Notes under the pieces: model-generated
What the model saw: only the letters and a program-made list of their open reading frames with translations
Database searches by the model: none
What the model was told of the DNA's origin: nothing
Source of the DNA: an uncultured Aliiroseovarius sp.
GTDB lineage: Bacteria; Pseudomonadota; Alphaproteobacteria; Rhodobacterales; Rhodobacteraceae
NCBI RefSeq assembly: GCF_947497285.1
Contig: NZ_CANMFT010000004.1
Span: 305,595-369,594, forward strand
Reading direction: 5' to 3'
Length of the DNA stretch: 64,000 nucleotides
In this document: positions 1-64,000 of the stretch, piece by piece
Position numbering within the stretch: the first letter of the stretch is position 1
Layout of the letters: every line of letters starts with the position of its first letter
Position numbers and translations under genes: made by a program

Positions 1-520
1 CACCCTGCGCCAAAGACGAAACGGTGCACCGCCCTTCAAGCTCTTCGGCGATGTAATGCGCGGTGGTCTGACCATCGACGGTGGCGTTCAGCGCCAAAAT
101 AACCTCGGTTACGCCTTCATCGATGACCCGCTGGATCAGACGCGGGATGCCAAGATCTTCGGGACCGATCGCATCCAGCGCCGACAAGGTGCCGCCCAGC
201 ACGTGATAGCGCCCTCTGAACAGGGCGGCCCGTTCCATCGCCCACAGGTCGGCCACATCTTCGACCACGCAAATCTCGCCCACAGCGCGCTTTTCCGACA
301 GGCAGATATCGCAACGATCGGCGGTCGATACGTTGCCGCAGACCACACATTCGCGCGCCGTTTCGGCCACGGCGGCCATCGCGTCCGCCAATGGCGTCAG
401 CACGAGCGCGCGCTTTCGGATCAGATACAGCACCGCCCGCCGGGCCGATCGTGGTCCAAGCCCCGGCAGCTTGGCCATCAGCTCGATCAGGTTCTCGATA
501 TCGCGAGGGGCTTCTGACAT
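1..520 (-). CDS. recR: Recombination protein RecR (5' part; runs off the left edge)
   Basis: Reverse-strand translation from ATG at 520 gives [29 protein letters not shown] (HhH motif), then a C4 zinc finger and Toprim region. Lies directly downstream of ybaB. Not in the ORF track. Confidence 0.95.
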
Positions 521-533
521 GCGGTGATCTGCC

Positions 534-878
534 TTAGAACGGCAGGTTCATGTCCTTGGGCAGGCCAAGCTCTTCGGTCAGGCGCGACATCTCGCTTTCG
601 CTACGCTCCTGCGCCTTGGCCTGCGCATCCTTGATCGCGGCCAGTATCAGGTCCTCGACCACTTCTTTTTCATCGGGATTAAAGATCGAGGGGTCAATAT
701 CCAGCCCCGTCAACACGCCCTTGGCGGTGGCGGTGGCCCGCACCAGACCTGCGCCGCTTTCACCGACCACGGTTATCGTGGACAGGCTTTCCTGCATATC
801 CGACATTTTGGTCTGCATCTCTTGTGCGGCTTTCATCATCTTGGCCATATCGCCAAGACCACCCAGTCCTTTAAGCAT
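534..878 (-). CDS. ybaB: YbaB/EbfC nucleoid-associated protein
   Basis: 114 aa with GESGAGLV and EDLILAAI motifs, in the canonical dnaX-ybaB-recR order. Confidence 0.95.
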
Positions 879-958
879 GTCACGCTCCTCGATCTTGTGT
901 GTTCAGTTCTAGATACGGTCGGGGCTATCGGCTTACAAGGCGCACCCGTGTGATTGCA

Positions 959-2767
959 TCAACCTTCCTCAAAAGGATCCCATTCGTCTTCGACCTCGGG
1001 CAACGCCTCGGTCGCGGCCTCTTGGGCAAGATCTGCCTCAGTGCGAATTTCGGTGATGCGCGCGGTCGGGAAGGTCGCGATGACGGCCTGCACCAGCGGG
1101 TGTTCCACGGCTTTCTGCTCCAACGCGAGCTTTTCGCCATCCCGCGTCTCAGCGATCGTCGCCACGGCGCAGTCGTTCACCAACGTGACGCCCCAGCGCA
1201 CGCCGGTCCAGCCTTGCAGCCGCTGTGCAAGCCGCGTCGCAAGGTCTGATGGTGCTTTGTCGGTGGGTGTGAATTCGATCCGACCCGGCGCATAGGCTGC
1301 CAAACGCACGCCGCTTTCGACCTCGACCAGCAGCTTCACATCGCGGTTTACACGGATCAGTTCGATCACGTCTTCAAAGCGCGCAAAACGCGCCAAAGAC
1401 ATCTCGGGGGCGAGCGCCACGGCCCTGGCTGTCGCGCCACCGCCTCCGGATGTGCCACCCGATGACGAAACGCCCGACTGCTGACCTATCGACCCACCCG
1501 CTTGGGGCGCCGCACCGCCCAACGACCCGCCAGACGGCGCGGACGGTGAAGACGGGGGTGGAGATGAGGACGGCGGCGGGGCCGGTGCATTCTGCAAGGT
1601 GCGCACAAGGTCTTCCGGCGACGGCAGGTCAGCCACATGGGTCAGGCGAATGATCGCCATTTCAGCCGCCATCATGGCATTGGGTGCATTGGCGACTTCT
1701 TCTATGGATTTCAAAAGCATTTGCCACATCCGCGACAAAACCCGCATCGGCAAGGCCTCGGCCATCGCTTGTCCGCGTGTGCGTTCGTCAGGGGAAACGG
1801 TCGGATCTTCGGCGGCCTCGGGGGTGATCCTGATCACGCTGATCCAGTGGGTCACCTCGGCTAGATCACGCAAGACCGCCATGGGGTCGGCCCCATCGGC
1901 ATATTGCGCGCCCAACTCACTTAGCGCGCCAGCGGCTTCGCCTTTGGCTATCAAGTCGATCAGGTCGAGCACCCGCCCCCGGTCGGCAAGCCCCAACATG
2001 GCGCGCACCTGAATGGCAGTCGTTTCGCCCGCGCCATGGCTGATCGCCTGATCCAGCAGCGATTGCGCATCACGGGCCGAGCCTTCGGCGGCGCGCGTGA
2101 TCAGCGCCAGCGCATCATCGGCGATTGCAGCCCCTTCCGCATCGGCAATCCGGCGCAGCATGGCCAGCATGTCCTCAGGTTCGATCCGGCGCAGGTCAAA
2201 CCGCTGGCAGCGGCTCAGAACCGTGACAGGCACCTTGCGAATCTCGGTGGTCGCAAAAATGAACTTCACATGCTCGGGAGGTTCTTCCAGCGTCTTCAGA
2301 AGCGCGTTGAACGCGTTCTTGGACAGCATGTGAACCTCGTCGATGATATAGATCTTGTAACGCGCCGAGGCCGCCCGATAGTGCACGCTGTCAATGATCT
2401 CGCGGATATCATCGACACCGGTGCGCGAGGCCGCGTCCATCTCCATCACATCCACGTGGCGACCTTCGGCAATTGCCACGCAGTGTTCGCAAGTGCCGCA
2501 GGGCTCGACGGTTGGTCCGCCCGTGCCGTCCGGTCCGATGCAGTTCATACCCTTGGCGATGATCCGCGCCGTCGTGGTTTTGCCCACGCCGCGAATGCCC
2601 GTCATTACAAAGGCCTGCGCGATCCGATCGGCTTCGAACGCGTTCTTGAGCGTGCGCACCATCGCCTCTTGCCCGATCAGATCGGCGAACGTTTCTGGGC
2701 GGTATTTGCGCGCCAGAACCTGATATGGCCGGGCTGCTTGCGCCGTGTCGGGAGTGGTGTCGCTCAT
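959..2767 (-). CDS. dnaX: DNA polymerase III subunit gamma/tau
   Basis: YQVLARKYRP, Walker A GIRGVGKTT, zinc motif CGTCEHC, DEVHML and SRC motif. Start placed at ATG 2767 (track starts at TTG 2773). Confidence 0.97.
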   Translation of the reverse strand: MSDTTPDTAQAARPYQVLARKYRPETFADLIGQEAMVRTLKNAFEADRIAQAFVMTGIRGVGKTTTARIIAKGMNCIGPDGTGGPTVEPCGTCEHCVAIAEGRHVDVMEMDAASRTGVDDIREIIDSVHYRAASARYKIYIIDEVHMLSKNAFNALLKTLEEPPEHVKFIFATTEIRKVPVTVLSRCQRFDLRRIEPEDMLAMLRRIADAEGAAIADDALALITRAAEGSARDAQSLLDQAISHGAGETTAIQVRAMLGLADRGRVLDLIDLIAKGEAAGALSELGAQYADGADPMAVLRDLAEVTHWISVIRITPEAAEDPTVSPDERTRGQAMAEALPMRVLSRMWQMLLKSIEEVANAPNAMMAAEMAIIRLTHVADLPSPEDLVRTLQNAPAPPPSSSPPPSSPSAPSGGSLGGAAPQAGGSIGQQSGVSSSGGTSGGGGATARAVALAPEMSLARFARFEDVIELIRVNRDVKLLVEVESGVRLAAYAPGRIEFTPTDKAPSDLATRLAQRLQGWTGVRWGVTLVNDCAVATIAETRDGEKLALEQKAVEHPLVQAVIATFPTARITEIRTEADLAQEAATEALPEVEDEWDPFEEG

Positions 2768-2849
2768 CGTCAACCTTTGTCGAGATTCGTCCAGTCACAG
2801 AAGACTAAAGCGGGGCGAGGCAGGGGTCCACCAAAGATGCGGTCGCTGG

Positions 2850-3227
2850 TCACAACGCCCACAAGATCCCCCCGACCCCAACCGTTGCCACAGTCATCAA
2901 AGCGGCAAGACGGGTGAAAGACTGTGTCGGTAACGCTTCTGCATCGTTTTCAGATAGCCGCGACAGAGTTTTGCAAGCCTGCCGCCGTGCCGCCCAATAG
3001 ATCACGATCGCTGCCAGCAAGAACAAAGTCGCGACCAGCTTGGCCGCCCAGGTTGGATCAAACGCCCCAAACACGGCCTTTAACCCGATCGCAACACCCA
3101 CCGCGCCAAGGCCGGTTCCCATCCACGCTGAAAACGTGCGCTCGTTGGCCATGATCGTTCGATCCTCGGCCCACCGCGTTCGGATTTCAGCTTTTTCCTC
3201 ATCATCTTTTGCATCGTGACTGGCCAT
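2850..3227 (-). CDS. YidH/DUF202 family small membrane protein
   Basis: DRTIMANERTFSAW motif followed by three hydrophobic segments. Confidence 0.85.
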   Translation of the reverse strand: MASHDAKDDEEKAEIRTRWAEDRTIMANERTFSAWMGTGLGAVGVAIGLKAVFGAFDPTWAAKLVATLFLLAAIVIYWAARRQACKTLSRLSENDAEALPTQSFTRLAALMTVATVGVGGILWAL

Positions 3228-3301
3228 GTTCCGACCCTATCCTGTCAGTTACCTCAGTGCGACCTGATTTGCGGACGCGCGCCAAATGATATCCCCTTGG
3301 A

Positions 3302-4330
3302 CTAACGTCCTTTGCGCTTTCCTGCGCCCTTGGTAACGCTCTTCACCATTTTCGAGAACTTTCGCTGTCGCGCGCGGCTTTCGGCCACCGTCTCGGTGTT
3401 CTTTGCATCACCGGCGCGCAATTTGCGCCAGCGTGCCAAACGGTCCAGATCAAGCTCTCCCGCGTCGATGGCCGCGCGTACGGCACACCCTGGCTCGGTT
3501 TCATGCGCACAGTCGGAAAACCGACATTGGGTTTCCAGCTCGGCCAGATCGTCAAAAACGCTGTCGATCCCCTCGCGGGTGTCCAAAAGACGTAACGCAC
3601 GCATGCCGGGCATATCAATGATCCAACCGCCCTGCAGCATGGGACGCATACTGCGCGAGGTTGTGATATGGCGGCCCTTCGCGTCGTCTTCGCGGACGCC
3701 GCCGGTGTCGGCGTCGCCCCCAGTCAAGCCATTGGTTAGGGTTGTTTTGCCCACGCCGGACGACCCGATAAAGGCCGCCGTTTGCGGGGCTTTGCACCAC
3801 GCCGCCACCGCTGCCGCACCGGATGGGTCGCGGGCGTTGACGGTCAGGATCGTCAGCATCGGGTCAAGGGTCTGTGCCTCGGCCTCGTATCGAAGGGGAT
3901 CATCGCACAGGTCCGCTTTTGTCAGGACCAGAACAGGATAACATCCAGCCTCATGTGCCAGTGCCAAAAACCGTTCGATCCGGGCAATGTTGAAATCATC
4001 ATTGCACGAGGTCACGATAAACAGCGTATCGACATTCGCCGCGATCAGCTGCGTATGTGCATCGGTCCCGGCGGCACGTCGTTGAAGCAGTGATTTTCGC
4101 TCCAAACATCGTTGTATGCGAAGCTCTGGGTCGGCCAAAACCCAATCGCCAACCGCCAATTCGCCGGCCACGATCTTGGGAGAGGTCAGGGTGACCTCGC
4201 CCGCCTCGCCCAGCGCATTCATGCGGCTGCGGTGAATGTCGGTGATCCGGTAAGGGGTCAAGTCGGCAGCGTCGTCGCGCTGCGCTTCGAAGAAAGGGGA
4301 CCAACCAAGGTCCGTAAGTGTGTGTGTCAT
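3302..4330 (-). CDS. rsgA: RsgA/EngC-family ribosome small subunit-dependent GTPase ('LGW' N-terminus type)
   Basis: Circularly permuted G motifs (TKAD, GSSGVGKTT, DMPG), GRHITT and zinc finger CRFSDCAHETEPGC. Start placed at ATG 4330 (MTHTLTDLGW). Confidence 0.93.
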   Translation of the reverse strand: MTHTLTDLGWSPFFEAQRDDAADLTPYRITDIHRSRMNALGEAGEVTLTSPKIVAGELAVGDWVLADPELRIQRCLERKSLLQRRAAGTDAHTQLIAANVDTLFIVTSCNDDFNIARIERFLALAHEAGCYPVLVLTKADLCDDPLRYEAEAQTLDPMLTILTVNARDPSGAAAVAAWCKAPQTAAFIGSSGVGKTTLTNGLTGGDADTGGVREDDAKGRHITTSRSMRPMLQGGWIIDMPGMRALRLLDTREGIDSVFDDLAELETQCRFSDCAHETEPGCAVRAAIDAGELDLDRLARWRKLRAGDAKNTETVAESRARQRKFSKMVKSVTKGAGKRKGR

Positions 4331-4331
4331 T

Positions 4332-4438
4332 GGTCTGCCTGTTTCAGCATGGCATTGCACCCCGCGCGCAAACGCGGCTTGGGGTGTGCGTGCTCAGGCA
4401 GAAATGGGTCAAACCCGTTTAGCAATTTCCTGCCCGAA
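4332..4438 (-). promoter_or_regulatory. Candidate translational attenuator with mutually exclusive hairpins controlling the rsgA SD
   Basis: Segment UCUGCCUGAG can pair with the SD-containing CAGGCAGA just upstream of the rsgA ATG. Alternatively it pairs with UUCGGGCAG(G)AAAU in the leader ORF. Confidence 0.65.
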
Positions 4439-4457
4439 GGGTGATGAGAACAGTCAT
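4419..4457 (-). CDS. Putative 12-aa leader peptide MTVLITLRAGNC upstream of rsgA
   Basis: SD GGAGGG (4463-4468), 5-nt spacer, ATG at 4457, TAA at 4419-4421. Its 3' half is complementary to the anti-SD arm of the rsgA leader. Confidence 0.7.
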   Translation of the reverse strand: MTVLITLRAGNC

Positions 4458-4508
4458 GAAGTCCCTCCGTTTGTTGGCGGCCCGTGGTGGTTTCGGGCTT
4501 TTGGGCGG

Positions 4509-4638
4509 CTGTCCCTCTCGGCAAAACTCCGTTTCGCCTGTCGGGGTTTCAAATTCTGCGAATTTGAAACTGTTCTGTCCCTCTCGACAAAACTCCGTTT
4601 TGCCTGTCGGGGTTTCAAATTCTGCGAATTTGAAACTG
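4509..4638. repeat. Tandem direct repeat, 2 x 64 bp (period 66 bp), each copy with two hairpins
   Basis: 4509-4572 and 4575-4638 are identical at 62/64 positions. Each contains the perfect inverted repeat GTTTCAAATTC-tgc-GAATTTGAAAC. Confidence 0.95.
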
Positions 4639-4641
4639 GGT

Positions 4642-4734
4642 GAGAGGCTGAACACGACCCAAGCGGGGCTCGTTGTGGCTGCTTCCTTCCGGACCTGACC
4701 AGATTGGCGAGGTGCCTGCCCGCGCCAACCTCTC
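4642..4734 (-). ncRNA. ffs: Signal recognition particle (4.5S) RNA
   Basis: Reverse strand contains the conserved domain IV GGTCAGGTCCGGAAGGAAGCAGCC. The termini GAGAGG/CCTCTC pair. Lies upstream of dnaX as is usual for ffs. Ends are approximate. Confidence 0.96.
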
Positions 4735-4772
4735 GCCTCTCATATATGAGGCACTCACAAGCGATGCAAGCC

Positions 4773-6737
4773 TCAGAGTTCCATCTCGTAATGTGCAAAA
4801 CCTTTTGCGTCGCGCGCCGTCACGCAATCGATCGACAGCCAGGGGTATTTCTGGACGGCCGTCGCGGCGCGCGGCGAGGACTTGAACATGATGCTGGCCC
4901 CCGGCACATTCGCAAATCTCCAGATCGGTGCAGGGGACACCTCGATCACCTCGTTTCGTTCCACAAAAGCCTTCAGAACGTCGCGTATGGCAATCGGTGG
5001 CGTTGGCATGATCCGGTCGGCCGGCGCGACCGGAAAGCCACCACCGCCGCGCGCCCTGAAATCACTGGTCGCCAAAAGGAACTCGTCATCATCGTGCACG
5101 GCCTGAGCGTTATGACAAAGATCAATGATGCGACCAGCTGCCAGCCCAGACGCGGCCCCGGCGGGCGTGAACCGCGCGGGCTGTGACAGATCAACCTGAT
5201 AGGTCAACCCGAACACCGCCTCGAGCAGATAGCCCGGTGTCGCATCTTCTTTCAGCGCGACTCGACGGTCGCCCGGAAGCACTTGGTTGTAGATGCTGAC
5301 AGAGCGCTCCAGCCAATCTTTCAGATAGGCGCCAGTCGCGCGCACAAGGATCAACTCGTTCGGAAAGATATACAGATCTGATACCGACCGCAGCGTGATG
5401 TCGCCTGCTGGAACGTCGGAGTAATAATTCGCCCCCCCCAACCCGCCCGACTTGAACGGCGCGCTTGAGGCAAGAACGGGCAGCACCTCACCCGCCATAT
5501 CTTGCTGAATCTGATGCGCGTAATCCGCCATCGCCACCTGCACAAGGCGCGTGGCATTGTCGGCCCCCACCAAGGCAAGATAGGTATCGAGATCTTCCAG
5601 ACTGTGACCCACCCGCGTTCGCATGTGGCTGAGTGTCTTTTCATGTAAGCCATCCAGAAGGGTCGGCAAGTCTGGGGCAGATGCGGGTGTCGGTGGTGTG
5701 TGCGGTTTTCGCAGCGTTGACGGCGTCTTGACCACGCTGTTCGCCGGCGTTCGATCCGCCCCTGTCACGGCACGCAGATCGACCTTGGCCGAGCTTACCT
5801 GCCAGCGCCCGTCCTGATGGGTCAGGTCAAGATCAACGATTCCAAGATGGGACCCCCAGAACCCCGGCATCACCGTGGGTATGCCGTTCAGTCGCCCCTC
5901 GGTCGAATTCGGGCCATGGGCCGCGTGATCACCAGCCGGAAACACCTGATGGGTGTGACCGCCCACAATCGCATCAATCCCATCCAGTCGTGACAACGGC
6001 ACAAGGGCGTTTTCCATGTTGGGAACATGCGTGCTGCCGCCCAGCCCTGAATGGGCAAGCACGATGACGATGTCGGCACCGTTCTGACGCATCAGCGGAA
6101 CATAGGCGCGTGCTGTTTCGACGATATCGCGTGTCTCGGGCAGGTTATCTTGCCCACTGCCTTGTCGCAGCGATCCCGGAGGCAGCAGACCAAGCACTCC
6201 GATCCCAAGATCGCCCACCGCCCCGCCTGTGTCTGTGACCTTGCGGTGCAGGATCGTGAACGGGGGCATAAGTGTTGTGTCTTGGGTCGGACACGCGGCG
6301 CGCCTGAGAACTGAATTTGCAGACAGAACTGGAAAACTTGCCTGTCCGATCGCCCCCAGCAGCACATCGACCCCACGGTCGAAATCATGGTTGCCCAGAT
6401 TTGCCGCGTCATAGTCCAGATGGTTCATCGCAGCAATCATTGGATGGGTGGCAACATCGATGGCAGGCGCATCGTCCAACCCGGCCCGCTCCAGCACAAG
6501 ATCGCCCATCGCCGTCCCATGCAGAAAATCGCCATTATCCAGCAGGATCGAGTTGGGCACTTGCTGTCGGGCTGCGTGGATCAGACACGCGGTATTCGCC
6601 AATCCCCACTGGTCCACGCGATTGTCAGACAGGTAGTCGTAGGGGAGAATATGCATGTGCAGGTCTGTCGTCGCCATTACGCGCAACGTTGTGTGAGGGG
6701 GCACGGGCCTTGCGTCACGATTTCGAATGGATTTCAA
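4773..6737 (-). CDS. cpdB: CpdB-like 2',3'-cyclic-nucleotide 2'-phosphodiesterase / 5'-nucleotidase family protein
   Basis: Metallophosphoesterase motifs TTDLH, DNGD, GNHDF, AHSG and GGHTH, plus a C-terminal nucleotidase domain (SAPFK). Start is uncertain (TTG 6737 chosen). No signal peptide visible. Confidence 0.85.
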   Translation of the reverse strand: MKSIRNRDARPVPPHTTLRVMATTDLHMHILPYDYLSDNRVDQWGLANTACLIHAARQQVPNSILLDNGDFLHGTAMGDLVLERAGLDDAPAIDVATHPMIAAMNHLDYDAANLGNHDFDRGVDVLLGAIGQASFPVLSANSVLRRAACPTQDTTLMPPFTILHRKVTDTGGAVGDLGIGVLGLLPPGSLRQGSGQDNLPETRDIVETARAYVPLMRQNGADIVIVLAHSGLGGSTHVPNMENALVPLSRLDGIDAIVGGHTHQVFPAGDHAAHGPNSTEGRLNGIPTVMPGFWGSHLGIVDLDLTHQDGRWQVSSAKVDLRAVTGADRTPANSVVKTPSTLRKPHTPPTPASAPDLPTLLDGLHEKTLSHMRTRVGHSLEDLDTYLALVGADNATRLVQVAMADYAHQIQQDMAGEVLPVLASSAPFKSGGLGGANYYSDVPAGDITLRSVSDLYIFPNELILVRATGAYLKDWLERSVSIYNQVLPGDRRVALKEDATPGYLLEAVFGLTYQVDLSQPARFTPAGAASGLAAGRIIDLCHNAQAVHDDDEFLLATSDFRARGGGGFPVAPADRIMPTPPIAIRDVLKAFVERNEVIEVSPAPIWRFANVPGASIMFKSSPRAATAVQKYPWLSIDCVTARDAKGFAHYEMEL

Positions 6738-6946
6738 CGTCGACAAACCTTGTCTTCTGGAACAAATTCGGGGCCAACATGTTAGCCGCAACCTCACACT
6801 AGGCTTCTGACAACGGAAATGCCATCTGGGCGAGTGGGAAACAAACTGTTTTCTATCTTTGCGTGTTTTTTGAGGCGCAAAACTGGATGGTATTCGTCCG
6901 TGATCCTGCTAGCGTGCATCGGGCTTTGAACCGACGCGAGGGTCTG

Positions 6947-7912
6947 ATGAAAATTGCCGAAGAGGTCACATTCGGGGCGGGTCTGCTGAACCGCTTGGCT
7001 GAAATCAGAGGCAACCAAGGCGCCATCGAAGATCGCATCAAGAAGGGTAGAATCCTTCCCCTCTGGCGCGGCAAACCGCTGCTCAGGCCCGATCTGGATG
7101 GCCGACAAAGCCTTGCGTTTCTGTCAGCCGACCATGCCGTTCTGCAAGACCGGTTGGACCGGTGCGTGTATCTTGGCGACACTGAAACCAGCCCCGTCTT
7201 TGCCGTAGACATCTCGGACCTGACACCAGAGGGCGAATTGCCCGGCGCAGATGAGTTTCTTGACCTCAGTTTGCAACATCTAACTGGCACGCCTGAAGAT
7301 CACAGCTTTGGCGAGCTGCGCGGTGTGATGGCGCAACTCACTCAGCTTGAAGCCGAAATAGCGGCCACCGCACGAGGCATATTGGAGTGGCACCGCATTC
7401 ACCGGTTCTGCGCCAATTGCGGCGAGATGAGCGATGTCATCATGAGCGGATGGCAGCGCCGCTGCAATAGCTGCGGTCGAATGCACTTTCCACGCACCGA
7501 TCCTGTGGTAATCATGCTGATCACGCATGGCAATTCGGCTTTGATTGGGCGCAATGAAAACTGGCCGCCGCGCATGTATTCACTGCTTGCAGGCTTCATG
7601 GAGCCCGGCGAAACGATCGAAGCTGCCACCCGGCGTGAAGTGTTTGAAGAAACCGGTGTGCGTGTCGATCGGGTCGACTATCTGGCCTCGCAGCCCTGGC
7701 CCTATCCAGCGTCGTTGATGATCGGAACACGCGGGCTTGCGACCACGACCGATATCACTCTTGACCCCATCGAACTGGAAGGCGCCCTTTGGGTGTCGCG
7801 CGAAGACATGCTGGAGGTGTTTGCCGGCCGTCATCCGGACATTGCCGCAGCGCGAAAAGGTTCTATCGCGCATTTTCTTTTGACAAACTGGCTTGCGGAC
7901 AGGCTGGATTAA
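6947..7912 (+). CDS. nudC: NAD(+) diphosphatase NudC
   Basis: Zinc ribbon FCANCG...CNSCG, FPRTDP, Nudix box GETIEAATRREVFEETG and SQPWPYP. Start moved to ATG 6947. Confidence 0.95.
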   Translation: MKIAEEVTFGAGLLNRLAEIRGNQGAIEDRIKKGRILPLWRGKPLLRPDLDGRQSLAFLSADHAVLQDRLDRCVYLGDTETSPVFAVDISDLTPEGELPGADEFLDLSLQHLTGTPEDHSFGELRGVMAQLTQLEAEIAATARGILEWHRIHRFCANCGEMSDVIMSGWQRRCNSCGRMHFPRTDPVVIMLITHGNSALIGRNENWPPRMYSLLAGFMEPGETIEAATRREVFEETGVRVDRVDYLASQPWPYPASLMIGTRGLATTTDITLDPIELEGALWVSREDMLEVFAGRHPDIAAARKGSIAHFLLTNWLADRLD

Positions 7913-7960
7913 GACCACATTCCTGCCCCAGAATATTGGGCAGACAGAGGGCCTTTCACA

Positions 7961-8434
7961 ATGAAATTTGCGACACGCGAAGACATCGAAGCCACCATCG
8001 AACAGGCCTTTGAAGCGGTTTCGGACTTCGATGGGCTGGAGCGCGCGGCGCTGCGGCGGGGCGCCGAGGTAAGCCGAACCGATACGCTTAGCGTGCCGGG
8101 TGCCGGGATGCGTTGGCAGGCCAAGTTTCCCTATCGCAACCGTGACCGGATCGCGGATATGGAAATGATGACCTACGATGCGCCCAATGCGCTGGCAATG
8201 CTGTCCAAAGTGTCTGGTATGGAAGCGCTTGTCGAAATTGATTTCGTCGAATTGTCGCGCAACCGCACCCGGATGAATATGAGCATCGACATTCGTCCGA
8301 AAACAATACCAGCGCGCCTGTTGCTGCAATCCGCAAGACTGGCGCGGTCAAATCTGGCCCGGCGGTTCAAGCACCGTGTGGCGACCTATGCACGCACCAT
8401 CGAAGGGCGCGTTCGTGCGCGGCAGGCTGGATAG
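7961..8434 (+). CDS. Conserved hypothetical protein, probably SRPBCC/START-like fold
   Basis: 157-aa ORF with coding-like composition. The pattern IEQAFEAVSDF resembles SRPBCC N-termini (from memory). Confidence 0.6.
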   Translation: MKFATREDIEATIEQAFEAVSDFDGLERAALRRGAEVSRTDTLSVPGAGMRWQAKFPYRNRDRIADMEMMTYDAPNALAMLSKVSGMEALVEIDFVELSRNRTRMNMSIDIRPKTIPARLLLQSARLARSNLARRFKHRVATYARTIEGRVRARQAG

Positions 8435-8453
8435 CACTGGCCGTGCTCAGCGC

Positions 8454-9287
8454 TCAGTCGCGCGCGGGATCGCGTGGATACACACCGATAATATCCAGTG
8501 ACGATGTGAAATAGTCCAACTCCTCCATCGCCAATTGCACGTTGCGGTCGTCCGGATGACCTTCGATATCGGCGTAAAACCGCGTGGCGCTGAACGATCC
8601 ATCCACCATGTAGCTTTCCAGCTTGGTCATGTTCACACCGTTGGTCGCAAAGCCCCCCATCGCCTTGAACAGGGCCGCGGGAATGTTGCGCACTTCGAAG
8701 ACAAACGTGGTGATCATTCCGTGATCCCCACGGCGGGTGTGGTCTGGCTCAGGCCCCATGATCACAAAGCGCGTGGTGTTGTGGCCGTGATCTTCGACAT
8801 CTTCGGCCAACACGTCCAGGCCATAGATCTTGGCAGCCAGCGCAGAGGCCAGCACACCTTCTTCCGCGGCTTTCGAGCGCGCCAGATTGGCCGCGGCGCC
8901 AGCACTGTCGGCGGCAGAGACGCCGCGAATACCATGAAGTTTAAGGAATTCCGACGATTGCGGCAGCAAGACCAGATGGGCGCGCACGGTTTTGATGTCT
9001 TCAATCCTGGCCCCGGGCAGGCCGAGCAGGGAAATGCGCACGCGCACGAATGCCTCATCCAGAATGTGCAGCCCGCTTTCCGGCAACAGGCGGTGGATAT
9101 CCGCCACGCGGCCATATGTGGTGTTTTCGATCGGCAACATGGCTTGCGCCGCAATCCCCGAGCGCACGGCTTCGATCACCTCTTCAAAGGAATCGCAAGG
9201 CATGGGGTCCATGTCAGGGCGTGCGGCAAGACAGGCTTCGTGTGAATAGGCGCCGGGTTCCCCCTGAAAGGCGATGCGGTTGGTCAT
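8454..9287 (-). CDS. pheA: Prephenate dehydratase
   Basis: IAFQGEPGAYS, PIEN, NTTRF and ACT-domain NMTKLES motifs. Confidence 0.96.
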   Translation of the reverse strand: MTNRIAFQGEPGAYSHEACLAARPDMDPMPCDSFEEVIEAVRSGIAAQAMLPIENTTYGRVADIHRLLPESGLHILDEAFVRVRISLLGLPGARIEDIKTVRAHLVLLPQSSEFLKLHGIRGVSAADSAGAAANLARSKAAEEGVLASALAAKIYGLDVLAEDVEDHGHNTTRFVIMGPEPDHTRRGDHGMITTFVFEVRNIPAALFKAMGGFATNGVNMTKLESYMVDGSFSATRFYADIEGHPDDRNVQLAMEELDYFTSSLDIIGVYPRDPARD

Positions 9288-9406
9288 TTCGCGGGTCCTT
9301 CCTGCAGTTTAGCGGTAAACCTCAAGCTGTGGCGCCTCATATCGCTTGAAACATGGCAATGGAAGCGGCTAGAAGGCTTTTGACTTTGGATGAGACGGAT
9401 CGCGAC

Positions 9407-9937
9407 ATGTTCGACACAATGACAATGACGAAAGCCGGGGCCGCTGTTCTTGGCACCCTCCTGTTCTTCTTGCTGGGCTCTTGGGCAGCAGACAGCCTGT
9501 ATTCGACAGAAGCCGGGGGCCATGGCGACGAAGGTCACGCGACCTCTGGTTACGTGATCGCCACCGCTGACGACGGCGAAGCCGAGGTGGAGGAAGAAGA
9601 AGCTGTTCCCTTCGCAGACCTGCTGGCCGCAGCCGACCCCGCCAAAGGCGAAAAGGTCTGGGGCAAATGCCGCGCTTGCCACAAGCTGGAAGACGGTGCC
9701 AACGGCACCGGCCCGCACTTGTTTGGTGTTGTTGACCGCCCGATCGGCGGTGTTGACGGCTTCAACTATTCGGACGCTCTGGCAGGGCTTGACGGAAACT
9801 GGGGTCCGGAAGAGCTGAACGCATGGCTGGCCGATCCGAAAGGCTATGCGCCGGGCAACAAGATGACCTACGCGGGTCTGAAAAAAGAAGAAGACCGCGC
9901 CAACCTGATTGCGTATCTGCAAACCATTGGCGGATAG
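9407..9937 (+). CDS. Membrane-anchored class I cytochrome c (CycM/c552-like)
   Basis: N-terminal TM helix, acidic linker, CRACH heme motif and PGNKM axial Met. Start moved to ATG 9407. Confidence 0.92.
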   Translation: MFDTMTMTKAGAAVLGTLLFFLLGSWAADSLYSTEAGGHGDEGHATSGYVIATADDGEAEVEEEEAVPFADLLAAADPAKGEKVWGKCRACHKLEDGANGTGPHLFGVVDRPIGGVDGFNYSDALAGLDGNWGPEELNAWLADPKGYAPGNKMTYAGLKKEEDRANLIAYLQTIGG

Positions 9938-9958
9938 ACGCACCTGAAATACCAAGAC

Positions 9959-9994
9959 AGGGCCGGTTCGCACAGCGGATCGGCCTTTTCTTTT
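9959..9994 (+). terminator. Intrinsic terminator after the cytochrome c gene
   Basis: GC-rich hairpin GGCCG...CGGCC followed by TTTTCTTTT. Confidence 0.7.
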
Positions 9995-10117
9995 GCGATA
10001 TCACGCCTGTCAGGGCGGGTTCATGGGGTGATCACCAATTCGCGCCTTGAATGTTATCAGGCCCCGCCTTTAGCTTGGTGGCGAGCGATTTCTGCTTTTC
10101 CATCGGAGGCCCACCAT

Positions 10118-12010
10118 ATGACGCCAACCCTGACGCGCGCCCTGCCCGACAATGATATCCAGACCCGTTCGGTTTTCTGGTGGATGGTGGTGACCACGCT
10201 GTTGTTGCTCATCCCTTTGACGGCAAGGGCAGAGCAAACGATCATATCGCATGCTTATTCCTATTTCGGCACGCCAAAATATGGCGCGGACTTCCCGCAC
10301 CTGGACTACGTGAACCCAGACGCGCCGAAAGGCGGCGAGATTGTCATCGCGTCAGAAAGCGGCACGTTTGACAGCTTTAACCCCTATGCGCGCAAGGGTG
10401 TGGCCGGGGCGCTTGCCTCGATCAACATTGAACGTCTGCTCACCAGCACAGCCGACGAAATCGGCACCTCCTATGGGCTGTTGGCTGAAAGCCTTGAATA
10501 CCCGGAAGATCAAAGCTGGGTCATCTTCACCCTGCGCCCCGAAGCACAGTTTGCCGATGGCAGCCCTGTCACCGCCGAAGATGTGGTTTTCACGCATAAC
10601 CTGTTCATGGAGCAAGGTCTGATCAGTTTCCGCGAAGGCGTCAGCCGGATCATTGCCAATGTTGAAGCGTTGGACCCGGCACGGGTCAAGTTCACCTTCC
10701 AGCCTGATGGGTCGGTCCGCGATCGCATTTCGCAGGCGGGTTCTACGCCCGTTATGTCCAAAGCGTGGTTTGAAAAAACAGGCGCGCGGCTGGATGAAAG
10801 CCGACTGGAGCAGGCATTGGGCACCGGTCCCTATATGCTTGACAGTTACAAGATCAATCAGCGCATCGTTTATAAGCGCAACCCGGACTATTGGGGCCGC
10901 GATCTGCCGATCAACAAGGGTCGTTGGAATTTCGACACCATCCGCATCGAATATTTTGCCGACAGCAATTCCGCGTTCGAGGGCTTTACTTCGGGCAGCT
11001 ACACCTTTCGGGTCGAAAACAGTTCGAAGGAATGGGCCACGTCCTACGACTTCCCAGAGGTCAGAAGCGGTCAAGTGATCAAAGCGGAACTGCACGATGG
11101 CTCTCAGGCCTCGGGGCAAGGCTTCGTGTTCAACATGCGCCGCCCCAAGTTCCAGGATATCCGCGTCCGCGACGCCATCGGCTTGATGTTCAATTTCACA
11201 TGGTCAAACGAAGCACTGTTCTATGGCATTTACGAACGGGTCAACAGCTTTGCCGAAAACTCGTATCTTGAAGCCACTGGCACCCCGTCGCCCGAGGAAC
11301 TGGCACTGCTTGAGCCACTCGCTGACAAACTGCCCGAAGGTGCCTTGGGCGAAGCGATCATGGCTCCGACCTCTGGCGCGCGACAGTTTGATCGCAAAAA
11401 TGCCCGTCAGGCCTCGGCGCTTCTGGACGATGCCGGGTGGATCGTCGGCGACGATGGTATCCGCCGCAACGCAAAGGGCGACACGCTCAGGGTCGAGTTC
11501 TTGACCTTTTCACCAACCTTTGACCGGGTGATCAATCCCTATGTGGAAAACTTGCGCAACATAGGCGTGGATGCGATTTTGAACCGGGTCGATACCTCGC
11601 AATTTGTCGATCGGCGCTACGCGTTTGACTATGACATCATCACGGACCAACTGGCGTTTGGGTATGAACCGGGCAGCAATCTGGCACAATCATTTGGATC
11701 GAAAGAGGCCGCGGTGTCCGTGTTCAACTCGCCCGGTGTTGCCGACCCCGCGGTGGACGAGCTGATCGACATGATCCGAAATGCCAAATCCAAGGAAGAC
11801 CTCGTGATCGCCGCCAGAGCACTGGATCGGGTCATGCGGGCACTGAAGATAATGGTTCCGCAATGGTATAAAGACAAACATACCGTCGCATATTATGACC
11901 AGTTCGAACATCCCGACCCGCTTCCGCCCTACGATCTGGGCTATCTGGACTTCTGGTGGTTTAACGCCGACAAAGCTGCAAAACTGAAAGCGGACGGCGT
12001 GCTGCGCTGA
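10118..12010 (+). CDS. yejA: Peptide ABC transporter substrate-binding protein, YejA-like
   Basis: [21 protein letters not shown] and GTFDSFNPY motifs, signal-peptide-like N-terminus, GGAGG SD before ATG 10118. Confidence 0.9.
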
Positions 12011-12059
12011 ACCGCGCCGCACCACCGGCAACAGGCAACAAAACGAGAGCGAGACCCAT

Positions 12060-13145
12060 ATGGGCGCCTATATTCTGCGCAGGCTACTTCTGATCATTCC
12101 GACGTTATTTGGGATCATGGTGATCAACTTTGCCCTGACCCAGTTCGTGCCGGGTGGACCGATTGAGCAGATCATCGCCCAGATGGAGGGCGAAGGCGAC
12201 GTTTTCGAAAGCATTGCGGGTGGGGGTGGCGATGCCGGCATCGGCGGCGGTGGTGGCGATGAACGATATCTGGGCGCACGCGGGTTGCCGCCGGAGTTCA
12301 TCGCCGAGCTGGAAAAGGAATTTGGCTTCGACAAACCTCCGGTCGAACGGTTCTTTTCGATGATCTGGAACTATATGCGCCTTGATTTCGGGGAAAGCTA
12401 TTTCCGGTCCATCGGCGTCTTTGAACTGGTGGCCGAAAAGCTGCCCGTGTCGATCACGCTGGGTCTGTGGTCGACGGTCATCGCCTATCTGGTGTCGATC
12501 CCGTTGGGTGTGCGCAAGGCTGTGCGGGACGGGTCGAAATTCGACACCTGGACCTCGGGCATCATCATTGTGGCCTACGCGATCCCCGGCTTTCTATTCG
12601 CAATCTTGTTGCTGGTCGTCTTTGCAGGCGGGTCCTATCTGCAATGGTTCCCCTTGCGCGGGCTGACCTCGGACAATTGGGACCAGCTGTCGCTTTGGGG
12701 TAAGATCGTGGACTATTTCTGGCACATCACCTTGCCGGTCCTTGCCTCGACCATCGCCAGTTTCGCCACGCTGACCCTGCTGACCAAGAACAGCTTTCTG
12801 GACGAGATCAAGAAGCAATACGTTGTGACCGCCCGCGCCAAGGGTCTGGCCGAACACCGGGTGCTTTATGGCCACGTCTTTCGCAACGCGATGCTGATCG
12901 TGATCGCGGGCTTCCCTGCGGTTTTTCTGGGCGTCTTCTTTGGCGGGTCGGTGATCATCGAAACGCTGTTTTCGCTGGATGGTCTGGGACGGCTCGGCTT
13001 CGAAGCGGCACTGGCCCGCGACTATCCTGTCATCTTCGGCACGCTGTTCGTGTTTGGCCTGATTGGCCTGTTGGTCGGGATCCTGTCGGACCTGATGTAT
13101 GTGTTCGTCGATCCCCGCATCGACTTCGAGGGGCGCGAGGTCTGA
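12060..13145 (+). CDS. yejB: ABC transporter permease YejB
   Basis: [25 protein letters not shown] and the EAA loop TARAKGL. Confidence 0.92.
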
Positions 13146-13147
13146 TC

Positions 13148-14257
13148 ATGGCACTGTCCCCCCTGAACCAACGCCGCTGGCGAAATTTCCGCCGCAACGG
13201 GCGCGCCTTCTGGTCGCTGATCTTGTTTTGCGTCCTGTTCGGGCTGTCGCTGATCGCCGAGTTCATCGCCAACGACAAACCGATCCTGGTGAAATACGAC
13301 GGCAGCTATTACGCCCCCGTTTTCAACTTCTATCCAGAAACAACCTTTGGCGGCGACTTCAAAACCGAAGCCGTCTATCGCGACATCGAGGTGAAATGCC
13401 TGATCACCACCGGCGGCGCCGAGGCCTGCTGGGACACACCCAACGAGGCGATTGCCGAGGCAACCACCACCGGCACAGTCGGCGGCGAGGCCGTGACGAC
13501 GGGTTGGCTGTTGTGGCCACCGGTGCCCTACAGCTTCAACACCATCAATGACATTGACGGGGCCGCCCCTTCGCCGCCAGATGCAAAACACCTGCTGGGT
13601 ACGGATGACACGGCGCGCGATGTGCTTGCGCGAGTGATCTACGGGTTCCGCCTTTCGGTCTTCTTTACCATCATCGTGACGGTTCTGACGTCGGTCATCG
13701 GTGTCGCCGCTGGCGCCATCCAAGGCTATTTCGGTGGCTGGGTGGATCTGGTATTCCAACGCATTCTGGAAATCTGGAGCTCCACCCCTTCGCTTTACGT
13801 GATCATCATCCTGTTTGCGATTCTGGGTCGAAGTTTCTGGCTTCTGGTCTTCGTGACGGTGCTGTTCGGCTGGCCCGCGCTTGTCGGCGTTGTGCGGGCG
13901 GAATTCCTGCGCGCCCGCAATTTCGAGTATGTCCGCGCCGCGCGCGCCCTTGGCGTGTCGAACCGGATCATCATGTTCCGCCATGTGTTGCCCAACGCCA
14001 TGGTCGCGACCCTGACAATGCTGCCCTTCATCATCACCGGGACAATCTCGACCCTAGCAACGCTAGATTTTCTGGGCTTTGGCCTTCCGTCCTCATCGCC
14101 TTCGCTGGGCGAACTGACCCGCCAGGCCAAAGCGAATTTGCAAGCGCCATGGCTGGCCTTCACCGCCTTCATGACCTTCTCGATCCTGCTGTCACTGCTC
14201 GTCTTTATCTTTGAAGGCGTGCGCGATGCGTTCGACCCGCGAAAGACCTTCCAATGA
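13148..14257 (+). CDS. yejE: ABC transporter permease YejE
   Basis: LSPLNQRRWRNFRRN, LGTDDTARDV and AARALG motifs. Confidence 0.92.
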   Translation: MALSPLNQRRWRNFRRNGRAFWSLILFCVLFGLSLIAEFIANDKPILVKYDGSYYAPVFNFYPETTFGGDFKTEAVYRDIEVKCLITTGGAEACWDTPNEAIAEATTTGTVGGEAVTTGWLLWPPVPYSFNTINDIDGAAPSPPDAKHLLGTDDTARDVLARVIYGFRLSVFFTIIVTVLTSVIGVAAGAIQGYFGGWVDLVFQRILEIWSSTPSLYVIIILFAILGRSFWLLVFVTVLFGWPALVGVVRAEFLRARNFEYVRAARALGVSNRIIMFRHVLPNAMVATLTMLPFIITGTISTLATLDFLGFGLPSSSPSLGELTRQAKANLQAPWLAFTAFMTFSILLSLLVFIFEGVRDAFDPRKTFQ

Positions 14258-15861
14258 GCGTTCTTCACGTGAAAGACCTGCATGTCAGCTTTCGGCAGGA
14301 TGGACAGCTACACCCGGCGGTGCGTGGGGTCAGCTTCAAGCTTGCCAAGGGCGAAACCGTGGCGATTGTGGGGGAAAGCGGGTCCGGCAAATCCGTCACT
14401 GCGCTGTCCACTGTGTCGCTTTTGCCCGACAGCGCCCATGTCGAAGGGTCAATCACCTATGGCGGCCGCGAGATGATCGGCGCATCGCCCTCCGAATTGC
14501 GCGATGTGCGCGGCAACGATATCAGCTTCATCTTTCAAGAGCCGATGACATCACTGAACCCGCTGCACACGATCGAAAAGCAGCTGGCCGAGTCGATTGA
14601 GCTGCACCAAGGCCTGACCGGTGACGCCGTGCGCGTGCGCATCCTTGAGCTTTTGAACAAAGTCGGCATCCGCGACGCGGAAACGCGACTGGCGCATTAT
14701 CCGCACCAATTGTCGGGCGGGCAGCGGCAACGCGTGATGATCGCTATGGCGCTGGCCAATGGTCCCGAACTTCTGATCGCAGATGAACCCACAACGGCGC
14801 TGGACGTGACCATTCAGGCGCAAATCCTTGACCTGTTGGCCGAGCTTAAGGAAAGCGAGGGGATGAGCCTTCTGTTCATCACCCATGACCTTGGCATTGT
14901 GCGCAAAATCGCGGATCGGGTTTGCGTGATGAAAGATGGCGTGATCGTCGAAGAAGGCCCCACCGCCGCGCTTTTCGCGAACCCGAAACACGACTACACC
15001 CGCACACTGATCAATGCCGAGGCACAGGGCCGCCCCGACCCTGTCCCCGAAAACGCGCCCGAGATTGCGACAACGAAAGACCTGCGCATCTGGTTCCCCA
15101 TCCAACGCGGCCTGCTGCGCCGAACGGTGGGGCATGTGAAGGCGGTGAACGCGGCCAGCTTCTCGGTTCGGGCCGGCGAAACCGTCGGGATCGTTGGTGA
15201 AAGCGGGTCGGGCAAGACAACGCTGGCACTGGCCGTGATGCGGTTGATCAGCTCGGACGGGCCTGTGGTTTTTCTGGGCGAGGACATACAGGGGCGCAAA
15301 TCGCGCCAATTGCAGCCGCTCAGGCGTGACATGCAAATCGTGTTTCAAGACCCCTATGGGTCGCTGTCACCCCGCATGACCGCCGAGGAAATAATTGCCG
15401 AGGGCTTGTCGGTTCACGGGTTGGACCCCGGTCGTGACCGGCGTGAGATGGTCTGGGAGATCATGGAAGAAGTCGGGCTGGACCCTGCCACGATGCACCG
15501 CTATCCGCACGAGTTTTCCGGCGGGCAGCGCCAGCGTATCGCGATTGCACGGGCGATGATCCTTAGACCCAAGCTTGTTGTGCTGGATGAACCGACCTCG
15601 GCGCTGGATATGACGGTGCAGGTGCAGATCGTCGACTTGCTGCGCAGCCTGCAAAGAAAGCACAAGCTGGCGTATCTGTTCATCTCGCACGACTTGCGGG
15701 TGGTGCGTGCGCTGTCCCATCAGGTGCTGGTCATGCGCGCGGGTGATGTGGTGGAACGTGGGCCAGCGGACCAGATCTTCGATGCCCCGCAAACAGATTA
15801 CACCCGCGCCCTGATGGCAGCGGCGTTCGATCTGGAAGTTGCCAAAGGCGCCTCCGACTAA
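14254..15861 (+). CDS. yejF: ABC transporter double ATPase YejF
   Basis: Two Walker A motifs (GESGSGKS/T) and two signatures ([16 protein letters not shown]). Confidence 0.92.
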
Positions 15862-15877
15862 CCACATCTTTGGGGGG

Positions 15878-17428
15878 TCAGGACGGTCCCAGCACGTTGC
15901 AACGCGCGTTGCGCGCGCTCAGCCGGCGGCATGCCAGATCGGCTTGGGTCTGCGTCATACCGACAAAGTTTGCATGCCATCCATCCGACCGGCGGACAAC
16001 TTTACGAAGCGCGTCATCCAACGTGTCGATTTCTTTCAGCGCCGTCTTGAGAAGCGTCCGTTCTGCTTGATAGCGCGACCCTAGCACGCCGACATTGATT
16101 GCCCAGTGACGACCACCAGATGTTGACATGCGGCTGACCACTTCGGGTTCGGCCAGTGCAGCGGCGGGCTTGGGTTCAAGCGCCGTCAGGATGATGGCTT
16201 CCGGGCGCGGCCGGGGGGGTGCGACAGTCGTCGGAGCTTCTGGCGTCGCTGGTCGCGCTTGCACCGGGGCAGCTGTCGTAATTTGGGCAGTTGGCACCAA
16301 AGCGGCAACAAGTTCGGCGCGGGGGGCTGGCGTCACGGCCGGGGGCGCCGTTTCGACAACGGCGGCAACTTCGACCGGGGCCGGTTGGGTGATGGCCGTT
16401 GCGACAGCATCCTTGATGCCTTCGGTCAAGGCCGCAAGCTGGGCTTGGGCGACGGGGTCTTGCGTGATCGGGCGCGGCGTTGGGCGCGGGCTACGCTTCA
16501 CAGCCGTCACAAGGCGAATTGTCTTACCGGCTGCACCGGGTTCGAACACTTCAGCGGAGTAGACAGGCAGCGCAGGTTTGCGCACCGAGGCATGGCTGGG
16601 CGCACGGCGGAACCCCAGATCCATCAATTCGGCGACCTTGGCATTGCGCGACGCTGTGGACTGACCGCCGAAAACGGTCGTGATAATCCGTTCTGATCCA
16701 CGTTCAGCCGAGGCCACAAGGTTAAAACCTGCCGCGCGGGTGTAACCCGTCTTGATGCCATCCGCGCCCTTATAGGCACTTAGAAACCGGCGGTTCGTGT
16801 TGGACACAGGGCGCATACCTGCATCGGTCGTTATGCGCGAAAACAGGTTGTAATATTCCGGATGGTCGAAAAACAGGTGGCGCCCCAGCGTCGTCATGTC
16901 GCGCGCGGTGGACAAATGCCCGCTTTCCGTCAACCCGTGGGCGTTCTTGAAATGTGTGCGCGTCATGCCCAGCGCCTTTGCGGTGCGGTTCATTCGGCGG
17001 GCAAACGCGGCCTCGGAGCCTGCAATCGCAATGCCGATCGCGGTGGCTGCATCATTGGCTGATTTGACGCCGGCGGCGCGGATCAGATAGCGAAACTTGA
17101 TCTTCTGGCCTGCGCGCAGACCCAATTTGGACGGTGGTTCGGACGCGGCTTTTTGGGTGATCGTAACGACTGTGTCGGGTGTAATCTCACCGCGTTTGAT
17201 GGCCTCGAACGCGATGTAGAGTGTCATCATTTTGGTCAAAGATGCGGGATGCAATCGCGTATCGGCGTTGCGCGCATGCAGCACCTCGCCGGTGCGCGCA
17301 TCAATCACCATCGCCGCATAGGGCGCAGCCTGCGCACGCGAGGGCGCAAGCATGACCAAACAGCCAATAATAGCCAGGAACAGCCCTAAACGGACCCACT
17401 GCCACGGACGTGTCTGCACGTCGTCCAC
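15878..17428 (-). CDS. D-alanyl-D-alanine carboxypeptidase (S11 family) with Pro/Ala-rich linker and probable C-terminal SPOR-like domain
   Basis: PASLTKMMT (SxxK), SAND (SxN) and KTG motifs. Start is uncertain. Confidence 0.88.
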   Translation of the reverse strand: MDDVQTRPWQWVRLGLFLAIIGCLVMLAPSRAQAAPYAAMVIDARTGEVLHARNADTRLHPASLTKMMTLYIAFEAIKRGEITPDTVVTITQKAASEPPSKLGLRAGQKIKFRYLIRAAGVKSANDAATAIGIAIAGSEAAFARRMNRTAKALGMTRTHFKNAHGLTESGHLSTARDMTTLGRHLFFDHPEYYNLFSRITTDAGMRPVSNTNRRFLSAYKGADGIKTGYTRAAGFNLVASAERGSERIITTVFGGQSTASRNAKVAELMDLGFRRAPSHASVRKPALPVYSAEVFEPGAAGKTIRLVTAVKRSPRPTPRPITQDPVAQAQLAALTEGIKDAVATAITQPAPVEVAAVVETAPPAVTPAPRAELVAALVPTAQITTAAPVQARPATPEAPTTVAPPRPRPEAIILTALEPKPAAALAEPEVVSRMSTSGGRHWAINVGVLGSRYQAERTLLKTALKEIDTLDDALRKVVRRSDGWHANFVGMTQTQADLACRRLSARNARCNVLGPS

Positions 17429-17586
17429 CTTTTCTGCCTCAATCGCCTAGGTCTTATGCCCGGCTGATTTGTTTTTTTCAGCGTAACACGAAGATCGCGT
17501 TTGAGAAAACAGCTTATTTTCAAAGGCCTAAATCGTGGCGGTCAGGCAACGGGCGGAACATGTAGTGGTCTGACTGGAGCAAACAC

Positions 17587-18291
17587 CTATATCTGGGGCA
17601 AATCCGCCAAGCAGTTGGGCAGCTGCGACAAATCACCCAATGTGCGAAATTTCAGGTGATCAACAGGTGGCACCGCGTGTTCGTAGCTCCACGTCAGGGT
17701 GTGCGGCACGTGAATGGCCCACGCGCCTGCCTCAAGTGCCGGGAGCACATCTGACCTCAACGAGTTTCCGACCATCAGCCCCTGCGCAACCCCGCCAAAG
17801 CGCGCAAATGCGCTTAGATAAACGGCAGGGGTCTTGTCTGAAACGATCTCGATCCCATCGAAGAAATCCCCCAGCCCGGACTGTGCAAGCTTCCGCTCCT
17901 GATCCAGCAAGTCGCCCTTGGTGATCAGCAATATGTTGTGCGACCGCGCAAGTTCCGCGATCACGCGCTTGGCGTGGGGCAGAAGTTCGATCGGATGGGA
18001 CAGCATCTCTTGTCCAGCATCGACCAAAGCTCGAATAACGTGACCGGGCACCTTCCCGTCGGTCACATCCAAGGCCGTTTCGATCATCGATAGGGTGAAG
18101 CCTTTGATGCCAAAGCCGTAATGGCCCAGGTTGCGCCGCTCGGCCGCCAACAACCGCTCGGACAGGTGATCGGGGTCGGCAAAATCAGCCAGCAGGGCGG
18201 TGAAACGTGCTTGGGTCAGTTGAAAGAACTGTTCGTTTTGCCACAGCGTATCGTCCGCATCGAAACCAATTGTTGTTACTTTTGCGCCCAT
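17587..18291 (-). CDS. HAD-family hydrolase
   Basis: FDADDTLW motif I and MVGNSLRSDV motif IV. Start moved to ATG 18291. Confidence 0.9.
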   Translation of the reverse strand: MGAKVTTIGFDADDTLWQNEQFFQLTQARFTALLADFADPDHLSERLLAAERRNLGHYGFGIKGFTLSMIETALDVTDGKVPGHVIRALVDAGQEMLSHPIELLPHAKRVIAELARSHNILLITKGDLLDQERKLAQSGLGDFFDGIEIVSDKTPAVYLSAFARFGGVAQGLMVGNSLRSDVLPALEAGAWAIHVPHTLTWSYEHAVPPVDHLKFRTLGDLSQLPNCLADLPQI

Positions 18292-18404
18292 TTTGTATGT
18301 GCCTTTCAAGAGAACACCCGCCCTGCCCTCTTTTCATTGGCGACAGTGACCATATATTCTGAGACCCAAGCAGACTCTTTTGCAACCTGTGGAGTGATGT
18401 CGAC

Positions 18405-18752
18405 ATGACGACACTGCCTTTCATCCTGTCACAAGACGACGGCGCCGACGACGGTGACGGTGAGGTGGGCGTAGCGGTTGCCACAAAGCCCAAAACCAAA
18501 CGACCGCCCATGTATAAAGTGCTGATCCTCAACGATGACTTTACACCCATGGAATTCGTCGTGATGGTGCTGGAGCGGTTCTTCGGCATGAACCACGCAC
18601 AAGCATTTGAATTGATGCTGACGGTTCACAAGAAGGGGTTGGCCGTCGCTGGCGTTTTTTCCTACGAGATTGCTGAGACCAAGGTGACACAAGTCATGCA
18701 TTTGGCACGTGAACATCAGCACCCGCTTCAATGCACGATGGAAAAGGAATGA
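18405..18752 (+). CDS. clpS: ATP-dependent Clp protease adaptor ClpS
   Basis: [28 protein letters not shown] and HPLQCTME. Confidence 0.97.
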
Positions 18753-19762
18753 CCGCGGCCGCGGTGCCCACCATGTTTCACACAAGATTGTCCCTAGCCC
18801 TGCGCGACGGCGCGCTATTGTTGCCTGCTGCCGGGCGTATCCTTGTTATAGGCCCAACAGCAGGCCACGACCTGTCGGATCTGCCCAAGGACCGGGTGAC
18901 GATCTACAGTCGGTTCTTTCCTGACCATGCGGCTTGGGTGGCGCGCGGGCTCGATGTGGTCACAGCCTTGCCTGAGGGCGGGTTTGCGGCCGCTGTGGTG
19001 TGTGTGCCCCGCGCCAAGAAGCTTGCGCAGGCTTGGGTTTACGCCGCGGCGCGCGCGACGGGTGGCGGTCTGATCGTGCTGGATGGTCAAAAAACTGATG
19101 GGATCGACAGCCTTGTTAAGGCCCTGAAAAACCGCGCTGATGGGCTTGCCAGCTTGTCCAAAGCACATGGCAAGCTGATCTGGTTGACCAACGCAGAGGT
19201 GGCCGACTGGGCCCCGGCGGACACGCAGCTTGAGGGGGGGTTCATCACCCGTCCGGGTGTTTTTTCAGCCGATGGGGTGGACAAGGGCTCTGCGGTGTTG
19301 GCCGCGGCGCTCCCCACCGAGATCAAAGGGCGCGTGGCCGATCTTGGCGCTGGTTGGGGCTATCTGTCACGACATATCCTGATGCGAGAGGGCGTCACAA
19401 CGCTGGACCTGATCGAGGCGGATCTTGCCGCGCTCGATTGCGCCAAGCTCAATATAACCGATCAACGTGCCAACTTCATTTGGGGGGATGCGACACGTTT
19501 TTCACCTGATGCGCCCTATGATGTCGTCATTTCCAATCCGCCCTTTCACACCGGACGCGCGGGCGATCCTGATCTGGGTCGGGCCTTTATCCGGTCGGCG
19601 GCGCGGATGCTGAAAGGCTCGGGTTGGCTCATCATGGTTGCGAACCGCCATTTGCCCTATGAAGACACGTTGGCCGAACTGTTTCGAGAGGTCGAAGACC
19701 TCGGTGGCAGCCCCGGTTTCAAGTGCCTCAGCGGCACAAAGCCCCGTCGCGCCGGCCGATAG
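18749..19762 (+). CDS. Class I SAM-dependent methyltransferase, RsmC/MTS family
   Basis: [20 protein letters not shown] and NPPFH motifs. ATGA overlap with the clpS stop. Confidence 0.88.
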
Positions 19763-19798
19763 GATCAGCTAGGCTCGTCAGGGAATCAGGAGGCTCAC

Positions 19799-20626
19799 AT
19801 GTCTTTTTCAATTTCTGGTAAAACCGCCATCGTGACCGGCGCGGCAAATGGTATTGGCCTGTCGATTGCCCGCCACTTCGCCGATCGCGGAGCAAATGTT
19901 ATTTGTGCAGACATAGATGAAAAGCGGCTTGTCGATGAATGGGGCCCGAACCCCGATGATGGCGTGGACGAACCATCAAACACCCGCATTTTTGCGGGCG
20001 ACCTGCGCCAGAAGCTGACAATCGCCAACTTGCTCTCTGCCACCATCGATTCGTTTGAACGTGTCGATATTCTGGTCAACGCCTCGCGTCAGGTGCTGTT
20101 GGCGGACCCGCTGGACGTGGACAACGGCGCCGTTCAGACGCTTCTGGATCAGAACCTGATGACCAGCCTGCGGTTGAGCCAGCTGGTCGCCCGGCGCATG
20201 ATTCAGCAGGGCGAGGGTCTTGACGAAGAAGAACAGACCTCGCCGCTTGGAGCCATCGTCAATTTGTCATCTGTCGCTGCAACGCGGACCCAACCCGGAT
20301 TGATGGCCTATTCGATCGCATCAGCGGCACTGGATCAGATGACCCGGTCCCTCGCGGTTGCCCTTGCCAGTCACCGCATCCGGGTGAACGCGGTCGCATT
20401 CGGATCGGTGATGAGCGCAAGCCTGCGTGACGCAATCCGCGAAACGGGCGACACCCGCGCGGACATCATCGAAGGCACACCGCTGGGCCGCATTGCATCA
20501 GCCAACGAACTGGCCGAGGCAGTGCAGTTCCTTGCCTCCGAAGGATCCGGTTTCATGACCGGGCATATCCTGACGGTGGACGGTGGACGCAGCCTTTTGG
20601 ATGTCGTGGGCAATCCCTGCCACTGA
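19799..20626 (+). CDS. SDR-family oxidoreductase
   Basis: TGAANGIG, YSIASAA (the usual YxxxK Lys is replaced) and IRVNAV. Confidence 0.88.
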   Translation: MSFSISGKTAIVTGAANGIGLSIARHFADRGANVICADIDEKRLVDEWGPNPDDGVDEPSNTRIFAGDLRQKLTIANLLSATIDSFERVDILVNASRQVLLADPLDVDNGAVQTLLDQNLMTSLRLSQLVARRMIQQGEGLDEEEQTSPLGAIVNLSSVAATRTQPGLMAYSIASAALDQMTRSLAVALASHRIRVNAVAFGSVMSASLRDAIRETGDTRADIIEGTPLGRIASANELAEAVQFLASEGSGFMTGHILTVDGGRSLLDVVGNPCH

Positions 20627-20635
20627 AGACCGATG

Positions 20636-21046
20636 TCAGCTGCAATCCGCACGTTTGGCAACCAATGCGTCGCGGTCTTTTTCCAGCGCAACCTTGTCGG
20701 CATGCATTGCCCGGTATTGGGCGTGGGTCGGCAAGGTTGATTGTATTTCGGGCGACGGAAGGCAAATGCGCGCCAACGGGCCGATGCCTTTGCAAACCTT
20801 CAGCGGGTTCGAAAACGCCACAGGCGACCCAACGGTGCGATAACCGCGTGCCAATTTAGCATCCATCGCCGCAATCTGGTCATCCAACGCCGAGATTTGA
20901 GCACTGTATTGCACCCGACATGTTGTTGCCGATTGCTGGGTCGGGCTTTGCGCAGATTGCGAATTGGGTGTTTTCATTCCTGTCGTTGTGGTTTCGCAGC
21001 CGGCAAGCAACACAACGACGAGGGCACTGGTTAACAAGCGTCCCAT
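20636..21046 (-). CDS. Hypothetical lipoprotein
   Basis: Signal peptide with lipobox LAG|C, a coiled-coil-like segment and four further Cys. Confidence 0.7.
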   Translation of the reverse strand: MGRLLTSALVVVLLAGCETTTTGMKTPNSQSAQSPTQQSATTCRVQYSAQISALDDQIAAMDAKLARGYRTVGSPVAFSNPLKVCKGIGPLARICLPSPEIQSTLPTHAQYRAMHADKVALEKDRDALVAKRADCS

Positions 21047-21169
21047 GGGGCACTCCTTTTGCTGGGTAACACGCCGATACTAGCCAGTTCCTCGATGTCG
21101 GGCAAACACCCCTTGGCGCAGCCGGTCGAAACCTGCTAGCCCTTGCCCAACGACAAAAGGAGCGCGCAC

Positions 21170-22060
21170 GTGACCGACCAGATGCAAGACCAAAAAGCCC
21201 TCGCCAGCCAGTGGTTCCGCGAGTTGCGTGACCAGATCGTTTCCGCGTTCGAAGCGCTTGAAGACACGCAAGTGACCGGCCCGACCGCGGCGCTTGACGC
21301 TGGCCGCTTTGACGTTAAGCAAACCAAGCGGGCCTCCGATGACGGGACCGACGCCGGCGGCGGGCTGATGAGCGTGATGCGCGGCGGGCGGGTCTTTGAG
21401 AAGGTGGGGGTCAACATCTCAACCGTCTATGGAACCTTGGGCAAACAGGCGCAGCAAGCCATGGCCGCGCGTGGTGTGGCCGGGATAGAAGGCGACCCGC
21501 GGTTCTGGGCCTCGGGCATCAGCCTTGTCGCGCATATGCAAAACCCACACGCCCCCGCGGTCCACATGAACACACGCATGTTTTGGACCCCGAACGCCTG
21601 GTGGTTCGGCGGCGGCGCGGACCTGAACCCCTGCATCGAATACGATAAAGACACGGCCCATTTCCACGCGCAGCTTCAAAGCGCCTGCGAGCCCCATGAC
21701 ATCAGCTATTACGACAAGTTCAAAGCCTGGGCGGATGAATACTTTTTCGTGCCACACCGCGGGCGCGCGCGCGGCGTTGGCGGGATCTTCTTTGATGACC
21801 TCAACACCGGCGATTGGGCGAAGGATTTTGCGTTCACCAAGGACGTGGGCTTGGCTTTCTTGCCCGCATTCCTGCCGGTGACCGAAGCGCGCCGCAACAC
21901 GCCGTGGACCGAAGACGACAAGGACAAGCAACTGATCCATCGTGGTCTTTATGCCGAATACAACCTTGTCTATGACCGGGGCACCAAGTTCGGGCTGACC
22001 ACGGGACATGATGCCGATGCGGTATTGATGAGCCTGCCGCCACTTGCAAAGTGGGTCTAG
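21170..22060 (+). CDS. hemF: Oxygen-dependent coproporphyrinogen III oxidase
   Basis: FEKVGVNIS, PAVHMNTR, GGGADLNP and YAEYNLVYDRGTKFGL. AGGAG SD before GTG 21170. Confidence 0.96.
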   Translation: MTDQMQDQKALASQWFRELRDQIVSAFEALEDTQVTGPTAALDAGRFDVKQTKRASDDGTDAGGGLMSVMRGGRVFEKVGVNISTVYGTLGKQAQQAMAARGVAGIEGDPRFWASGISLVAHMQNPHAPAVHMNTRMFWTPNAWWFGGGADLNPCIEYDKDTAHFHAQLQSACEPHDISYYDKFKAWADEYFFVPHRGRARGVGGIFFDDLNTGDWAKDFAFTKDVGLAFLPAFLPVTEARRNTPWTEDDKDKQLIHRGLYAEYNLVYDRGTKFGLTTGHDADAVLMSLPPLAKWV

Positions 22061-22135
22061 GTCAGGTGCAAAGCGTGGCTTGCCTTGCCACGCATATCAA
22101 GGCAGCTTGTTGTGTGTGAAATGAAAGGTGCGCCA

Positions 22136-22588
22136 GTGTCTGCATTCAAGCTTGACGACTTTTTGCCCTATCAACTGACTGTTCTGTCCAGCCGGGTCAG
22201 TGCGGGGTTCTCGAAGCATTATCGGAACGCCTATGGCATCTCGGTATCCGAGTGGCGCGTTGTTGCCCATCTCAGCCAAGCGGACAGCGTCAGCGTGCGC
22301 GAAATCCACGCCCGTGTGGATATGGACAAACCCAAGGTCAGCCGCGCGGCGTCACGGCTAGAAGCTGCGGGGTATGTCACCAAGACAATCAACCCGCAGG
22401 ACAGGCGTCTTGTTGAACTCAGCCTGACCCCCAAAGGGCGCGACATGATTGCGGCTCTTACCCCGATCGCACGCGACTACGAGGCCCAGTTATCGGCGGT
22501 CCTTGGCGAAGCCGACCAAGCTTTCCGCGATCGTGTGGCAGCGCTTAGTGCCGCGCTCGAGGATGAAACAGACTTGGATCGCGACTAA
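22136..22588 (+). CDS. MarR-family transcriptional regulator
   Basis: FKLDDFLPYQL, wHTH MDKPKVSRAASRLE and DRR wing. Start is GTG 22136 or ATG 22121. Confidence 0.88.
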   Translation: MSAFKLDDFLPYQLTVLSSRVSAGFSKHYRNAYGISVSEWRVVAHLSQADSVSVREIHARVDMDKPKVSRAASRLEAAGYVTKTINPQDRRLVELSLTPKGRDMIAALTPIARDYEAQLSAVLGEADQAFRDRVAALSAALEDETDLDRD

Positions 22589-22680
22589 GCGCGCGCCAAT
22601 TGGGATCTGACGGTGCGTCACGGGCGACAGCCCGCAACGCCCATGCCATCCTAAACTCAAACGGTTTAAAGGAGCTTACC

Positions 22681-23856
22681 ATGTCCGACATTGTAATTCT
22701 TGGCGGCGCACGCACCGCAATTGGCACCTTTGGCGGCAGCCTTGCCGCGACTCCGCCCAGCGCGCTGGGTGCCGCTGTCACGCGTGAGGCGATGGCCCGC
22801 GCGGGCGTCGAGCCGGGCCAGATCGGCCACGTAGCCTTTGGCCACGTCATCAACACCGAACCGCGCGATATGTATCTTTCGCGCGTCGCCATGATCGAGG
22901 CTGGCATCCCCGCCTCCACGCCCGCAATGAACGTGAACCGCCTGTGCGGGTCCGGGCTTCAGGCGGTGGTGTCTGTCGCACAATCGCTGATGCTGGGGGA
23001 CGCGGACTTTGGCGTCGCAGGTGGCGCCGAAAGCATGAGCCGCGCGCCATATATCCTGCCGCAAGCCCGTTGGGGTCAGAAGATGGGCGACACGGGCGCA
23101 CAAGATATGATGCTGGGCGCGCTGAACTGCCCCTTCGGCACCGGGCATATGGGCGTGACCGCCGAAAACGTCGCGGCCGAGCATGACGTGAGCCGCGCCG
23201 ATCAGGACACCTTTGCACTGGAAAGCCAGAAGCGCGCCGCCGCCGCCATCGAAGCCGGCCATTTCGACAGCCAAATCGTCCCGATCGAGGTCAAGCAGCG
23301 CCGCGAAACGGTGGAATTTGCCCGCGACGAACACCCCAAACCCACCACCGCCGAGGCTTTGGCCGGTCTTCGCACAGTGTTCCAGAAAGACGGAACGGTC
23401 ACGGCGGGCAACGCATCTGGCATCAATGACGGGGCGGCAGCGCTGGTGCTGGCCCGGTCCGACGCGGCAGAAAGCGCGGGCCTGAAACCCATGGCGCGCA
23501 TCATCGGCTATGGCCATGCCGGCGTGCGACCCGAGGTCATGGGCATCGGCCCTGTGCCTGCGGTCGAAAACCTTCTGGCGAAAACCGGGCTGAGTGTCGC
23601 GGATTTCGATGTGATCGAATCAAACGAGGCGTTCGCCGCGCAGGCCATCGCCGTGAACAAAGGTTTGGGGCTGGACCCGGCCAAGGTGAACCCGAACGGC
23701 GGCGCAATTGCGTTGGGACACCCCGTCGGGGCAACCGGCGCGATCATCACGATCAAGGCACTGTATGAGCTGGAGCGTATTGGTGGGTCGAAAGCGCTGA
23801 TCACCATGTGCATCGGCGGCGGTCAGGGCATCGCGCTGGCCATCGAACGCATCTGA
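22681..23856 (+). CDS. Acetyl-CoA C-acyltransferase (thiolase, BktB-like)
   Basis: VNRLCGSG, NASGINDGA, NEAFA, GHPVGATG and MCIGGGQG. Confidence 0.95.
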   Translation: MSDIVILGGARTAIGTFGGSLAATPPSALGAAVTREAMARAGVEPGQIGHVAFGHVINTEPRDMYLSRVAMIEAGIPASTPAMNVNRLCGSGLQAVVSVAQSLMLGDADFGVAGGAESMSRAPYILPQARWGQKMGDTGAQDMMLGALNCPFGTGHMGVTAENVAAEHDVSRADQDTFALESQKRAAAAIEAGHFDSQIVPIEVKQRRETVEFARDEHPKPTTAEALAGLRTVFQKDGTVTAGNASGINDGAAALVLARSDAAESAGLKPMARIIGYGHAGVRPEVMGIGPVPAVENLLAKTGLSVADFDVIESNEAFAAQAIAVNKGLGLDPAKVNPNGGAIALGHPVGATGAIITIKALYELERIGGSKALITMCIGGGQGIALAIERI

Positions 23857-23899
23857 TCAGAAGGTCAATCTTGCCCGGCGTAGGCGCCGGGCAAAGACG

Positions 23900-24856
23900 T
23901 TACTTCCAGTCGAAGAAATCGTCGCCAACCCGCGACAAAAGCTCTTCGGCGAGCTTGATGCCAAGCGCGGGTCCGTCTGATACGGGCCCAGACATCTGAT
24001 CAGACTCGGCCTCTGACCCATCGGTCCGCAGGATTTCCCCGCGCAGGGTCAACGTGTCGCCATCCAGAGTGGCAAGGGCGGCAATCGGGGTCTCGCAAGA
24101 CCCGTCCAATGCGCCCAGAAACGCGCGTTCAGCCGCCAGCCTCTGGCCGGTTTCCGCGTCGTGGATGGCATCCAGCATCTCTTTGGCGCGCATGTCGTCG
24201 GCACGGCGCTCGATCCCAATGGCGCCTTGGGCGACTGCATTCAGCATCTCGTTAGTCGGAATGGCGGTTTTCGGCACGCCATCCATGCCCAAACGGTTCA
24301 AGCCAGCCATCGCAAGGAAGGTCGCCTCGGCCACCCCATCTTCCAGTTTCTTCAGGCGGGTCTGGACGTTGCCGCGAAACTCGACAACCTCAAGATCGGG
24401 GCGACGGTTCAGAAGCTGGGCTTTGCGGCGCAAGGACGAGGTGCCGACAACGGCACCCTTGGGAAGATCACTGATCGAGCGGTAATTGATCGACACGAAC
24501 GCATCGCGCGTGTCTTCACGCGGCAGGTTGCAGTCCAGCACCAAACCCTCGGGCTGTTCGGTCGGCATGTCCTTCATCGAGTGCACGGCGATGTCGATGC
24601 GGCCATCCAGCATCGCCTCTTCAATCTCCTTGGTGAACAGGCCTTTGTTGCCAATCTCTTTCAACGGGCGGTCCGCGTCGATCAGCGCACGATCATCGCC
24701 GGTGGTGTGGATGACCACCACCTCAAACGCGGCTTCCGGCAGGTCAAAGGCGGCCATCAGGCGGCGGCGGGTTTCATAGGCCTGCGCCAGCGCCAGCGGG
24801 CTGCCACGGGTGCCGATTTTCAGCGGGGCGTCGGGGGTCGGATATGCATGTGTCAT
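23900..24856 (-). CDS. hemC: Hydroxymethylbilane synthase
   Basis: IGTRGSPLALAQ, KGLFTKEIE, AVHSMKD, GTSSLRR and GSCETP. Confidence 0.97.
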   Translation of the reverse strand: MTHAYPTPDAPLKIGTRGSPLALAQAYETRRRLMAAFDLPEAAFEVVVIHTTGDDRALIDADRPLKEIGNKGLFTKEIEEAMLDGRIDIAVHSMKDMPTEQPEGLVLDCNLPREDTRDAFVSINYRSISDLPKGAVVGTSSLRRKAQLLNRRPDLEVVEFRGNVQTRLKKLEDGVAEATFLAMAGLNRLGMDGVPKTAIPTNEMLNAVAQGAIGIERRADDMRAKEMLDAIHDAETGQRLAAERAFLGALDGSCETPIAALATLDGDTLTLRGEILRTDGSEAESDQMSGPVSDGPALGIKLAEELLSRVGDDFFDWK

Positions 24857-24973
24857 GCACTCCATTTACGCCGGAAGATCGGGGCTGTCCATGCCTGCGG
24901 CACCCCGCACGCTTGACATCCTGTCGCGTGTGAGGGACGACGGCTCAAACGCAGTCAGGAAAGGCCCGCCATC

Positions 24974-26008
24974 ATGTCCCAGCAAAAAACCATTCTGCGC
25001 GCACTGGCGGGCGAAACACTTCCCACGCCACCGATCTGGATGATGCGTCAGGCGGGGCGGTATCTGCCCGAATATCGCGCCACCCGGGCGCAAGCAGGCG
25101 ATTTCCTCAAGCTGTGCTATAACCCCGAACTGGCCGCCGAGGTCACGCTGCAACCCATTCGCCGTTACGGATTTGATGCCGCGATCCTGTTTGCCGACAT
25201 CCTTTTGGTGCCACAGGCGCTTGGCGCAGATCTGTGGTTCGTCACCGGCGAAGGCCCGCGCCTGTCCACGATCACCAGCCAAGCCGATTTCGACAAGCTG
25301 TTGGGCAAGGATGATATCCACAAGACGCTAAACCCGATCTACGAAACGGTCCGCATTCTGCGCGGCGAGTTGCCCGACGAGACCACGCTGATCGGTTTTG
25401 CCGGGATGCCGTGGACTGTCGCGACCTATATGATCGCAGGCCAAGGCACCAAGGACCAGGGTCCGGCGCATGCCTTGAAAGCAGAAAATCCTGCACTGTT
25501 CGACGCGCTGATGGACCGATTGACCGAGGCGACCATCGAATACCTGTCGATGCAGATCGACGCCGGTGCCGAGGTGGTCAAGCTGTTTGACAGCTGGGCT
25601 GGATCGCTGAACAGCGCCGATTTCCAGAAATACGCGGTCGAGCCCGCCCGCCTGATCACGCAAGCCCTGAAGAAGCGTCACCCCGGCATTCCCGTCATCG
25701 GCTTCCCGCGCGAAGCGGGCGACGGCTATATCGGCTTTGCCAAGGCGACCGGTGTGGATTGTGTGGCGATCGACAACTCGGTCAGCCCGGACTGGGCCGC
25801 CAAGCATGTGCAGGTCGATGGCTGTGTGCAGGGCAACCTTGCCTCAAGCCACATGGTCACGGGTGGTCAGGCGCTGGTTGACGAGACCCGGAAAGTCGTC
25901 GAGGCGTTTAAAAACGGCCCCCATATTTTCAACCTTGGCCATGGGATCACACCCGATGCAGACCCGGAAAATGTGCAGTTGATGATCGACACGGTGCGGG
26001 GCGGCTGA
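24974..26008 (+). CDS. hemE: Uroporphyrinogen decarboxylase
   Basis: [21 protein letters not shown] and FNLGHGI. Confidence 0.97.
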
Positions 26009-26091
26009 TCAGCCTTCCGCCGCATGACCTCTCTGCTTGCTTTTTGAAACGCGGCCATATCTTGTGGCCGCATTGTCTTTAGGAGGAGCCG

Positions 26092-27279
26092 ATGCGGCTT
26101 GGTATCGCCACCCTGATTATTGCTTATGTGCTGAGCCAGTTCTATCGCGCCTTTCTGGCGGTGATGACGCCTGCGCTGAAGGCCGATCTGGGTGCCTCGC
26201 CTGAGGATCTGGCCCGCGCTTCGGGGGCTTGGTTTTTGGTGTTTGCGTTGATGCAGCTTCCGGTGGGCTGGGGCTTGGACAATATCGGGCCGCGCAAAGT
26301 GGCGGCTGCGCTGTTGGCGCTCGGCGGTGCCGGAGGTGCCGCGCTTTTCGCGGTGGCCACCACGCCCGATCACATTCTTTATGCGATGGTCCTGATCGGA
26401 ATTGGCTGTTCGCCGGTTCTGATGGCAAGCTATTTCATCTTTGCGCGCATGTATTCCCCTGCGGTCTTCAGCACTTTGGCCGGCATGGTGATTGGCATCG
26501 GGTCACTGGGCAATATCGCAGGTGCATTACCAATGGCGCTGGCGGTCGAGCAATTTGGCTGGCGCGCTTGTCTTTGGGCCTTGTCGGCGGTGACGCTTGT
26601 GGTGGCCGCATTGATTATGCTGGCGGTCGACAACCCACCAAAGCTGGTCGCCAAAGAAGGCACGCCGAAAGGATCGGTTCTGGACTTGCTGAAAATGCCC
26701 GCACTGTGGGCGATTTTTCCGATCATGTTCGTGAACTATACCGCCGCCGCCGGGTTAAGGGGCAGTTGGGCGGGGCCCTATCTGCGTGATGTTTACGGGT
26801 TGGACACCACCGGCATTGGCTGGGCCACGATGGCGATTGCCTTGGCGATGGTCATCGGCAGTTTCGCCTATGGCCCGTTGGACCGAATCTTTGGCACGCG
26901 AAAATGGGTGATCTTTGTCGGCAACATGATCGCGGTCGGATTGGTCTTCTTACTATGGGCCGTCCCCGGCGCTGGCGTTTGGCAGGTGTCGCTGACCATG
27001 GCGGCCATCGGGCTGTTCGGCGCGAGCTTCCCTTTGATCATGGCGCATGGGCGCAGCTTCTATCCGCCGCATCTTGTCGGGCGCGGCGTGACGCTGATGA
27101 ATATGTTCGGGATCGGCGGCGTCGGGATATTCCAATACAGCTCGGCCAGTGTGTTCCGTGCGTCACAAGGGCCCGACGTCGCGGTCACGGCCCCCTATCA
27201 GGCCGTGTTCCTGTTTTTTGCTGTGCCGGGGCTGATCGGCTGTCTGCTCTATCTTCTCAGCGAAGATCGCACAGACTAA
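26092..27279 (+). CDS. MFS transporter
   Basis: About 12 hydrophobic segments and an MFS motif A-like GWGLDNIGPRK. Confidence 0.88.
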   Translation: MRLGIATLIIAYVLSQFYRAFLAVMTPALKADLGASPEDLARASGAWFLVFALMQLPVGWGLDNIGPRKVAAALLALGGAGGAALFAVATTPDHILYAMVLIGIGCSPVLMASYFIFARMYSPAVFSTLAGMVIGIGSLGNIAGALPMALAVEQFGWRACLWALSAVTLVVAALIMLAVDNPPKLVAKEGTPKGSVLDLLKMPALWAIFPIMFVNYTAAAGLRGSWAGPYLRDVYGLDTTGIGWATMAIALAMVIGSFAYGPLDRIFGTRKWVIFVGNMIAVGLVFLLWAVPGAGVWQVSLTMAAIGLFGASFPLIMAHGRSFYPPHLVGRGVTLMNMFGIGGVGIFQYSSASVFRASQGPDVAVTAPYQAVFLFFAVPGLIGCLLYLLSEDRTD

Positions 27280-28604
27280 GCCGATTTCGCACCACGACGC
27301 GGGCGGCGACGCTTTGAGCTGTTGGCGGGTTTGGGGGCGCCTCGGCCAGCCGATTGACCAGACCGCGTATCACCTCCGCCATGGGCGCGGGGTTTGCGCC
27401 CGCCGCCGCCACCGCCACCACCGCGACGACCGCCGCCGCCACCCTGATTGCGGGTCGGGCGTTTTTCTTCGGCCGGACGCGTTCCGCCAAGGATCGGGAT
27501 GTCGATCTTCATCACCTTTTCGATGTCACGCAGCAGGCCAAGTTCGACACCTGACACGAAGGAAATCGCATCGCCACCAGCGCCCGCACGGGCCGTCCGG
27601 CCAATGCGGTGCACGTAGTTTTCGGCAACCTCGGGCAGGTCGAAATTGTAAACGTGGCTGACGCCCGGAATGTCGATGCCACGGGCAGCCACATCGGTGG
27701 CAACCAGAACACGTGCTTCACCCGACCGGAACGCGGCCAGCGCACGATCACGTTGCCCCTGGCTTTTGTTGCCGTGAATCGAAACGGCTTTGAAGCCTTC
27801 CGCAACGAGCGTTTTCATCAGCTTTTCGGCCCCGTGCTTGGTGCGCGAAAACACCAGCGACAGCGAGTCCGCGTCATGGCCCAAAAGGTCAATCAGCAGC
27901 GTGATCTTTTCATTGCGACCGGGCGAGTAATAAATGCCCTGTGTCACCTTATCGGCGGCTTTGCCCGGAGGTGACACCTGCACCTTGGCCGGATTGGTCA
28001 GATAGGCGCGCGACAGTTCTTCCATCTGCTTGGGCATGGTGGCCGAAAACAGCATCGTCTGACGCGGAGTGCCCAATTCGGGCGCAATCCGGCGCAGCGC
28101 ATGAATGAACCCCATGTCAAGCATCTGATCAGCTTCGTCGAGGACAAGGAACTTCGCCGTGTCCATACGGATCGCTTTGCGGTCCATCAGGTCAATCAAA
28201 CGACCGGGGGTGGCGACCAGAATGTCGATGCCCGGCGCCAGAGTGTTGATTTGCTTTTTGATCGACATGCCGCCCACCACGGTGCGGACTTTCAAGTGGG
28301 TGCCGCTTACATAGTCGTGCAGGTTCACTGCGATCTGGTTCACCAGTTCGCGTGTGGGGGCAAGGATCAGCGCCTTAACCGATTTCGGTTCGCGCTTGTC
28401 ATGATTGCCCAAAAGTTGGTGGATCAAAGGCAGGCCAAAGGCCGCCGTCTTTCCGGTGCCGGTCTGGGCCAGACCCATCACATCGCGGCCTTCAAGGACC
28501 AGCGGGATCGCTTTGATCTGGATGGGTGTCGGCGTTTCATATCCGGCTTCGGTCACGGTTGTGACCAGCTTCGGGTCAAGCCCGAGCTCTGCAAATTTTG
28601 TCAT
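27276..28604 (-). CDS. DEAD-box RNA helicase (RhlE-like)
   Basis: Q motif PTPIQ, AQTGTGKT, PTREL, DEAD, SAT and HRIGRTAR, with an RG-rich C-terminal tail. Start moved to ATG 28604. Confidence 0.96.
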   Translation of the reverse strand: MTKFAELGLDPKLVTTVTEAGYETPTPIQIKAIPLVLEGRDVMGLAQTGTGKTAAFGLPLIHQLLGNHDKREPKSVKALILAPTRELVNQIAVNLHDYVSGTHLKVRTVVGGMSIKKQINTLAPGIDILVATPGRLIDLMDRKAIRMDTAKFLVLDEADQMLDMGFIHALRRIAPELGTPRQTMLFSATMPKQMEELSRAYLTNPAKVQVSPPGKAADKVTQGIYYSPGRNEKITLLIDLLGHDADSLSLVFSRTKHGAEKLMKTLVAEGFKAVSIHGNKSQGQRDRALAAFRSGEARVLVATDVAARGIDIPGVSHVYNFDLPEVAENYVHRIGRTARAGAGGDAISFVSGVELGLLRDIEKVMKIDIPILGGTRPAEEKRPTRNQGGGGGRRGGGGGGGGRKPRAHGGGDTRSGQSAGRGAPKPANSSKRRRPRRGAKSA

Positions 28605-28853
28605 TATCGTCTTTCTGGCATGCACGCTGGCACACCGCTATCACGCGGGTTTGGGGGCAAATGCCCCATCGCTTCGGTTAGCGGCTGATGCTCGCGGTGG
28701 GCCGAGTGCCCTATACAGTTTCCTGCCCGCCGATCTGGCCGTCAGAACCCCGCGTGATTTGGGAACTTGTGTCAGGCGCGGTATGCGCCTTGGGATTCTG
28801 TCTGCCGCATAAAGGGGCGGGCTGCTCACGCGTCAGCCGGACAGAATTGTGCC

Positions 28854-28882
28854 CGTATCACAGCATGAAGCGGCCAAGTCAA
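28854..28882 (-). promoter_or_regulatory. Possible sigma70 promoter for the DEAD-box helicase (TTGACT-N17-GATACG)
   Basis: Good -35 with 17-nt spacing but a weak -10. Would give a 5' UTR of about 240 nt. Confidence 0.45.
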
Positions 28883-29006
28883 TGATAAAACGCTGCAACT
28901 GCGTGCTAGAACCTTTCGCAATCGCGGCAATTGCGCTATGGACGCCCTCGGTCCAGCCGAGTCTTACATCAAGGCGGGCGGGCCATAGATATTAGAGGAG
29001 GCCGTG

Positions 29007-30029
29007 ATGGGCTATAAAATCGCTGTCGTTGGTGCCACGGGGAACGTGGGCCGCGAGATGCTGAACATTCTGGCAGAGCGCCAGTTTCCTGTGGACGAGA
29101 TTGTCGCGCTTGCGTCGCGCCGGTCGCTCGGCACCGAAGTCAGCTTTGGCGATACCACCCTTAAGACCAAAGACCTCGACACGTTCGATTTCACTGGTTG
29201 GGATATAGCCCTGTTCGCCGTCGGGTCCGAGGCCACCAAGCAATACGCCCCCAAGGCGGCAAAGGCCGGTTGTGTGGTCATCGACAACTCGTCGCTCTAT
29301 CGCTACGACGCCGACATTCCGCTGATCGTGCCCGAGGTGAACCCACAGGCGATCCACGGGTATGCCAAGAAGAACATCATCGCGAACCCCAACTGCTCGA
29401 CCGCGCAGATGGTTGTGGCGCTGAAGCCGTTGCATGACCGCGCCAAGATCAAGCGCGTTGTCGTGTCGACCTATCAGTCGGTGTCCGGCTCGGGCAAAGA
29501 CGCGATTGACGAGCTGTGGAACCAGACCAAGGGCATGTATGTGCCGGGTCAGGAAGTCGAGCCTTCGGTTTACCCCAAGCAAATCGCCTTCAACGTGATC
29601 CCGCATATTGATGTCTTTATGGACAGCGGCGACACGAAAGAAGAATGGAAAATGGTCGCCGAGACGAAGAAGATCGTCGACCCGTCGATCAAGGTGACCG
29701 CCACCTGCGTGCGCGTCCCGGTTTTCGTCGGCCACTCGGAATCGGTGAACATCGAGACCGAGGAGTTTCTGGACGAAGACGAAGCCCGCGACATTCTGCG
29801 TGAATCTCCGGGCATTCTGGTCGTCGATAAGCGCGAAAATGGCGGCTATGTCACGCCGGTGGAATGCGTCGGCGACTATGCCACCTTCGTCAGCCGCATC
29901 CGTCAGGACGTGACCGTGGAAAACGGCCTGAACCTGTGGTGTGTGTCAGACAACCTGCGCAAAGGGGCTGCGCTGAACGCCGTTCAGATCGCCGAACTTC
30001 TGGGCCGTGAGGTTTTGAAGAAGGGCTGA
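29007..30029 (+). CDS. asd: Aspartate-semialdehyde dehydrogenase
   Basis: VVGATGNVG, NPNCST, STYQSVSG and DNLRKGAALNAVQIAE. Confidence 0.97.
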   Translation: MGYKIAVVGATGNVGREMLNILAERQFPVDEIVALASRRSLGTEVSFGDTTLKTKDLDTFDFTGWDIALFAVGSEATKQYAPKAAKAGCVVIDNSSLYRYDADIPLIVPEVNPQAIHGYAKKNIIANPNCSTAQMVVALKPLHDRAKIKRVVVSTYQSVSGSGKDAIDELWNQTKGMYVPGQEVEPSVYPKQIAFNVIPHIDVFMDSGDTKEEWKMVAETKKIVDPSIKVTATCVRVPVFVGHSESVNIETEEFLDEDEARDILRESPGILVVDKRENGGYVTPVECVGDYATFVSRIRQDVTVENGLNLWCVSDNLRKGAALNAVQIAELLGREVLKKG

Positions 30030-30052
30030 TTGACGCTTTTGATTTGACTGCC

Positions 30053-30081
30053 AAAGCCCTCGTCTATTGACGGGGGCTTTT
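30053..30081 (+). terminator. Intrinsic terminator after asd
   Basis: AAAGCCCTCGTC-tatt-GACGGGGGCTTTT hairpin. Confidence 0.8.
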
Positions 30082-30202
30082 GTGTGCTTGATGGGAGTCC
30101 ATTGTACAAACCTCAAGAACAACCAAAAGTTGACCTTGAGGTTTCCTTTAGCCTCTGCATAGATTGGTCAACGATGTCTAATTCACACAAAGGTCAAGCA
30201 AG

Positions 30203-30370
30203 ATGCTCAATAACATTGGTTTACCAGGATTGTTTTTGTTGGTGTTGATTATCGGTTTGCCGACTTGGCTTATAAGACGCTCAAGTAAGAGAAAATCCAG
30301 AGAACAAGCGCGCATTGCGGACGCGCTTGAAGAAATTGCTAAGTCGAAGAGCGATGGTGATAAGACTTAG
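30203..30370 (+). CDS. Unannotated 55-aa single-pass membrane protein with TatA-like N-terminus
   Basis: MLNNIGLPGLFLLVLIIGLPTWLIRRSSKRKSREQARIADALEEIAKSKSDGDKT. AAGG about 9 nt upstream. Below the ORF track cutoff. Confidence 0.7.
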   Translation: MLNNIGLPGLFLLVLIIGLPTWLIRRSSKRKSREQARIADALEEIAKSKSDGDKT

Positions 30371-30447
30371 ATTCTGGGTGATGTAAGACGACTTTCTTGT
30401 CGATATTCATCGACTGAAAAGTCCATAGAACGGCCATCCAAGCCGCT

Positions 30448-30981
30448 TCACCCGCCTTCAACCAACGTCTTCAAATTTGCCAGACCAGCTTCGAAATCAG
30501 GGCCGATCCAGCCATCGAACATTAACCCCATCCAACGGGCAACCGGGTTGTAGCCAAGCTCGGTATTCAAGCTCCACGTCACTTCGGTTCCCCCGTCGAT
30601 GGGCTCAAGGTCGAACGTGGCGGTGGCAAGCCCTTGCCCGCCAAAATCCAATCCCATCACAACCCGTTCAGAGGGGATGCTTTCGGTGATGACTTGCATG
30701 CCGCTGCCGACATCCGGATGGTCCGAGGTCCAACGCAGGGTGTTCCCAACACCTTCCACCGGCCCTTCATATGTCATCTGGATATCCGGATCCCGGGCCA
30801 GCCATGGCGACCAGGCTTCCCCGGATTGCATCGAGTTAACATAGGGAAAGACTTCTTCTGGTTCGATCGACACCACGGTTGACCTGCTGACCGTTACTTC
30901 GTCCGGCAGAAAAAACGCCAGTGCGAACATAGCAAGAGTTAACAGAACAAAGCCCTTTATTGCGCTAAAAATGAATTTCAT
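30448..30981 (-). CDS. SRPBCC/polyketide cyclase family protein with N-terminal membrane anchor
   Basis: VSRSTVV, WSPW, GVGNTLRW and IGPDFEAGLANLK pattern. GGGAG SD before ATG 30981. Confidence 0.85.
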   Translation of the reverse strand: MKFIFSAIKGFVLLTLAMFALAFFLPDEVTVSRSTVVSIEPEEVFPYVNSMQSGEAWSPWLARDPDIQMTYEGPVEGVGNTLRWTSDHPDVGSGMQVITESIPSERVVMGLDFGGQGLATATFDLEPIDGGTEVTWSLNTELGYNPVARWMGLMFDGWIGPDFEAGLANLKTLVEGG

Positions 30982-31029
30982 CGCACACTCCCTACACTCC
31001 AATTCATTAACCATAGCACGGAAAACGGG

Positions 31030-31647
31030 TCAGCGCGATTTTAGGTTTGTAATCATGTTCATGCTGCGCCGCAGTGTCGTAGCCATCGCCCCAAGCGCGA
31101 TCACCCAAAGCGCAAGCGCAATGGTTGGCACGCTGAAAATCACAGGCACGAACAGCGCGACGACAGCCGCCCCGGTCGCCAAAGCCATGCGGTGCGGCTT
31201 TGCCATTGGGCCGCTGAAATCTGGCGCCAACGACTGCGCTGCGCCCGCTTCGCGCGTGTAGGCCGTCAAAACCGCCATCGTCGCCGCCGCCCAGCCCAGC
31301 GCGGGCGTGCCTGCCCCCAAGCCCATACCAACCAGGATCACGATATCGGCGAAACGGTCAGGCGCTTCGTTCCAAAATGGCCCATCCGGTTCCGCGCGCC
31401 CACCTTCGACTGCGACCATGCCGTCGAACAGGTTGCACAACAGTCGCCCCTGCACCGCCAGTGCAGCGACCACCAGCCACACCGGAGACACGCCACCCGA
31501 CAGCCAGAACGCGGCCCCGGCCAGTGCAGCAAACAGTAACGAGGCTTGGCTGATCTGGTTTGGCGTCACAGCACGGGCAGCCAGCGCGCCGGCGATGCGT
31601 TGCGCCCATTTTCGGTCGCGGCTTGCGATGGGTCGACGTTGTGTCAT
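31030..31647 (-). CDS. CDP-alcohol phosphatidyltransferase family protein (YnbA-like)
   Basis: TPNQIS, the signature NLFDGMVA...NEAPDRFAD and GPMAKPHRM. Confidence 0.9.
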   Translation of the reverse strand: MTQRRPIASRDRKWAQRIAGALAARAVTPNQISQASLLFAALAGAAFWLSGGVSPVWLVVAALAVQGRLLCNLFDGMVAVEGGRAEPDGPFWNEAPDRFADIVILVGMGLGAGTPALGWAAATMAVLTAYTREAGAAQSLAPDFSGPMAKPHRMALATGAAVVALFVPVIFSVPTIALALWVIALGAMATTLRRSMNMITNLKSR

Positions 31648-31664
31648 GCGACGTTGCTTTCCGA

Positions 31665-32606
31665 TTAGGCGACCGACCAGAAATAGCGGGTCAGATGAAA
31701 GAAGACCGGGGCAGAGAAGACCACGCTATCCAGCCGATCAATGAACCCACCATGCCCTGCGATCAGGTGGCCCCAGTCCTTCACACCCTTGTCGCGTTTG
31801 ATGGCGGACATCACAAGCCCGCCAAAGAACCCCATCAGCGTAATGACCAAGGCCAGACCAGCGGCCTCGAGCGGGGTGAAGGGGGTCATCCACCAAAGCC
31901 CCGCCCCGACGGCCGAAGCGCTGGCGACCCCGCCCACAAACCCCTCCCACGTTTTAGAGGGTGACAGGTGCGGCGCGATCTTGTGGCGACCGATGAGCTT
32001 GCCCCAGACATATTGCAGCACATCCGATAGCTGCACCACGACCACAAGGAAGGCGACCAGAAGCACGTTCTTGCCTTCATATCCGGGGATATTCAGCGAC
32101 AGAAGTGCGGGCACGTGGCTGGCCGCGAACACGCAGATCATCAGACCCCACTGGGTTTCGGCGACGCGGGTCAGGTATCCGTCGGTATCGCCTTGGACGG
32201 CGATGACGATGGGTAGAAGAAGAAAGGCATAGACCGGGATGAAGACCGAGAACATGCCATACCAATCCACCCAGATCAGCACGTATTGCACCGGCAGGAT
32301 CACGAAGAAACTGACCACCAGCGCCCAGTGATCTGCACGCCGTTTGGCGGTCAACGTCAGAAACTCGCGCAGCCCCGCAAAGCTGAGCAGCGCGAACAGG
32401 ATCACGACGCCCGCCTGCCCGCCCAGCATCGCCAGCGCCAGCAGCACAACCATCCCCCACCATGCGTTGATCCGGGCGACAAGGTTTTCGACCACGTTAT
32501 TTTCGGCGCCAAGGCGGGCTTTCAGGATCTGTCCGATCACGGTGGCGACCACCAAAATGGCAAAAACGCCGGTCAGCAGCTTGGTGAATTCGGCATGGAC
32601 GATCAT
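31665..32606 (-). CDS. Phosphatidate cytidylyltransferase (YnbB/CdsA family)
   Basis: SDVLQYVWGK, SPSKTWEG and KDWGHLIAGHGGFIDRLDS. Confidence 0.92.
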   Translation of the reverse strand: MIVHAEFTKLLTGVFAILVVATVIGQILKARLGAENNVVENLVARINAWWGMVVLLALAMLGGQAGVVILFALLSFAGLREFLTLTAKRRADHWALVVSFFVILPVQYVLIWVDWYGMFSVFIPVYAFLLLPIVIAVQGDTDGYLTRVAETQWGLMICVFAASHVPALLSLNIPGYEGKNVLLVAFLVVVVQLSDVLQYVWGKLIGRHKIAPHLSPSKTWEGFVGGVASASAVGAGLWWMTPFTPLEAAGLALVITLMGFFGGLVMSAIKRDKGVKDWGHLIAGHGGFIDRLDSVVFSAPVFFHLTRYFWSVA

Positions 32607-33241
32607 CGCGCGGCCTCCTGCGCAAGCTCGGCCAGTGCCACTTGGGCACGCGCCAGAAAGGCGGCCTTGTCTTCGCCTGCAACAACCTCAAGAGGGGCGC
32701 CGAAGGTCACGGAACACAAAAGAGGCACCGGGATCACCTTTCCCTTCGGCATCACCGAGTTCAGGTTTTCGATCCATGTCGGGACAAGCTCGACCTTGGA
32801 TCGGGCCTGCGCCAGATGGAAAAGGCCGGGCTTGAAGGGCAACAATGGTTCATCGGTCATGTTGCGCGTGCCTTCGGGAAACAAGATCAGGCTGGCGCCA
32901 TCATCAAGGGCGGACACCATCTGTGTGACCGGGTCATTGGTGCGTGTGTCACGGTTTCGGTCGATCAACACGGCGTTGAAGACCTCGCGCCCAATGAAGG
33001 TTTTCAACTTGTTCGTCAGCCAGTAATCCGACCCGGCGACGGGCCGGGTCCGGGCGCGAAGGGCTGGGGGCAGAACCGTCCAGATCAGAACGAAGTCACC
33101 ATTCGAGGTGTGGTTCGCAAAATAGATGCGTTGATGTGGCACAGGATCCACGCCGTGCCACACCCCGCGCACTGCCGTAACAAGCCGGGCGAACAAGGCA
33201 ATTGCCGTTCCGACGCGTTGCGAAAGGAAAGCGCGAAACAA
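32603..33241 (-). CDS. Lysophospholipid acyltransferase (PlsC family)
   Basis: ANHTSNGD (HX4D) and FPEGTR. TTG start; ATGA overlap with the next gene. Confidence 0.9.
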   Translation of the reverse strand: MFRAFLSQRVGTAIALFARLVTAVRGVWHGVDPVPHQRIYFANHTSNGDFVLIWTVLPPALRARTRPVAGSDYWLTNKLKTFIGREVFNAVLIDRNRDTRTNDPVTQMVSALDDGASLILFPEGTRNMTDEPLLPFKPGLFHLAQARSKVELVPTWIENLNSVMPKGKVIPVPLLCSVTFGAPLEVVAGEDKAAFLARAQVALAELAQEAAR

Positions 33242-33256
33242 CCGCCGACCCTTTGC

Positions 33257-33904
33257 TTAGACGGGCAGGAAGGAATCGGTTTTGGCGTCGTAATACTCCA
33301 GTCCACCTTCACCAATATCGTTCCACAACCCGTGCAGGGACAGCTTTTCAGCCTCAACCGCGTCGCGCACGAAGGGGAAGGTCATCAGGTTGTCCATTGA
33401 CACCTTGACGGCCTCTTTTTCCAGCATCGCGCCGTCAATCTCGGCATCATTGCCGCCAAGACGTTCATAACCGGGGCGCAGAATGTCCATCCAGCGGCCA
33501 ATGAACGAAGTTTTCTCGGCCAGTTCAGGCGCGCGGCCGTGGCACATATCGTGAAACCCTTTCACACCGCCGCAGGTCGAATGACCCAGCACGATCAGAT
33601 GGGCCACTTTCAGCGCCTTCACAGCATATTCAACTGCCGCCGATGTTCCGTGATAGTCCCCGTCCGGCGCATATGGCGGCACGAGGTTCGCGATATTGCG
33701 GTGCAAAAAGAACTCGCCCTGATCCGCGCCGAAAATGGCGGTCACATGAATGCGCGAATCACAGCACGAAATCACCATGGCGCGCGGATGCTGTCCTTCT
33801 TCTGCCAAGCGGCGATACCAAGCTTTGTTTTCTGCATATCCTGTGGCTTTCCAGCCCTGATAGCGTTGAGCAAGATAAGTTGGCAGCGGTTGCGCACGTT
33901 CCAT
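33257..33904 (-). CDS. Beta-class carbonic anhydrase
   Basis: CCDSR, RNIANLVP and GHSTCGG zinc ligands. AGGAGG SD before ATG 33904. Confidence 0.95.
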   Translation of the reverse strand: MERAQPLPTYLAQRYQGWKATGYAENKAWYRRLAEEGQHPRAMVISCCDSRIHVTAIFGADQGEFFLHRNIANLVPPYAPDGDYHGTSAAVEYAVKALKVAHLIVLGHSTCGGVKGFHDMCHGRAPELAEKTSFIGRWMDILRPGYERLGGNDAEIDGAMLEKEAVKVSMDNLMTFPFVRDAVEAEKLSLHGLWNDIGEGGLEYYDAKTDSFLPV

Positions 33905-34045
33905 AAGATCCTCCTGTAGGCGTTCCATCGTATGTAGGCTGCAATCCCGTGAAATTCGAGAAAATTTTGCTGCATCGATATACGATTTCTTGAGACCGTT
34001 ACGTCACAATCCTCAATCAGAGGGTTTGAATTCAGGGGTAAGCAG

Positions 34046-34426
34046 GTGTCTGACATCGTAAAAATGAAACATGTGGAAGCTGTGCGATTGGATCGCGGGC
34101 AATTGGAAACGCTTTTTGTGCAAATGGGACCAGCACGCGCCGACAAGGAAATCAATCAATCGCTCGAAGATTTGGCGGTTGCGCTTGCGGGTGTGCAAAA
34201 GGCAAACGCGCGCGGTCAAACAGATTTGCTGTGCGAAGGGGTCCGTCACCTGATTGCGATCGCCAACAAGATCGGCATGACCAGTCTTGGGCGTGTGGCG
34301 CGCGATGTGCTTGATCTGGCACAGGGAAACGACGTTGCCGGCTTCAGCGCGACACTTGCGCGGCTGGGACGGATTGGCGAACGCAGCTTGATCGCCGTCT
34401 GGGACCTTCAGGACATGTCACTTTAG
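34046..34426 (+). CDS. Conserved hypothetical protein, Hpt-like helical bundle
   Basis: All-helical 126 aa. VRHLIAIANKIGMTSLGRVA aligns by eye to the Hpt motif AHxLKxxxxxIGxxxL. Confidence 0.65.
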   Translation: MSDIVKMKHVEAVRLDRGQLETLFVQMGPARADKEINQSLEDLAVALAGVQKANARGQTDLLCEGVRHLIAIANKIGMTSLGRVARDVLDLAQGNDVAGFSATLARLGRIGERSLIAVWDLQDMSL

Positions 34427-34512
34427 GGACAATGGAGCGCCCGGTCTTCTGGACCTTGCGGCGGCGTATATTGGCGTTAGTCTGGGGTCAGCTCAATTGA
34501 CCCGAGGCAAAA

Positions 34513-35895
34513 ATGACCCTGACTTTCGCACCCGACACGCCCGACGCGATCCCGCTTATCGTGATCAATGAAAGCGACGACGCTGCTTTGGCCTCTTTGC
34601 CGAATCGGGCCCGCAAATGGGCTGCGGCAAACGGCTTTTCGGGTGCGTTGGGCACCGCTTTGGTGCTGCACGATGACAGCGGCAGTCCCGAACTGGCGCT
34701 GATCGGAAACGGGGACGAAAAATCGCGCGCGCGCACCCGGTTCGGACTGGCCGGCGCAAGGGCGAAGCTGCCCGGCGGCACCTATCGGCTGCAGCATTCA
34801 CTTGACGCCCTGGCCCTTGAAGAAGCGGCCTTGGGCTGGCTGCTTGAAGGCTATCGTTTCGACCGCTACGCCGCCCAGAAGCCACCCAAAGCCATGCTGG
34901 TCGCCCCCGACGGGGTGGATGCCAGCCGGGTTGAGGCCATCGCCTCTGCCGAGGCATTGACCCGTGACTTGATCAACACTCCAACCGAAGACTTGGGCCC
35001 GGACGAACTTGAGGCGGCAATCGGCACACTGGCTCAGCGCTTCGGTGCAACGGTCACGGTCACCAAGGACGCGGCTTTGTTGGATAAGAACCTGCCGATG
35101 ATCCACGCCGTCGGGCGCGCCGCCAGCCGCGCGCCACGGTTGATTGATATGCGCTGGGGCGACACGGGTCCGACCCTGACCTTGGTTGGCAAGGGGGTCT
35201 GCTTTGATACCGGCGGGCTGAACCTGAAGCCCGGTGCCTCGATGGGGTTGATGAAGAAAGACATGGGCGGGGCCGCGACCGTTCTGGGGCTTGCACAGAT
35301 GATCATGTCGCTTGGCCTTAAGCTGCAGCTGCGCGTGCTAATCCCGGCGGTTGAAAATGCGGTGGCCGGCAATGCCTTCCGCCCCGGCGATATTCTGACC
35401 TCTCGCAAGGGACTGACCGTAGAGGTGAACAACACCGACGCCGAAGGCCGGTTGGTCTTGGCCGATGCGCTGGCCTTGGCGGACGAGGAAACGCCGGATC
35501 TGCTGATCTCTATGGCGACCCTAACGGGGGCTGCACGCGTGGCCGTCGGCCCAGATCTGTCGCCTTTCTATGCCACCCGTGACGCAGATGCAGATGCAAT
35601 CCGAGGGGGCGCGCGAAATGCAGCAGACCCGGTGTGGGAGCTGCCATTCTGGGACCCGTATGACGCGTTGATCGAACCTGGTATCGCGGATCTGGACAAC
35701 GCCCCGAAGGGCGGGTTTGCAGGCTCAATCACGGCTGCATTGTTCCTGCGACGGTTTGTGACCGACACGCCGCGATATGTGCATTTCGACATCTATGGCT
35801 GGAACCCGACCGCGGCGCCAGCCCGGCCAAAAGGTGGTGTTGGCATGGGTGCGCGCGCGCTTCTGGCGGCCCTTCCAGATTTGTTGGACCTGTGA
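34513..35895 (+). CDS. M17 leucyl aminopeptidase family protein (PepB-like)
   Basis: GKGVCFDTGG, MKKDMGGAA and NTDAEGRLVL. Confidence 0.94.
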   Translation: MTLTFAPDTPDAIPLIVINESDDAALASLPNRARKWAAANGFSGALGTALVLHDDSGSPELALIGNGDEKSRARTRFGLAGARAKLPGGTYRLQHSLDALALEEAALGWLLEGYRFDRYAAQKPPKAMLVAPDGVDASRVEAIASAEALTRDLINTPTEDLGPDELEAAIGTLAQRFGATVTVTKDAALLDKNLPMIHAVGRAASRAPRLIDMRWGDTGPTLTLVGKGVCFDTGGLNLKPGASMGLMKKDMGGAATVLGLAQMIMSLGLKLQLRVLIPAVENAVAGNAFRPGDILTSRKGLTVEVNNTDAEGRLVLADALALADEETPDLLISMATLTGAARVAVGPDLSPFYATRDADADAIRGGARNAADPVWELPFWDPYDALIEPGIADLDNAPKGGFAGSITAALFLRRFVTDTPRYVHFDIYGWNPTAAPARPKGGVGMGARALLAALPDLLDL

Positions 35896-36716
35896 TGGAT
35901 GCCCGCCTGACCCCCGCCAACGCCCGGATCGCCCACGAAAGCCTGCGGGGCAAGGTGGACGCCCCGGCCTTCACCGAAGGGCGCTGGCGACGTGTCGGAA
36001 CCAGCGTCGCTGACATTTTACGCAGCCCTTTTGGCGCGCGCAATCGGCAAGCGCTTTTCGGCGAACGTGTGCTGGAGCTGGATGCTTCGGACGGTCATGC
36101 GTTCATCCAGGCAGAGCGCGACGGCTATGTCGGCTATGTCGCGCTGTCCAGCTTGACCGACGATTTCGCGGCCACGCATCGGGTCAACAGCTTGGGAACG
36201 CATTTATACCCTGAGCCGGATTTCAAATGCCGTGAGGCCGACACGCTGTCGCTTGGGGCGCATGTGACCGTTGTCGGAACCTCAGGACGGTTCGCCAGAA
36301 CGGATAGCGACGCGTTCATCCCGATGGTTCACCTAACCCCAATCGGTGAGGTCTGCGACGACATCGTCGCCATTGCCGAACTGTTCTTGGGCACACCCTA
36401 TCTGTGGGGCGGCAATTCACGGGCGGGGATCGACTGTTCGGGTCTTGTCCAGACGGCATTGCTGGCGGGCGGGCATTCGTGCCCCGCAGACAGCGACATG
36501 CAAGTCGCGCTGGGGCATAGCATTCCCGAAAGTTCACCGCTTGAGCGCGGAGATCTTTTGTTCTGGAAAGGTCATGTCGCGATGGTTGTGGACAAGGCCC
36601 GCATGATACACGCCAACGTGCACCATATGGCTGTCGCCTATGAAAATATTGAAGATGCGATCACCCGCATTGCCGCGCAGGGCGACGGGCCGGTGACTGC
36701 ACGAAAACGCCTCTAG
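35895..36716 (+). CDS. NlpC/P60 (C40) peptidase with SH3-like N-terminal domains
   Basis: PYLWGG, GIDCSG and GHV catalytic motifs. Coupled to the aminopeptidase gene. Confidence 0.92.
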   Translation: MDARLTPANARIAHESLRGKVDAPAFTEGRWRRVGTSVADILRSPFGARNRQALFGERVLELDASDGHAFIQAERDGYVGYVALSSLTDDFAATHRVNSLGTHLYPEPDFKCREADTLSLGAHVTVVGTSGRFARTDSDAFIPMVHLTPIGEVCDDIVAIAELFLGTPYLWGGNSRAGIDCSGLVQTALLAGGHSCPADSDMQVALGHSIPESSPLERGDLLFWKGHVAMVVDKARMIHANVHHMAVAYENIEDAITRIAAQGDGPVTARKRL

Positions 36717-36732
36717 CGGTTGCAGGCTGGGG

Positions 36733-37080
36733 TCAGTCCACCGCCCGGATAAGCTTGCGTTCCAAAACCCTGAGCACGGCGCGCAGATCAGCCCCACGTT
36801 TCAATATGCGACCATCCATCCCGATCACCGCATATTGTCCCTGCCGGTTGCGCAGCTTGGGGCGCTTTTCGATCCGATAAAGCGGGTGTTCCGCCGTGCG
36901 CCTGAATACGGAAAAGACGGCCACCTCGTTTAGGAAGCTCATGCCATAGTCGCGCCATTCACCGGCCGCGACCATACGCCCGTAAAGCCCCATAATCGCG
37001 CCAAGCTCGGTGCGGTTGAAAACGACCTGATCGACTGGCTTGCCAGGACCCGAACGCGGCGTCATGTGCTGCATGTTCAT
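36733..37080 (-). CDS. DUF2794 family protein
   Basis: FNRTELGAIMGLYGRMVAAGEWRDY and PLYRIEKRPKL. GAAAGG SD before ATG 37080. Confidence 0.88.
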   Translation of the reverse strand: MNMQHMTPRSGPGKPVDQVVFNRTELGAIMGLYGRMVAAGEWRDYGMSFLNEVAVFSVFRRTAEHPLYRIEKRPKLRNRQGQYAVIGMDGRILKRGADLRAVLRVLERKLIRAVD

Positions 37081-37201
37081 CCTTTCAGAGTGCCGTTCTA
37101 TGATTAACAAATCAATCCCTGCCCAACTTTGGCCGCAAATATTGACACTTGTTTTCACATCCATTCCCTTTTGACGCCGCGTTAGGCAGCGATAGGTGAT
37201 G

Positions 37202-37274
37202 ATGTAGCGAGCGAAAGCTCACCCGGTGCCGCACATAACAGCCCCCACCCAGTTAGCGGCACCGGGGCTACCAT
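37202..37274 (+). ncRNA. Candidate structured small RNA (three-way junction)
   Basis: GTAGC/GCTAC closing stem, GAGC-GAAA-GCTC hairpin, and a perfect 11-bp stem CCCGGTGCCGC/GCGGCACCGGG around a C-rich loop. Strand inferred from the GNRA loop. Confidence 0.55.
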
Positions 37275-37396
37275 TTGGGCCTAACTCACTGAAAAGCAAA
37301 CCAAGCACAGAACGCTGTGCCATCGCCTTTGCACGCCTGATGGACGCGGGCCGCGTGTTTGGCTTGATGTCACGCGAGACCGATCCACAACACTAT

Positions 37397-37410
37397 TGAC
37401 CGAACGGTCA
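37397..37410. promoter_or_regulatory. Palindromic operator TGACCG-AA-CGGTCA overlapping the -35 of the paaI promoter (likely PaaR site)
   Basis: Perfect 6+2+6 palindrome. TTGACC (37396-37401) and CATCCT (37419-37424) are 17 nt apart. Confidence 0.7.
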
Positions 37411-37447
37411 GCTTTATGCATCCTCTTTGCATAGCTCAGGGGGGAAC

Positions 37448-37879
37448 ATGACGCCACAAGACCGTGCAGAACGCGCCGCCCGCGTGATGTGGGACGATGA
37501 CCCGGCCTCGCAGGGATTGGGGATGTCGCTGGACCAGATCGCACCGGGCCGTGCCGAGATGTCGATGACCGTGCGCGACGAGATGTCGAACGGGCATGGT
37601 ATCTGCCACGGCGGATTCATCTTTACCCTCGCAGACAGCGCCTTCGCCTTTGCCTGCAACAGCTACAACACCCGCGTCGTGGCCCAGCACAATTCGATCA
37701 CCTATCTGGCCCCGGCAAAGCTGGGCGAAACACTGGTGGCACAAGCGACCGAGGTCAGTCGCGCCGGGCGATCCGGGATCTATGATGTCGTGGTCACCGG
37801 CACGGACAGGCGTGTCATCGCGCAGTTTCGCGGCCATTCACGCCAAATTTCCGGCACCCATTTTGAAGACGACAGCTGA
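37448..37879 (+). CDS. paaI: Phenylacetyl-CoA thioesterase PaaI (PaaD)
   Basis: NGHGICHGGFIFTLADSAFAFACNS hot-dog motif. Confidence 0.95.
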   Translation: MTPQDRAERAARVMWDDDPASQGLGMSLDQIAPGRAEMSMTVRDEMSNGHGICHGGFIFTLADSAFAFACNSYNTRVVAQHNSITYLAPAKLGETLVAQATEVSRAGRSGIYDVVVTGTDRRVIAQFRGHSRQISGTHFEDDS

Positions 37880-37915
37880 AACGCGACGGGCATGCGCCCC
37901 CGACGGAGGACCAAC

Positions 37916-39223
37916 ATGAAAGACCTGACCCCTCGCAAGCAAGACCTTGACCCGATTGAAATCGCGTCACGCGACGAAATCGCCGCACTTCAGCTGAAGC
38001 GCATGAAATGGTCGCTGAAACATGCCTATGACAACGTGCCGTTCTATCGCAAAAGCTTTGACGACGCGGGCGTGCACCCGGATGATCTGAAATCGCTTTC
38101 GGATCTGGCGAAATTTCCGTTCACGGTGAAGCAAGACCTGCGCGACAACTATCCGTTCGGCCTGTTTGCCGTCCCACGTGGTGAGATTGCGCGCGTTCAC
38201 GCAAGCTCGGGCACGACCGGGCAACCCACCGTGGTCGGCTATACCAAGAACGATCTGGCGATGTGGTCCACGGTTGTGGCGCGCTGCATGCGGGCCTCGG
38301 GTCTGCGGCCCGGTGACGTGCTGCACAACGCCTATGGCTATGGCCTGTTCACCGGTGGTCTGGGCGTGCATGGCGGGGCCGAGGCGTTGGGACTGACCGT
38401 GGTGCCGGTGTCCGGCGGCATGACGCAACGCCAGGTGCGTCTGATCGAAGACTTCCGCGCCGATGGTATCACCGTGACGCCGTCCTACGCGTTGTCCATT
38501 CTGGACGAATACGCCAAGCAAGGTCTGGACCCACGCAAAAGCCCGCTGAAGGTCGGCATTTTCGGCGCCGAGCCATGGACCAACAACATGCGCCGCGAGA
38601 TCGAGGACGCCTTCGACATGCATGCGGTCGACATCTATGGCCTGTCCGAAGTGATCGGGCCGGGCGTCGCCAACGAATGCGTTGAAACCAAGGATGGGCT
38701 GCACATCTGGGAAGACCACTTCTATCCCGAGATCATCAACCCCGACACCGGCGAGGTGGTCGAAGATGGCGAATTGGGCGAGCTGGTCTTCACCTCGCTG
38801 ACCAAGGAAGGCTTCCCGATCATCCGATACCGCACCCGTGACCTGACCCGCCTTTTGCCGGGAACGGCGCGCTCCATGCGGCGGATGGAGAAGATCACCG
38901 GGCGGTCCGATGACATGATCATTCTGCGCGGCGTCAATGTCTTCCCGACCCAGATCGAAGAACAGTTGATGGATGTGCCGGCCCTTAGCCCCCATTTCCA
39001 GATCGAGCTGGTCCGCCCGGGTCGCATGGACGAAATGCATGTTTACGTGGAAATGGCAGACGGCCTGTCGCAAGACGGCGCTGAAGCAGCCGCACGCACC
39101 TTGTCGGCCAAAATCAAATCCAACGTCGGTGTCAGCGCCAAGGTGCATGTCACCGAAGGTGGCAAGGTTGCGCGCAGCGAAGGGAAAGCGGTAAGGGTCG
39201 TCGACAACCGCCCGAAGGAGTAG
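37916..39223 (+). CDS. paaK: Phenylacetate-CoA ligase
   Basis: HASSGTTGQPT, YGYGLFTGGLG, GIFGAEPW and YGLSEVIGPG. GGAGG SD before ATG 37916. Confidence 0.97.
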   Translation: MKDLTPRKQDLDPIEIASRDEIAALQLKRMKWSLKHAYDNVPFYRKSFDDAGVHPDDLKSLSDLAKFPFTVKQDLRDNYPFGLFAVPRGEIARVHASSGTTGQPTVVGYTKNDLAMWSTVVARCMRASGLRPGDVLHNAYGYGLFTGGLGVHGGAEALGLTVVPVSGGMTQRQVRLIEDFRADGITVTPSYALSILDEYAKQGLDPRKSPLKVGIFGAEPWTNNMRREIEDAFDMHAVDIYGLSEVIGPGVANECVETKDGLHIWEDHFYPEIINPDTGEVVEDGELGELVFTSLTKEGFPIIRYRTRDLTRLLPGTARSMRRMEKITGRSDDMIILRGVNVFPTQIEEQLMDVPALSPHFQIELVRPGRMDEMHVYVEMADGLSQDGAEAAARTLSAKIKSNVGVSAKVHVTEGGKVARSEGKAVRVVDNRPKE

Positions 39224-39226
39224 CGC

Positions 39227-39805
39227 ATGCCACGAGGGATCGCGCGCGACCACGAAGAAAAGCGTTCGGCCATCCGCAAAGGGGCGGCTGCCTATTTCGC
39301 GGAACACGGCTTTGACCGCGCCTCGATGACGGCGGCGGCAAGGCATTGCGGTGTATCGAAAGCGCTGATCTATCACTATTATGACAGCAAGGAAGCGCTG
39401 CTGTTCGATATCCTCGACACCCACCTGTCAACCTTGGTCAATCAGGTAGAAGCTGCGCCCGAAACTGATGGGCTTAGGGGGCTCGTGCGGGCAATCCTGC
39501 AAGCCTACAAGGGCGCCGATGCAGAACATAAGCTTCAACTTGACAGCCTTGGGGTTCTGGAAGCCGAACAACAGGCGCCATTGATTGCGCTACAGCGTCG
39601 GCTGATCGAAATGATGGGGGCGGCACTGCAGAAAGAGGCTCCAGGTGCCTTCAGTGGCAACCGCAATCTGCGCGCTGTCACCATGTCGGTTTTTGGAATT
39701 TTGAACTGGTATTACATGTGGAATCATCCCGGCAAAGGGCTAAGCCGCGAGGAATACGCGGATCTGGTTTCCGATATGATACTGGGCGGCATCCACGCCC
39801 TGTAG
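39227..39805 (+). CDS. TetR/AcrR-family regulator, probable PaaR
   Basis: HTH FAEHGFDRASMTAAARHCGVSKALIYHYY, located at the end of the paa operon. Confidence 0.88.
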   Translation: MPRGIARDHEEKRSAIRKGAAAYFAEHGFDRASMTAAARHCGVSKALIYHYYDSKEALLFDILDTHLSTLVNQVEAAPETDGLRGLVRAILQAYKGADAEHKLQLDSLGVLEAEQQAPLIALQRRLIEMMGAALQKEAPGAFSGNRNLRAVTMSVFGILNWYYMWNHPGKGLSREEYADLVSDMILGGIHAL

Positions 39806-39911
39806 GGCACAGCGACCTGCAAAACCTGCCGATCACAATCCTGTCATTTTGATTTTCCACGCCACCGCGTAAGATCGCTGGAATACAGCCCTCGACGCGA
39901 AAGGATTACGG

Positions 39912-40355
39912 ATGAAATTGTTGAGAACGACATTGATTGCCCTGATAGCCAGCGCCCCGCTTGCCGGGCCACTTCTGGCGCACGAAGACGCGACAAACCC
40001 CGTCGTAATCGAACGAATGGAAACGATGAAAGCCATTGGTGGGGGCATGAAGACGCTGGCCGGCATGGCCAAGAACGAGATTCCGTTTGACGCGGACAAG
40101 GCCAACGCCGCGTTGGCGATCATGGCTGAAAAAGGCGTGCTGATCCCCGCGAAATTCGAAGCAAATGAACCCGATCCCGCGACCGAGGCATTGCCCGCCA
40201 TCTGGGAAAACTTCGACGACTTTGTCAAGAAATCCGAAGACATGGTGGTCGCAGCCAAAAGCGCACCGACCATCACCGACACGGCATCTCTGGGCGCCGC
40301 GCTAGGTCAAGTTGGCGGCACCTGCAAGGCCTGTCACCGCGACTATCGCAAGTAA
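39912..40355 (+). CDS. cycP: Cytochrome c' (class II)
   Basis: Signal peptide, IWENFDDF and C-terminal CKACH. Confidence 0.88.
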   Translation: MKLLRTTLIALIASAPLAGPLLAHEDATNPVVIERMETMKAIGGGMKTLAGMAKNEIPFDADKANAALAIMAEKGVLIPAKFEANEPDPATEALPAIWENFDDFVKKSEDMVVAAKSAPTITDTASLGAALGQVGGTCKACHRDYRK

Positions 40356-40378
40356 GCCAGCGACGGCTGAGCCTAATC

Positions 40379-40412
40379 AGGCGGGGCGCCTTGCGGCATT
40401 CCCGCCTTTTTT
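40379..40412 (+). terminator. Intrinsic terminator after cytochrome c'
   Basis: AGGCGGG...CCCGCCT stem followed by TTTTT. Confidence 0.7.
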
Positions 40413-40434
40413 GTGCGGCATTGGGATCGGGCGC

Positions 40435-40716
40435 TCAGGTGCACCAAACGCGGTCGATGATTCCATTTTCGTCGATCGAGATGTTCAGCCGGTCCGGGCG
40501 ATAATCCATGGTCAGCGCCATGCCGGGTCGCACCACACGCGTGACGCGCGGCAGATCAACCTCGCGCAACGTGGCGGCGTCCTGACCGATCAAACCACGC
40601 AGTCGGTCAGCCCCGCAACGCGGTGTCAGATCAACGGGTCGTGGTTCATCGCGGGCACCGGGCTGGCACGCTGCCAGCAGGGCGATGATGGGCAGGGTCA
40701 AATATCTGTGTCTCAT
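40435..40716 (-). CDS. I78-family peptidase inhibitor lipoprotein
   Basis: Lipobox LAA|C and RVVRPGMALTMDYRPDRLNI motif. Confidence 0.88.
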   Translation of the reverse strand: MRHRYLTLPIIALLAACQPGARDEPRPVDLTPRCGADRLRGLIGQDAATLREVDLPRVTRVVRPGMALTMDYRPDRLNISIDENGIIDRVWCT

Positions 40717-40828
40717 CCCACCATTTGCGCTGCAATGTCGTGATGTGGCAAGAGCCTGTCGGCTGAGCTGTTGAAACTGCGCCCTCTTTCCAGCAATCTA
40801 CCCCTTAGATTGAACAGGAGTATACACA

Positions 40829-41941
40829 ATGCGCACCCGTGCCGCCGTTGCCGTCGAAGCCGGTAAACCCCTTGAGATCATGGAGGTGAACCTTGAAGGC
40901 CCGAAAGCGGGCGAGGTTCTGGTCGAAGTCAAGGCCACCGGCCTCTGTCATACCGATCTGTTTACCCTGTCAGGTGCTGACCCCGAAGGGCTTTTCCCCG
41001 CAATCCTTGGTCACGAAGGGGCCGGCGTCGTGATCGAGGTCGGGCCGGGTGTTACCTCGCTTGAGGTTGGCGATCACGTGATCCCGCTTTACACGCCGGA
41101 ATGCCGCGAATGCGAATACTGCCTTAACCCGAAGACGAACCTGTGCCAGTCGATCCGCACAACCCAGGGCCAGGGCCTGATGCCCGATGGCACCAGCCGG
41201 TTCTCGATGCTGGATGGCACGCCGATCCTGCACTACATGGGCTGTTCGACCTTCGCCAATCACACCGTCCTGCCCGAGATTGCACTGGCGAAAGTGCGCA
41301 AGGACGCGCCCTTCGACAAGATTTGCTATATCGGTTGCGGTGTGACGACGGGCATTGGGGCTGTAATCAACACCGCCAAAGTCGAAATCGGTTCAACCGC
41401 CATTGTCTTTGGTTTGGGCGGCATCGGTCTGAACGTGTTGCAGGGCCTGCGCCTTGCAGGTGCGGATCAGATCGTCGGTGTGGACCTGAACGACAACAAA
41501 GTCGACATGGCGACCCGGTTCGGCATGACCCATTTCGTGAACCCCTCAAAGGTCGACGGTGATCTGGTCGCGCATTTGGTCGACCTGACGGGCGGCGGTG
41601 CAGACTATACGTTCGACGCCACCGGCAATGTGGGCGTCATGCGCACGGCGTTGGAAAGCGCGCACAAGGGATGGGGCGAAAGCGTCATCATCGGCGTCGC
41701 GCCCGCCGGGGCTGAAATTTCCACCCGCCCCTTTCAACTGGTCACCGGTCGCGTCTGGCGCGGCACGGCGTTTGGCGGTGCGCGCGGTCGCACGGACGTG
41801 CCGCAGATCGTCGATTGGTACATGGACGGCAAGATTGAGATCGACCCGATGATCACCCATACGATGGGACTGGACGACATCAACAAAGGGTTTGATCTGA
41901 TGCATGCGGGCGAAAGCATCCGCGGTGTCGTTCTGTATTGA
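40829..41941 (+). CDS. frmA: S-(hydroxymethyl)glutathione dehydrogenase / class III ADH (FrmA/AdhI/FlhA)
   Basis: GLCHTD, GHEGAG, CRECEYC...[12 protein letters not shown] and [13 protein letters not shown]. Confidence 0.97.
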
Positions 41942-42039
41942 TCCGGTCCGAAAATGAGCCGCAAGGGAGGGGTTTTCCCGACCCTTGCGCGACCTTTCCA
42001 GCGGCAAAATGCAGGGTTGCATAAAGCTGCATTTTCCCT

Positions 42040-42060
42040 AAATTAGAACCGTTCTAATTT
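42040..42060. promoter_or_regulatory. Iron control element (Irr box)
   Basis: AAATTAGAA-CCG-TTCTAATTT is a perfect 9-3-9 inverted repeat matching the ICE consensus. It sits directly upstream of the mbfA SD. Confidence 0.9.
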
Positions 42061-42072
42061 AGGAGCTTTTGC

Positions 42073-43050
42073 ATGCTGTCCGGCACTCTAAATCGTCGTC
42101 GTTTCTCGGATCTGTCCGAACAGGAAATCCTTGCGCTGGCCATTTCCAACGAAGAAGACGACGCGCGGATTTATCGCCAGTATGCGGAAAGCCTGCGCGC
42201 TGATTTTCCCGCTTCGGCAAAAGTCTTCGACGGCATGGCCGAGGAAGAGGACGAACATCGCCGCCTTCTGATCGACGCGCACACGTCGCGCTTTGGGGAT
42301 GTTATCCCGCTGATCCGGCGCGAACATGTTGCCGGCTTCTATGCCCGCCGCCCGGTCTGGCTGGTTGAAAACCTTGGTCTTGAAACCATCCGCGGCGAAG
42401 CCCGCGAGATGGAGCGCCAAGCCGAACAGTTTTATCGCAAAGCAGCAGATCGCACCAGCGACGCTAGCACGCGCAAGCTGCTAGGGGATCTGGCCGCCGC
42501 CGAGGCCGATCACGGCAACGTGGCTGGCCAACTTGAAGCCGAGCACCTTGCTGGCGATGCCCGATCGGAAGAGGACGCCGACGCGCACCGCCAGTTTGTG
42601 CTGACTTGGGTTCAGCCGGGACTGGCCGGATTGATGGATGGCTCTGTCTCAACCCTTGCGCCGATCTTTGCCACCGCGTTTGCGACTCACGACACGCACA
42701 CGACCTTCCTTGTTGGCCTTGCCGCAAGCGTCGGGGCGGGCATATCGATGGGCTTCACCGAAGCGGCGTCAGATGACGGAGAGCTTTCTGGCCGTGGCAG
42801 CCCGGTGAAACGTGGGTTTGCGTCCGGGATCATGACAACGCTTGGCGGATTAGGGCACGCATTGCCGTATCTGATCACAGATTTCTGGACCGCAACCACC
42901 ATCGCGCTTCTTGTTGTTTTCGTCGAACTTTGGGCAATTGTGTGGATCCAGAACCGGTTTATGCAAACGCCCTTCTGGCGGGCCACACTGCAAGTCGTTG
43001 TGGGCGGTGCATTGGTCTTTGCAGCTGGGGTGATTATCGGGGGCGGATAG
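42073..43050 (+). CDS. mbfA: Iron exporter MbfA (rubrerythrin-like + VIT1 domains)
   Basis: EQEILALAISNEEDD, EEDEH, QPGLAGLMDGSVSTLAP and ISMGFTEA. Confidence 0.95.
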   Translation: MLSGTLNRRRFSDLSEQEILALAISNEEDDARIYRQYAESLRADFPASAKVFDGMAEEEDEHRRLLIDAHTSRFGDVIPLIRREHVAGFYARRPVWLVENLGLETIRGEAREMERQAEQFYRKAADRTSDASTRKLLGDLAAAEADHGNVAGQLEAEHLAGDARSEEDADAHRQFVLTWVQPGLAGLMDGSVSTLAPIFATAFATHDTHTTFLVGLAASVGAGISMGFTEAASDDGELSGRGSPVKRGFASGIMTTLGGLGHALPYLITDFWTATTIALLVVFVELWAIVWIQNRFMQTPFWRATLQVVVGGALVFAAGVIIGGG

Positions 43051-43181
43051 CCGCAAAACCGCCCAGCGCATGCCGCCTCTCGGCCCGCCCTAGCGGCCAT
43101 TCCAACACCATTCGATCTTCAAGACCCGGCCCGACGCAGGCACATCTCGCCAAGCGCCATCCCCCATGCTAGGGCTGCAAC

Positions 43182-44108
43182 ATGATCGACGTTTTGCTGC
43201 AAACTCTGCCCTTCTTCGCGCTCATCGGACTGGGCTTCGGCGCCGCCGCTCGCGGGTTTTTCCCGCCCGAGGCAACCGCCTATCTGACACGTTTTGTGTT
43301 CTACTTCGCCCTGTCAGCGATGCTGTTTCGCTTTGCGGCCAACCTGAGCTTGTCCGAGGTCATCTCTTGGCCCTTTATCTGGGCCTATGCGCTTGGTGGC
43401 GGGGCGGTTTATCTGCTGGCCACGACCGTCGCGCTATTGCGCAAGCGCGGGCTTGAAGAAGCGGCCGTCGAAGCCCAATGCGCGGTCATCGGCAACACCG
43501 GATTTCTGGGCGTGCCGATGCTCGCGCTGTTGATGGGCGAAGCTGCCGTTGGCCCTGTCATGCTGGTGCTTGCCGTTGATTTGTTCCTGTTTGGCAGTCT
43601 GATCGTCATCCTGATCACCGGATCACGTGACGGGCGGGTCAGCCCGGCCGTGTTGGGCACAGTTGCCAAGGGTTTGATCACCAACCCGATGATCGTCTCG
43701 ATGGCGCTTGGCTTTGCATGGTCAGCGTCAGGTTGGGCCTTGCCCGAACCGGTCAACCGATTTCTGGACATCTTGTCCGGCGCCTCGACCCCCGGTGCTC
43801 TGTTCGCCATCGGCGCATCCCTCGCCGCCAAATCAGCCGAGCGGGTCAGCGTTGCGGCATGGTTGTCCTTCGCCAAGTTGATCCTGCACCCTTTGGCCGT
43901 GGGTGTATTGGCCTTTTTCGTATTTGACGTAGAGCCCTTTGCCGCCACCGTGATGGTCGCTGCTGCGGGTCTGCCGGTGGCGGGCAATGTCTATATCTTG
44001 GCGCAGCACTATGGCGTGGCCCCTCAGCGCGTCTCGGCATCAATCCTGATATCGACTTTGGCTTCAATTCTAACCGTCTCCGCCATTCTTGCCTGGATTA
44101 TCCCATGA
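43182..44108 (+). CDS. AEC family transporter
   Basis: PFFALIGLG, GNTGFLGVP and LPVAGNVYILA, with about 10 TM segments. Confidence 0.9.
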   Translation: MIDVLLQTLPFFALIGLGFGAAARGFFPPEATAYLTRFVFYFALSAMLFRFAANLSLSEVISWPFIWAYALGGGAVYLLATTVALLRKRGLEEAAVEAQCAVIGNTGFLGVPMLALLMGEAAVGPVMLVLAVDLFLFGSLIVILITGSRDGRVSPAVLGTVAKGLITNPMIVSMALGFAWSASGWALPEPVNRFLDILSGASTPGALFAIGASLAAKSAERVSVAAWLSFAKLILHPLAVGVLAFFVFDVEPFAATVMVAAAGLPVAGNVYILAQHYGVAPQRVSASILISTLASILTVSAILAWIIP

Positions 44109-45217
44109 CGCTACTGACCGGCGCATATCGCCTGTTCTTCCCATTCACCGCGCTGTTCGCCGGCACCGCCATTCCGATCTGGCTGATCTATCATGCCGGA
44201 CTGGTAGAGCGGATGAACGACCCGTTGCTCTGGCACCAGCACGAGATGCTGTGGGGCTATCTTCCCGCAGCTCTGGCCGGGTTCTTGTTCACGGCAATCC
44301 CCAATTGGGCTGGTCGCCCTGCCTTGGGGCCGAAATCAGTGGCGGGTTTGTTTGCCCTGTGGCTGACCGCCCGTATCGCGATGTTTGCCGCGCCCGAAGG
44401 CGCTCTGTCTCATACTGTCGCCTTGGCGTTTCTTCCCATCGTGGCCCTTCTGGCCCTGCGCGAGCTGATCGCCGCGCGAAACCGTCGCAACTATATCGTC
44501 GCTTTGGTCGTGCTTGGTATGGGGCTGGCGCAGGCTATTTTTCTGATGGCAGATGCCGAGCTTGGCCTGACCATGGGGTTCGCGTTGGCCTTTATGCTGA
44601 TGGTTCACATTGGGGGCCGCGTGACCCCTGCGTTCAGTCGCAACTGGCTGAAAAAGCGTGGTGAAGACAACCTGCCCGCAGCCTTCGGCCCCGTTGATCA
44701 AGCCGCCATCGGGCTAAGTGCTGCTGCGGCGGCAAGCTGGATCACTCTTGGTGCCCAGACCGCGACGGGCACACTTGCCGCGCTGGCCACCATCGCCCTT
44801 GCGCTGCGCCTGTCGCGGTGGCGCGGCTTTGCGGTGACGTCTGAGCCGCTCTTGTTTGCGCAGCACGCAGGCTATGCGTGGCTGCCGCTGTCGATGGCGC
44901 TTTTGGCAATGGCGTCGCTGACGGATGTGGCAAATATCGGTCAGGTTCATCACGCACTTGGTGTGGGGGCGATCGGAACGATTACCGTCATCGTCATGCT
45001 GCGCGCGCTTCTGGGACATTCTGGCCGCCCGATCGAGGGCAATCGCTTTGACCGTGTCTTCCTGAACTTTCTACATATCGGTGCGGTGCTGCGCGTCACT
45101 GCGGACTGGACCGGCGATCCTGCACATTTCTATTACCTGGGCGGTGTGTTCTGGTCAGTGGGGATGATCTGCTTCTTTATCCGCGCATTCCCCATTGCCT
45201 TGTCGCCCCGTGTCTAG
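44105..45217 (+). CDS. nnrS: NnrS family membrane protein
   Basis: YRLFF, WHQHEMLWGY, GFLFTAIPNW, GGRVTPAFSRNWL and HALGVG. ATGA overlap with the AEC gene. Confidence 0.92.
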   Translation: MTLLTGAYRLFFPFTALFAGTAIPIWLIYHAGLVERMNDPLLWHQHEMLWGYLPAALAGFLFTAIPNWAGRPALGPKSVAGLFALWLTARIAMFAAPEGALSHTVALAFLPIVALLALRELIAARNRRNYIVALVVLGMGLAQAIFLMADAELGLTMGFALAFMLMVHIGGRVTPAFSRNWLKKRGEDNLPAAFGPVDQAAIGLSAAAAASWITLGAQTATGTLAALATIALALRLSRWRGFAVTSEPLLFAQHAGYAWLPLSMALLAMASLTDVANIGQVHHALGVGAIGTITVIVMLRALLGHSGRPIEGNRFDRVFLNFLHIGAVLRVTADWTGDPAHFYYLGGVFWSVGMICFFIRAFPIALSPRV

Positions 45218-45253
45218 TTAGCTCATCCAGACATGTCAGAAAGGACCAGCCAG

Positions 45254-46087
45254 ATGGAAACACTCTCTGAAAACGCCTGCTTTGGAGGCACTCAAGGGGT
45301 CTATCGCCATGCGTCAGCGGCAACCGGCACAGACATGACCTTCGGGCTGTTTCAACCGGTCGAGGCACAAGATGGCCCTGTGCCGGTTGTGTGGTATCTG
45401 TCTGGCCTGACCTGCACTCATGAAAACGCCATGACCAAAGCGGGGGCGCAGGGGTGGGCGGCGGAACAGGGTATCGCCCTGATCTTTCCCGACACCAGCC
45501 CGCGCGGCGATCATGTGCCTGATGACGAAGACTATGACCTTGGACAAGGCGCAGGCTTTTACGTGAACGCCACCCAAGACCCGTGGGCTGCACAGTTCCA
45601 GATGTGGGATTATGTGACCGAAGACCTGCCCGCGCTTGTCTTTGACAAGTTCGCGCTGGACCCCGAGCGTCAGGGCATCACCGGGCATTCGATGGGTGGT
45701 CACGGCGCACTGACCATTGCAATGACCCTGCCCGAACGGTTTCGGTCCGTGTCGGCCTTTTCCCCGATCTGCAACCCGATCGCCTCCGATTGGGGCCGCA
45801 AGCAATTCGAGGCTTATCTGGGCGATGAAGACGACGCCGATTGGAGCGCCTACGACGCCAGCCTGTTGATGGCGCAGCGCGGCTTTGACGGTCCGATGCT
45901 GATCGACACCGGCACCAAAGACCAGTTTGTCGACCTTCTTCGACCCGAAGCCCTGGCCCACGCCATCGCCCGCCACCGCCAACAGGCAAACTTCAGACTG
46001 CAACCGGGCTATGACCACAGCTATTTCTTTGTGTCGAGCTTCATGGAAGACCATATCGCCTTCCACGCTGAAGCGCTCTGGGCCTAA
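45254..46087 (+). CDS. fghA: S-formylglutathione hydrolase
   Basis: LSGLTCT, PDTSPRG, GHSMGGHGA and GYDHSY. GAAAGGA SD before ATG 45254. Confidence 0.96.
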   Translation: METLSENACFGGTQGVYRHASAATGTDMTFGLFQPVEAQDGPVPVVWYLSGLTCTHENAMTKAGAQGWAAEQGIALIFPDTSPRGDHVPDDEDYDLGQGAGFYVNATQDPWAAQFQMWDYVTEDLPALVFDKFALDPERQGITGHSMGGHGALTIAMTLPERFRSVSAFSPICNPIASDWGRKQFEAYLGDEDDADWSAYDASLLMAQRGFDGPMLIDTGTKDQFVDLLRPEALAHAIARHRQQANFRLQPGYDHSYFFVSSFMEDHIAFHAEALWA

Positions 46088-46093
46088 GCGGCG

Positions 46094-46546
46094 ATGGTGG
46101 TCTATGTCGATGCCGATGCCTGCCCGGTCAAATCCGAGGCCGAGGCCGTCGCCACGCGCCACAAAACCAAGCTCTTGCTGGTCTCGAACGGGGGGCTGCG
46201 CCCTTCGCAAAACCCACTTGTCGAAATGATCTATGTTCCCGACGGACCGGATGTCGCTGACATGTGGATCGCCGATCGTGCCGGGCCGGCCGATGTCGTG
46301 GTGACCGGAGACATCCCCTTGGCCGCCAAATGCGTCGAAGCCGGCGCCCAAGTCCTGCGTCACAATGGTGAGCGTTTCACCCAAGCCAATGTTCGCGAAC
46401 AGTTGGCGATGCGCGATCTGATGACGGACCTGCGGGCAGCCGACCCGTTTCGGCAAGGCGGGGGGCGCGCGTTTTCCAAGGCCGACAGAGCGCGTTTTCG
46501 TGAAGCTCTGGATGATGCGTTGAGGCGGGCGCCCACCGCTGAGTGA
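46094..46546 (+). CDS. YaiI/YqxD (DUF188) family protein
   Basis: [17 protein letters not shown] and VTGDIPLA. Confidence 0.92.
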
Positions 46547-46680
46547 CGGCAAGATAAGGGGGACACCCCCGCAACTTTCCCCTTAATCGGGCTTGGTCCC
46601 GCGTGCTCTGATGCCTGTGCTGGGAAAAGGGCTGTTCGGGCAACGAAATGAACAAAGCCCGTTGGAAAAGGGAACAGAAC

Positions 46681-46971
46681 ATGGAAGCACTGCTTATCAA
46701 TCTTGTGTCGGGGGCTGTTGGCGGCAACGTGGCCGGCGGGTTGTTGAAAAACTTGAACCAAGGCACGTTGATCAACTCGATTTCGGGGATCGTGGGCGGC
46801 GGCCTTGGCGGCACGATCCTGTCGATGCTGGGCGCAGGTGGCGTGGCGGACGCGGCCGGTGCAGGCGGGCTTGATATCGGCGCAATCCTTGGTCAGGTCG
46901 CCTCGGGCGGCGTGGGCGGCGGCGTGGTTCTGGCGATTGTCGGCGTCATCCGCAACATGATGGCCAAGTAA
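46681..46971 (+). CDS. Small Gly-rich membrane protein (hypothetical)
   Basis: 96 aa with three hydrophobic Gly-zipper segments. Start moved to ATG 46681; followed by a terminator. Confidence 0.75.
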   Translation: MEALLINLVSGAVGGNVAGGLLKNLNQGTLINSISGIVGGGLGGTILSMLGAGGVADAAGAGGLDIGAILGQVASGGVGGGVVLAIVGVIRNMMAK

Positions 46972-46997
46972 AAAACCACCAAACGGATGTAATCGCG

Positions 46998-47026
46998 GAA
47001 ACCGGGGGGCAGTGCCCCCCGTTTTT
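46998..47026 (+). terminator. Intrinsic terminator
   Basis: AAACCGGGGGGC-agt-GCCCCCCGTTTTT. Confidence 0.8.
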
Positions 47027-47117
47027 CATGCCGGGTTTGACATGTTTGCGCGCGCAGTCTTGCGAAACCTTGCCTTGCGCACTAGGCAGATATGGCAAAC
47101 TGACCGGAGGGAAAGTC

Positions 47118-47972
47118 ATGCCGCATAGCGACCCGAAAACGCTGGTTTCGACCGACTGGCTTGCCAAGCATCTGAAAGACCCAGACCTGCGCATCCTGGA
47201 TGCCAGTTGGTATATGCCCGACATGGGTCGGGACGCGCGCGCCGAATACGATGCGGCGCATATCCCGAGTGCACGATATTTCGATATCGACGAGATCGCC
47301 GACCTGCGGTCTGACCTGCCGCACATGATGCCCCCGGTGGAAAAATTCATGTCACGGGTGCGGGCCATGGGCGTTGGGGATGGTCACCAGATTGTGGTTT
47401 ATGATGGCATGGGTCTGTTTTCCTCTGCCCGTGTTTGGTGGATGTTCCGCCTGATGGGGCACAAGGACATTGCGGTTCTGGACGGTGGCTTCCCGAAATG
47501 GCAGGCCGAAGGGCACCCGGTCGAAGACATGCCACCCGTTGTCCGTGACCGCCACATGACCGTGGTGCGGCAGGCTCATATGGTGAAAGACGTGACACAG
47601 GTCGCCGCGGCCTCGAAACTGGGCGATTACGAGATCCTTGATGCGCGGTCGTCAGATCGCTTTCGAGGCATCGCACCCGAGCCGCGCGAAGGTTTGCGGT
47701 CGGGTCACATCCCGAACTCGAAGAACGTGCCTTTCGGTGATATTCTGAACCCAGACGGCACGATGAAAAGCCCCGAAGCCACCCGCGCAGCGTTCGAAGC
47801 GGCAGCCGTCAACTTGGAAAAACCCGCAATCCTTAGCTGCGGATCAGGGGTCACCGCCGCGATCCTTGCTCTGGCGTTGGAGCGCATTGGCCATGACCGC
47901 CATGCGATTTATGACGGCAGCTGGTCCGAATGGGGTATGTATAACGACCTACAGGTCGAAACAGGAGAATAG
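47118..47972 (+). CDS. sseA: 3-mercaptopyruvate sulfurtransferase
   Basis: Tandem rhodanese domains: HIPSA, ARVWWMF, CGSGVTA and YDGSWSEW. GGAGG SD. Confidence 0.95.
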   Translation: MPHSDPKTLVSTDWLAKHLKDPDLRILDASWYMPDMGRDARAEYDAAHIPSARYFDIDEIADLRSDLPHMMPPVEKFMSRVRAMGVGDGHQIVVYDGMGLFSSARVWWMFRLMGHKDIAVLDGGFPKWQAEGHPVEDMPPVVRDRHMTVVRQAHMVKDVTQVAAASKLGDYEILDARSSDRFRGIAPEPREGLRSGHIPNSKNVPFGDILNPDGTMKSPEATRAAFEAAAVNLEKPAILSCGSGVTAAILALALERIGHDRHAIYDGSWSEWGMYNDLQVETGE

Positions 47973-47975
47973 ACA

Positions 47976-49160
47976 ATGTTCGCCAAGCTGAAAGCTCAGC
48001 CAAAAGACAAGATCATGGCGCTGATGCAGCAATACCGCGAAGACCCGCGCGACGGTAAGATCGACCTTGGCGTCGGTGTTTACAAGAACGCGCAAGGCGT
48101 GACCCCGGTGATGCGTGCCGTTAAGGCGGCCGAGAAGGTGTTGTGGGATCTCGAAAGCACAAAATCCTATACCGGACTGGCCGGAGATCCCGCTTTCGGG
48201 CGCGCTTTGTCAAATCTGGTGCTGGGCGATTGCGTCGATGCTGACCGCCTGTCGATGGCCGCACAGCCCGGCGGCACTGGCGCGATCCACCAAGCGGTCG
48301 AGTTGATCAAGATGGCGTCGCCCGATGCCACGATCTGGCTGTCGGCGCCCACATGGCCGAACCACCCGTCGATCATCAAGCATCTGGGCATGAAGATGGC
48401 CGAGTATCGCTATTTCGACAATGAAAGCCGCGCGGTTGATTTTGACGGGATGATGGAAGACCTGAAAGCCATCAAGGCAGGTGACGCGGTGCTGCTGCAC
48501 GGCTGCTGCCACAACCCAACCGGTGCGAACCTGACCTTGCCCCAGTGGAAAGAGGTCGCCGCATTGATCGTTGATAAGGGCGCAACCCCTTTAATCGACA
48601 TCGCCTATCAGGGATTTGGTGACGGGCTGGAGGAAGACGCCGCCGGTGTCCGCCTGATCGCGCAGACAGTGCCCGAGGCTATGATCGCGGCCAGCTGCTC
48701 GAAAAACTTCGGCATCTACCGCGAGCGGACCGGGCTGCTGGTCGGCATCTCGGACAACGCCGAGCAGGCTGGCATCACGCAGCAAAACCTGACCCACCTG
48801 AACCGCCAGAATTTCAGCTTCCCGCCCGATCACGGTGCACGCCTTGTCACCATGATCCTTGAGGATGAGGGGCTGAAAGCCGAGTGGATGACTGAACTAG
48901 AGGACGTTCGCAAAGGCATGTTGTCCCTGCGTGAGGCGTTGGCAGGAGAGCTACGCGCGCGCACAGGCTCGGACCGCTTCGGCTTCATCGCCGATCACCG
49001 CGGCATGTTCTCGCGCCTTGGCGCCACGCCCGAACAGGTCGAGGCCCTGCGTGTTGATCATGGCATCTATATGGTGGGCGACTCGCGGATGAACATTGCT
49101 GGGTTGAATGAAGAGACCGTGCCCCTGCTGGCAGAGGCGATTGTAAAGGTTGGGGTTTAG
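47976..49160 (+). CDS. Aromatic amino acid / aspartate aminotransferase (class I)
   Basis: DLGVGVY, HGCCHNPTG, DIAYQGFG and SCSKNFGIYRER. Confidence 0.94.
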   Translation: MFAKLKAQPKDKIMALMQQYREDPRDGKIDLGVGVYKNAQGVTPVMRAVKAAEKVLWDLESTKSYTGLAGDPAFGRALSNLVLGDCVDADRLSMAAQPGGTGAIHQAVELIKMASPDATIWLSAPTWPNHPSIIKHLGMKMAEYRYFDNESRAVDFDGMMEDLKAIKAGDAVLLHGCCHNPTGANLTLPQWKEVAALIVDKGATPLIDIAYQGFGDGLEEDAAGVRLIAQTVPEAMIAASCSKNFGIYRERTGLLVGISDNAEQAGITQQNLTHLNRQNFSFPPDHGARLVTMILEDEGLKAEWMTELEDVRKGMLSLREALAGELRARTGSDRFGFIADHRGMFSRLGATPEQVEALRVDHGIYMVGDSRMNIAGLNEETVPLLAEAIVKVGV

Positions 49161-49273
49161 GCCCCAGCCGTTTCTCAGCGGTTCAGCCTTTCGCTATTGA
49201 CCGCGCCGCCGTCCAGCATACCAAGCGCGAGCCCGGTTCAGCTTGTTGCGATCAGGCTTTGAACGCTTGGTTC

Positions 49274-49645
49274 TCAACCGCGTGCGTCCAGATTGCACAG
49301 ACAGGCGATTGGCTCCGAACGGTCGGGTTGAAAGCTTGCACCGCTCGATGCCTCCGCGAGGGCGTCCATTTTCTTCGCCAGCTTAATATCCAGATTGCTT
49401 AGACCGTCGACATCATGTGTCGCCAAGGTGACATCGACAGTGCGATAGACATTAAGCCATTCCGGGTGATGGTTCCACTTTTCACACCAGATCGCTACGC
49501 GGGACATCCAGCCCCACGCCTCTACAAAATTAGGGAAGATATATACTTTCCGGATTGCATCACGGTCCGGGACCGCTCCCCATCCGGCTTCACCCAACGG
49601 GATTAGAAGTTCCTGGCGCTCTTCGGGTGTCAAAATATCTGCCAT
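49274..49645 (-). CDS. Pterin-4-alpha-carbinolamine dehydratase (PhhB/PCD family) with C-terminal extension
   Basis: NHHPEWLNVY, THDVDGLS and DIKLA. GGAGG SD before ATG 49645. Confidence 0.9.
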   Translation of the reverse strand: MADILTPEERQELLIPLGEAGWGAVPDRDAIRKVYIFPNFVEAWGWMSRVAIWCEKWNHHPEWLNVYRTVDVTLATHDVDGLSNLDIKLAKKMDALAEASSGASFQPDRSEPIACLCNLDARG

Positions 49646-49855
49646 ATCTGCGCACCTCCACTCCAAGGAGTATACCTTACCGAGCAGCCGCCGGAAATCC
49701 GTATCCGCCCTTGGCCTCAATCCAGTCGTTCAAGAAAGCGTTCGCAGTCAAAACAAAAAGAAAAGGGGACCTTCCAGCCCCCTTTTCCACCCTGTTGGCC
49801 TTGGCATTTGCGCGGCCAGCGTGGACCGGGGGTTTGTCCCCCGGCGTTTATTGTC

Positions 49856-51178
49856 TTACCCGTTGGTGAATTCCGGGTAGGCTTCCATGCCCATTTCGGC
49901 CATGTCCAGCCCGTTGACTTCCTCTTCTTCGCTGACCCGCAGGCCTATCGTGGCCTTGATGACCCCGAAGAAGATGAAGCTGACCACGAAGACGAAGATA
50001 CCGATGGCAAGGAAGCCCATGATCTGGGTGCCGAAGCTGGCATCTGCGTTGGTCCAGGCCACGATGAACGTTCCCCAGAAACCCGCCACAAGGTGCACCG
50101 GGATCGCACCAACCACGTCGTCGATCTTCAATTTGTCCAGCAGCGGGACCACGAAGACCACAATCGCACCCCCGATGCCGCCAATGATCAGCGACTGGAA
50201 CAGTGACGGGGCCAGCGGTTCGGCAGTGATAGACACCAGCCCTGCCAGCGCACCGTTCAAGGTCATCGTCAGGTCGACCTTTTTGAACAAAAGCTGTGTC
50301 ATCACCATCGCCACGATGGCACCGGACGCGGCCGCCATGTTGGTGTTGGCAAAGATGCGCGCCACGTCCGAGACATCCGAGATCGTGCCCATCGCCAGTT
50401 GCGAGCCACCATTGAAGCCAAACCAACCCAGCCACAGGATGAACGTGCCAAGCGTTGCAAGTGTCAGGTTGGACCCCGGCATCGGAATTGTGCGGCCGTC
50501 TTTGTATTTGCCAAGACGCGGTCCAAGGATCAGGGCGCCAGCCAAAGCGGCAAAGCCACCCGCAGCGTGCACCAGAGTCGAGCCTGCAAAGTCCGAGAAA
50601 CCAGCCTCCGACAACCAACCGCCGCCCCACTGCCAGCTTGCCTCAATCGGATAGATGAAGCCGGTCAGCACGACGACGAAGGCAAGGAAGGGCCACAGCT
50701 TGATGCGCTCTGCCAAGGTGCCGGACACGATCGAGGCCGTTGTCGCGCAAAACATCAACTGGAAGAAGAAGTCCGATGCGCCCGAGGCATACCCGACGTC
50801 CACGGCTTCCGCAGCAACACCAACCGGATCAAGCGAGGTCACGGCGAAGAACGGTCCCAGCCAGCCTTCGACCAACCAATCGCCGGGATACATAATCCCG
50901 TAGCCCGACAGCCAATACATGATCGCCGCGATGGAAAAGAGCGCGATGTTCTTGGTCAGCTGCATGGTCACGTTCTTGGAGCGGACCAAACCGGCCTCTA
51001 GCATGGCGAACCCGGCCGCCATCCAGAAGACCAGCACACCGCCCAAAAGGAACAGTACCGATGTCAGGATAAACTGCGTATGGGCTGCGGCCTCGCCGCT
51101 CACCTCTTGCGCGATAGCCAAACCGGGCATGGTTGCCAGCAGGGCCGTTGTAAGTGCAAATTTACGTGTCATTTTCAT
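49856..51178 (-). CDS. amtB: Ammonium transporter
   Basis: WMAAGFAMLEAG, FFFQLMF, DFAGSTLVH, LWLGWFGFNGGS and DDVVGAIPVH. Confidence 0.96.
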   Translation of the reverse strand: MKMTRKFALTTALLATMPGLAIAQEVSGEAAAHTQFILTSVLFLLGGVLVFWMAAGFAMLEAGLVRSKNVTMQLTKNIALFSIAAIMYWLSGYGIMYPGDWLVEGWLGPFFAVTSLDPVGVAAEAVDVGYASGASDFFFQLMFCATTASIVSGTLAERIKLWPFLAFVVVLTGFIYPIEASWQWGGGWLSEAGFSDFAGSTLVHAAGGFAALAGALILGPRLGKYKDGRTIPMPGSNLTLATLGTFILWLGWFGFNGGSQLAMGTISDVSDVARIFANTNMAAASGAIVAMVMTQLLFKKVDLTMTLNGALAGLVSITAEPLAPSLFQSLIIGGIGGAIVVFVVPLLDKLKIDDVVGAIPVHLVAGFWGTFIVAWTNADASFGTQIMGFLAIGIFVFVVSFIFFGVIKATIGLRVSEEEEVNGLDMAEMGMEAYPEFTNG

Positions 51179-51191
51179 TCCTTTCGCGCGC

Positions 51192-51530
51192 TCAAAGGGC
51201 GTTCAAGCCGGTTTCGCCGGTGCGCACGCGCAAAGCGTCGCCAACATCCAAAGTGAAAATCTTGCCATCGCCGATCTTGCCGGTATGTGCTGACTTCGCG
51301 ATCGTCTCGACCACGTCAGGGGCCAGATCGTCGCCCACGACGATTTCCAATTTCAGTTTTGGCAGGAAATTCACGGCGTATTCTGCGCCGCGATAAACTT
51401 CGGTATGACCCGACTGCGCGCCGAACCCTTTGATTTCAGTGACCATCATCCCCGTCACCCCGACCGAGGTCAGCGCTTCGCGCACCTCTTCCAGTTTGAA
51501 CGGTTTGATCGTTGCTATGATCAGCTTCAC
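51192..51530 (-). CDS. glnK: P-II nitrogen regulatory protein GlnK
   Basis: IKPFKL, T-loop HTEVYRGAEY and TGKIGDGKIF. GTG start at 51530 gives 112 aa; lies directly upstream of amtB. Confidence 0.96.
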   Translation of the reverse strand: MKLIIATIKPFKLEEVREALTSVGVTGMMVTEIKGFGAQSGHTEVYRGAEYAVNFLPKLKLEIVVGDDLAPDVVETIAKSAHTGKIGDGKIFTLDVGDALRVRTGETGLNAL

Positions 51531-51657
51531 AACCTTTTCCTTTCTGTCCCACATCCACGGCGCGCTTGATAAGGCGCGCCCTATGAGGTCATTCAGCGGG
51601 GCAAGAAGGGATAAAGGATAGAGATGGCAGAGGTTCGCCGACCTCTAAAACTGGCAT

Positions 51658-51706
51658 TGCGCAAAAAATGCTGCGGCTGCACAATGGTCTGCCTAATTTT
51701 TGAACA
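51658..51706. promoter_or_regulatory. Candidate NtrC binding sites upstream of glnK-amtB
   Basis: TGCCTAATTTTTGAACA (51690-51706) resembles TGC-N11(AT-rich)-GCA. A weaker second site starts 32 bp away at 51658. Confidence 0.5.
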
Positions 51707-51799
51707 ACGCGAAAAGTCGCAGGACCCGGTCGAACGGGCTACACTCTAGGAAAACGATTCGCTAATTTGGATCGACCGAGCAGACGCGGAACCAGTATC

Positions 51800-54004
51800 A
51801 TGAGCCCATCCGGCCCAAAGCGCCCCAAATTGGTGGCAGATAAACGCCATTCGACCAAGAAACCGGCGGCGAAAAAGCCCGTGCGGCGCAAGGCGCGCAA
51901 ATCCGCGCCCAAACGCACACGGCGCACACAACGTCCCAAGGGCATTCTTGGCTGGCCGATTTTCCTGATCGGTTGGGTCGTGCGATTGATCTGGCGTCTG
52001 ACATGGAAGGCGGCTGTCGTCGTGGCGTTGATCGTCGGGCTCGCGGTGTTCTATTTCGCCTCGACCATACCGGAGCTGAACGCGCTATTGGACGGACGCG
52101 CAAAGGGGTCGGTGACGATCCTCGACCGCTACGGCGCGGTCTATGCCTGGCGCGGCGACCAGCGCGGTCGCACGATCACGACACAAACGGTCAGCCCGGA
52201 TCTGAAAAACGCCGTCGTGGCAAGCGAGGATAAACGCTTTTATGGTCACATTGGTCTAAGCCCGCGCGGCATTGCCAGCGCCGTTCGCATCAACCTGAGC
52301 GAAGGGCGCGGACCCTTGTCCGGACATGGCGGGTCAACGTTGACACAGCAGGTGGCAAAGCTGCTTTGCCTTGGTGTCCCCTACGATCCCGACCAGTGGA
52401 AAAATGAAGCGGCCTATGAGGCGGATTGCCGGCAAGGTTCGCTTCGGCGCAAAATCAAAGAAGCCATTTATGCCTTGGCGCTAGAGGCCAAGTTCTCGAA
52501 AGACGAGATCCTGACGATCTATCTGAACCGCGCCTATCTTGGCGCCGGGTCGCACGGGTTTGACGCGGCCGCCCAGCGGTATTTCGCGATCCCGGCATCG
52601 GATCTGAACCCGGCGCAGGCCGCAATGCTGGCGGGCATGCTGCCCAAACCGTCGATCTATGCGCCGACTGCGAACCTCAAGCGATCGCAGGATCGCGCAG
52701 CGACCGTGCTGCGCCTGATGAACGAACAGGGCTATCTGAGCGACGCTGAAACGGCGAAATACCAAGCCGCCCCTGCAACCCTGTCGAGGGCCGCGAAAGC
52801 GCAAGCTGGCGGCTATTTCGCGGATTGGATCATGGGCGACCTGCCTGCCTTTCTGACGCGCAAGACCACAGAGGATGTGATCATCAAGACCACGCTTGAC
52901 CCTCGCATCCAGACCGCCGCGGAAGACGCGATGGCCGAAATTTTTGCAACCAAGGTTTCGTCCGGGTCCAAAGCCGAAGCCGCGATTGTGGTGATGAGCT
53001 CAGACGGTGCCGTGCGCGGTATGGTCGGTGGGCGTGAAACCAAGGTGACAGGTGCCTTCAACCGGGCGACGCAGGCCAAGCGCCAGACCGGGTCCGCCTT
53101 CAAACCGTTCGTCTATGCGGCTGCGTTGGACATGGGCTATCGCTGGGATGATTTCATATTGGATGAACCCTATTGCGTAAACGTCCCCGGATCGGGCGAA
53201 TGGTGCCCCAAAAACTATACCCGCAAACACTATGGCAATGTCAGCCTGACCGAGGCTTTGGCCCGGTCACTGAACATCCCCGCCGTGAAAGTGGCCGAAG
53301 ATGTGGGGCTGGAAGCGGTGCGTAGTGTCGCGTCGATGTTCGGCATTGAAAGCGATCTGGCCGCTGGGCCTGCGTTGGCATTGGGCGCGTCGGAAAGCAC
53401 CTTGCTTGAAACCACGGGGGCCTTTGCGGGCATTCTGAACGGCGGGTCCGCGGTCATTCCCTACGGCCTGACAGAACTTAGCCTTGTCGGCGAAAACGAT
53501 CCGCTGATGACGCAATCTGGCGGCATTGGCGAACGCGTGATTTCGCAACAGGCAGCCCAACAACTGGTCTATATGATGAGCCGCGTGGTCGAAGCCGGCA
53601 CCGGTGGTCGCGCAAAGATCGACGGGCTAGAGATTGCAGGCAAGACCGGCACCACGAACTCGTCCCGCGATGCGTGGTTTATTGGGTTCACCGCGGAATA
53701 TGTGATGGGTGTATGGATGGGCTATGACGACAACACTCCCTTGAAAGGCGTCACCGGCGGCGGACTGCCCGCCGAGATGTGGCACGAGGCGATGGTGCGC
53801 ATCCAGTCAGAGCTTGTGCCAAGTCCGCTTCCGATGATCCGCCCGGGCAGCGCTCCGCGCTTTGATGGCGATGTCATGACTTCGGACGGTCGAAACGGCG
53901 GCCTGTTCCAAGACAACGGGCGTCAAGGTGGGCAAACCGTGCAAGAAGCGGTCGAGGACGCCTTTATCGGCGTGCTGCGGTCGATCTTTGGCCAGAAAAA
54001 CTAG
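51800..54004 (+). CDS. Class A penicillin-binding protein (PBP1A family)
   Basis: EDKRFY, GGSTLTQQ, RKIKE, GSAFKP (SxxK), SLN and KTGTT. Start moved to ATG 51800. Confidence 0.95.
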   Translation: MSPSGPKRPKLVADKRHSTKKPAAKKPVRRKARKSAPKRTRRTQRPKGILGWPIFLIGWVVRLIWRLTWKAAVVVALIVGLAVFYFASTIPELNALLDGRAKGSVTILDRYGAVYAWRGDQRGRTITTQTVSPDLKNAVVASEDKRFYGHIGLSPRGIASAVRINLSEGRGPLSGHGGSTLTQQVAKLLCLGVPYDPDQWKNEAAYEADCRQGSLRRKIKEAIYALALEAKFSKDEILTIYLNRAYLGAGSHGFDAAAQRYFAIPASDLNPAQAAMLAGMLPKPSIYAPTANLKRSQDRAATVLRLMNEQGYLSDAETAKYQAAPATLSRAAKAQAGGYFADWIMGDLPAFLTRKTTEDVIIKTTLDPRIQTAAEDAMAEIFATKVSSGSKAEAAIVVMSSDGAVRGMVGGRETKVTGAFNRATQAKRQTGSAFKPFVYAAALDMGYRWDDFILDEPYCVNVPGSGEWCPKNYTRKHYGNVSLTEALARSLNIPAVKVAEDVGLEAVRSVASMFGIESDLAAGPALALGASESTLLETTGAFAGILNGGSAVIPYGLTELSLVGENDPLMTQSGGIGERVISQQAAQQLVYMMSRVVEAGTGGRAKIDGLEIAGKTGTTNSSRDAWFIGFTAEYVMGVWMGYDDNTPLKGVTGGGLPAEMWHEAMVRIQSELVPSPLPMIRPGSAPRFDGDVMTSDGRNGGLFQDNGRQGGQTVQEAVEDAFIGVLRSIFGQKN

Positions 54005-54030
54005 TCTCGAGCCGCACAGGACCCAAAACA

Positions 54031-54065
54031 AAAAAACACCCCCAACGCGGCGCGTGGGGGTGTGT
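54031..54065. terminator. Terminator between the convergent PBP and mlaC genes
   Basis: CACCCCCA...TGGGGGTG hairpin preceded by an A-run (U-tract on the minus strand). Confidence 0.75.
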
Positions 54066-54086
54066 ACTTCTCGATTTCAAGTCGGC

Positions 54087-54704
54087 TTAGCCCGCTTGAA
54101 GATCCGCGATCAACTGGTTCAGATCGCCTTTGCGCCGATCCAGCATCGCACCGATTTCCTTGCGTTCAGACTTCACGATCGAAATGCCTTCGACCTGCAT
54201 GTCAATGAATTTGCCGTTCTTTGCGGACACGACGAACACAACGTCGAAGGGTGACTTGCCCTTCAGCTGTGTCTTTGTCAGCACCTCGAAGCGGCTCTTC
54301 ACCGTTTTCGAGCTGACGACATCGATACGACCGCCTTCGAATTCGCGGAACCGGCTGCCATACCGGCGCGCGATATAGCTGCGGAACGCCTTGACGAAAG
54401 CGCTTTTCTGCGCGGCGCTGGCAGACCTGCCATCCGGCCCAAGGGCAGACAGCGCAATGAAATCCACGTCAGCGTATTTCGCAAACACGCCTTCGAAACG
54501 CTGAATCATGGCGCTTTCTGAAGTGCCCGAATTGATGATCGCGTTGATGTCGCTGACCACTTTGCCAATCAGGCTTTCCGCCTTGTCTGCCGTGATTGCG
54601 GCCATGGCTCGGCCCGGAAAAGTCGCCAAGACACACAACCCGCCGATTCCGCCCAGGACGGCGCGACGTGTCAGTGACGTTCGGTTACCCATCATATGCA
54701 TCAT
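54087..54704 (-). CDS. mlaC: MlaC/Ttg2D phospholipid-binding protein
   Basis: Twin-arginine-like signal LTRRAVLGG, and IDMQVEGISIVKSERKEI. Start is one of several nearby ATGs (54692-54704). Confidence 0.85.
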   Translation of the reverse strand: MMHMMGNRTSLTRRAVLGGIGGLCVLATFPGRAMAAITADKAESLIGKVVSDINAIINSGTSESAMIQRFEGVFAKYADVDFIALSALGPDGRSASAAQKSAFVKAFRSYIARRYGSRFREFEGGRIDVVSSKTVKSRFEVLTKTQLKGKSPFDVVFVVSAKNGKFIDMQVEGISIVKSERKEIGAMLDRRKGDLNQLIADLQAG

Positions 54705-55476
54705 AAATATCCTCAAGTTCGTCGTCTTCGACTTCGATACCCAGTTCATACCGGCGCGAATCCAGATAGTAGAGCTGCATCAATTCGTAGCCACTTTCAC
54801 TATAGTAAAATTCGTCGATCGTATCGCCAAAGGCGTAGCGATCACCAAATTTTGACAGGACATACGCGGCCTTGGGTAGGTGCTTGACCTCAGTCGGCAA
54901 GGCCAGGCTTAGCGGGTTCAGCACAAAATCAACCAATATGCCGAAACCATCACGTTCGGTCGAGGGACCAAAGAAGGGCAGCACCACATAGTCGCCCTCC
55001 GGCGCGCCCCAGACATGCAGGGTTTCCCCGAAGTCGCTTTTACGCTCTTCCAGTCCGATATCGGTCGCGACATCGAAGATACCCAACAGGCCAAACGTGC
55101 TGTTGAACAAGAAGCGCACAGCGTTGTGGGCGGCGTCTTCGATGTTGCCCTGAAGGATATTGTTCGCCACGACGCCTGGAAGTCCGGCATTGTCGGAAAA
55201 CAGTTCGACCGCATCGCGCGCAGGCCGGGGCAGGACTTCGCCGTAAGCATTGGATGCCGGCGAGACAAAAATCTTGTCCAAATCCACGTTTGCTGCGTGG
55301 GTGCGTCGGTTCTTCACCTCGTGCGGGTCATCATATCCTGATGGGGCTGGTGCCTTCGCACAGGCTCCAAGCGACATCAAAGCGATACCGGCCACTGCCG
55401 GGAGGGATTTGGCGTTAAAAATTTTCACGTTGGCAATCGTTGATTTTGGCAGTTTCACTTGGCGTTGGTCACACAT
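54685..55476 (-). CDS. mlaA: MlaA/VacJ lipoprotein
   Basis: Lipobox LGA|C, RFLFNSTFGLLG, DFGETLHVWG and YVVLPFFGPST. Confidence 0.93.
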   Translation of the reverse strand: MCDQRQVKLPKSTIANVKIFNAKSLPAVAGIALMSLGACAKAPAPSGYDDPHEVKNRRTHAANVDLDKIFVSPASNAYGEVLPRPARDAVELFSDNAGLPGVVANNILQGNIEDAAHNAVRFLFNSTFGLLGIFDVATDIGLEERKSDFGETLHVWGAPEGDYVVLPFFGPSTERDGFGILVDFVLNPLSLALPTEVKHLPKAAYVLSKFGDRYAFGDTIDEFYYSESGYELMQLYYLDSRRYELGIEVEDDELEDIYDAYDG

Positions 55477-55615
55477 AATGGATGAAGTCTCAATGCACAG
55501 ATGTTAACAGTTTGGCAGCCATTCGATGTGACTAATTGGCGACACTCTACAGGCAGATTCTCGCCGACACCAGAAGGGTTATCCTTAAGGTCTGAAAAGC
55601 AGGTGAACATGCGGA

Positions 55616-57361
55616 TTGATGGGTATGCAGGAAACTGAACACGAACGCGGGTTGGAAGAATTGCGCGCTGTGCGCCGCAATGCGCGTGGCCTGTTGTGGA
55701 GCGTCGCGCTCTTTTCGGTATTCGTTAATTTGTTGATGCTGACGGCGCCGCTCTACATGTTGCAACTCTATGATCGCGTGCTCGGCAGCCGGTCCGAAGC
55801 GACCCTGATTGCCCTAACCATATTGATGGGGTTTCTGTTCGCAATGATGGGCTTTCTGGACTATGCGCGCGGGCGCATTCTGGCGCGGGTCGGCGCGCAG
55901 TTCCAGTCGGGGCTGGACGAACGCGTCTTTTCGGCCGTGTTGCGCCGCGCCCCACCGGGTCCGAACCAGCAGATCGCAACAGCAGGTCTGCGCGACCTTG
56001 AGGCGATCCAAAAATTGCTGTCGAGCCCGGTCATCACGGCCGCATTCGACATACCGTGGACCCCCATCTTCCTGTTTGCCATCGCGATTTTCCACCCGTG
56101 GCTGGGCATACTTGCGGTTGTCGGGGGCGCAATTCTGATTGCGATCACGGCGCTGAACCAGATTTTGACGAAGGCGCCCGTGACATTGGCGACGACGGCG
56201 ACGATGAAAGCCGACCAGATGGCCGAACAACTGCGAACCGAAGCCGAAATGGTGCGCGCACTTGGCATGTCGGGTGCGGCCTATCAACGGTGGCACAAGG
56301 CGCGGTCTTCAGCCCTGGACCAAAGCGTGCGGGCAGCTGACCTTCAGGGGCAGTTCTCAACGATCTCGAAGACATTTCGCCAGTTTCTGCAATCGGCAAT
56401 GTTGGGTTTGGGCGCTTATCTGGCGCTACAGGGCGAAATCTCACCGGGAGCGATGATTGCCGGTTCGATCCTTTTGGGGCGCGCGCTTGCGCCTGTTGAT
56501 ATGGCGATCAACCAATGGCCGCTGATCCAACGAGCGCGCACAGGCTGGGCTGGGCTTGGTGTTCTGCTGGCCGAAGTGCCGCTGGACGATCGACGCACCG
56601 AATTGCCCCGTCCGACCGCTCATCTGCGGGCTGAAAACGTCACCGTGTTTCCGCCGGGGAAAAGTCAGGCCGTGCTCCGCAGCGTAACCTTCGAAGTAAA
56701 GCCCGGACTGGCGCTTGGCATCATCGGCCCCTCGGGCGCCGGCAAATCGACGCTTGCGCGCGTCATCACGGGCGTGGTCACGCCGTCTGGCGGAACCGTC
56801 CGACTGGATGGTGCGGCGCTGGATCACTACACGCCCGAAGCACTGGGACGCTATCTTGGTTATCTTCCCCAGCGCGTTCAGCTTTTTGGCGGAAGCATCG
56901 CCGAGAACATCGCAGGGCTTGATCTGGAACCGGACCCGGCCCAAGTGGTCGCTGCCGCCCGGCTGGCCGACGCGCATGAGCTGATCCTGTCCTTGCCCGA
57001 TGGATATGACACGCTGGTTTCGCCGGGCGACAGCATCCTGTCCGGCGGTCAAATGCAGCGTATCGGGCTTGCGCGCGCGCTTTACGGTGACCCGGCGGTG
57101 CTGGTGCTGGACGAGCCGAACTCCAACCTCGACAACATCGGCACCCGGGCGCTGAACACCGCGATCCGGCAGGTCAAGGCGCGCGGCGGAGCGGTGCTGA
57201 TCATGGCGCACCGTCCAGCCGCCATTCAGGAATGCGAGCTGCTTATGGTGCTTGACGGCGGCATGGTCAAAGGATTTGGCCCACGTGACGAAGTGCTGCA
57301 AGCCCATGTTCAGAACGCGCAGCAAATTCAGACGGCGCAGGGCAAAGGCGGGATCAGTTGA
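55616..57361 (+). CDS. Type I secretion ABC permease/ATPase (PrtD/AprD family)
   Basis: [34 protein letters not shown] and LDEPNSNLD. Confidence 0.94.
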
Positions 57362-58662
57362 TGGCAGACAAAACCTATTCCGCACGTGCGCCACTGATTG
57401 TAGGTTTTGTCGCCTTGCTTGTTCTGGTCGGCGGGTTCGGCACATGGGCTGTCGCCACCCGCCTTGCCGGTGCCATCGTTGCTTCGGGACAGGTCGAGGT
57501 CGACCAGAACCGACAAGTTGTCCAGCATCCGGATGGTGGCGTCGTCACATCCATTCGGGTCGAAGATGGGGACATCGTGTCCGCAGGCGATTTGCTGGTC
57601 CAACTGGACCCATCTCGGCTGGCCTCGCAACTGACCATCATCGACGGTCAGTATTTTGAACTGCTGGCGCGGGAGGCGCGATTGGAAGCTGAACGCGACG
57701 GCACAGAGGCGCTCGCCTTTCCCGAAGCTCTGGAAACCCGCGCGCGCAACCGGCCCGAGGTGCGCGCCTTGATGGACGGTCAGACCCGCTTGTTTGAATC
57801 GCGGCGCGTCACCTTGGCGTCGCAGGTCGAACAACTGCAAAAACGCAAAGCTCAGGTTGAGCAGCAGATCGAAGGACTTGTGGCCCAGCGCATCGCCCTG
57901 GACCAACAACTTGCCCTGATCCGCGAAGAGCTGACCAACCAACAAACGCTGCTTCAGAAAGGGCTGGCGCAAGCGTCGCGCGTGTTGGCGTTGCAGCGTG
58001 AAGAGGCCGGTCTTCTGGGCCGGTTGGGCGAGATTGCCGCCGCAAAGGCTGAGGCCGAAGTGCGCGTGACCGAAACCGAACTTCAAGTGCTCGCCCTTGG
58101 CACCGAACGGCGCGAACAAGCGATCACCGATCTGCGCGATCTTCAGGCGACCACGCTTGAACTTGCCGAACAACGACGCAGCATCGCCGAACAGCTTGAC
58201 CGGCTTGATATCCGGGCGCCGCTGTCGGGCGTGGTTCATGGCATGCAGGTCCATGCGGAACGCTCGGTCATTCAACCCGCGCAGCCGGTGCTTTATATCG
58301 TGCCTCAGGATCGGCCCTTGGTCATCGCAGCACAGGTTGATCCGATCCATGTGGATCAGGTTTTCATTGGCCAGCAAGTGAACCTGAAATTCCCTGCGTT
58401 TGACAGTGCCGAAGCCCCCGATCTTCTGGGGCACGTGGTCAAAGTCTCAGCCGACGCGTTTTCAGATGACACGACCGGGCGCAGCTTTTATCGGGCCGAA
58501 ATCCAACTGGACGAAGGCGAGATTGCGCGCCTTCCGACTGGTGCCGTGTTGATTCCCGGCATGCCGGTATCCGCTTTCATCCGAACGGTGGATCGCAGCC
58601 CGCTATCCTATCTAGTGCAGCCCCTGTCAGACTATTTCAACAAGGCCCTGCGCGAAAGCTGA
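57361..58662 (+). CDS. HlyD-family type I secretion periplasmic adaptor (PrtE/AprE family)
   Basis: [10 protein letters not shown], long coiled coil, IRAPLSGVV and IPGMPV. Confidence 0.94.
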
Positions 58663-58795
58663 CCCTTGTCTGTCGGCGCAAAGGTCAGTCGAAACCGGGC
58701 CGTCTTGGGTCGCTTTCACCCTTTTCTGGTGCGCCAAGCCGGGCTAGCGTCTGTGCAGACCCGCTGCGCGGTAGTTCAACAAAAAAGGACGCAAC

Positions 58796-59257
58796 ATGAG
58801 CGCTTATGAAACCCGTCTTGCCGATCTTGGCGTCACCCTGCCTGACGCGCCTGCCCCTGCGGCAAACTATGTGCCCTATGTTCAGGTTGGCGACCTTGTG
58901 CATGTATCAGGCCAGATCTCGATGAAGGACGGCGCGTTCTTGACCGGCAAGCTGGGGGACGACATGACCGCCGAAGATGGGGCCAAAGCCGCCCGCAGCT
59001 GCGCGATCAGCCTGTTGGCGCAGGTCAAGGCCGCCTGTGGCGGTGATCTTGACAGGTTGGTGCGTGTCGTAAAACTTGTGGGCTTCGTCAACTCGACCGC
59101 CGAGTTTGGCGATCAACCCAAAGTGATCAATGGCGCCTCTGATTTCATGGTCGAAGCCCTGGGCGACGCAGGCCGCCATGCGCGTTCCGCCGTATCGGCC
59201 GCCAGCTTGCCCTTCGGCGTCGCGGTCGAAATCGAAGGCATCTTCCAGATCAGATGA
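58796..59257 (+). CDS. RidA/YjgF (Rid1-type) family protein
   Basis: PAANYVPY, SGQI and GRHARSAV. Confidence 0.92.
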   Translation: MSAYETRLADLGVTLPDAPAPAANYVPYVQVGDLVHVSGQISMKDGAFLTGKLGDDMTAEDGAKAARSCAISLLAQVKAACGGDLDRLVRVVKLVGFVNSTAEFGDQPKVINGASDFMVEALGDAGRHARSAVSAASLPFGVAVEIEGIFQIR

Positions 59258-60021
59258 CCGACGCGCCGATCCCCCTGACCGACAGCTTTCTGTCGCGCCC
59301 GATTGCCCATCGCGGCTATCACGATATCGGCGCGGGCCGTCCTGAAAACTCGCGTGCCGCAATCCGCGCTGCGATCGAACATGGCTACGGGATCGAGCTT
59401 GACCTGCAACTATCAAAAGACGCTCAGGCTATGGTTTTTCACGACTATGACCTGAAGCGCCTGACCGGTGAGGCCGGCGCAATCCAGCAGCGAGCCGCAC
59501 ATGATCTTGCGAAAATGACGCTTCTGCATGGCGACGAAAGCATACCAAGTTTCGCAGAGGTGCTGGCGATCGTCGCTGGGCGTGTCCCTTTGCTGGTCGA
59601 GCTGAAGGATCAGGACGGCGCCATGGGACCACGTGTCGGCGCGCTGGAACACGCCACCGCAATTGCCTTGAAAGACTATGAGGGCGATGTCGCCGTGATG
59701 TCATTCAACCCCCATTCAGTGGCCGCCTTTGGCAACCACAACACGGGTCGCCCGCTTGGCCTGACGACCGAGGCGTTTCAACAGAAAAAGAACACGCTGC
59801 TGCCCGCCGCGACGCGCCGGTATCTGCGCGATATCCCGGATTTTGATCGTGTTGGCGCAAGCTTCATCAGCCATGACGTAAACGACCTGCACAGCGCTGC
59901 CGTTGCCCGTCTGAAGGCGCGTGGCGTTCCGGTTCTCTGCTGGACCGTTCGATCAAAAGAGGTCGAAATTGACGCCCGCAAGATCGCTGACAACGTGACG
60001 TTTGAAGGCTACGCGGCTTGA
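59254..60021 (+). CDS. Glycerophosphodiester phosphodiesterase family protein
   Basis: IAHRG, PENS, GIELD, VFHD and LVELK. Confidence 0.92.
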   Translation: MTDAPIPLTDSFLSRPIAHRGYHDIGAGRPENSRAAIRAAIEHGYGIELDLQLSKDAQAMVFHDYDLKRLTGEAGAIQQRAAHDLAKMTLLHGDESIPSFAEVLAIVAGRVPLLVELKDQDGAMGPRVGALEHATAIALKDYEGDVAVMSFNPHSVAAFGNHNTGRPLGLTTEAFQQKKNTLLPAATRRYLRDIPDFDRVGASFISHDVNDLHSAAVARLKARGVPVLCWTVRSKEVEIDARKIADNVTFEGYAA

Positions 60022-60052
60022 CCTGTGATGCGCTCTGCGGCCCAATGATCCT

Positions 60053-61240
60053 GTGACAGGCACAACGGTTGAAATTCGCACACATCAGGCGCTTGACGGT
60101 ATTGCCGCACAAGACTGGGATGCCTGCGCCTGCCCGGAAACCACGGATGGTGGTCATCCGGCAGACCCCTTTACGACGCACCGTTTCCTGTCTGCGTTGG
60201 AGCAGTCGCGCAGCGTCGGCGAAGGCACGGGTTGGCATCCACACTACCTAAGCGTTCATGCAGATGGGCAGGTCATTGCAGTCGCGCCCCATTACGGCAA
60301 GTCACACAGTCAGGGTGAATATGTGTTTGATCACAGCTGGGCCGATGCATTTGAACGCGCGGGCGGGCGCTATTATCCCAAGCTGCAAATGGCCGTCCCT
60401 TTCACACCGGTCACCGGGCGACGTTTTCTGACTCGCCCGGGGTATGAGGCTGTCGGTCGATCCGCGCTGCTTCAGGGAATGATACAGGTGGCGACCGAGA
60501 ACGACCTGAGCTCTGCCCACATTTCGTTCTGCACAGAGGACGAGGCGAAACAGGGTGCCGCGATGGGGCTTTTGCATCGTCTAGGCCAGCAGTTTCACTG
60601 GCAGAATGCCAACTATGCTCAATTTGATGATTTTCTGACCGGTCTGAGCTCTCGCAAGCGCAAACAAATCCGTAAGGAACGCGCTCAGGCACAGAATTTC
60701 GGCGGCGAGATCATCTCGTTGACCGGGGATGACATTCAGCCTCATCACTGGGATGCATTCTGGCAGTTCTATCAGGACACAGGGGCGCGCAAATGGGGTC
60801 GCCCTTATTTGACGCGGGCGTTTTTTGATGCGCTGCATGACACAATGCGCGATGAGGTGCTTTTGGTTCTGGCCCAGCGCGATGGTCGATCGGTTGCGGG
60901 CGCGCTAAACCTGATCGGGCGGGACACGCTGTTTGGGCGTTACTGGGGCGCGCTGGAGCATCATCCCTGCTTGCATTTCGAGCTGTGCTATTATCAGGCA
61001 ATTGACTTCGCCATCACCCACGGGTTGGGGCGCGTCGAGGCAGGCGCCCAAGGCGAACACAAGCTCGCGCGCGGCTACATGCCGGTTGCCACTCATTCGC
61101 TCCACTGGATTGCCGACCCCGCCTTTCGTGACGCTGTCGAACAATTTCTGGTCGCGGAAAAAGAGGCCGTCGCAGAGGATATCGAGATCCTCACCACATA
61201 CGGCCCCTTCCGCAAATCAGACATGGACGACCACGACTAG
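60053..61240 (+). CDS. GNAT/FemAB-like protein (DUF482 type)
   Basis: KSHSQGEYVFDHSWA, PFTPVTG, LFGRYWG, HFELCYYQAI and EAGAQGEHK. GTG start. Confidence 0.88.
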   Translation: MTGTTVEIRTHQALDGIAAQDWDACACPETTDGGHPADPFTTHRFLSALEQSRSVGEGTGWHPHYLSVHADGQVIAVAPHYGKSHSQGEYVFDHSWADAFERAGGRYYPKLQMAVPFTPVTGRRFLTRPGYEAVGRSALLQGMIQVATENDLSSAHISFCTEDEAKQGAAMGLLHRLGQQFHWQNANYAQFDDFLTGLSSRKRKQIRKERAQAQNFGGEIISLTGDDIQPHHWDAFWQFYQDTGARKWGRPYLTRAFFDALHDTMRDEVLLVLAQRDGRSVAGALNLIGRDTLFGRYWGALEHHPCLHFELCYYQAIDFAITHGLGRVEAGAQGEHKLARGYMPVATHSLHWIADPAFRDAVEQFLVAEKEAVAEDIEILTTYGPFRKSDMDDHD

Positions 61241-61731
61241 GCGCTCATATCGGCCAACAACCCTTCGCCCGCCGAGGTTTCGCACATGCCGGGGTTGTCT
61301 TCGGCGTTCAACACCTTGACCACGCCGTCATCAACATACATCGCGAACCGTTGTGACCGGTTGATCAGCCCGACAGGCGGTGCGGTGAAGGCCATTCCGA
61401 TCGCTTTCGTAAAAGCGCCTTCAGCGTCTGCCAGCATGGTAATACCAGCCTTCGCCGCCCCTGTGCTTTCGCCCCAAGCCTGCATCACAAAGGGGTCGTT
61501 CACAGACACGCAGATCACCTCGTCCACGCCTTTTTTGTCAAAATCGGCTTTTGTGCGGATGAAGCTGGGCACATGTGCTGTCGTGCACGTACCAGTATAC
61601 GCGCCGGGCACGGCGAACAACACGATCTTGCGCCCCTTGGTCAACGTCGCAAGCTCGACGCCTTCTGGGCCATCGGCGCCCATCGTCAAAAGGGTTGCGT
61701 TTGGCAGTTTGTCACCAACTGAAATTGTCAT
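61237..61731 (-). CDS. Peroxiredoxin (Prx5-like)
   Basis: VPGAYTGTCTTAHVP (peroxidatic Cys) and SVNDPFVM. Confidence 0.93.
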   Translation of the reverse strand: MTISVGDKLPNATLLTMGADGPEGVELATLTKGRKIVLFAVPGAYTGTCTTAHVPSFIRTKADFDKKGVDEVICVSVNDPFVMQAWGESTGAAKAGITMLADAEGAFTKAIGMAFTAPPVGLINRSQRFAMYVDDGVVKVLNAEDNPGMCETSAGEGLLADMSA

Positions 61732-61813
61732 TTTCAAGATCCCTGATTGTGTTTCCGTCCTGCCTAGTCATAGTCTGCAAACCGCGTCAGGTCAGCAGAA
61801 ATGGAAGAACCTC

Positions 61814-63022
61814 ATGGCTCACGTTGTTGTCATCGGCGCCGGGCAAGCCGGTGCGTCATTGGTCGCCAAACTCCGCAACGCGGGATTTGACGGTGAAATT
61901 ACCCTGATCGGGGCCGAAACCGCACCACCCTACCAACGCCCGCCACTGTCGAAGGCTTATCTGCTGGGCGAGATGGAAGTGGAGCGGCTGTATTTGCGCC
62001 CCGAGAGTTTCTATGCGGAAAACAACATCACCCTGCGCCTTGGCACGCAGGTGGATGCGATTGACGCGGCCAATCATCTGGTGGTGATCGGGGACGAGAA
62101 ACTCCCCTATGACCAACTGGCGCTGACCACCGGGTCCGTGCCCCGCCGTCTGCCTGGCTCAATCGGCGGCGCACTTGAGGGCGTTCATGTTGTGCGCACG
62201 CTTGATGACGTGGACCGGATGGCGACCGAGTTCTCGCAAGGCCGCCGCGTGTTGATCATCGGTGGCGGCTATATCGGGTTGGAGGCCGCGGCCGTCGCTG
62301 CCAAGAAGGGCCTGAAGGTCACCCTTGTTGAGATGGCAGACCGTATCCTGCAACGTGTCGCAGCACCCGAAACCTCGGACTATTTCCGCGCTCTGCACAC
62401 CGCCCACGGCGTCGATATCCGCGAAGGGGTTGGGTTGGACCGACTGACAGGTGACGGACGCGTAACCGGGGCCGTTTTGTCTGACGGCACTACGCTTGAG
62501 GTCGATTTCGCGATTGTCGGCGTGGGCATCGCGCCGGACACCACCTTGGCCGAAGCTGCTGGGCTGGAGATTGACAACGGCATCAAGACCGACGCGCTGG
62601 GTCGCACGTCCGATACCGCCATCTGGGCGGCTGGCGATTGTGCGTCCTTCCCGTATCACGGCACGCGCATCCGGCTGGAAAGCGTGCCAAACGCCATTGA
62701 TCAGGCCGAAATTGTCGCCCGCAACATAATGGGCGAAAACGTAGACTATATCGCCACCCCGTGGTTCTGGTCGGATCAGTATGACGTGAAGCTTCAGATT
62801 GCCGGGCTCAATGTGGGCTACGACAACGTGGTCACGCGCCGTGATGGCGACGACGCCAGCGCGAGCTTCTGGTATTTTCAGGGCGACACGCTGCTGGCGG
62901 TTGACGCGATGAACGACCCGCGCGCCTATATGGTCGGCAAACGGCTGATCGAAAGCGGCAAATCGCCGGACAAAGCGATTGTCGCTGACTCGGCATCAGA
63001 CCTGAAACCGCTGCTGAAATGA
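61814..63022 (+). CDS. NAD(P)/FAD-dependent ferredoxin-reductase-like oxidoreductase
   Basis: GAGQAG, YQRPPLSK, GGGYIGLE, WAAGD and PWFWSDQY. True start is ATG 61814; the ORF track over-extends it. Confidence 0.92.
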   Translation: MAHVVVIGAGQAGASLVAKLRNAGFDGEITLIGAETAPPYQRPPLSKAYLLGEMEVERLYLRPESFYAENNITLRLGTQVDAIDAANHLVVIGDEKLPYDQLALTTGSVPRRLPGSIGGALEGVHVVRTLDDVDRMATEFSQGRRVLIIGGGYIGLEAAAVAAKKGLKVTLVEMADRILQRVAAPETSDYFRALHTAHGVDIREGVGLDRLTGDGRVTGAVLSDGTTLEVDFAIVGVGIAPDTTLAEAAGLEIDNGIKTDALGRTSDTAIWAAGDCASFPYHGTRIRLESVPNAIDQAEIVARNIMGENVDYIATPWFWSDQYDVKLQIAGLNVGYDNVVTRRDGDDASASFWYFQGDTLLAVDAMNDPRAYMVGKRLIESGKSPDKAIVADSASDLKPLLK

Positions 63023-63582
63023 GGATCATCGCAGGCCGTTTTCGTGGGCTGGCGCTGGCCAATGTTGGTAAAGGCGACGCGGGCGCGCATCTGCGCCCGA
63101 CCACCGACCGGGTGCGCGAGAGCCTGTTTTCCATGCTGATCGGCGGCCGTTTTGGCGACCCGATTGAGGGCGCACGGGTGCTGGACCTGTTTGCTGGCAC
63201 AGGCGCGCTGGGGCTTGAGGCCCTGTCGCGCGGCGCATCCCATGTGACCTTCGTGGATGATGGGCGCAAAGCGCTGTCCCTGATCCGCGAAAACGTCGCC
63301 AAGTGTCGATGTGCGGACGACGTGACAGTGGTGAAACGTGACGCGACGCGTTTGCCTGATGGGCAGCCCCACGACCTGATCTTCCTTGATCCACCTTACG
63401 GAAGTGGGTTGGGCGAAAAAGCATTGGACGCCGCGATCAAAGGCGGATGGGTCGCGCCAGATGCGCTGATCGTTTGGGAAGAAAGCGCGGCGATCACGCC
63501 CCCGGACGGGGTCGAATTGCTGGATGCCCGGCGATATGGGGATACGACAATCTCGATCCTCGAACGAGTGGGACGCGCATGA
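63019..63582 (+). CDS. rsmD: 16S rRNA m2G966 methyltransferase
   Basis: MRIIAGRFRG, RPTTDRVRESLF, DLFAGTGALG and DPPY. Confidence 0.96.
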   Translation: MRIIAGRFRGLALANVGKGDAGAHLRPTTDRVRESLFSMLIGGRFGDPIEGARVLDLFAGTGALGLEALSRGASHVTFVDDGRKALSLIRENVAKCRCADDVTVVKRDATRLPDGQPHDLIFLDPPYGSGLGEKALDAAIKGGWVAPDALIVWEESAAITPPDGVELLDARRYGDTTISILERVGRA

Positions 63583-63584
63583 CA

Positions 63585-63613
63585 AAAGGGCCGCCCCGAG
63601 GGACGGCCCTTTG
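63585..63613. terminator. Bidirectional terminator between rsmD and the TRAP SBP gene
   Basis: AAAGGGCCG...CGGCCCTTT hairpin. Confidence 0.78.
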
Positions 63614-63629
63614 CTAAAATTTCAGCGGC

Positions 63630-64000
63630 TTACCGCGCCCGCGTGACCGACACTGCCGCCTGCGCGTCGCGCACCATCGCAGCGCCATCAAGGCCTTTGC
63701 CGTTCATGTCCTCAATCCACTCGGCGATGACTTCGTCGCCCAGCGCGCGAATTTTGGCGGTCTCTTCCTCGGACAATTCGGCAATGGCATTGCCGTCTGC
63801 CGCCATTTTCTCGCGCCCAACCACGTCGCCGGTGTCATGCGCGCGACCTGCCAGAGCCGACGTGTGAAAGCCTGAATTCGCGTCGATCACGGCCTTCAGG
63901 TCATCGGGCAGCCCCTCGTAGACATTCTTGTTCATCGCCCAGATGAAATAGAGGTTATACAGCGACTTATCGCCCGCAACATCGGTGTGGCTGTCCGTCA
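63630..64000 (-). CDS. TRAP transporter substrate-binding protein (DctP family), 3' part; start lies beyond the right edge
   Basis: The frame stays open to the edge: ...LYNLYFIWAMNKNVYEGLPDDLKAVIDANSG...EWIEDMNGKGLDG, a typical DctP C-terminus. Confidence 0.8.
   Translation of the reverse strand, partial: TDSHTDVAGDKSLYNLYFIWAMNKNVYEGLPDDLKAVIDANSGFHTSALAGRAHDTGDVVGREKMAADGNAIAELSEEETAKIRALGDEVIAEWIEDMNGKGLDGAAMVRDAQAAVSVTRAR

Follow-up and report, generated by a model that had tools for sequence, protein, structure and literature searches.

How bacteria match their ribosome-assembly factors to need is, to our knowledge, largely unknown. The locus analysed here raises this question for the 30S-assembly GTPase RsgA: what sets the output of its gene, and what lies in the short region ahead of it? 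In a window of 64,000 nucleotides from an uncultured Aliiroseovarius sp. (the whole stretch of DNA that was analysed), comparison with related loci indicates that about 140 bases before rsgA form a conserved and apparently undescribed RNA switch, in which an upstream open reading frame (uORF) and two competing helices probably tie RsgA output to the success of ribosomes in starting translation. No cis-regulatory element for rsgA was found in Rfam or in the searchable literature, in line with the original prediction made from the window's letters, which had put such control of this gene forward as a candidate undescribed system.

The regulated gene and what lies upstream of its leader are, in window coordinates:

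3302-4330, minus strand: rsgA, the regulated gene, 342 aa with an LGW-type N-terminus (PF03193 and TIGR00157 matches)
4638-4735, minus strand: ffs, the bacterial small SRP RNA, directly upstream of the leader (Rfam RF00169)
4509-4637, minus strand: two tandem hairpin repeats of about 64 nt between ffs and the leader (from the sequence)

Judged by its model scores, the rsgA product is a divergent (LGW-type) RsgA/YjeQ 30S-assembly GTPase. It reaches 148.9 bits against PF03193 (cut-off 30) and 126.2 bits against TIGR00157, the NCBI RsgA equivalog model (cut-off 100); we call it divergent because it scores below the cut-offs of both PRK12288 and PRK12289. The window's genome has no other PF03193 gene. 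The true start is the ATG at 4330-4328 (minus strand), and the N-terminus MT..L.DLGW is kept in 24 congeneric species. The gene is accessory, being present in 78 of the 151 genera sampled. The ffs gene scores 57.3 bits against RF00169 (gathering score 40, E 3.7e-11); like helix P0, described below, it had not figured in the original prediction. An Rfam 15 covariance-model scan of 4328-4500 returned nothing with E of 1 or below, and the only matches of the Rfam 15 scan were ffs and chance miRNA-like matches on the repeats. The repeats vary in copy number within the genus and are absent from other genera; they are context, outside the switch.

The leader opens with a small reading frame that carries its own Shine-Dalgarno (SD) site:

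4463-4468, minus strand: uORF SD GGAGGG, with a 5-nt spacer to the uORF; 5' strand of helix P0 (from the sequence)
4419-4457, minus strand: uORF of 12 codons plus stop, ATG at 4457 to TAA at 4419, encoding MTVLITLRAGNC (sequence and conservation)

The SD, the spacer, the uORF and the 88 nt that separate its end from the rsgA ATG are all present as originally proposed. An ATG uORF of 9-17 codons with a strong SD, 60-200 nt before rsgA, occurs at 67 of 104 related loci, compared with 2 of 104 when the reverse complement of the same loci serves as control; the loci with this design belong to many Rhodobacteraceae genera and to Pseudovibrio. The duplex between the uORF SD and the anti-SD has an energy of -8 to -13 kcal/mol in all 68 of 68 leaders. 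Among 83 non-identical leaders, the uORF is 12 codons long in 51, the frame of the uORF relative to the first pairing arm (arm 1) is identical in all 83, and indels between the uORF ATG and this arm are multiples of three only. In 76 of the 83, 21 nt separate the core of arm 1 from the A of the AUG. In codons 3, 4, 7, 9 and 10, variation is greatest at the third base. The uORF thus appears to be a conserved short ORF with its own RBS, as leader-peptide attenuators have, and its translation is predicted. Two other readings of the coding content were tried and rejected: a second ORF in another frame (MSSSPFGQEFAKRVYPLSA) is confined to the window's subclade, and a branched-chain amino-acid attenuator built on I-V-V at codons 2-4 is countered by the shortness and variability of the run and by the lack of a terminator.

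The uORF is woven into a set of helices:

4436-4441, minus strand: CCCUUC, anti-SD-like, in uORF codons 6-7; 3' strand of P0 (MFE fold)
4425-4438, minus strand: arm 1 (UUCGGGCAGGAAAU, uORF codons 7-11), 5' strand of P1, the 'ON' helix (pairing and covariation)
4406-4416, minus strand: apical hairpin GGGU-UUG-ACCC that caps P1, after the uORF stop (fold)
4391-4405, minus strand: arm 2 (AUUUCUGCCUGAGCA), the shared strand, pairing with arm 1 (P1) or with arm 3 and UGCU (P3) (pairing and covariation)
4358-4386, minus strand: P2, a hairpin inside P3 formed by CACCCC...GGGGUG and tipped by GCG/CGC (MFE fold)
4346-4349, minus strand: UGCU, which pairs with AGCA (4394-4391) and extends P3 (fold)
4334-4341, minus strand: arm 3 (CAGGCAGA), containing the only SD-like AGG of rsgA; 3' strand of P3, the 'OFF' helix (pairing and covariation)

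Arm 1 (codons 7-11) and arm 3 (the rsgA SD region) are near-copies of one another, and since both complement arm 2, P1 and P3 are mutually exclusive. P3 buries the rsgA SD, and without exception the stop codon of the uORF falls within the P1 loop and so separates arm 1 from arm 2. The leader is therefore predicted to offer two helices that cannot coexist, one of them hiding the SD of its gene. In the OFF fold, UCUGCCUG (4402-4395) pairs with CAGGCAGA (4341-4334) and the stem continues through AGCA/UGCU. This is the computed MFE fold (-65.3 kcal/mol, z = -2.69 with 200 shuffles), so that the pairing put forward at the outset, including AGCA/UGCU and CACCCC...GGGGUG, was recovered, with its arm shifted by one position from the 4403-4396 first given. 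The ON fold, in which UUCGGGCAGGAAAU (4438-4425) pairs with AUUUCUGCCUGAG (4405-4393), was borne out with all its proposed traits: 13 bp with one bulged G, the GGGU-UUG-ACCC cap and exclusion of the OFF fold. P0 pairs the uORF SD with the CCUCC-type sequence in codons 6-7 (probability 0.99 in the window), and 78% of its cells are paired in 65 leaders; no P0 covariation was seen in these 65, as both strands vary too little. Mimicry of the Era-binding 16S 3' tail (AUCACCUCC) was considered and rejected, only CCUCC being conserved across genera.

Conservation was the check that the original prediction had set for itself, and the uORF, its SD, the frame over arm 1 and both helices are indeed kept across dozens of genera. 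P1 is 69% paired, compared with at most 45% in slid registers, with a covariation score of 0.220 versus 0.158; the corresponding values for P3 are 64%, at most 40%, and 0.223 versus 0.134 (for either helix, none of 500 shuffles scored as high). Within the genus, P2 shows compensatory changes at five pairs. A three-way covariation links alignment columns 44, 105 and 195 of arm 1, arm 2 and arm 3, respectively, with a U/C position of arm 2 at column 105; the pairs counted are GC 26, GU 18 and AU 15 for P1 and UA 28, CG 22 and UG 6 for P3, and at this position 52 of 65 sequences would allow either helix. A tree-aware test retained only one independent pair on well-supported branches, too few to give it any power, and the covariation is phylogenetically clustered. 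Additionally, an alignment-free search for a duplex between arm 2 and the rsgA RBS gave a mean z of -1.47, with p of 0.05 or below in 33 of 83 leaders. A covariance model built for the element (R1) finds one copy per genome, including a single match in the window's own genome, and its matches in other genera lie directly upstream of rsgA in 25 of 25 cases. The 73 sampled genera without rsgA yielded no match, nor did 150 further families of Alphaproteobacteria, and none was found away from rsgA in about 300 genomes; longer forms of the leader in other lineages went undetected by R1.

How, then, would the uORF choose between the helices? We lean, with modest confidence, towards reading the leader as a three-arm, uORF-dependent translational attenuator, whose polarity and trigger we infer from the arrangement of its parts. 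A ribosome elongating through the uORF would melt P1 and stop short of arm 2, which could then pair with the emerging arm 3 and turn rsgA OFF. Where no ribosome is loaded, P0 and P1 would form, and likewise where a ribosome is held on the AUG or the first codons; a ribosome parked at the start would leave P1 free because arm 1 begins a fixed 21 nt past the A of the AUG. With P1 formed, arm 3 would be single-stranded and rsgA translated (ON). RsgA output would in this way be inverse to the ability of ribosomes to start on and clear the leader; for a factor of 30S maturation, such negative feedback is plausible. The polarity fits the geometry, in that arm 2 would lie outside a terminating ribosome and arm 1 just past an initiating one; the ribosome-footprint sizes behind this are general knowledge.

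The energetics bear on when the choice would be made. At equilibrium the dominant helix among 65 leaders is P1 in 31, P3 in 14 and neither in 20. For the window's leader the OFF fold is favoured over the ON fold by 12 kcal/mol (-55.9 versus -43.6 kcal/mol), and ON could therefore exist there only as a kinetic, co-transcriptional state; in the window's species the choice of fold would accordingly have to be made co-transcriptionally. When the uORF is masked in silico, leaders whose P3 probability exceeds 0.5 increase from 14 to 36 of 65. Such pair-specific probabilities replaced the mean unpaired probability of the rsgA RBS (-15 to +3), a crude and coarse measure that showed no consistent shift between masked and unmasked leaders (0.50 versus 0.49). 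In two congeneric species (L019 and L020) arm 2 is lost and the uORF overlaps the rsgA ATG. This overlap would couple the uORF and rsgA positively, and sits uneasily with a purely negative role of the uORF.

A more specific version of the attenuator, possible but doubtful in our view, would make the leader a direct gauge of 30S maturity: only the free anti-SD tail of a mature 30S would displace P0, whereupon the uORF would be translated and rsgA would be off; with a build-up of immature 30S, P0 and P1 would persist and RsgA would be made. If true, this would be a closed loop between the maturation of the rRNA 3' end and the factor that checks it, wired into the SRP RNA transcript and conserved in varied forms across Alphaproteobacteria.

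Resistance-gene leaders invite a different trigger. ermC/ermB (also cat-86 and cmlA) share with the rsgA leader a short ORF with a strong SD, alternative hairpins of which one buries the regulated SD, the absence of a terminator and, presumably, the selection of the fold by the position of the leader ribosome. By analogy, a drug or metabolite could stall the ribosome late, on the L-R-A-G codons or at the stop, thereby covering arm 1, and in leaders with a short spacer arm 2 as well, and freeing the rsgA SD, so that an accessory RsgA would be induced as a ribosome-protecting or repair factor. We regard this as unlikely, even though the uORF peptide is partly conserved (L7 in 58, R8 in 53, A9 in 72 and G10 in 36 of 76), Ala9 is kept despite a variable third codon base, a Parvibaculaceae uORF encodes LRA by different codons, and the accessory status of rsgA is one that inducible resistance factors often share. 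The distance from uORF stop to arm 2 speaks on both sides: 9-14 nt in about a quarter of species would suit a late stall, whereas the median of 22 nt leaves arm 2 free. What occupies residue 8 (R, Q, P or G) tracks the base pairing of arms 2 and 3 rather than the chemistry of the side chain. The four-segment geometry of the ermC/cat class is lacking. ermC/ermB have four arms and the rsgA leader only three, with the consequence that a ribosome on arm 1 should favour P3 and close, not open, the downstream SD. The rsgA leader also differs from ermC/ermB in its extra helix (uORF SD with the internal CCUCC), in the 30S assembly GTPase gene that it precedes and in its unrelated peptide.

Arrest peptides such as SecM, which controls secA, and ApdA/ApdP stall through RAGP or RAPP motifs with a Pro codon in the A site. 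The product of the uORF resembles them in its R-A-G (RAG in 36 of 76 peptides), and here too an RNA helix hides the downstream SD. Proline follows RAG in only 1 of 83 peptides (L083); the defining residue is thus absent from the other 82, the R varies with RNA pairing, and a peptide of 12 residues cannot reach through the exit tunnel in the way that SecM does. In nearly all leaders the uORF product thus lacks an R-A-(G/P)-P arrest motif, which argues further against a late stall.

Does the uORF matter at all? P0, P1 and P3 could instead act as an RNA thermometer or structure-only element that senses temperature or a bound protein (RsgA, a ribosomal protein or an RNase), with the uORF aiding helix exchange or being a by-product. 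In the window's MFE fold both the uORF SD and the rsgA SD lie in helices, P0 joins a perfect SD to a stretch, CCUCC, that copies the 3' end of 16S rRNA, and ribosome assembly factors are classically more needed in the cold. We nonetheless find it quite improbable that structure is the whole account, considering that the ORF, its strong SD, ATG, frame and length are kept to a degree well above what helix formation would require, and that the indels before arm 1 all come in multiples of three.

The position of the leader raises the question of its transcription. In most other genera the ffs 3' end lies 23-55 nt from the uORF ATG. No promoter-like or terminator-like site was found between ffs and rsgA, and the sole terminator-like site in 4250-4900 sits within the rsgA coding region. 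Metatranscriptome contigs, which are assemblies with DNA carry-over possible, span ffs, the leader and the 5' end of rsgA. Of this region, public RNA runs contain the ffs part only. The leader and rsgA are probably transcribed from the ffs promoter as read-through of the SRP RNA. Control might then act on the transcript itself, if Rho-dependent or intrinsic termination, or RNase cleavage, separated the abundant SRP RNA from rare rsgA read-through. The leader's place directly after ffs in most genera, its metatranscriptome depth of about 1% of that of ffs and the C-rich segment between arm 2 and arm 3 are compatible with this, which we nevertheless judge very unlikely: no terminator-like hairpin with a U-tract occurs in the leader (no U-tract follows P1, P2 or P3), the leader is kept at at least 12 loci without an upstream ffs, and the conserved target of arm 2 is the rsgA SD region, pointing to control of initiation. 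The leader also seems to lack the intrinsic terminator of ribosome-mediated transcription attenuators (trp/his, hflXr rli80, vmlR). Among these, the Listeria monocytogenes hflXr leader (rli80) resembles the rsgA leader in placing a ribosome-associated GTPase gene under a uORF-bearing leader that senses ribosome trouble; it comes from a Firmicute, acts through a terminator by attenuating transcription, and is responsive to lincomycin and erythromycin (PMC6310831). The rsgA leader differs in having no terminator, in its predicted control at the SD and in its alphaproteobacterial host.

Finally, that a chance ORF met chance complementarity in a GC-rich intergenic region, where short ORFs and GC-rich stems are common and the single-sequence z is only -2.69, is refuted by the comparative data (67 versus 2 of 104 loci with the uORF, covariation in two helices, and 25 of 25 model matches before rsgA with none elsewhere in about 300 genomes).

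The attenuator that we favour would join the translation factors under autogenous control, of which start-codon discrimination in infC (IF3) and the frameshift in prfB (RF2) are examples. The proposed logic is alike, the expression of a factor being read out by the step that it improves, as would hold for RsgA if the feedback operates. The means differ: infC and prfB rely on a non-canonical start codon or on a programmed frameshift within the coding sequence, and rsgA would use a uORF and competing helices. With its about 140 nt, three arms and clear predictions for compensatory mutations, the rsgA leader is a compact and genetically tractable candidate that may report initiation capacity or 30S maturity. 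It would also exemplify an mRNA leader carried on SRP RNA read-through, co-transcription being probable.

In the gammaproteobacterial LGW-type rsgA loci of Woeseiaceae and Granulosicoccaceae, no comparable uORF was found and a divergent gene abuts rsgA. Other alphaproteobacterial families differ strongly in the sequences of the arms but follow the same rule: arm 2 is complementary both to an arm 1 within a uORF and to an arm 3 at the start codon. Together with these related leaders, the rsgA leader suggests that LGW-type or accessory RsgA is generally regulated and stress-responsive rather than housekeeping. The alphaproteobacterial relatives that were fetched share an N-terminal I-V motif, x-A-G codons in arm 1 and the three-arm rule; compared with their leaders, the Rhodobacteraceae form is compact, with 12 codons in about 140 nt fused to the ffs 3' end.

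Upstream of rsgA lies a leader that, by comparative sequence evidence, is a real, conserved and specific putative cis-regulatory element of this gene. Its parts and neighbours in the window follow in gene order.

Elements of the rsgA locus in the window
6797-4773, minus strand: 5'-nucleotidase gene, first in gene order, before ffs
4735-4638, minus strand: SRP RNA gene ffs (Rfam RF00169, 57 bits)
4509-4637, minus strand: two hairpin repeats of ~64 nt each, between ffs and the leader
4468-4463, minus strand: GGAGGG, the Shine-Dalgarno sequence (SD) of the upstream ORF (uORF), followed by 5 nt
4457-4419, minus strand: uORF, ATG to TAA, encoding MTVLITLRAGNC
4438-4425, minus strand: UUCGGGCAGGAAAU, in uORF codons 7-11 (arm 1)
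4405-4393, minus strand: AUUUCUGCCUGAG, partner of arm 1, in the shared middle strand (arm 2, 4391-4405)
4402-4395, minus strand: UCUGCCUG, partner of arm 3, also in arm 2
4341-4334, minus strand: CAGGCAGA, in the rsgA SD region (arm 3)
4330-3302, minus strand: rsgA (PF03193, 148.9 bits; TIGR00157, 126.2 against a cut-off of 100)
after rsgA, minus strand: DUF202 gene, then dnaX

The uORF is present as the original prediction described it and ends 88 nt ahead of the rsgA ATG at 4330; 24 same-genus species share the N-terminus MT..L.DLGW, which shows this ATG to be the true start. The predicted ON helix (P1, arm 1 with arm 2) was recovered with its 13 bp, one bulge and GGGU-UUG-ACCC cap, and, as proposed, it cannot coexist with the OFF helix (P3, arm 2 with arm 3); for P3 the pairing with CAGGCAGA stood, but its arm 2 strand had been placed one base off. 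P3 covers the rsgA SD, is extended by AGCA:UGCU and encloses a CACCCC/GGGGUG hairpin, and it is the minimum free energy fold (-65.3 kcal/mol, z -2.69). With both folds computed, ON reaches -43.6 against -55.9 for OFF and forcing it costs 12 kcal/mol; therefore, ON is only possible as a kinetic state in the window species. A third helix beyond the two predicted, P0 (probability 0.99), forms between the uORF SD and the CCCUUC of codons 6-7. The uORF stop always falls within the P1 loop, 8-20 nt from the arm 1 core and a median of 22 nt from the arm 2 core. A further ORF (e.g. MSSSPFGQEFAKRVYPLSA) lies in a different frame 4 nt past the uORF ATG; it is open in the window's subclade only (loci L010-L018), and sequence conservation probably produces it as a by-product.

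Conservation of the uORF in homologues, also predicted, holds well beyond the genus. We sampled rsgA loci from 30 relatives, 80 named genomes and 25 further genera, and a strong-SD ATG ORF of 9-17 codons occurs 60-200 nt upstream of rsgA in 67/104 loci, against 2/104 when the same DNA is read as its reverse complement. Among 83 distinct leaders, the uORF has 12 codons in 51, and the distance from the A of its ATG to the arm 1 core is 21 nt in 76, 24 nt in six and 18 nt in one, so that the frame is always the same. The encoded peptides follow the consensus M-[ITS]-V-[VA]-x-x-[LP]-R-A-[GAR]-x-x. The third position varies most in codons 3, 4, 7, 9 and 10, which is a coding signature; residue 8 is R, Q, P or G, changing along with base pairing, and RNA-level constraint therefore dominates arm 1. 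In two species of the window's genus, at loci L019 (1501-2560) and L020, the whole stretch between arms 1 and 3 is deleted, and the uORF that is left (MRVVPAHQDAQ or MRVLPAHQDAQ) overlaps the rsgA start through its terminal ATGA. The two arms are thus alike enough for recombination between them, and the regulation can be dispensed with; this natural variant would have direct coupling, or a constitutively open SD, in place of a switch.

For testing the helices, 65 leaders were aligned with MAFFT without reference to any structure. P1 is paired in 69% of cells (best slid register at most 45%) and P3 in 64% (at most 40%); their covariation scores, 0.220 and 0.223, compare with shuffle means of 0.158 and 0.134, and 0/500 shuffles were as high for either. 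The covariation expected in both stems is thus seen against shuffles, but the changes cluster phylogenetically, and a sign test that takes the tree into account has no power. A single position of arm 2, either U or C, changes in concert with both of its partners, forming GC 26, GU 18 and AU 15 times in P1 and UA 28, CG 22 and UG 6 times in P3, and 52/65 sequences are compatible with both helices there. P0, 78% paired across the 65 leaders, has no covariation support because its strands are invariant. Within the genus, RNAalifold returns P0, P1 and the inner hairpin, the latter with compensatory changes. In an alignment-free test, arm 2 against the rsgA RBS gave a mean z of -1.47, with p<=0.05 in 33/83 leaders. 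Masking the uORF in silico, mimicking a ribosome, raised the leaders with a P3 probability above 0.5 from 14/65 to 36/65.

The leader is very probably an RNA switch that depends on the uORF and acts on the rsgA SD. A ribosome usually reaches ~12-15 nt 3' of its P or A site. One elongating or terminating on the uORF would melt P1 and leave arm 2 free, so that P3 forms and rsgA is OFF; when no ribosome is present, or one remains at the AUG, P0 and P1 would form, leaving arm 3 open and rsgA ON. The fixed 21-nt AUG-to-arm 1 ruler fits the latter case. Given such a switch, we lean towards this polarity, reasoning from the usual ribosome reach. Some evidence favours a late stall or arrest peptide in the uORF: L-R-A-G shows partial conservation and Ala9 is kept in 72/76 peptides, and in the Parvibaculaceae MAG locus L093 the uORF MSHCVSKLRAAGTWT, 44 nt upstream of rsgA and overlapping its ATG, encodes L-R-A by CUA CGU GCU rather than CUC CGG GCC, so the peptide motif itself may matter. 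However, the three-arm geometry and the missing Pro after RAG both speak against a late stall or arrest peptide.

R1, a covariance model covering the leader from the SD to arm 2 (86 positions), has a single match in the genome that the window comes from (76 bits). Across 151 sampled genera of the family, 78 of which have LGW-type rsgA (with an N-terminal LGW motif), 26 match, with one site each, and 25/25 matches other than the window's own are immediately upstream of rsgA. No match was found in the rsgA-less genomes of the sample or in 150 other alphaproteobacterial families (one genome each), and gammaproteobacterial rsgA loci are without the leader. Other alphaproteobacterial families have LGW-type rsgA with related, longer uORF leaders (e.g. 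MTAIVLHPAGGVRQAG, MAIVAIRQNGGTI), of 13-18 codons and consensus M-T-A-I-V-x-x-P-A-G-G, 170-280 nt upstream (L151, L152, L154, L158, L168, L169, L170, L156, L159). By a search that took the best of many windows with no null distribution, these leaders too have a middle arm complementary both to arm 1, inside the uORF, and to arm 3, which closely resembles arm 1 and lies 4-7 nt ahead of the start codon. The sequences of these arms, e.g. GCUGGU, GGAACG and GGACGAGAC, are quite unlike the Rhodobacteraceae ones. The Rhodobacteraceae leader seems to be the compact branch of a class-wide family.

The rsgA leader would work much as translational attenuators of the ermC and cat class do, but it does not have their four-segment geometry and has no known inducer. 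The Listeria hflXr leader uses a terminator (PMC6310831), and the rsgA leader differs from it, and from the trp and his leaders, in being without one. No Rfam family matches it, and, in line with the original prediction, full-text literature searches on rsgA with leader peptide, uORF, attenuation, ffs or autoregulation yielded no description. We place it among the leader-peptide attenuators, as a new variant with a putative polarity.

The 3' end of ffs lies only 23-55 nt from the uORF ATG in most genera, and no promoter-like or terminator-like site was found between ffs and rsgA in the window. In two metatranscriptomes (X19, X20), single contigs of 392 and 264 nt span ffs, the leader and the rsgA 5' end; they are 93-95% identical to L041 (L041:956-1344), coming from close relatives of that MAG. 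Leader depth is ~1% of ffs depth, in assembled contigs with possible DNA carry-over, and the same material, with the same caveat, faintly suggests that leader and rsgA are transcribed by read-through from the ffs promoter. The leader is found also at loci without ffs upstream and therefore belongs to rsgA, not ffs.

The genome has no PF03193 gene besides rsgA, whose product is 79% identical to Aliiroseovarius halocynthiae RsgA, so that the genus is probably Aliiroseovarius. In the window (2850-4735, minus strand), L145 and L146, rsgA lies between ffs and dnaX, alone or together with the DUF202 gene, and the same 5'-nucleotidase gene precedes it in L146 and L147 too; the neighbourhood is conserved, and rsgA looks like an insertion into a common ffs-dnaX pair. 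The hairpin element CCCGACAGGYGAAAC...GUUUCRCCGAGAGGGA, absent from other genera, has 1-3 copies between ffs and leader within the genus (window 4509-4637, minus strand; L021-L032). Many orthologues start with TTG (in a conserved CAUUGAC) or GTG, e.g. L033, L038, L046, L050, L057, L058, L073, L075 and L087, with a weak SD 8-12 nt before the start codon; rsgA seems as a rule to have weak initiation signals. In L090 (Tabrizicola MAG) a TGA stands where the invariant LGW motif has its W codon, and the rsgA match of genome G116 has one in-frame TGA; either case may reflect a pseudogene or an assembly error.

Follow-up and report, generated by a model that had tools for sequence, protein, structure and literature searches.

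The gene for the small SRP RNA (4.5S RNA, ffs) of an uncultured Aliiroseovarius sp. is followed directly by a short tandem repeat, and the locus raises the question of whether this repeat belongs to the RNA, acts as a signal on the DNA, or is a mobile palindrome that came to lie behind ffs. To our knowledge, little is understood of how the SRP RNA 3' end is formed in bacteria other than E. coli and B. subtilis. The window, i.e. the whole stretch of DNA that was analyzed, comprises 64,000 nucleotides (contig C4:305595-369594) of a genome of 3.38 Mb with 59% G+C and a completeness of 99.97%; positions are counted from its first letter.

On the minus strand, a 5'-nucleotidase-like gene (6797-4773) is followed by ffs, the repeat, a 12-codon leader ORF, rsgA, a DUF202 gene and dnaX. 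The ffs gene was identified at 4735-4638 by the full model of Rfam RF00169 (57.3 bits, E 3.3e-11, model positions 1-97). A likely ffs promoter, TTGCAT-N17-TATATG (4741-4769, minus strand), was read by eye and implies a start at about 4735; it lies below the threshold of the promoter scan. The TATAT box upstream of ffs is conserved in relatives, and an RNA contig of run X1 begins about 3 nt upstream of the ffs 5' end equivalent to 4735. The leader ORF (MTVLITLRAGNC; 4420-4458, minus strand) with its Shine-Dalgarno sequence GGAGGG lies outside the repeat as its downstream neighbour and is conserved in relatives; the next gene is rsgA (3302-4360, minus strand; Pfam RsgA_GTPase 1.6e-43). Upstream of rsgA (4328-4500, minus strand), the strong Shine-Dalgarno sequence and the leader ORF are followed by hairpins.

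Tandem Repeats Finder (TRF) placed the repeat at 4509-4638 (period 66, 2.0 copies, 96% matches, zero indels), and the whole two-copy array spans 4509-4640 (2 x 66 bp). A tandem repeat with this period at the SRP RNA 3' end had been claimed by an earlier, sequence-only reading of the locus, and both TRF and a direct comparison of the copies bear it out. The same reading let the repeat start 3 nt after ffs; the adjacency stands, and the proximal copy begins 2 nt past the last base of the RF00169 model in the ffs sense. This copy occupies 4575-4640 and the distal copy 4509-4574, both on the minus strand, with scores of 87.1 and 82.3 bits in the covariance model R1.

Each copy contains the AT-rich 11-bp palindrome and the second hairpin that had been described for it. 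In the ffs sense, the unit begins with the first hairpin (H1), GUUUCAAAUUC-GCA-GAAUUUGAAAC, an AU-rich 11-bp stem with a GCA triloop (4636-4612 in the proximal, 4570-4546 in the distal copy), which is followed by CCC-GACA, an 8-bp stem with a GGA loop, and GAGA-GGG. The latter parts form the second hairpin (H2; 4579-4611 and 4513-4545, minus strand), in which two helices are separated by a purine-rich 4x4 internal loop (GACA/GAGA). The H2 stem reads GGCAAAAC-GGA-GUUUUGUC at 4604-4586 and GGCGAAAC-GGA-GUUUUGCC at 4538-4520. For the sense strand, predicted folding energies are -23.7 kcal/mol for the proximal unit (z -5.2) and -26.1 kcal/mol for the distal one (z -5.4), with an MFE frequency of about 0.86; the fold of the antisense strand is both less stable and less unique (-19.8 and -20.2 kcal/mol; z -3.0 and -3.4). 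A search of the repeat against Rfam 15 at E values up to 1 yielded a plant miRNA model as the sole match (26 bits vs a cut-off of 83 bits), which is a chance match of a palindrome.

H1 is itself a near-perfect palindrome (4546-4636, minus strand), so the two H1 copies can also pair with each other. In the predicted MFE fold of the precursor (-98.6 kcal/mol), this pairing forms a duplex of about 25 bp around the first H2, which, as a prediction from folding, would be long enough for RNase III.

The copies differ at 2 of 64 nt (plus-strand positions 4521/4587 and 4535/4601), and both differences are transitions within H2. As had been claimed, they leave G:U pairs on the minus strand, exactly one in each H2 copy, which would read A:C on the plus strand. 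Taken alone, two stem-preserving changes are weak evidence for structure, with a chance of 0.19 for random substitutions, 0.45 for transitions only and 0.03 when both are required to hit stems. Strong evidence is provided by other species.

The module was found directly after ffs in all 24 good-quality Aliiroseovarius genomes, while the spacer between the module and the leader ORF is unalignable across the genus. Throughout the genus, the stem of H1 is AU-rich, 11 bp long and capped by a triloop, and begins 2-4 nt past the mature SRP 3' end, and H2 is a stem-loop of 7-10 bp with the conserved flanks CGRCAG ... YGAGAG(GG). In an alignment of 20 sequences, 96.0% of 420 cells were paired vs 85.7 +/- 0.9% in shuffles and 26-61% in slid controls, and compensatory double changes occurred in 10 of 21 pairs; RNAalifold recovered both hairpins without prior structure. 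Wobble pairs on the ffs-sense strand comprised 22 G:U vs 5 A:C cells (binomial p 0.0015, uncorrected for relatedness), and four of the five A:C cells are at the loop-closing pair of H1. Among close relatives, A-U, G:U and G-C were observed in series at single pairs, which is the signature of compensatory evolution in place. From the covariation, the strand-specific G:U bias and the better folding of the sense strand it is concluded that the hairpins are under selection on the transcribed ffs strand. The proposal of a structured RNA module selected in the ffs direction is thereby supported across species.

By contrast with the pairing, the H2 loop varies among species (GGA, GAA, AAA, GCA, UUG and others), and a CsrA-type GGA motif was rejected for this reason. 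The motif GAGAGG, which had been noticed as identical to the SRP 5' end, is indeed present in each copy. The identity merely results from the conserved flank CGAGAG on the 3' side of H2, which is found behind tRNAs and within IS inserts as well and is replaced in several species (GGACGGG, GAGCCGG, GUCACGG, CAUAGGG). An alternative precursor helix between the downstream GAGAGG and the CCUCUC of the ffs 3' end was likewise rejected, because the flank changes while the ffs end is invariant; furthermore, the second repeat copy has no partner for such a helix.

The number of units differs within the genus. The trailer of A. marinus carries three identical 39-nt H2 units and two degenerate ones, that of A. 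crassostreae four H2 units, and diverged H1+H2 doublets occur in two species; these cases show that the copy number varies by independent amplifications. The duplication in the present genome is not an assembler artefact, a worry that had been raised beforehand. In the DNA runs X19 and X22, an 89-nt Logan contig without any mismatch to 4543-4631 spans the copy junction (4574/4575) with 32 and 57 nt on either side, and no one-copy joint was seen in these two runs, which are marine sediment metagenomes and possibly the assembly's own source, hence no independent population. The closest relatives have one trailer copy, the nearest named relative at the ffs locus being A. conchicola. The 66-bp unit is bordered by CAG microhomology, with an AA filler at the joint. 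The single copy in the closest relatives, the two transitions and this joint together indicate that the second copy is a recent product of slippage or unequal exchange at the CAG microhomologies.

How ffs is transcribed can be approached through its neighbours. What lies behind ffs in 30 other genera is the rsgA leader (within about 15 nt), dnaX (within about 30 nt), or a comparable H1+H2 pair, in which the H1 sequence differs and the H2 flanks are kept (CCGACAGG...CCGAGAGG); many genera have no module behind ffs. Since the Shine-Dalgarno sequence of the rsgA leader or dnaX lies only 15-30 nt past ffs, co-transcription of ffs with downstream genes is the norm in the family. A longer transcript is thus the normal setting of the ffs RNA, with the module as an accessory where ffs meets the sequence downstream. 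The leader follows ffs after only about 15 nt in several other genera, and rsgA is therefore probably transcribed from the ffs promoter. A terminator scan detected no canonical terminator between ffs and rsgA (none in 4400-4740), while canonical terminators with GC-stem and U-tract are present elsewhere in the genome, behind several tRNAs and the 5S rRNA. As transcription of ffs in Rhodobacteraceae proceeds into rsgA or dnaX without a terminator in between, the SRP RNA has to be excised from a longer transcript.

No RNA-seq data of this strain were found, and the RNA runs contain ffs words from relatives only. A 159-nt contig of run X1 from a one-copy relative comprises ffs, H1 and H2 and ends at GAGAG at the base of H2; its ends are crude, and the library type was guessed as RNA. 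In the seawater metatranscriptome X2, ffs words reached a depth of 75-136, and a trailer contig, which reads on for 129 nt, a depth of 2.4 (about 2%). This pattern fits a low-abundance precursor from which the trailer is removed, and places the RNA ends only roughly. Co-transcription of the trailer with ffs is thus shown in a relative, given the guessed RNA origin of X1.

On balance, it is somewhat probable that a REP/BIME-like structured element was fixed as a co-transcribed 3' trailer of ffs, where it serves as a processing signal or exonuclease barrier, and was later duplicated by slippage. The trailer, a mosaic of H1 and H2, would be transcribed from the ffs promoter within a precursor without a canonical terminator before the rsgA leader, as the contigs show in part. 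The mosaic has become fixed behind ffs in Aliiroseovarius and behind both rRNA-spacer tRNAs in part of the genus, and its hairpins may mark the junction between a stable RNA and the sequence downstream. The trailer would fold on itself and leave the SRP helix undisturbed, the base of H2 would stop 3'-5' exonucleases, and the single-stranded linker of 2-4 nt before H1 would be accessible to an endonuclease, whose cut would be followed by trimming of the SRP 3' end. The second copy may simply be an added barrier. REP hairpins are known to stabilise upstream RNA against 3' exonucleases. As the internal-loop sequence is strongly conserved, a specific binding factor may be supposed, and the GACA/GAGA loop probably is its recognition site; by eye only, the loop resembles loop E of 5S rRNA or the symmetric loop of SRP RNA.

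Modules of the same type are located behind two other stable RNAs. In the rRNA spacer (C14:3655-4025), pairs follow tRNA-Ile and tRNA-Ala 1-5 nt past the CCA, at internal junctions of a polycistronic precursor as at ffs. Both first hairpins are AU-rich with a triloop (GCUUUUUGC-AAC-GCAAAAAGC after tRNA-Ile and AUCCAAUUCC-AAA-GGAAUUGGAU after tRNA-Ala), and each is followed by CGACAG-stem-loop-stem-CGAGAG. Spacer-tRNA modules are arranged likewise in two other genera. About half of the Aliiroseovarius species have no spacer modules, and there tRNA-Ile and tRNA-Ala are 5-7 nt apart; gains or losses of the spacer modules have therefore occurred during the history of the genus, while the copy behind ffs is present throughout. 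H1 was also considered as a putative RNase P minihelix (stem + NCCA): NCC follows H1 at ffs and ACCA/GCCA follows it after tRNA-Ala, but such a sequence is absent after tRNA-Ile and in other genera.

Beside the stable RNAs, a lone H2 was detected in the 3' UTR of a gene for a 286-aa protein (ending ...YVVEKAFLE; C6:172978-173009), 17 nt before a canonical terminator, and the orthologous 3' UTR of another species (G191) contains several H1 and H2 units, then a terminator. In another genus (G184), H1+H2 modules begin 0-1 nt past the stop codons of two protein genes (L026:1500-1650 and L033:1420-1580); they belong to a longer repeat common to both sites, which goes on with GGGGUUYCACCCC ... AGGUAUUUAMGGACAAAAGA. 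All copies outside IS elements, i.e. those at ffs, in the spacer (ITS), in the one 3' UTR and at the two G184 gene ends, lie in the transcription sense.

Several points count against the reading as a processing trailer. The module must be dispensable in principle, considering the many genera without it behind ffs and the half of the genus without it in the spacer. H1 would block exonuclease trimming unless the linker is cut, and 2-4 nt are short for RNase E. Finally, H2-type hairpins occur in both orientations in IS elements, where they could evidently spread without any role in RNA processing.

This last point leads to the question of where H2 comes from. Apart from the two ffs copies, no dispersed copies of the 66-bp unit were detected in this genome by blastn-short, motif and regular-expression scans or the covariance model R1, and in the BLASTN copy-number check that had been proposed only the two ffs copies reach significance. 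A loose descriptor gave 14 hits vs 8 in the reversed-genome control, of which about five are credible; about three diverged relatives exist besides the ffs copies. In the family, the pattern CYGRCAG-N14-24-YGAGAGGG was found in 243 of 401 sampled genomes with up to 37 occurrences per genome (0-3 in the reversed-pattern control). Other Rhodobacteraceae thus reach 20-37 copies, many of them within IS elements, and the ends CGRCAG and YGAGAG(GG) are common to all 54 instances collected. Outside the family, a hairpin CGACAG-CUCCCCUUUCAGGGGAGC-CGAGAG is repeated on several contigs of Candidatus Scatomorpha merdipullorum, a chicken gut MAG (L142, L146), where it is preceded by a conserved stretch ...CAACCCCUCAGUCACG...; it may be a chance match of the flank pattern or a separate repeat family.

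The behaviour of H2 within IS elements is best seen in one Aliiroseovarius sp. (G017:C6:4035-5535), in which a single IS3 copy bears nine H2-type inserts of 37-41 nt (351 nt in total). Five are in forward and four in reverse orientation, each lies 5' of a G, and no target duplication is present. A homologue on the Pseudosulfitobacter plasmid NZ_CP085160.1 (84% identical) served as the uninterrupted reference, and removal of the nine inserts in silico restored intact orfA and orfB. In Alisedimentitalea scapharcae (G249), all seven 1543-bp IS3 copies (99.9-100% identical; e.g. L193:722-2264) carry a hairpin of 41 nt, which shifts the reading frame and interrupts orfB immediately ahead of the DDE core; an IS3 copy free of the hairpin was not found in that genome, and hairpin-free relatives have 1503 bp. 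In an IS5-family element of another genus (G159; L027/L148), all diverged copies (77-86% identical) are frameshifted by an H2-type hairpin located between VFA and DGGYAGPKL. The end of this element, ...GGGCAATG, provides an in-frame ATG for the downstream part, and the same applies to the Alisedimentitalea IS3. Inserts acting as RNA-level introns in the transposase mRNA are unlikely, as both orientations occur within one IS.

In form, the H2 family is REP-like, H2 with its flanks being a short imperfect palindrome of about 33 nt (37-41 nt for the IS inserts), yet it fails the tests that define REP/REPIN and MITE elements. High-copy dispersal, a GTAG or CGTC tag, a RAYT and inverted doublets were all looked for in this genome and not found; the inserts are shorter than MITEs (70-300 bp) and have neither a duplicated target nor terminal inverted repeats of MITE type. 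No RAYT/Y1 HUH transposase (PF01797) is encoded in this genome, nor in four of five high-copy genomes. Of the original suggestion of a REP/MITE-like element, the REP-like part thus holds for H2 in the family as a whole, with its up to about 37 copies per genome and its IS inserts; dispersal in this genome, MITE features and the expected association with a RAYT/TnpA transposase do not. A literature search on SRP RNA processing in Rhodobacter or on palindromic repeats in Rhodobacteraceae gave nothing specific, and the H2 element family in Rhodobacteraceae is apparently undescribed.

It is possible, if rather doubtful, that palindromes of about 38 nt without a RAYT insert without target duplication, riddle IS elements, and have been domesticated together with H1 behind ffs and the tRNAs of the ITS. 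In that case, the GRCA/GAGA loop would be recognised by a dedicated host factor, either a nuclease or an enzyme acting on single-stranded DNA, and there might also be a way to neutralise or tolerate inserts in transposase genes.

These findings also bear on the first rival explanation, according to which a selfish or neutral REP-like DNA palindrome merely landed behind ffs and keeps its hairpin for propagation as single-stranded DNA. The wide occurrence of the family above its control, the nine independent IS3 inserts in both orientations without target duplication, the restriction of ITS copies to about half of the genus and the recurrent tandem amplification would all be expected of such an element. 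An active pool is missing from the genus, however, with a handful of copies per genome that, outside ffs, lie in IS elements or the ITS, and no candidate transposase was found. Moreover, a mere passenger should hardly be kept in 24 of 24 genomes with in-situ compensatory changes via G:U while the neighbouring spacer decayed, nor should all non-IS copies point in the transcription sense. We consider this explanation unlikely.

A second rival, a transcription terminator or attenuator that limits read-through from the strong ffs promoter into the rsgA leader, with more copies giving tighter insulation, appears more improbable still. The X1 contig ends at the base of H2, the depth of the trailer in X2 is far below that of ffs, and copy number differs between species. 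In an uncultured Litoreibacter MAG, a canonical terminator hairpin even occupies the position of H1 and is followed by H2 units. Neither hairpin of the module has a U-tract, however: H1 is AU-rich and continues with CCCGAC, and H2 continues with GAGAGGGAC. The scan was negative at this place although ordinary terminators exist elsewhere in the genome, the H2 units in 3' UTRs have a separate canonical terminator after them, stopping after each tRNA inside the rRNA operon would be harmful, and the X2 contig passes the trailer by 129 nt. The Litoreibacter locus (L132, about 3550-3720) has a further peculiarity: the ffs 3' end CCUCUCACC, the canonical terminator, which is bidirectional, and the inverted copy GGUGAGAGG form one long palindrome.

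It is most improbable that the repeat acts at the DNA level, whether by driving the rsgA leader from an outward promoter (TTGAAA-N17-GAGTTT) or by binding a dimeric protein as an operator palindrome. The motif is present in both copies as described, TTGAA in the 3' arm of H1 is conserved in most of the genus, and a few species have better -10-like hexamers (e.g. TAGTAT at 17 nt). The claim of an outward promoter failed nevertheless: the sigma-70 scan found no sites in the repeat, and the '-10' candidate agrees at 2 of 6 positions, lies in the loop and 3' arm of H2 and varies freely, only about 13 of 20 sequences having A as the second base. The asymmetry of G:U vs A:C favours a single-stranded reading of one strand, H1 pairing is kept despite sequence change in other genera and the ITS, and where a genus lacks the module, ffs and the leader are too close together to accommodate a promoter. 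Hardly any credence can be given to a trans-acting small or protein-sequestering RNA cut from the ffs precursor, e.g. one titrating a GACA/GAGA-binding protein: the internal loop is more conserved than a plain hairpin needs, the module is a discrete stable fold, and tandem copies would shift its dosage, but the trailer reaches only about 2% of the ffs depth in X2 and the repeat has no match in Rfam.

The processing-trailer reading offers a testable handle on how a cut or a protection is specified, as one module is common to ffs and the spacer tRNAs. The H2 family and its behaviour inside IS elements are the more novel lead than the local finding at ffs. The family connects stable-RNA flanks, 3' UTRs and IS interiors without a classical REP transposase, which makes it a candidate for a new mechanism of mobilisation or recognition. 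H2 should also be a useful annotation marker in genomes of the Roseobacter group, in which such IS copies are now called pseudogenes.

Among known systems, the trailers of stable RNAs are closest in position. In E. coli, hairpins abutting the CCA end of tRNAs are removed by RNase E cleavage and subsequent exonuclease trimming, and the SRP RNA of B. subtilis (scRNA) is cut from its precursor by RNase III. A hairpin 1-5 nt past the mature 3' end within a longer transcript is common to these cases and the present one. The trailers of E. coli and B. subtilis, however, form no conserved sequence families and are not common to unrelated loci, whereas here one type with a sequence-specific internal loop serves ffs and two tRNAs. 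The boxB-boxA region of rRNA spacers is similar in one place: after tRNA-Ala, a boxA-like CUUCCUCUUGACG (the leader boxA of this genome is GCUCUUUGACA) follows H1, ahead of the CGACAG-hairpin-CGAGAG unit. In contrast, no boxA lies between H1 and H2 at the ffs copies or the tRNA-Ile copy, and the classical box system has no counterpart of H2. The small dispersed repeats (SDR) of Nostoc, reportedly described by Elhai et al. in 2008 as 21-27 nt long and nested in other mobile elements, are likewise very small (<50 nt) mobile repeats within mobile elements and have hairpin-forming sequence; they belong to another phylum and differ in sequence, and we know of no link between SDR and stable-RNA flanks.

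The REP/BIME elements of enterobacteria and pseudomonads, including the REPINs mobilised by RAYT, share most features of form. REPs are short imperfect palindromes of 20-40 nt. They are located downstream of genes on the strand that is transcribed, in some cases past the stop codon but ahead of the terminator, and are combined into mosaics and tandem clusters; a role as RNA hairpins has been proposed for them, and related genomes differ in their copy number (PMC3733652, PMC3116915). Size, 3' position on the transcribed strand, mosaics, tandem clusters and copy variation are all found again in the module. REPs are defined by terminal GTAG or CGTC tags (PMC3733652, PMC3116915), whereas the ends here are CGRCAG and YGAGAG(GG). 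Furthermore, Y1/RAYT is absent here and in four of five high-copy genomes, REPINs are inverted doublets while the units here are single or in direct tandem, and this genome has about five copies, with a preference for stable-RNA 3' flanks and IS interiors. The CGTC-tagged REPs, or intragenic REPs or RPEs (Di Nocera et al. 2013, PMC3733652), come nearest in lacking an obvious transposase, in having members within coding sequences and in a plausible RNA function. H2 differs from them in its terminal motif and in the concentration of its intragenic copies in IS3 and IS5 transposase genes, where the inserts are mostly frameshifting and number up to nine per IS copy.

Follow-up and report, generated by a model that had tools for sequence, protein, structure and literature searches.

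The ChvG/ChvI system (ExoS/ChvI, BvrS/BvrR) controls envelope homeostasis, symbiosis and virulence across the Alphaproteobacteria. To our knowledge, ChvR is the sole characterized sRNA output of ChvG/ChvI, and it is confined to one Caulobacter species. Another Caulobacter sRNA, CC3664 (Rfam family RF01530), reportedly came from the screen of Landt et al. in 2008 and is said to be uncharacterized. ChvR (CCNA_R0100) is a ChvI-dependent, Hfq-independent sRNA of C. crescentus whose hairpin loops pair with the 5' UTR of chvT, an envelope-protein mRNA (PMC6237742). The ChvI consensus of S. meliloti consists of GCC-N8-GCC direct repeats, as cited in PMC9731502. In Caulobacter, the promoter of the sRNA CCNA_R0088 is among the top ChvI ChIP-seq peaks, and CCNA_R0088 and R0092 ('Minimal medium sRNA') stand third and fifth among the ChvI-dependent genes of the supplementary table (PMC9731502); either of them may differ from the RF01530 loci. 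Two further described systems belong to Rhodobacteraceae: the stress sRNAs CcsR1-4, or 'cuckoo' (alpha-r14), which have C-rich hairpin loops and occur as tandem copies, and StsR. StsR (RSs0827) of Rhodobacter sphaeroides is about 72 nt long, conserved in the family and dependent on RpoHI/HII, with the 5' end of UpsM, in the mraZ leader, as its pairing partner (PMC8266604).

Here we analyze a 64,000-nt stretch of DNA (the window) from a member of the Rhodobacteraceae, in which a first-pass annotation had proposed a candidate sRNA with a C-rich loop at 37204-37271. Rfam 15 gave no match at E <= 10 over positions 36500-38000; the SRP RNA elsewhere in the window is detected by the tool. The family models of cuckoo/CcsR, SorY, SorX, AbcR and MmgR were likewise silent at E <= 10, in keeping with the annotation's view that the sequence is none of alpha-r14/cuckoo, AbcR and MmgR. 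StsR and UpsM are absent from Rfam, so that the blank in Rfam alone is weak evidence of novelty. StsR, which is induced by stress, was a serious candidate for this RNA by its size, its conservation across the Rhodobacteraceae and its dependence on RpoHI/HII. That identity was rejected, since the real StsR ortholog lies elsewhere in this genome, outside the window (G000:C2:~395020-395103, plus strand; L174 ~520-605), as a unit of about 78 nt with a CTTGGAA-N-CTTATA promoter, the seed TGCCTGTATGAAACCTG, a GC hairpin and a T8 terminator. An antisense search of the mraZ leader led to this ortholog by a perfect 17-nt match (G000:C2:395045-395061 against G000:C1:~531995-532011). StsR pairs with the UpsM/mraZ leader, whereas the RNA described here has no such complementarity: its duplex with the mraZ leader (-37 kcal/mol) lies at the 5th percentile of the background and is not significant. 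CcsR1-4 differ in their loop motif, CCUCCUCCC, in their position after a DUF1127 gene, from whose 3' UTR they are processed, and in forming two plain hairpins. ChvR offers a model for the action of a ChvI-activated sRNA, but its locus is a different one, beside recF; it is found in C. crescentus alone and is unrelated in sequence to the RNA described here. A full-text literature search for the loop sequence returned no bacterial paper, and the Rhodobacter, Ruegeria and Breaker-lab motif literature reports nothing near ggt or DUF2794.

Fold, strand and conservation of the element

The features of the locus are as follows.

36733-37074, minus strand: DUF2794 gene, the conserved divergent neighbor (Pfam PF10984, E = 5e-40)
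37165-37178, plus strand: TCC-N8-GCC box TCCCTTTTGACGCC, spanning -39 to -26 relative to the predicted start and resembling a ChvI-type direct repeat
37171-37176, plus strand: -35-like hexamer TTGACG, kept in the own genus and followed after 14 nt by the -10-like hexamer
37191-37196, plus strand: -10-like hexamer GATAGG; in nearly all loci this element lies at -13 to -8 from GTAGC
37204-37271, plus strand: conserved core of the sRNA, a three-way junction (covariance model scores of 97 bits with R1 and 85 bits with R2)
37204-37208, plus strand: 5' strand of P1, GTAGC, pairing with GCTAC at 37267-37271 (82-94% of cells pair, 5/5 pairs compensatory)
37209-37220, plus strand: P2 hairpin GAGC-GAAA-GCTC (84% of cells pair, 4/4 pairs covary; loop variable across the family)
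37222-37232, plus strand: 5' strand of P3, CCCGGTGCCGC, pairing with GCGGCACCGGG at 37256-37266 in a perfect 11-bp stem
37236-37239 and 37252-37255, plus strand: extension of P3, TAAC with GTTA
37240-37251, plus strand: 12-nt loop AGCCCCCACCCA
37240-37252, plus strand: near-invariant C-rich apical loop and putative seed, AGCCCCCACCCAG
37256-37271, plus strand: 3' strands of P3 (37256-37266) and P1 (37267-37271)
37344-37366, plus strand: terminator-like hairpin ACGCGGGCCGCGT followed by GTTTGGCTTG, with a 3-nt loop, from a consensus scan; a possible 3' end

A check of the sequence located P1, P2 and P3 exactly where the first-pass annotation had drawn them, and the extension and the loop that it described are present as well. 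The compact three-way junction that it described is both the minimum free energy structure and the centroid in RNAfold (-42.2 kcal/mol, z = -4.24, with none of 200 shuffles as good), and the linkers of the junction measure 0, 1 and 0 nt; the opposite strand of the same region reaches only z = -1.4. The GNRA loop, present here, is largely confined to the own genus and to copies of the DUF2794-adjacent type; in the family as a whole the loop of P2 varies (UGCAUAUG, for example). The element is single-copy in the 3.38-Mb genome, which rules out a dispersed repeat, and a tRNA or tmRNA was ruled out with ARAGORN, which found none. The 5' end is predicted near 37204. The hairpin at 37344-37366 is the only plus-strand terminator-like site found here and is not conserved in relatives, which makes the position of the 3' end uncertain here; if it were the 3' end, the RNA would be about 165 nt long. 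Another terminator-like hairpin, GGCACAGCGTTCTGTGCT followed by TGGTTTGCTT, lies on the minus strand at 37304-37321, between the sRNA and paaI, where no minus-strand gene ends.

By blastn the core is present in 23 of the 24 genomes of the genus, spanning exactly 37204-37271, and in four of the 23 carriers there is an additional copy that has diverged further. A covariance model of eight sequences, R1, recovers all 28 copies of the genus; in their alignment 94.5% of cells pair, 11 of 22 pairs have changed on both sides, and none of 500 shuffles reaches any of these measures. R1 matches in 92 of the 151 genera of Rhodobacteraceae, and with a second model, R2, the RNA turns up in 118 of the 144 family genomes sampled (51 of 64 genera) and in none of six genomes of the sister family; no match to the covariance model was obtained in 149 other alphaproteobacterial families. 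A scan of GTDB representatives for the exact pattern identifies Celeribacter, Roseovarius, Sulfitobacter, Yoonia, Loktanella, Gemmobacter, Rhodovulum and Pseudooceanicola as holders, together with many MAGs of Rhodobacteraceae/Paracoccaceae.

The conservation and covariation that the annotation had named as a check, beside DUF2794 orthologs, were found. Among 104 homologous hits, 100 of them distinct, base pairing holds in 92.7% of cells and both partners have changed in 20 of 22 pairs; none of 500 shuffles reaches any of these measures, and slid controls pair in only 28-48% of cells. In P3, 99.6% of cells are paired and 9 of the 11 pairs covary; about 100 G.U cells in this stem would be A.C mismatches on the opposite strand, and the functional strand is therefore the plus strand of the window. 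P1 shows compensatory replacement (GAAAC/GTTTC in locus L029) and is absent in about one fifth of the family members, and the loop of P2 is variable, so that the universal core consists of P2 plus P3 with its loop. Only the AC/GU part of the TAAC/GTTA extension is conserved. The loop sequence GCCCCCA(C)CC hardly varies, with 13 near-invariant bases across more than 50 genera. As 64 of the 104 sequences were picked by a pattern that fixes the loop, the evidence for this comes from 57 hits obtained independently of the pattern, in all of which GCCCCCA is invariant and in most of which the full AGCCCCCACCCAG is found. About a quarter of the genomes have two copies, some of them in tandem about 200 nt apart. 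Tandem sibling copies, about 180-260 nt apart and each preceded by its own boxes, occur in several genera (L038, L055, L102, L131, L138, G233:C1:503169-503425 and G200:C23:145875-146189).

Genomic settings and independence from downstream genes

Clustering of the flanking ORFs, with Pfam searches on representatives, defined two genomic homes for the RNA. The first, that of the window, consists of an NlpC/P60 gene, DUF2794 on the minus strand, the divergent RNA on the plus strand and then a variable gene, which is paaI-paaK in this genus and some others. The first-pass annotation had placed the element between divergent DUF2794 and paa genes; this is so here, but the partner that recurs across Rhodobacteraceae is DUF2794, not paa. 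The second home consists of a STAS gene, an RsbW-like kinase gene, a spacer of about 125 nt, the RNA, a spacer of about 75-100 nt, and ggt. This genome has the first home only. Its rsbW-ggt spacer (G000:C3:206376-206494, minus strand) lacks the RNA and keeps both a remnant of the upstream block, gaaaattgccgc, and the ggt promoter TTGGCA-N17-TAGGTT, and the loss of the ggt-adjacent copy looks like a clean deletion. The RsbW-like gene is also kept in RNA-less genomes according to its phylogenetic profile. A canonical intrinsic terminator follows many copies within 20-40 nt, mostly in the first home, and in 13 of 36 loci of the second home (0.36 expected) a ggt promoter, TTGRC-N17-20-CTAnnT, separates the RNA from the ggt start codon. 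In this window, just upstream of paaI, we also observed ACACTATTGACCGAACGGTCAGC (37390-37412), with the palindrome TGACCG-AA-CGGTCA, which is conserved in this and other genera and looks like a putative PaaR-type operator overlapping the paa promoter.

Since the downstream genes are variable or have their own promoter, the RNA behaves as an independent sRNA and not as a leader of paa or ggt. The opposite reading makes the RNA a cis-acting leader or riboswitch-like attenuator of whichever operon follows, paaI-paaK in this window and ggt in other loci, with P3 and a U/C-rich tract forming a regulated terminator or a Rho-loading site. It draws on the co-orientation of the RNA with paaI, which starts 155-180 nt further on, and with ggt, 75-100 nt further on, and on the ggt-adjacent copies, in which P3 runs straight into such a tract, mostly with no canonical terminator. 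Against it, the conserved neighbor in the first home is DUF2794, on the other strand, while the downstream gene changes; a full terminator precedes the next gene in many copies; ggt has its own promoter after the RNA; rsbW and ggt remain adjacent where the RNA is missing, in this genome and in another genus; and the conserved bases lie in the apical loop, not in the junction. No constant class of downstream gene within one transcription unit, as a riboswitch or cis leader would have, was found, and we regard this reading as very unlikely. It is more improbable still, to the point of being negligible, that the locus is a protein-binding palindrome or repeat acting as DNA with no RNA made: P3 is indeed an 11-bp inverted repeat, but the element is single-copy in the genome, its roughly 100 G.U cells pair on one strand only, and its shape covaries while its sequence changes. 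The annotation had left the choice between a trans-acting sRNA and a cis element; covariation on one strand, an own promoter region, two homes and terminators speak for the former, and the cis half is disfavored. That the element is an independent small RNA gene on the plus strand, belonging to an uncatalogued sRNA family of Rhodobacteraceae, is thus well supported.

Upstream region and probable relationship to CC3664

Both TTGAC hexamers that the annotation had named, at 37142 and 37171, are present, and the second sits inside the conserved NCC-N8-GCC box. This box is found at the same position in all loci of the own genus; the window has the proximal box only, in a partly degenerate form (TCC for GCC). 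In the family, GCC-N8-GCC occurs in 35 of 91 upstream regions, compared with 3.0 in shuffles and with 4-9 loci for each of the other spacings from N5 to N12, and the GCC boxes stand at fixed positions, -60/-49 and -38/-27. They are followed by a -10-like (C/G)ATA(C/A) at -13 to -8 and by a start at GUAGC; CATATC, CATACA and GATACA are variants of the -10-like element in relatives. A scan for the sigma-70 consensus found no promoter upstream of the sRNA here, and sigma-54 and ECF-type readings of the upstream blocks were rejected because their spacings did not fit. The resemblance of the boxes to ChvI repeats suggests that the sRNA is probably switched on by the ChvG/ChvI envelope-stress system, possibly as a member of the ChvGI regulon.

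RF01530, whose gathering score is 60 bits, was searched in one order, in which 9 of 41 genomes matched, almost all of them Caulobacteraceae; the best matches scored 87 and 61 bits. In 7 of the 9 matched genomes the RNA and DUF2794 diverge, about 200 nt apart. The Caulobacteraceae RNAs begin with 5' GUCGG and form a hairpin of about 30 bp with the loop CUGAACAGCCCCCCCAGCCCCCCUGG, followed by a terminator with a C-rich loop; the apical loop of RF01530 members is CUGAACAGCCCCCCCAGCCCCCC, and gaaatgaCC-N8-GTC-N8-GCC-N11-GATATT-N6 stands upstream of their genes. The RNA described here shares with CC3664 its position divergent from DUF2794, with the same orientation and comparable spacing, within about 100-250 nt (gene at 36733-37074 on the minus strand, RNA from 37204 on the plus strand), an apical loop with AACAGCCCCC, a layout of phased boxes ending at about -25 (NCC-N8-GNC-N8-GCC in CC3664) with a -10-like element at -13 to -8 (GATATT in CC3664), and, at the level of the family, the existence of second and tandem copies. 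CC3664 differs in being about 136 nt long, with one hairpin of about 30 bp and a longer loop with two C runs, whereas here a three-way junction of about 70 nt presents a single C-run loop, UAACAGCCCCCACCCAG, in which the second run is shorter than in RF01530 members, on a stem of 11-15 bp inside the junction. Furthermore, CC3664 ends in a 3' terminator with a second C-rich loop, while the sole plus-strand terminator-like site here has a loop of 3 nt, and the ggt-adjacent paralog is specific to Rhodobacteraceae.

By score the RNA is not a member of RF01530, whose true members reach 61-87 bits, as positions 36500-38000 gave nothing at E <= 10; conversely, our family model gave no significant detection of the Caulobacteraceae RNAs (about 10 bits, E = 2-4). 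Since neither model significantly detects the RNAs of the other, homology rests on position, orientation, promoter layout and loop motif, from which we consider homology with CC3664 probable, and the sRNA would most likely be a divergent branch of CC3664-type sRNAs. At the DUF2794 loci of other alphaproteobacterial families, the divergent side carries a long hairpin in at least six families, with the apical loop CAGCCCCCCAGCCCC(C/A)CC and, in one family with two tandem copies, GUAGCCCCCAAGCCC; similar hairpins together with boxes stand beside DUF2794 in at least five families besides Caulobacteraceae and Rhodobacteraceae. One such locus in another alphaproteobacterial family (L203, G347:C1) has a tandem pair of hairpin RNAs next to DUF2794; their loop is GUAGCCCCCAAGCCCA, and GCC-N8-G(G/T)C-N8-GCC and CGTTGTTGGCC precede each of them.

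Proposed mode of action

The best explanation of the locus as a whole, which we hold with moderate confidence, is an independent sRNA that is activated by ChvI, acts by pairing through its C-rich loop and is the positional counterpart of CC3664. Transcription would start at about 37204 from a promoter made of the -10-like GATAGG and the NCC-N8-GCC box over the -35 region. Binding of the OmpR-family regulator ChvI to this box would place the RNA in the ChvG/ChvI response to envelope and acid stress. The RNA would then fold into the compact three-way junction, whose long P3 is predicted to display the C-rich loop of 12-13 nt, and the loop may pair in trans with G-rich stretches of target mRNAs, for example in ribosome-binding regions. 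An unpaired, near-invariant C-rich loop on a rigid stem appears seed-like, and the RNAs nearest to it in proposed function are ChvR (PMC6237742) and CcsR; the anti-SD reading of the loop offered by the annotation is unproven. A target search in one genome and in the orthologs of the best site found no conserved target. The exact 14-nt complement of the loop occurs at a single site in this genome, in an EamA-like ORF, which was rejected as a target because the site is broken at third-codon positions in orthologs and only 4 of 26 genomes have the gene. Further high-ranking sites, which either code for GWGL in membrane proteins or are antisense to a tRNA, were also rejected. The 5' regions of DUF2794 and ggt show no excess complementarity, and the loop pairs with them no better than its reversed sequence.

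These results bear on two further alternatives, one concerning the action of the RNA and the other its regulation. The sRNA might bind or titrate a protein that recognizes the invariant C-rich loop, with no base pairing; the near-total invariance of 13 loop bases over more than 50 genera exceeds that of most seeds and would fit such a role, as would the outcome of the target search, but that search covered one genome only, no candidate protein is known, and the related alphaproteobacterial sRNAs with C-rich loops, ChvR (PMC6237742) and CcsR, act by pairing, so that we judge protein binding unlikely. Control by an RpoH-type sigma factor instead of ChvI, as for the Rhodobacter stress sRNAs StsR, SorY and CcsR, we judge a little less likely again: the upstream block of the own genus, TTCCCTTTTGAC-N14-CCATAT/CATATC, resembles both the TTG...CCATGT pattern of RpoHI/HII (PMC8266604) and the promoter of the StsR ortholog of this genome, and the TTGACG-N14-GATAGG of the window could serve such a factor, yet TTG is missing in most family members, which keep the phased GCC boxes, and the Caulobacteraceae RNAs are preceded by the same box layout.

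Beyond the ChvI-activated, pairing sRNA that we favor for this locus, it is conceivable, with rather less than even probability, that a single ancient sRNA lineage of the Alphaproteobacteria, spanning Caulobacteraceae, Rhodobacteraceae and at least five other families, forms a conserved post-transcriptional arm of ChvG/ChvI, in which the invariant GCCCCC loop would recognize a conserved G-rich partner. If an sRNA with boxes of the ChvI type has indeed stayed beside DUF2794 all the way from Caulobacter to the marine Roseobacter group, it would be a candidate conserved riboregulator of ChvG/ChvI, and the questions raised by the family are specific and testable. For annotation, our covariance model marks one or two RNA genes in most genomes of Rhodobacteraceae, all of them unannotated until now and missed by Rfam 15.

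This genome carries chvI-chvG(Sensor_TM1)-hprK at G000:C7:209099-212078. Upstream of chvI (L229 1-110, G000:C7:208900-209010) we observed three repeats, (T)TTGCGCAACC / TTTCGCAACC, which are possibly akin to TTGC-N3-GCAA, a motif that has been proposed for ChvI of Caulobacter.
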